Positions 1 through 20,000 are shown, counted from the stretch's first letter. The stretch is 20,000 bases of DNA from Catajapyx aquilonaris (GCA_000934665.2 JYFJ02001553.1:56793-76792); one strand, 5' to 3'. A program made the numbers and translations. Notes: generated from the letters alone by a model not told the origin.

Positions 1-1187
1 CTGGAGAATTTCCGGTGGCAGGAACCAGTTTCGTGTACAACCGAATCGGAAAGGACCGTGAGTCCATGGTGGCCTCCGGACCCACCAATGAGGACCTGCA
101 GGTCATGGTAGGTGGTGCATACAACAGGTCATAGGTCAAGCCTCTGACCTTGTGTACTTTCAGGTGTTACTACGAGACATGAACCCGACACCGGGTATCT
201 ACTACGAGTACTGGATGCCCCGGGGAGAGTCAGAGGTCACGGGGTCGCCTCAGCACAGGAGCAACCAGCTGCCAGGAGAAGGTCAAAGGCCATTCTGCCC
301 CAGGAAGAAGTGCAGGAGGACAAGGAACAGACGGAAGCACTTTTGTCAGAGCCAATTTGGTGAGTTTTAACTGCACTTTACGCTAATTCCTAATCGGCTT
401 ATTCTCTCCGTCGGATGATTGCCACTTAGAGGCAGACCGGGTGCGCCATCTATGATTGAATAATTGTACTACGTGGTAAATCCAGCGCTGTCAGGTCGGA
501 CGAACATCAGACGGAGAGAAACAGCGTATTAGTGTATAGCCAAATTAAGGCAACGGGTTGACTGTAAATGTAATTATTATATAATCACAAAAAAAACGAA
601 ATTTAATGACCGTCAAAATTTCGTGTTAGTTCCAAGTAAGGTCGGTAGAGGCGCTCAATCCGTGTGTTGTGCTGCCATCTCTTGTAGACTTGTGTCACTA
701 CTATAGTGTAATGTGCGATACGGTAGCATCTTGTCTGTCTGTCTGTGGACATATATGGGAGTTATTCAAACCGGTAGACAAGTGTTTTCTGTCCGTCACG
801 CTTTGCCGGGAAATTATTTTTTGTAACACCCTGTACTTTCTTTTTTTTCACGCAGTACTGAGATGCCTGGTGACCGGGTATGACCGGATACACCGTGACA
901 CCCGGTACGAGATACAAGTCATCCAGAGCTACAAGAATGTTCAGAGGCTTCAGCCCAGGGAGTTCCTGTGGTCTGAAGGACCTTGTCCTTGCCCCCGGAT
1001 GACCTCAGGTCACGAGTACCTGGTGATGATCAAGAGCGACAATAATAGGGCCAACAATGAGCTGAGACTGGTTCTGGAGAGGGACAGTTTCGTCAGGAAG
1101 TACACACCTGACAATGCACGGAGGGTACTGAGGATACGAAGAGACGAGAAGAAATTCTGCAGAAAGTGGAAGACTAATTATAATTAA
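1..1187 (+). CDS. ADAMTSL5: ADAMTS-like protein 5 homologue, 3' part (ADAM-TS spacer + C-terminal NTR/netrin module); 5' end lies outside the window
   Basis: Exons <1-107, 164-359, 856-1187 joined by GT-AG introns (108-163, 360-855) keep one frame. GEFPVAGTSFVYNR..ESMVASGPTNEDLQVM|VLLRDMNPTPGIYYEYWMP is the end of an ADAM-TS spacer. CPRKKC..HFCQSQFVLRCLV..TRYEIQVIQSYKN..REFLWSEGPCPCPRM..EYLVM is an NTR domain. Spacer directly followed by NTR is the ADAMTSL5 architecture. Stop TAA at 1185-1187. Confidence 0.88.
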
Positions 1188-1580
1188 AACAAAAAAGGTC
1201 ATGTGGGAGTGATTCTATGTGCGTATTTATTAAAATGTGGTTTGTATACTGTGACCCCCCATTTGTATGATTCAAATGACCTGCTCTATTTGGGCTGACC
1301 TTTCGATGCATCCAGCTGGTCAGATCCAGTCCGATTGTCGTGCAGTGCGGACCTCTTCGGTGTGTTCATCGGTGTGAAAATGGCCCCAACGCATTGCCAG
1401 GTAATTAATAGTGATTAACATTTCCAGCTTAAACCTGCATTTATCTGAAGTGATATATTTTGTGCATCAAGTGGGCCATCTTTTTGTAATGATGGCAAAA
1501 TCTGAGTACGGTATGTTGCAGTGACCAATACATGTACGTACTGTACATAATGTGTACGACGTGTAATTAGTGCAACACTA

Positions 1581-2366
1581 CAAGGTGGCAAATTTGCCAG
1601 TTTGCACTATTTTTTTATGTGCGTACTTATTGGTCTGTTAACTCGAAGGTCAAGGTCAAATTTGACATTTTATTACGTGTATTTGAAACGCAGTCATAGT
1701 GTTGGTCATACTCAAGCTGCTTTAAAAATCCAGTAATTATTAAATGTGCTGCCCAGTTTTTAACTGATATTGATTAATATTGGCCCCTATACGCTTTATT
1801 TTCAATGGCACTTAAAATGAGGTCAGTATTTAAGTGAGATTCACGTAAAATTTGGTTGCTAATATTTACATCAAATTAAATGTCAGATGGGTCCAGTAAA
1901 TGCGGATAATGCGGTTTATATTTATAAATCCGGCATTGACATCAGTGTTATTACTACCTTATTATCAAATTGGGATTATTTGCGATTTAACTAATTCAAC
2001 GCAAGTGTTCGTGAAATTTAAGTCCCAGAATTGATTACATTTACGTAACCCTGGCATTTAACGTGGATTTAATATTAGGCAATTAAAATTTGTCCGTTCT
2101 CCAGATTTTGCGTGAATCTCGCCTTATTTTCAGTGCCATTCAAATAAATTGTAGTTGGTCAATTAATGATCAATCATTAAAGTTTTTGGCGACATTTTAA
2201 ATTTTTGGACAGGTTGAGTTACCTTCTTGTAGAGTGGAATTATTGCGTGTCAAATTATGCATATTAAATGTATGATTTGACCTGACCTTTTTGGAGTTAA
2301 GGGTCCTTCAAGTGAGAACATTGGGAGGGAAAATGCGGTGATATAATTGGAGCATTTGACACCCTA
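1581..2366. mobile_element. Non-autonomous Tc1/mariner-type foldback element (MITE) with long imperfect terminal inverted repeats
   Basis: The left end TA|CAAGGTGGCAAAT matches the reverse complement of the right end TA|TAGGGTGTCAAAT. Inverted similarity continues for ~270 bp, e.g. aaggtcaaggtcaaat vs atttgacctgacctt, and tttattttcaatggcacttaaaatgagg..gagattcacgtaaaatttgg vs ccagattttgcgtgaatctcgccttattttcagtgccattcaaataaa. TA flanks both ends and there is no ORF. Confidence 0.75.
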
Positions 2367-2651
2367 TATAATTTTGCAACCACATGTCGTACTATACAGA
2401 TAAACTATGTTACGTATACGTACGTGCACATGCTTAAATGTGGTCAAATGGTAGCACTTTTGATGGGGAATGCATCTCATTTTATTATTAGTGTCATATG
2501 TTGCGTAATGCTTGTGTAATACATGTTGCTCTTTTTTTTCCAGTGCTCGGACAAAAATATCCTGCACGACCTTTCCATAACCAATGACACCCCATGTGAT
2601 TAATTCATCGTATGATTTCCCACATTTCATTTGTGACATATTGTTTTAACA

Positions 2652-3043
2652 TAATGGCTATATTTCAAGCAAATTGAAAGGTAAAAAAGTTGGTAGCATA
2701 TCAGTTCAGACTGATCCATATGCATTTTGATAACAGCTGACTTGAGTTACATTGATTGGATCCGCACTGTAATATTGCATTTGGCTTAATTAACTACAAC
2801 TGCTCTTATCCCCGTATTTAGCACTTAACTCTTGTATTTCAATTGGTTAATGGTTATATTTCAGGCAACTTGAGGGTAAGAACAGGTTGGTATCATTTCA
2901 GTTCTGACTGATCACTGATGCATTTTGATAACAGCTGAGTTGCATCTAAGCAGGGTACATTGATTGGATCAAATTAGATCCACACTAATTGATGCATTTG
3001 ACTTAATTAATAACTGCTCTTATCCCCGTACGATTTAGCACTC
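2652..3043. repeat. Two-copy ~195-bp diverged tandem duplication
   Basis: Copies at ~2652-2827 and ~2848-3043 share taatgg(c/t)tatatttca, atgcattttgataacagctga, tacattgattggatc and aactgctcttatccccgta..tttagcact. Confidence 0.85.
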
Positions 3044-3079
3044 CACTATGGCACCTCCATTGTCACCCTAATTTGAAAG

Positions 3080-3960
3080 GTCGTCGTCCCACTTAACTCT
3101 GACAACACGTCGTCGTTATACTGTACTGTACAGGTACAGCTCCGTCGATATCACACTACTACACTATAAAACCCAGTCGTCTTCGTCGTACGTACTCGAC
3201 TGTACAGAGTGTACAACCCCCTTGTGCTCATACCGGCTCATACAGTATACAGTATAGTAGGAGGGGGTTGTATGTACAGTCCCTTCGTACTAATATACTA
3301 ACACAATCCAACACCGTCGTCCTCGACTGTACAGAGTGTACAACCCCCGTACTCATACAGTATACAGTATGGGCACGAGGGGTTGTATGTACAGTCAGTC
3401 CCCTCATACCAGTCATACTGTAACACAATGCAACACCGTCGTCCTCGTCGTACTCTTGTTATATACAATATACAACTGGTACAATACAGTCATCACTCCA
3501 ATCTGAAACCTCGTCATTAACACTGCGGTCCTGAAACTCAGTCGTCGTCATACCGATACTGTGCAAATATACCCTACTATGGAACACCGTCCACGTCGTA
3601 CTCGACTGTACATAGTGTACAACCCCCTCATACTCATACTGTACCACAATGAAACACCGCCGTCCTCGTCGTACTCGACGTCTCATATCTCGACTGTACA
3701 TATGTGTACAACCCCCTCGGACACATGTTGTCCAAAATGCAACACCGTCGTCCTCGTTGTATACTCGACTGTACATAGTGTACAACGCCCTCATACTCAT
3801 ACTGTACCACAATGAAACACCGTCGTCCTCGTCGTACTAGACTGGACATAGTGTACAACATCCCACCCCCCACCCCGCCCTCACACATACTGTAGGCCTA
3901 CTACAATGCAACTCCGTCCTATAGTCATACTCGACTGTTCAACACCGTCTTCATCGCTCT
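3080..3960. repeat. Degenerate minisatellite, ~70-75 bp unit
   Basis: Unit ~caccgtcgtcctcgtcgtactcgactgtacatagtgtacaaccccctcatactcatactgtaccacaatgaaa recurs with starts near 3312, 3434, 3585, 3655, 3743 and 3818. The overlapping ORFs here are repeat translations. Confidence 0.85.
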
Positions 3961-4069
3961 ACAAATATTTACTACGGGTACTACGATCACTCGATAACCA
4001 CAGGTAATCATCACCGTCAACTAGGACTCCCACCTTCAGCGACTTCGTCCCTTCGGACATCTCGCCAAG

Positions 4070-4516
4070 CACCGCCAGGAACGTCATCTGCTCGGACTAC
4101 ACGTCACCACCAGCAGGAACCTCATCATCTCCTCGGACCACCGCCCGATTGCCCAAGGAGAGGTTCCTGGCGGTGGCCAGGAACCTCTCCTTGGGGTTTG
4201 GGCAATCCCATCTTCACAATCAACGTCACTGCCACCAGGAACCTCATCTCTTCGGACAACACGTCACCGCCAGGAACCTCATCACTTCGGACAACACGTC
4301 ACCGCCAGGAATAACCGCATCTCTTCGGACAACACGTCACCGCCAGGAACCGCATCACTTCGGACAACACGTCACCGCCAGGAACCTCATCTCTTCGGAC
4401 AACACGTCACCGCCAGGAACCGCATCTCTTCGGACAACACGTCACCGCCAGGAACCTCATCATCTCCTCGGACCACCCGATTGCCCAAGGAGAGGTTCCA
4501 GGCGGTGGCCAGGAAC
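4070..4516. repeat. 35-bp minisatellite with inverted unit copies
   Basis: Unit cggacaacacgtcaccgccaggaacc(t/g)catc(t/a)ctt, ~6 near-identical copies at 4223-4460. The block ctcctcggaccac..cccgattgcccaaggagaggttcc(t/a)ggcggtggccaggaac brackets the array at ~4128-4184 and ~4464-4516. Confidence 0.9.
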
Positions 4517-5972
4517 ATCAGCCACATGAGTCATCTTGGACACCATGTTGTCATCATACCCCATAGTCATCATCACCGTCAACATTGACAATTTGGTCCT
4601 CTCCAATACTCAATAGCGAGGGAGGAGGGTGAGCGAGAGACGGTGATATTCCTCCTGAGATGACCTGAAAGATAATTATTTATATTAATACTGATCTTGT
4701 GGTTTTCAGGGTTATTCTGTGGTGGAAAAATCTGCTAACTGAACTAACCATAATAATTACATGTTGAATGCAAATAGTGTGGATCCATTTATCAGGAAAA
4801 TTAGAATCAATTTTGAAAGTAATTTATAACTTCCAAGGGTTATATATGCAATGTTATTCCCCATTTTCTCTCACCCTCAATGTTGCCCTTTTGACATAAC
4901 AACCATGACCCTGATGACCCCATCTTCCATTGTAACCTCCAATAATGCCCTTTGACCTAATGTGACCCTGATGATGATGATGACCTAATGGGCCACCTGT
5001 GCGTGTGTGGGGTGTACGTTGGACCATCTTCATCACTGAAATGTCACTATCCAGAGATGCACCATCACATCATGCGGACCATCCTCTTCACCGAGATGTC
5101 ACTATCCAGCAGAGATGTACCACCGCATCACGATGACTATCGCATCAAGGAGGACCATCCATCAGCAGAAGTGCATAAAAGTTGAAAGATGACAGCAATG
5201 TGCATAACTCGTAGGGGCCGTAAAATAGTGTGTAAGGTCATGCATTAGGTCATATGAGATATGACCATAATGCAGCAGTGCCTTACGCGCTGGAACCATA
5301 TACGAGCGTGTCATCGCATAGTGTCTTATCTTTCAACTTTAAACACGAGGTACCATATCAGCTCATCACCGTTCAGATGTCAGGAATTTTAAAGCAGTAA
5401 TTTTGGCAGAAAAAAGAGTAAAATTTGGATTAAAAATTTCTTGCGCTGAAATAATTTTAAAATTTGAAATGATTTGAAAGAAAATTGCATTGATTTTTTT
5501 TGCTAGCTAGGTGTCAGTTGAGTAGCAGGTCTGTGATGGTGACCATTCACGCTGAAACTAAATTACGCATTACTTCCAATTCAATTTGCAATAGGCTGTA
5601 ATTATAACTATCAATAATTTCCAGTCAATTAAATCCACCATTTGCATATTTACAGTACCTTCAATCACCAATTACTTATTTTAATTTAAATTATTGAAAC
5701 TGCTGATTCTTAATAATTCAGTTCAAGTGCTCTGAATAATTTCCTATTTATGTAATGTCAATTAAATTTAAACATTCATTAAATTCGGGTGTTTATGGTC
5801 ACCATCAAATCTCGGGATGCGATGTTTGTGTTTGTTTTTTGTGTCTTCCAGTGCGCAAGAGGATTGGTGAGCTTTTTGAAAAATGTTTCCTCTTCTTGAG
5901 AGAGTGAAAAAAAAAACCTGATTTCTTTGAATTAACGTACAACATCTTTCAGATGACACACTCTCACTTTTT

Positions 5973-6210
5973 AAATGTAATTATTGCCAGAAATTAATTT
6001 TTGCTACATGAAGCCCTGCTTTAATCTTTTTGAATCCGGCACTATGATGAAATCTGGCTTTTCAGTTTTGAATTGAACAATGCCTTTATATGATTTGAAT
6101 TATTGAACGATGCATTTGTTTTGAATATAATTATTGAACAAGGCATTTAAATTTTGAACAGGCTCAGAAATGAATGTATATGGTGCCTTTAAACTTGCCT
6201 CAATTTTAAT
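5973..6210. repeat. Dispersed direct repeat A, copy 1 (copy 2 at ~7772-8005)
   Basis: ccagaaattaa..catgaagcc.tgctttaat..ttgaatccg..actatgat.aaatctggc and gcatttaaattt..aacaggct.aga.atgaatgt..gtgcctttaaa occur in both copies. Confidence 0.8.
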
Positions 6211-6329
6211 ACGGCTTTAACTCACTTGGGATAATTTTTGCTCACTAGCCTGATAATAATTTTGCATAAATTTTTCAAGTGTATTTATCTCCATCATGGT
6301 ATTTTTCATACACAAGGGTATTTTTCATA

Positions 6330-6643
6330 CACAAGGTATTTACAGTCTCTAAGGTATTTACAGTCTCTAAGGTATTTACACTCTCTAAGGTATTTACACT
6401 CTCTAAGGTATTTACACTCTGAGTCTAAGGTATTTACAGTCTCTAAGGTATTTACACTCTCTAAGGTATTTACACTCTCTAAGGTATTTACACTCTGAGT
6501 CTAAGGTATTTACGGTCTCAAAGGTATTTACGGTCTCAAAGGTATATCTACAATATCTAAGGAACTTACGGTCTCTAAGGTATCTACAGTCTCAAAAGGT
6601 ATATCTACAGTCTCAAAAGGACAAAAGGTATCTACAGTCTCAA
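6330..6643. repeat. 18-bp minisatellite (aaggtatttaca(c/g)tctct)n
   Basis: About 15 tandem copies, degenerating towards the 3' end. It produces the spurious YLHSLR/KVFTLS repeat ORF 6238-6498. Confidence 0.95.
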
Positions 6644-7075
6644 ATACAATGAGACACGAGAAATACACTGCGTATTTCTCTTGTCTCAGTGTATTTCTCG
6701 TCCGCAATCTAGAAAGGATAGAACAATTAGTAGATAAACATTAGAGTCCAGATCAGGGTGGAAGGCACAGTGCGTATATCGCCGGCCTGTACCGCCAAAG
6801 AGCAAAGGTGGTGAGCTGATTGGTTCGTGTGATTGTGTTCATTAAATCCCCAAAATATTTGATTGGGGACAGGGCGTGATTGGCCCTGTTTTGATCTTTA
6901 GTTGTCCCATTATGGGGGCAGGTGGGAACTGGCTAATTTAATTTGACTGTAATTGTATGCATCCAGTCTGCTTGTACAGACTTGATTAGTACAACGTACA
7001 GTTGTTCTGTTGACTGCCAGTAGACTGCCAGTAGAGTCAGTGTACTAAAGATGACATCCCGAGGCGATTGCAGAT

Positions 7076-7124
7076 GAGCCCAGCAGACAGGCCCAGCAGA
7101 CAGGTGAGCCCAGCAGACAGGCCC
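7076..7124. repeat. Short tandem repeat (gcccagcagacag)x3
   Basis: gagcccagcagacaggcccagcagacaggtgagcccagcagacaggccc read directly. Confidence 0.85.
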
Positions 7125-7549
7125 AATTGAAATTGGGTAATTTTTTTAAATATTTTAATGGCAAATATTATTTTGTAAATGTAAATGTGCCTGCAAGTAC
7201 CCCAGTTACGTTTGTGCTTTTAGGCACTGCTTATACTGTTAATCCTTTCTTTTTAAGCTTTGTTCGGCTTTTGTTTATTTTGCCAATATTTTTTACATTT
7301 CATATAACCCGAAATAAACACAATTAATATTATATTGTAAATCAAACGTCGCCTAATTTTGGCAGGGTACTTTGCTTGGAGTATGATTCCACCCAACTTT
7401 TCGGCTGGAAACATGCTTTTCCACGCCATGGGTGGGTTGCATCAAAGACAACCTGTTTGAAATTCAGTTTTTGCAATCCACCCTATGAGTTGGAGCTTTG
7501 TCGTAGCGGCGTGGCTTTTCACCAATCCAACTCAACTTTGACTTTGACC

Positions 7550-8320
7550 TTTCAGGGGTACTAATGCACTCATTTTAGGCACATTCACATTGGAATTAAT
7601 TCTGTTTTATTTATTTTTTTGCACAGTTTCACAAGTACTTGGTGAAGCAACATTTACAAATCCTTCACACGACAAACATTGGGAAGATGACACATGAACT
7701 GCAACTACTAGATAAAACAAGGTGCGATCTCATTACATGTTGCCTGTAACATTCTTAAGATTACCTTTTGCAAATGTAACGTTGCCAATTATTTTCCAGA
7801 AATTAAATTTTTTTTTGTTCATGAAGCCTTGCTTTAATTTTTGAATCCGTGAACTATGATCAAATCTGGCATTAAATTTAAAAAAAAAAAAAGAATTTAA
7901 TTTTGAACGGAATGCATTTAATTTTAAACTGAATTTTAAATGCATTTAAATTTTTCAACAGGCTTAGATATGAATGTGTGCCTTTAAAACCTGCTTTAAT
8001 TTTATCCAAAACGTCCGTTAGGGTGTTGTCTACAAGTGGGCCAAACTTCATGCTGCTATCATTAAAGGGGCAATTCTTCCAAATATTTCATCTCTTATCT
8101 GCCGTTCTACAACTCGACTTCCGACTTTTTCTTTCAGGGATACTTATGGTCTACTCGTCTCATTTTAGGCACATTCACTTTGGGATTAATTCTTCGACAG
8201 TCTTCACATAAATCACTTTTTATTATGCATAGTTTCACAAGTACTCGGCAAAGCCACGTTTACAAATTCTTGCAAAAATATTCACACGACAAGCATTGGG
8301 AAGACGACACAGTTGAACTG
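7550..8320. repeat. Dispersed direct repeat B (7550-7705 and 8130-8320) flanking copy 2 of repeat A (7772-8005)
   Basis: Both copies share ctttcaggg.tact, ctcattttaggcacattcac.ttgg.attaattct, agtttcacaagtact.gg and ttcacacgacaa.cattgggaaga.gacaca. Confidence 0.8.
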
Positions 8321-9856
8321 GAAGAGAAAACAATGGTAAGTCCTCATATGTTGACCCACTCTAGTCATGTCATGCCCCAAAATTCTGGCCTCTCATATAC
8401 TTATTGCTTTCGCAGATGTCCAGCATTGAAGACCAGACATTCCGACCAAGACGACGAACATCCTGGCATCAGCAGGAGTTGATTCCAAGAACACGTACCA
8501 CTCATTGTAATCAAGTCTAATCTATAACAATTTTGGCCATCATAATTACTTTCACTGGTCTGTATATAAGATTCAATAATAATTTGGTTTATAACGTAAT
8601 CGCTGACTTCAATTACTTTTAAAAGCAAAACCTGCATTCTTCACTGTTCAGGCTTCCGTGAAACAGCTTGAGAGTAAGAAAAAAGCGGTATGCAGTTCGT
8701 AAATGTACAGTAAGCTGTAGGTCGCTTATAGTCAACTAATTTGTAACATAGCGACATGAGGATTGCTCGTATGTACTGTACATCTTGCTGCAATGACTTT
8801 TCATTTACAGAAGGATCCAACTCGTTACATGAAAACACACAACAAAGTGTACGTCATATTACGTGCATTGCTAGTTAAAACCATTTAATGCACTTTTCCT
8901 CTCAGGATTATAAATTTATCAAAAGTGACTATCTCTCTAAGCCTATTACTACCTTTAAAAAAAATTGGTCCCTAAATTTTCATTGTACATGTTTTGTAGC
9001 AATACTTCAGGTATGTATCGATTTATTATTTGCAAACCGGGCGTTAATCCAGATGCACTAGAAATACAGTAGTAAAGAGTTATTTTATTACATATTTATA
9101 GCTAAAGCTGAGTTTCAGTCTGTTGAAGGTAAAGGCTTTTTTTTTCAGCATGCCGAAAGCTGCACTAAAATCCGCTGAGAAATAGTTTGTCGTAATAATT
9201 GCAACAAGCACCGTACAAATAACTGCCATCGACTATATGCTGCATGCCTCATAAAAATTAAGTTAACTTGACTAAAGTAAATAAAGCATCTGTAATGTAA
9301 TAAAAATACGGTATCAAAAATTTGATACAAGGTCCCAAAAACAAAGTTACGTGAAACTCCGTAGTGGGCCTGAACACGTCTGAAGGTACGTCCTACTGGT
9401 GAGTACACAACGTTTCAAAGTAACGTCTACGCAATATGAAACACAGATGGTGTTCGCTAAATTCAATCTCTGTCTTACAGATCATTCGAATACGTAACAA
9501 AAAATACGCTGACGTCACACAAATCGTACTTGGAAATTCTGTAATTATGTGACCTTCCGACAAATCACACTTGACCTGCAGACATTAAATATGAAATTCC
9601 ACCAAGCACACTGAATGCAAAAAGGCATCAAGGCACATAAGTTAACTACGATACCACAAAATTATTGCATTAAAATTTACCCAGATTAAGCCCTGATGTT
9701 AATGAGACCAGGGCAATTTATTGCAATTGCGCACAATCGCATCAGTCGGACAAAATCCAAACTGTCATGGAATCGCAATTTAATCGTTGCATCAAAAAGT
9801 GGCGACAATTTTGAATCCAATGCTGCCGTAATAATTGGTTCATGCAAATGCGACCT

Positions 9857-12572
9857 TCAGTGCTCTGACTCCGCAACAGCTTGTGCTTCAGACCCTTCCG
9901 GCTCGTACAGCCGCCTTCTCCTCTCCTCTTGCCGAAGCCTGTGCCGATTCAGTCTCCCTGGACACAGATTCGGAAGGACTAGCGTAAGGATGTAGATCAC
10001 CAGACACAACCAAGCCGATGCCATCTTGATCCAAACTGTCGCCCAGTTCTGATTGAAGTTCGCCAAGTTCGCCTTCTGCGGACTATAAGCAAGTGTGAGA
10101 TCAGTACTGCCAACAATGCAATTAGTACATACCGGAACCAGTGTGTGAGCTGCATCATGATGTACATGGTCGCCAAGCAGAAGATGAAGTGGAAGAAGGC
10201 GTAGCTGTACACGTTTCCGTCTGCTTCGTTTCTCATGACCCGCTGACCTCCGTCGTCCTCGATGCGTCTTGACCCTATGTCGATTAATATTAATTTCATG
10301 CGATATCGTACATGGAAGATGATTACCGATCAGGACAGGCCGACAGCAAGCGCACCAGGGAGGCTTCTTCCGCTGCTTTTGCGGAGTCGTGATTTTTATG
10401 CCAAGGGCCTGCGCACTACTTGACGATGTTCCAATGCTGCAATTTTAAAAGAAATTTAAGATGATCCTTCACATTATTCCTGATGAGATCTTACCTCGAG
10501 TAAATGACAGTCAGAAACATGATGACGACTCCGACTGACGGAACAATAAATTCGTTCCACTGCGCAATCTTGTCCGCAGGTCCGCAGTAAAACTTCTGCG
10601 GGCCAATTTCACCGTCGTCGCCAAAAATGCTGCGAAGGTCGTTCAGCGCTACTGCTTCACCTGCTGAGCCGTTATCAAGTTGCGGCTGACGGGGCTCGCT
10701 GCTGACTGCAGTCCAGGTTAGGTACATTACGTACACTGCGATTAAGGAGCTCTGTAAAAAGCCGGCTCTGGAGTCGCCTGTACTTTCTTGCGTGGATGGC
10801 AACACCGAGACGAACACGCCTATGACGGCAAGTCCGGCGGTGATGCCGATCAGAACCTTGTTGGTGATGCAGCCTTCAGCCGACGCAAAGTAGATGTATA
10901 TAAGGACAGTGACGGCCACGAATATGGAGAAGAACACCAGGGCGCAGAATGTCATTGCTGAAACAATTACGGATTAGTTTGCGTACAAAACACGAGAGTA
11001 GTTGTACTCACCTCCGTACCAGAAGCATGAGCTGGCCCCACCCCTGACCTTCTCCCGCCATCGATCAGTCAGGTGATGGGCAAAGTCGACCAGAAGCAGC
11101 AGCTGGATTAGGATGAAGAGGAAGGCACCCACCAGCGCAACGTACATCCAACCATACTGGATCTTGTTGAACTCCTCCGACGGTATGCTGAACATGAGTC
11201 CACACAGGATCACCAAAACGACAAACTTGACCAGCCAGTAGCCGTTGTGGGCACCTGCTCGGCAGCCGCGGGAAGTCGTTACGCCTGCAACAGGGCAGTG
11301 TAAGAGTACATACCTGTAATAAGGGTAATTAAACATGATCATTTACCTATCGTGCCAGCAGCCATACACAGGAAGAAGGCTGCCATGACAAAGGCCACTC
11401 TGTACACGGCCATGTATCCAACAAGCAGGTCGCAGTTGGTCCCCACGTGCAGCAGGATACACGTCGTGTTGAAGTGCGGCACCTGCAACGACCACCATCA
11501 TCAGCCACGGCCCACGCCTCGTCAACGACCATCCTCACCTTCCTCATAATCTCCTCCTGCACCTGGGGCGTGAGCATCAAGCACATGACGACCGACCCCA
11601 TGAACAGAAAGAACGTGTACATCAGCCTGGTGCTGGTCGACTCACGCACCGCCGGAAAGAACCGGCAGCACAGCCGGCACGTCCGCCCTCCACAGCAGCA
11701 GCTCAGCTACGAAATCAAACAAATTATTCATCATCATCATTTCACTTCACTCACTTCATAATTAACTAATACACATAAAAAGTAACTAATAATGTAGCTA
11801 ATAAATAATTAACTAATACACATAAAAAGTAACTAATACTGTAGCTAATAAATAATTAACTAATACACACACAAAGTAACTAATAATGTAGCTAATAAAT
11901 AATTAACTAATACACATAAGTAACTAATAATGCAGCTAATAATGCAGCTAATAATGTAGCTAATAAATAATTAACTACTAATGTAGCTAATAATTAACTA
12001 ATAATGTAGCTAATAATTAACTAATAATGTAGCTAATAATTAACTAATAATGTAGCTAATAATTAACTAATAATGTAGCTAATAATTAACTAATACACCC
12101 AATAAATTCAGTAACTAATACACCCAATAAATTAAGTAACTAATACACCAAATAATATATTATAGCTAATAATAACTAATGATTATTGTTGATAATACAT
12201 AATTAATATTAATAGGGATAAGGTTTATTCCAAATGGAGCAAGAGCGACGTGTGGCTTTGTCGTCAGCTGTCACCAGCTGACAATGTCTTGTTCTGACGA
12301 GTGGTGGACGTTTACGCCATTGTGCTGGGTGTTCCCTTGCTCATTGCGGTGCAAGCCTTCAATGCTGGGCCTGCCCATTGCAAATGCAGCTCTCATATTG
12401 CTGGTGTCATGACTATTCATGGCCAGCATGCAGGACCTTGAAAGGGTCTCTCTCTCTCTCTCTCTCTCTCTCCTCCATACTTCCTGCCTTGCCTTTTTAT
12501 CATTAATAATAATGCCGCGTTTAATTACTACCCTACATCTCTGCTCACCTGCACAGCACAGCAGTCCCTCAT
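9857..12572 (-). CDS. SERINC5: Serine incorporator (SERINC/TMS_TDE family), SERINC5-like; 8 exons, 513 aa
   Basis: Exons 12572-12549, 11706-11539, 11482-11347, 11284-11012, 10957-10495, 10436-10327, 10274-10133 and 10082-9857, all GT-AG and phase-consistent (1542 nt). Family motifs: MRDCCAVQLSCCCG..STSTRLMY, CDLLVGYMAVYRV, RAGAHNGYWLVKF, FILIQLLLLVDFAH, GFLQSSLIAVYVMYLTWTAVSSEP, NEADGNVYSYAFFHFIFCLATMYIMMQLTHW, WATVWIKMAS. Subfamily assignment rests on the N-terminus only. Confidence 0.93.
11758..12190. repeat. AT-rich compound minisatellite in SERINC intron 1
   Basis: Units of ~47 bp (taattaactaatacacataaaaagtaactaataatgtagctaataaa) are followed by ~23-bp units (taattaactaataatgtagctaa). 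Confidence 0.9.
12447..12472. repeat. (CT)n microsatellite in SERINC intron 1
   Basis: Run of tctctctc... read directly. Confidence 0.9.
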
Positions 12573-13159
12573 GGTTCTACGGGGAGGTCAGGGGGTCACG
12601 CCTGGAAGACCATCATCATTTTGGGAAAGTAAAGCCACCACAACAACCACTCCCCGAAAAAAAAAAAGAGTTTTTCTTCCTCTTCTTCTGGTGTGGTTGG
12701 TGACTTTTTCTTTGCGCTGTTGCCGGATCTCGTCGGATTCAATGCTATCGACTCAGGGACTACTCGATATCATTTCAGCTCGAATTTAATGTTCTTTAAA
12801 AATAATGACAAAAAATAAATTGTTGAATAGCACAAACATTGCGATGCGAAAATTAAAAACAATTGGGAATTAATTGGGTTCGAGCGAAGGTGGTACAGTC
12901 CAGACAAAATTTGATATGTCACAAGTGTCACAATAACTGGACACATTTTGTGTAGTGCAACTCATGTAATAATAATAATAATAATGTATGACTTATTTAT
13001 TCCACTTCACTGAAATATAAAAATATGTATTAAATAACTTCAAGCAAGGGCATGGGTGTAGTACATTTATTGTCCAAATAATTACAAATTCACACGACGA
13101 GTTATTCTTCTCCGAAATGAATAAATGACGAGTAGGCTTCTCCTCAGTAAACTTGAACA

Positions 13160-13482
13160 GTAATTAATAAACAATTAATTCACCTTAAATCACTTGGCAT
13201 TAATTTTGACATCTTGATCATTTAATTCATAATAAAGACATTAACACTTTAATTAACCTTATAATAATGGAAAATGAAATTGATTTGTGTGAGCATTAAT
13301 TAACACTTAATCCACCTTAATGACCAACGAAATTTAAATTATTTCAGTTATCTGCTGCATCATTTAATAAACCATTATTAATGTACAAAGAAATTGAATT
13401 ATTTGAGTAATTGTAATTTTTTTTTCTTCAAATTAATCTTAAGCATTAATTAATACAACAACTTAATTCACCTTAATGAGTA
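13160..13482. repeat. Degenerate AT-rich tandem repeat between the STAG-like 3' end and the SERINC start
   Basis: ttaat(t/c)caccttaa recurs near 13175, 13307 and 13463; the last two copies are preceded by agcattaattaa. Confidence 0.55.
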
Positions 13483-13549
13483 CTTGTCAAATATTCTGAA
13501 CCTCATTGCATCAATGTTACATATATTAACCCCCAAAAAATTGTACATA

Positions 13550-16500
13550 TTAATCAGCGAGATCTGATGAGTCACTTTCGCTAATTGTTCCGGCTTGCAT
13601 TATCGCAGTAATTGAATCGATGTCGCTCTCTAATGACACGAGGCTTGGTGCCTCGCTCGTCACGAATGACGAAGCACGACCCCTGAAAATTAATGTGTAA
13701 AAATTATCAATTATTAATTATATCACAATAGAGACAAAAGCTTGGTAATAATTACCTCTTTCGGCGTGGCGTGCCAGCCGATGAAGCATCGCTCACATTG
13801 CCCTCGCTAAATTATAGAAATAATTAAATTGTAATGAGACTGGAATTGCAGAAATTATAATTATTGCAAAACTATACTCACATTTCTGGTGGAAGACGCA
13901 TGAGCGGTTCTGCAGCGAACAAAAACCATGTAATTAGGCGCAACAATTAATGCGACCCAGTGTTTAAAAAATATCTTACCTCTCTTTTTCCTAACGAGCC
14001 GTGCAAGTTTCGCAAATTTCAGCTTCATATTTGCGCAGTATTCGAACACTGTGAGCCACGACTTGTGGCTTCGAGCCGGTGTCGCTCCAGCCAGTTTCTG
14101 ATCCAGGCGACTGATTCTGAACAAATAAAATATATTGCGGTTAGACAAATTGTTGCGCTGCGAAATGTGTGAAGTACTCACACGACACTTGCAAGGTGCA
14201 CGGCCTTTTCACATACGACTTTCAACACCGGGATTATCCAGAGATGAACCGCAGCTTCGGACTTGAAATCCGGATCTGATCCAAGCGCAAGGTCTACGGC
14301 ATCCGCAATGAACTCCTCAGCCAACTGCCTCGTAGTTTGATCATCTTTGGCGAAGAAAATTGACAAATCCGCACCGAGTTGCTGGAAAGACAATTTGTCA
14401 AAAAAGTACCGCAGAAGTCGGCATGGGTCGTACCTTTGCTTCACGAATAGCTTCAATTGGAATCCCATCGTATGAAGCAAGTAATGCATGAATCACAACG
14501 ACTCTGAAGTGTTCACGGTTTTTAACCACAAGTACTTTCAGGTACTTGGTGACAACCACATCGAAATGCGGCTTCCCCTGAAAATTGTACAGGACGAAAC
14601 GGATTCCGTAACGTACATTAATTCATCTAGGATGAAACGTACCTTGCCAAAATATTTGAAGACCCGTCCAATGTGTGGTGGCGGGAGCATCTGCAGGACG
14701 GCAAGCTCGCAGTAACTCTGCATCATGTTGTCATGATCATTCTGCGTCTCTTCCCTCAGATTTTCTGTGGTTAATCATATTTACGTAACGGCCTGGATAT
14801 TTAAAGAGAATTCTGTACTTACCAATCGCTTTTAACATTTGTTTGCAGATAATATCCGCTAGTAATTTAGTTGGCATCTTTCTTATCGTTGCTAGGTCCT
14901 GACGAGTACTGTATTGCGCTCCAAACGTAATGAAGATCTTGCAGGTAGTGACGAAGGACTGTGAACAAATTAATGTGGAATGAAATACACGATATGCCGC
15001 AATTAAAGAAATACTGACGCAATAGTGCAGCTCGCAAAGGTCATCTCTCTTCATAATGTTGGCCAACAGCTTCACGAACAGGTCCGTCTTCCGCTCGATC
15101 TCCTCCAAACTTTGCTGGACTGTCCCGCGAGGCTTACCCGCAGCGTTCGATACGTCCCATGCCAAACTTGAGAAGCAAGCGAGGATGCAGTGGTTCACGG
15201 CCTGTCGAAAAACGCACATTACGCTCGAGCGATATTAACAGTGCATAACAAACCTTATGGCTACGGGATCCTTGGTCCAAACTTTCCTCGACGTGAATGG
15301 CGAGCGAATCCCACAGCTGACATTGCATCATATTGGTATGATTGTAAAGACTCGCTACTTTCTCACAAGCGGTGATCAAATCCAAGTCGTCACAATCTGT
15401 ATCCTGAAAACGACATATGTTCATCACCGTAATTTTACGCAACGAGAGATCAACTTACATCCCATCGCTTGTTGTACTCATCCGTCACCATTTCCGCTAT
15501 CCCATCAATCATGTCAATACAAAAAGCACCTCTGTACGACCCCAATATTCCGACAGCTTTCGATGCAAGTTGGATCACCTCCGAGTCCACATTTTCTTTA
15601 ATGACATCCTGCAGCAACGACAGACAGCTGCGGATCTGATCTTCGTCAACCGTCAACCCCGGACTGAGATTCAGATATTGCGGCAAGTACAGGATGTGTA
15701 CTAAAGTGTCCGGCAAGTTCTTGAACCGGCTCAACATGTCGGGAAGTACTCGCATCAAGTGAGCTGTAAGCGCTTCTTTCTTCTTCGCTAGGATGTGCCG
15801 CTGACTTATCTTCTGCGGGTTTAGCCGATTAGTGCGGTACATTGTACTTCACTTAAAACAGTACAAACCGGTTCACTTCGAGGTCCCGACCCATTGAATT
15901 CCTGCTCAGCGCTGAACTTCAATAGTTGAACCAGAACCGACTCGTCCTGATCAGGCAATGAATCCAGCAGCATCTCGCTCATTACATCCCAATCTTTAAT
16001 AACACTGTGCGAATCCAGTGATTCCACGACCAGATGAATCGAGTCGGTCAGCTGGAAATTACAGCAATTATTTAACGGCGAGACATATCGGCCCATACTT
16101 ACCTTCTGCTCTAGAATGAACTTAATCAGAAGCTGGACATACACTTCATTAGTTTCCGCTAGGTCCTGATCTTTTACGGACATGGCCAGTCGGCTCATCA
16201 GGTACTGTCCGCCTATGACGGCCATTGAGTTGTCGGAAAATAGCATCAGCTTCACCATACGTTTGTGGATGTTCTCGTCAACCAGCGACGGCTCACTTCT
16301 ACATTGCAATAAGTAAATATAATAGTGCAGACAATTTTACATGTTACTTACTTGTAAAAGGCAAGAAGCACTTTCGCAGCCAGAGGTCGTAATGCCAAAT
16401 CTTGACTGACAGTCAGATTCAGTATTTCAATCAGATGATCCAGCGTGAACTGGGTCATGTACGAACTAGTTTCAGGCAACGACAGAAGTTCGAGCAAACA

Positions 16501-17664
16501 CTGAAAAATGTCCCATGTTATTCTCTCAACAATTGTACAGACAACGATACCATACCTGAAGACCCGCTTTCCTTGCTTCCTTGTCCACATCACGGATCCG
16601 ATGAGACAATGCTGTCCGGTTGTCATTATGCGACAGTATCTCATCCGGCCAAAGCTTGGCCCAGTCTGTCATTCCTCGTACGACAGCAATTCGTACGCTC
16701 ACGACCGGATCATCCCGTCGCTTCTTGCAGATTCTGTTGAGTATGTCCTTGCCGATATCACAAATTTGCTCACTTTTGCGCATCAACTTCTGATATTCTG
16801 CCCCGTCTGAATCTTCCAGCCGGTTGTTCAATTCCAGTAAAATCTGAATGATTCCGTTTAACAGGTTGAAAGCTGTAAAAATTTACGTCAGCAAACGTGC
16901 GACTCATTATTGGTATCATTACGTACCTGCTCGTACTCCAACCATCCGCAAGTAAGCCAACTGAATGGATGACAATTCACGCAAGAAGTCAACGAGCACT
17001 TCCATGAAGTTGGAATGACGCAGAACTGCGTACGGAATGTTTACGAACAATTTCTGCATGAATTCGTCCAATGTCGGCAGCAGCTTGTTGCTCCCTCGTT
17101 GGGTCAGGATGCGGTCGTTACGATGTTGCTGTAAATTAATATACTAATTAACAACACATGCGTTTTAATAACTGTTCGTACCAAATGCGCCTGGTTCGGT
17201 CCGCCCATTAACGCTGCGATCACATCCTTTGTCACCAGCGGATTAGTGCGGATCATCTCTTCGGTGACCTTTGCGTTTATTCCACACACGTGAATGACCA
17301 GTTGCATTATACGGAGCAGAGGCTTGTTCTCATCTTGCTCGTAATCTTTGTATAGCTTGCGCACAATGTACTGTAAATGCGTGAAATAAATTTATGAATT
17401 GCGTGTCTGTGCGGATTATACTTGCCTCTATTTTCAGCTTCCGTTCTGTTATGTCGTAGATGATGCTGCCACGTTCAACTTCATCTAAGCCGAACTTCTC
17501 AACCCTTGTTATTGGGCTGCCTGCTGTTGTGGCCTTTCGCTTCCGGGTAGTCTTCGGAGTACTCGCTGCAAATAAAATTAATTATCAGTCACATATACAA
17601 TATTGTACTAAGTACGGTACAACATTGGATAACGTAAATGCTGAATTATCAAAAAATTGTTCAT
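13550..17664 (-). CDS. Highly divergent stromal antigen (STAG/SA/Scc3) cohesin subunit, ~19 exons, ~1007-1020 aa
   Basis: Exons: (17664 or 17625)-17616 [uncertain], 17565-17426, 17370-17182, 17128-16927, 16872-16556, 16500-16352, 16298-16103, 16051-15869, 15812-15459, 15403-15254, 15201-15019, 14958-14823, 14764-14643, 14577-14434, 14381-14182, 14116-13980, 13909-13882, 13806-13756, 13682-13550 (TAA). Introns are 50-75 bp, phases are consistent and there are no internal stops. Collinear STAG-like blocks: YKDYEQDENKPLLRIMQLVIHVCG (cf. [21 protein letters not shown]), FMEVLVDFLRELSSIQLAYLR, RRDDPVVSVRIAVVRGMTDWAKLWP, IKDWDVMSEMLL (cf. LKDWECMTELLL), LTAHLMRVLPDMLSRF..ILYLPQYLNL, VIKENVDSEVIQLASK, VFKYFGK. 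Confidence 0.85.
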
Positions 17665-17802
17665 GTTTCCAACGCTTCTTGCTGCAATCCGACTCCTTCA
17701 ACGTACAGGATGTGTAAGCCGACTCCTTTTAAAGATAAGAGATTCAAAAGTCATCATTTGCTCCTCTGCACTGCATAGCAACAGCCGCAGTTTCCCATCA
17801 CG
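17665..17802. promoter_or_regulatory. Candidate compact bidirectional promoter / 5' UTR exon shared by the STAG-like and ankyrin genes
   Basis: The genes are head to head. A + strand donor G|GTAAGT at 17803 and acceptor TTGCAG| at 17981 suggest a 5' UTR intron of the ankyrin gene. The 10-mer CCGACTCCTT is repeated at 17689 and 17719. Confidence 0.45.
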
Positions 17803-17990
17803 GTAAGTCAAAAAATATTAATTGACCAAACTGTAATAAGCTGCATTAGTACGTAACTGTTTTTAAAAAAGGTGGTAACAAATAATGATTATGATTCCAG
17901 CTAAATCCAGTTTGTGTACAGAACGCTAAGTACTTTCAATCCTTTTAAAAGAGTACGGTACTGAACATGTCACCGTTGCAGGTCCGTACG

Positions 17991-18856
17991 ATGGAATTCC
18001 TGGAGGCCTGCAAGACTGGAAATATACAGAAAGTCAGGTACAATGTGGATTTCTATGCGGACAGCAAACTGATGGAGGTGATGGACCGATGGGACAGAAC
18101 CGGACTTCACTGGGCAGCCTTAATGGGAAAGGCCGAAATCGTGAAGCTACTTGTTGATTGCAAATGGCCTGCGAACCAAACGGACGCTGAAGGGAAGACC
18201 CCGCTGTCCCTGGCCGCATCGCAGGGACATGTCGGTATATGCCACATGCTCATGGTATCCGGGGCATCCGCTGGACTGCAGGATAAGTTTGGGATTGCCG
18301 CGATCCACGTGGCTGCCAATCTGGGACACGTGTCGACAATCAGGGCATTGCTGCAGGGCGGTGCATCACTGCTGCACACCAAATGCTGGAGCGGAGACCA
18401 GCCGCTTCATATTGCGGCCAGGGCAGGGCATATCGATGCGGTAGCACTTTTCCTGGAGAACGGAGCTAACTTGGACGCCCAGGGACATAACGGTCGGACT
18501 GCGTTGCACGAGGCGATCCATGGCGGACACTTGCGCCTAGCCGGCTTTCTTATGCACAAAGGGGCTCGAGCACAGATCAAGGACCAAACGGGTCGCACCG
18601 CAGTCGACGCCGCCCAGGAAAAGGGGTATGACTCGCTGTTCAATCACCTAGATGACAATGTAAGTACTTCACTGGCTCATTAGCCATGTAATTAGTGTGT
18701 TAATCATTGCAGAGATTCCTGCCCCTAAACGACGCATCGTATTGCATGCTGCTGATCATCGCTACCGTCCTCGCAGCATACTGGGTGTTGAAGTCCTGCT
18801 TAGGTCTGGATGCGAGCGATCCATTCAAGACAATTTCAGGCTCTCTGTACGGCTAA
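17991..18856 (+). CDS. Ankyrin-repeat protein (~6 repeats) with C-terminal transmembrane helix, 270 aa
   Basis: Exon 17991-18659 carries ANK consensus repeats (DRTGLHWAALMGK, GKTPLSLAASQGH, GIAAIHVAANLGH, GDQPLHIAARAGH, GRTALHEAIHGGH, GRTAVDAA). Intron 18660-18712 is GTAAGT..TTGCAG, 53 bp. Exon 18713-18856 encodes RFLPLNDASYCMLLIIATVLAAYWVLKSCLGLDASDPFKTISGSLYG*. Confidence 0.88.
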
Positions 18857-19473
18857 CAATGGTGGGACAAATTGTTGCAATAATAATCAATTGTTAGGGC
18901 ATATTGCATATGTAGTTTAATATTGCTCTACGTTTAGTACCGTAGTGGACTGTAATGAAAAGTGCGCACGTACTTGCGGTTGGTACATGTCGTCTCTTAG
19001 GTCCCATCGCTGTGTCAGGCTATCCTGTTTTAACCCCCCCAAAAAATTGTATTAGCAATATTGAAAGCAATTGAAGAAAGTAATAAAGCAACATAAAATT
19101 TAATTGTGAATTAAACCTGTTTTTTTAGCCTTTTTTCACATATGTATAAGCTCCAGGATTATTTTGCAGCTTCCTAATATGTCCTGCTCCTGTGTGACCT
19201 ACACTCACAAAAGGACAAAGAAAAATGACGCCATCAGCAATTGGTCCATTTGAATATGTAAAAAAAATGGAAAAGATATTCAATTGAAGGTCAGGTCGCC
19301 CCATCAACATATCAAAGGAGCCATTTTTTGTCCTGTTTCAAACGTGCCCGCAAAAACATCATACACGGTCATACACTTAAATTTTCACATCATATCTGCC
19401 TGCATTACACTGTTAAATTAATTTATAATTAAGACACTTTTCATCGTTTGAATTTTCCGCCTTTTGGATACAT

Positions 19474-19623
19474 TGAAGCCCAAATGTGTCCGCCATCTTG
19501 CAACTCCATCCATCACGTGACTCCCATCCGCGGTTCACGATTGGTCCAATTCGACACCCAACATGGCCGCCAGTGAAGCCGAAAGTGTCGTCCGCCATCT
19601 TGCTACTCTATCCATCACGTGAC
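19474..19623. promoter_or_regulatory. Duplicated ~50-bp module carrying YY1-like (CCGCCATCTTG) and E-box (TCACGTGAC) motifs
   Basis: gtccgccatcttgcaactccatccatcacgtgac (19488-19521) and gtccgccatcttgctactctatccatcacgtgac (19590-19623). ATTGG/CCAAT and AACATGGCCGCC lie between the copies. It may be transposon-internal rather than a promoter. Confidence 0.4.
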
Positions 19624-20000
19624 CAAATCCCCTCACAGCCATTGGCCCACACCGCACCTAAACATCCACCCTAAAAAATAACAATTAAACACTTTAAAAA
19701 ATAACCACCAAAAAATTAATTACTTTACATAAACAACATTCACTATTAATTATAATTAATTAATTAAACTGCAGTCCCTATTGGCAACCCTGAGTGCCAG
19801 CCTAGCGATGGGCCTGACTGCTCTTTTTCAGAAGCAGCTATCACTGCTATTGCTATTTAGTAATAGCAGCGATTTTAAACAGCTAATGCTATTTAAAAGA
19901 GCTATTTTTTGTAGAGTAGGAAAACGGCCAGGTAGGAGGTGCAGGCGTGCGGGGAGCAAAGGCCCGCCGCAGGCGAAATTTTTTTTGGGTTCAAGGTCAC

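Follow-up and report, generated by a model that had tools for sequence, protein, structure and literature searches.

The SA subunit of cohesin (SA/Scc3/STAG, or stromalin) is positioned on the central region of the alpha-kleisin, helps the complex to hold DNA, and is one of the most conserved parts of cohesin. Specialised relatives of this subunit have been described in several lineages. Meiosis-specific SA paralogues from independent duplications are reported for vertebrates (STAG3) and fission yeast (Rec11), and some of the Daphnia pulex copies SA-A to SA-E have been proposed to be specific to meiosis or parthenogenesis, with the Daphnia copies forming a clade near other arthropod SAs, as described in PMC2680839. 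In Drosophila, SNM (SA-2) is described as binding the kleisin-derived protein UNO and DNA outside canonical cohesin, with the UNO homologues that are reported being confined to brachyceran Diptera (PMC9767379). Additionally, SUNN is reported to serve as SA subunit in SOLO-SUNN-SSEP, a non-canonical cohesin of meiosis; its conservation is stated to be largely confined to Diptera, and DmSUNN keeps the conserved-essential-surface residues Y252, R260, D294, L308, F325 and V343, which are needed for SOLO binding (PMC13693663). For canonical SA proteins, human work assigns to a conserved surface the docking of YxF/FGF-type regulators, comprising shugoshin, CTCF and partly WAPL, with a pocket formed by Y297, W334, L329, L366 and F367 of SA2 and with R370 singled out as critical (PMC10279526), and yeast work cited in PMC13693663 reports that mutations of the conserved surface impair Scc3 function.

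This study analysed a window of 20,000 nucleotides from Catajapyx aquilonaris, the window being the whole stretch of DNA under analysis, which contains on its minus strand an expressed, correctly spliced gene of 19 exons encoding a HEAT-repeat protein of 1015 amino acids from the SA/Scc3/STAG (stromalin) family (Table 1). Minus-strand stop-to-stop open reading frames across 13550-17600 yield a single frame when joined over GT-AG introns and one GC-AG intron; in the corrected model, the 19 coding exons comprise 3048 nt and 1015 codons in a stop-free frame that closes with a single terminal stop. The 17 introns located within 13550..17664 are each 51-75 nt long, and the G+C content, computed on a provisional gene model, was 48.1% for exons vs. 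34.2% for introns.

Transcript evidence came from five contigs of the public run X1, which match the window with 0 differing letters. The kind of this run is unrecorded and it carries no tissue label; it contains 0.48 of the words and is the sole run with the transcript. Because its contigs are spliced when placed on the window, the run is considered to be RNA-derived. All 13 joints within the contigs fall at predicted introns (introns 2, 3 and 8-18), confirming 13 of the 18 introns exactly, and the joint at the GC-AG intron has the CT..GC ends on the plus strand that were predicted for it. The contigs leave 16072-16533 uncovered, a gap that counts neither for nor against the model, and none of them crosses introns 4-7, which were placed by splice signals, frame and collinearity only. 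At the 5' side, the contig covering exon 2 extends 239 letters further, and the first 30 of these match 18978-19007 exactly; an ATG start codon lies at 19007-19005, and the frame runs from it in the correct phase (phase 1) into a GT donor at 18973-18972. From this mapping, intron 1 spans 1408 nt and the gene reaches at least ~19216, a 5' limit extrapolated from the 30 of 239 letters that were checked. The same mapping ruled out an ATG at 17664 as the start codon.

The original prediction of about 19 phase-consistent exons and a stop-free open reading frame of ~1010 amino acids agrees with this model, and the frame that it described as intact over ~18 introns is open across all 18. Of the proposed span of 13550..17664, the 3' end holds, as it coincides with the terminal TAA at 13552-13550, whereas the first coding exon is located at 19007-18974 rather than at 17664. 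Absence of expression, which had been named beforehand as a finding that would count against the prediction, was also looked at, and a spliced transcript is present in X1.

Table 1. Exons and selected introns of the SA/Scc3-type gene, listed from 5' to 3' with positions counted from the first letter of the window.
Feature	Position	Strand	Basis and remarks
Exon 1: 5' UTR (~209 nt, extent inferred) and first 34 coding bases	18974..19216	-	X1 5' extension, ATG, donor, frame
Intron 1, 1408 nt	17566..18973	-	X1 5' extension and sequence; plus-strand ankyrin-repeat ORF inside
Exon 2, basic N-terminal tail	17426..17565	-	Joint 17370/17426 in X1
Intron 2, GC-AG, 55 nt	17371..17425	-	X1 joint skips 55 nt, CT..GC on plus strand
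Exon 3	17182..17370	-	X1 joints on both sides
Exon 4, part of STAG domain	16927..17128	-	PF08514 E 0.0094; joint 17128/17182 in X1
Exon 5, aligned to SCD / conserved essential surface, degenerate	16556..16872	-	X1 contig over 16571-16807
Exon 6	16352..16500	-	Splice signals and frame only; no contig
Exon 7	16103..16298	-	Splice signals and frame; spanning ORF HEAT_SCC3-SA E 1e-05
Exon 8	15869..16051	-	Joint 15812/15869 in X1
Exon 9, 118 aa, best-conserved piece	15459..15812	-	HEAT_SCC3-SA E 4.8e-13; human SA-1 E 1.5e-05
Exon 10	15254..15403	-	X1 joints on both sides
Exon 11	15019..15201	-	X1 joints on both sides
Exon 12	14823..14958	-	Joint 14958/15019 in X1 skips 60 nt
Exon 13	14643..14764	-	X1 joints
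Exon 14	14434..14577	-	X1 joints
Exon 15	14182..14381	-	X1 joints
Exon 16, end of HEAT body	13980..14116	-	X1 joints; profile alignment stops at protein residue 928
Exon 17, 28 nt	13882..13909	-	X1 joints
Exon 18, 51 nt, Ser-rich with basic cluster	13756..13806	-	X1 joints
Exon 19, acidic Ser-rich C-terminal tail, stop TAA 13552-13550	13550..13682	-	X1 contig extends to 13502

Membership in the SA family was assessed with a custom profile built from 30 canonical animal SA proteins. This profile matches the 1015-residue protein as one collinear domain, with profile positions 74-1058 (985 positions) aligned to protein residues 17-928 at 152.7 bits, compared to 3.8 bits for the best of 200 shuffles and -1.3 bits for the reversed sequence; two unrelated long control proteins were absent among the best 20 scores. 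The single domain bears out the collinearity with stromalin that had been proposed for this locus, and the short tails that had been proposed with it are likewise seen, the match running over 74-1058 of 1211 profile positions with ~87 protein residues remaining after it. Exon 9 alone matches the Pfam family HEAT_SCC3-SA (PF24571) at 50.1 bits (E 4.8e-13, gathering cut-off 25). This family matches three of the 13 ORFs scanned, the second at 26.1 bits, and no other Pfam family scored above its cut-off. Among the PDB matches of exon 9, 9 of 10 are human SA-1 or SA-2 at a collinear position, including human SA-1 at E 1.5e-05 over chain residues 563-665. The Pfam STAG domain (PF08514), a profile named for checking in the original prediction, spans an exon boundary here and was matched by exon 4 alone at 16.3 bits (E 0.0094, positions 10-64 of 114, cut-off 25). 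The predicted protein is thus an intact and very divergent member of the SA/Scc3 family.

In comparison with canonical SA/stromalin/Scc3 proteins (human STAG1/STAG2, insect SA), the protein shares a collinear architecture that runs from the region of the STAG domain across the HEAT body, and it has the basic N-terminal and Ser-rich C-terminal tails, although both tails are shorter; the gene is multi-exon and is not a retrocopy. They differ in sequence: identity to each of the 30 canonical SAs is 18.4-21.8%, whereas canonical pairs share 42.7-86.5% (median 53.9), in line with the very low identity that had been claimed by eye. The end branch of the protein measures 8.2-10 substitutions per site vs. 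a median of 0.26-0.28 (~30x), and 59 of the 184 near-invariant columns (identity of 97% or more among canonical SAs) are kept, with no region spared. By branch length and identity, the protein therefore evolves faster than canonical SA, which is a feature of meiosis-specialised SA paralogues.

This divergence extends to the SCD and the regulator-binding surface. When searched alone, exon 5, the exon aligned with the SCD columns, gave no Pfam SA-family match at E<=0.1 and no PDB SA match at E<=10; the SCD (PF21581) is present in 119 of 120 canonical SAs among the matches listed, whereas it was not recognisable in exon 5 tested singly. Five of the six SA2 pocket residues introduced above are identical in all 30 canonical (bilaterian) SAs. 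At the six positions the window protein carries R, H, R, Q, F and D, keeping one of six (F367) and replacing four of the five invariant ones. Judged from its sequence, the protein has lost the YxF/FGF regulator-binding pocket. The kleisin-contact residue D793 of SA2 was dropped from the comparison, because the reference row of the alignment represents an unusual splice form whose numbering breaks down at that point.

Searches for closer relatives were performed across several collections. A word search of longer proteins gave no relatives of exon 9 at E<=0.001, an exhaustive HMMER search with exon 9 over 1.84 billion representatives gave nine weak matches at E<=0.001, of which none reached 1e-10, and a scan of metagenome contigs gave 344 pattern matches and 0 relatives. 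The best exon 9 matches among the 1.84 billion representatives are fragments from Ctenocephalides felis annotated as 'cohesin subunit SA-1-like', with 27-29% identity. Unlike the window protein, these fragments are 444-700 aa long with parts lacking any SA counterpart in the alignment; they are also less divergent, and against the SA profile they score 209-265 bits across 470-700 aa. A mixed alignment of the weak matches and the exons was tried as a search query and rejected as too messy, the flea proteins having long stretches without an SA counterpart.

Quick trees grouped the protein with the Ctenocephalides felis fragments and a lepidopteran SA inside a pancrustacean set, with an SH-aLRT of 100 for the grouping with the fragments in one tree; this grouping may represent long-branch attraction. 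The homologue sample for these trees comprised longer proteins only, leaving out SAs of <1191 aa, which we take to include the dipteran SA, and was without Diptera or Coleoptera. Trees forcing the protein outside hexapods or pancrustaceans were unrejected in an AU test (LG+G4, p-AU 0.70) and exceeded the quick free tree by 8.6 log-likelihood units under LG+G4. Since these constrained placements are unrejected and have the better likelihood, no lineage or duplication point was drawn from the trees.

Among the specialised systems, SNM, which was compared by description only, resembles the window protein as a divergent SA-family protein with a role outside canonical cohesin of the kind that may be proposed here, but it differs in being described as 'highly similar to stromalins' (PMC9767379). 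SUNN, also compared by description only, is a very divergent SA-like protein as well; it differs from the window protein, in which the equivalents of the pocket tyrosine and tryptophan are replaced. STAG3 and Rec11 belong to unrelated lineages and are likened to the window gene by description only. Unlike the Daphnia copies, the window protein has no close relative in the collections searched, which included NCBI proteins, and the trees fix no position for it.

The neighbouring Serinc gene offers a measure of divergence at the same locus. Against human SERINC3, the window Serinc is ~40% (35/88) and 37% (38/102) identical in two blocks, by a hand count of alignments; in these blocks, an annelid Serinc reaches ~42% and ~50%. 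Against a fish SA1, the window protein is 20% identical and the SA of that annelid 51%. In this comparison, the acceleration of SA is gene-specific and much larger than that at Serinc. Combined with the loss of invariant pocket residues, this acceleration far above Serinc leads us to lean towards a specialised paralogue, and the reading of the gene as a specialised second SA rather than the housekeeping SA is held with little better than even confidence and ranked above a sole, fast-evolving SA. A specialised second SA would fit the known pattern of STAG3, SNM, SUNN, Rec11 and the Daphnia SA copies. Counted against it are the following results: the 20-kb window contains no second SA-like gene, one Serinc block is clearly more divergent in the window than in the annelid (37% vs. 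~50%), relatives were not found in the collections searched, and the trees do not show a lineage-specific duplication.

The main alternative is that the gene is the sole SA/Scc3 in an animal lineage that evolves fast and is poorly sampled. It would then encode the ordinary cohesin subunit, and its divergence would reflect a rate shared across the lineage together with co-evolution with partners that have diverged as far; this is considered to be a rather unlikely explanation, if one with a real share of the probability. For the Serinc exon, identity to the best relative in the databases reaches only 36%, which places the organism in a poorly sampled or fairly fast-evolving lineage and makes a sole divergent SA less implausible. 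The expression of the gene, the nearly equal distance of the protein from all 30 canonical SAs (18-22%), trees that fix no position for it and the lack of a close relative for both the SA-type gene and Serinc in the collections searched are consistent with a sole SA as well. It is opposed by the replacement of four of five pocket positions that are invariant in 30/30 canonical bilaterian SAs, at a surface described as critical (PMC10279526) and at which mutations impair Scc3 in the yeast work cited in PMC13693663, and by the longest-branched canonical SA sampled, from a nematomorph, which is still 42.7% identical to fish SA1. Additionally, Serinc is only mildly more divergent than that of the annelid, whereas SA identity drops from 51% to 20%.

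Two further explanations concern whether the protein has its own function and whether it belongs to the SA family. A transcribed duplicate whose constraint is relaxed or absent, and which is becoming a pseudogene without its own function, could account for the extreme divergence with losses in all regions and 59/184 near-invariant columns kept, and the best library matches, being flea SA-1-like fragments with non-SA stretches, resemble decayed copies. Such decay is improbable, as the 1015 codons over 19 exons are fully open and 13 of 18 splice junctions are exact in RNA, whereas at ~8-10 substitutions per site an unconstrained sequence would lose its frame, its splice sites and a 152.7-bit end-to-end alignment. 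A different HEAT-repeat kleisin partner (Pds5, Nipped-B/Scc2, condensin CAP-D/CAP-G) or a HEAT protein of generic type, mistaken for SA, is very improbable indeed. One ORF has a marginal PDS5 match (E 0.11) and the Protein Atlas language-model look-alikes of exon 9 are generic ARM/HEAT families rather than SA, but HEAT_SCC3-SA is the sole Pfam family above cut-off, the PDB matches of exon 9 are SA-1 or SA-2 in 9 of 10 cases at the collinear position, one collinear domain covers 985 profile positions, and the two unrelated long controls stay out of the best 20 scores.

If the gene is a specialised second SA, the stromalin scaffold, which is retained overall, would probably still clamp a kleisin or kleisin-derived partner, while the pocket for YxF/FGF-type regulators (shugoshin, CTCF, partly WAPL) would be lost. 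Such a subunit could produce a cohesin, or a complex derived from cohesin, to which the usual control of release and protection would not apply. A germline or meiotic role of the gene may be suggested by analogy only. More tentatively, and with rather more doubt than belief, a second SA-derived subunit without the YxF/FGF pocket could act with a non-canonical or kleisin-derived partner in an undescribed meiotic cohesion or homologue-conjunction complex of this poorly sampled lineage, which would have arisen in parallel to, and independently of, SNM-UNO and SUNN-SOLO in Diptera. An intact, expressed SA with a replaced pocket would represent a natural experiment on the SA scaffold without those regulators, and a further example of parts of cohesin serving anew in chromosome linkage specific to meiosis. 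Should the gene instead be the sole SA of the organism, the 'essential' surface would be dispensable in an animal, which would be the more surprising outcome.

Several minor observations were also made within the window. The 60-nt intron ahead of exon 12 is in frame and stop-free, yet it is spliced out in X1. The Protein Atlas neighbours of the Serinc exon are Serinc clusters, whose taxa are uninformative for placing the organism. Intron 1 of the SA-type gene contains an ORF on the plus strand (17949-18683) that matches the Pfam family Ank_2 at E 2.9e-35.

Read on the minus strand, the stop-to-stop ORFs of the 13550-17600 interval form an overlapping head-to-tail series, and once joined via canonical splice signals they give a single frame across the SA gene, an SA/Scc3/STAG-family gene. 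The final model comprises 1015 codons in 19 coding exons and ends with the stop at 13552-13550, agreeing closely with the originally predicted stop-free ORF of about 19 exons and about 1010 aa. The gene stretch is matched without a single letter difference by five contigs of X1, a public sequencing run of unrecorded kind that carries no tissue label and contains 0.48 of the sampled words. All 13 joints in these contigs coincide exactly with predicted introns (2, 3 and 8-18), showing that X1 is RNA-derived, and intron 11 (60 nt, in-frame and stop-free) is among those spliced out. Therefore, the SA gene is transcribed and spliced according to the model, with introns 4-7, which no X1 contig bridges, placed by GT-AG signals, reading frame and SA collinearity. 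The donor of the GC-AG intron 2 is otherwise near the GT consensus.

The ATG at 17664, which served as the start in both the first model and the original prediction, was ruled out by the X1 contig over exon 2; the predicted locus itself was confirmed, and its first exon was displaced upstream. This contig extends 5' by 239 letters that are absent from 13300-17900, the first 30 of which match 18978-19007 exactly. Together with the ATG and GT donor found there, this extension indicates that the SA gene spans approximately 13502 to 19216, the 5' limit being estimated from the 239-letter length, of which 30 letters were checked. The 17 introns within the originally predicted span measure 51-75 nt each and, in the provisional model, have a G+C content of 34.2% vs. 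48.1% for exons; the window looks like part of an animal genome with short introns. The ankyrin-repeat ORF within the longer intron 1 is probably a nested gene.

Features of the SA gene and its surroundings (window coordinates)
Feature	Position or length	Strand	Details
SA gene start codon	19007-19005	-	ATG; in-frame stop 5 codons upstream
SA gene exon 1 donor	18973-18972	-	GT; phase as exon 2 requires
SA gene intron 1	1408 nt	-	Encloses opposite-strand ankyrin-repeat ORF
Ankyrin-repeat ORF in intron 1	17949-18683	+	244 codons; Pfam Ank_2 E 2.9e-35, Ank E 3.1e-30
SA gene intron 2	17371-17425	-	GC-AG; CT..GC ends on + strand; use shown by spliced X1 contig
34-nt direct repeat	19488-19521 and 19590-19623		Copies 94% identical, 102 nt apart
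Serinc (serine incorporator) gene	9857-11706	-	Pfam Serinc on 4 ORFs, E 1.5e-24, 3.1e-27, 1.6e-12, 4.6e-11
UNC-6/NTR/C345C module ORF	630-1187	+	E 1.8e-11

Family membership was examined at the level of single ORFs and of the spliced product. Pfam HEAT_SCC3-SA matches three of the 13 ORFs scanned, including exon 9 (50.1 bits, cut-off 25) and the ORF over exons 7/8 (26.1 bits), and the Pfam STAG model reaches only 16.3 bits on exon 4 alone (cut-off 25; profile positions 10-64 of 114). Among PDB structures, exon 9 aligns to residues 563-665 of human SA-1 (E 1.5e-05), with SA-1 or SA-2 accounting for nine of the ten matches listed. An SA profile was built from 30 canonical SAs, i.e. animal cohesin SA proteins chosen among 120 listed of 409 homology matches in a search that covered proteins >1190 aa and missed shorter SAs; the taxa included arthropods, molluscs, annelids, a brachiopod, a nemertean, a nematomorph, echinoderms, a hemichordate, amphioxus and vertebrates. 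The spliced SA protein scores 152.7 bits against this profile, a single collinear domain pairing profile positions 74-1058 (of 1211) with residues 17-928, whereas none of 200 shuffles exceeded 3.8 bits and the reversed sequence gave -1.3, a separation that makes SA/Scc3 membership secure. The collinearity with stromalin and the short tails that had been proposed are both evident in the extent of this match.

The very low identity noted by eye is now quantified: identity between the SA protein and the individual canonical SAs, 30 in all, lies at 18.4-21.8%, compared with 42.7-86.5% (median 53.9%) among the canonical SAs themselves. Combined with the open frame, the splicing in X1 and the profile match, these values uphold the original prediction of an intact but extremely divergent SA gene. 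Of 184 near-invariant columns (identity of 97% or more among the canonical SAs), the SA protein keeps 59 and has gaps at seven, with losses affecting every region. Its terminal branch was estimated at 8.2 substitutions per site with the flea rows described below included (LG+G4) and at 10 with these omitted (LG+C20 and LG+G4), against a median end branch of 0.26-0.28. With four canonical SAs as tBLASTn queries, the gene was found weakly (best E 7e-09), and no second SA-like gene was detected elsewhere in the 20-kb window.

The neighboring Serinc gene provides a measure of the lineage rate. By hand counts of identical letters in printed alignments, two blocks of the window Serinc match human SERINC3 at approximately 35/88 and 38/102 positions, compared with approximately 36/86 and 50/100 for an annelid Serinc over the same blocks; against fish SA1, the same annelid's SA is 50.9% identical and the window SA protein 19.9%. 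Therefore, with this one gene as calibration, the divergence of the SA gene far exceeds that of its neighbor. This argument is limited by the database search with one Serinc exon, in which the top relative was an annelid protein with 36% identity, so the organism belongs to a lineage that is poorly sampled or evolves moderately fast. In PDB searches with two Serinc exons, human SERINC3 scored above Drosophila TMS1d.

The SCD region, the conserved essential surface where YxF/FGF-type regulators bind, aligns to exon 5, which alone gave no SA-family Pfam match at E<=0.1 and no SA match in PDB at E<=10. According to PMC10279526, the SGO1 YxF motif is held by two hydrophobic SA2 pockets (Y297/W334 and L329/L366/F367), CTCF binds in the same mode, and W334 and R370 are critical. 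Y297, L329, W334, L366 and F367 are identical in all 30 canonical SAs, and R370 is common to 16; at these six positions the SA protein carries R, R, H, Q, F and D, retaining one. The nearby invariant positions R305 and D338 are kept, and thus the helix scaffold is recognizable while the ligand pocket is not. In SUNN, surface-like residues needed for SOLO binding are reportedly kept (PMC13693663); unlike SUNN, the SA protein carries other residues at the positions equivalent to the pocket tyrosine and tryptophan.

Word searches and metagenome contigs yielded no relatives of the SA protein, and an exhaustive search of 1.84 billion representatives returned nine matches at E<=0.001, of which none reached 1e-10. 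Seven weakly matching proteins were looked up, and the three named clusters among them were fragmentary Ctenocephalides felis 'cohesin subunit SA-1-like' entries. These cat flea proteins (P0001, P0003, P0008, P0010, P0011) score 209-265 bits to the SA profile, diverge from canonical SA and carry long N-terminal stretches aligning to no SA sequence; together they resemble a family of SA copies that have decayed or become chimeric. Quick trees, built without SNM, SUNN and STAG3, which no search returned, placed the SA protein beside the flea fragments and a lepidopteran SA inside a pancrustacean set. Constrained trees with the SA protein outside hexapods or pancrustaceans scored 8.6 log-likelihood units above the quick free tree (p-AU 0.70) and were not rejected, so these trees leave its position, and hence the place of any duplication, unfixed.

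Overall, the SA gene is intact, expressed, correctly spliced and extremely divergent, with a degenerate SCD pocket. Its product would probably still serve as a kleisin-bound HEAT scaffold and would probably offer no docking site for the YxF/FGF regulators controlling canonical cohesin. A specialized second SA is modestly favored over the organism's sole SA, because the affected surface does not vary among the canonical SAs sampled and is treated as functionally critical in PMC10279526 and PMC13693663; a sole SA is rather unlikely. Still more improbable is a decaying duplicate, which would hardly be expected to keep 1015 codons open and its splice sites working at such divergence. For a specialized second SA, a germline or meiotic role could be suggested by precedent only: STAG3, Rec11, SNM and the five Daphnia SA copies (PMC2680839), SNM-UNO (PMC9767379) and SUNN-SOLO-SSEP (PMC13693663). 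The gene adds an unusually divergent member to the SA family in a pattern already known several times; its significance would be greater if a canonical SA coexists, and the absence of any other SA would be the more surprising case.

The 34-nt direct repeat lies approximately 270-400 nt upstream of where the SA transcript is inferred to begin, and both of its copies contain CACGTG and a GCCATCTTG-type motif, which look like an E-box and a YY1-type site. At the opposite side of the window, the NTR ORF probably belongs, as C-terminal exon, to a netrin-like gene that extends beyond the window start, and a netrin-type module fits an animal source. The stretch at approximately 3100-4600 is C-rich (GC skew -0.32 to -0.21), with several frames open and Pro/Ser/Thr-rich repeats, and short tandem repeats at 6235-6750 give repeated peptide units in all three plus-strand frames.
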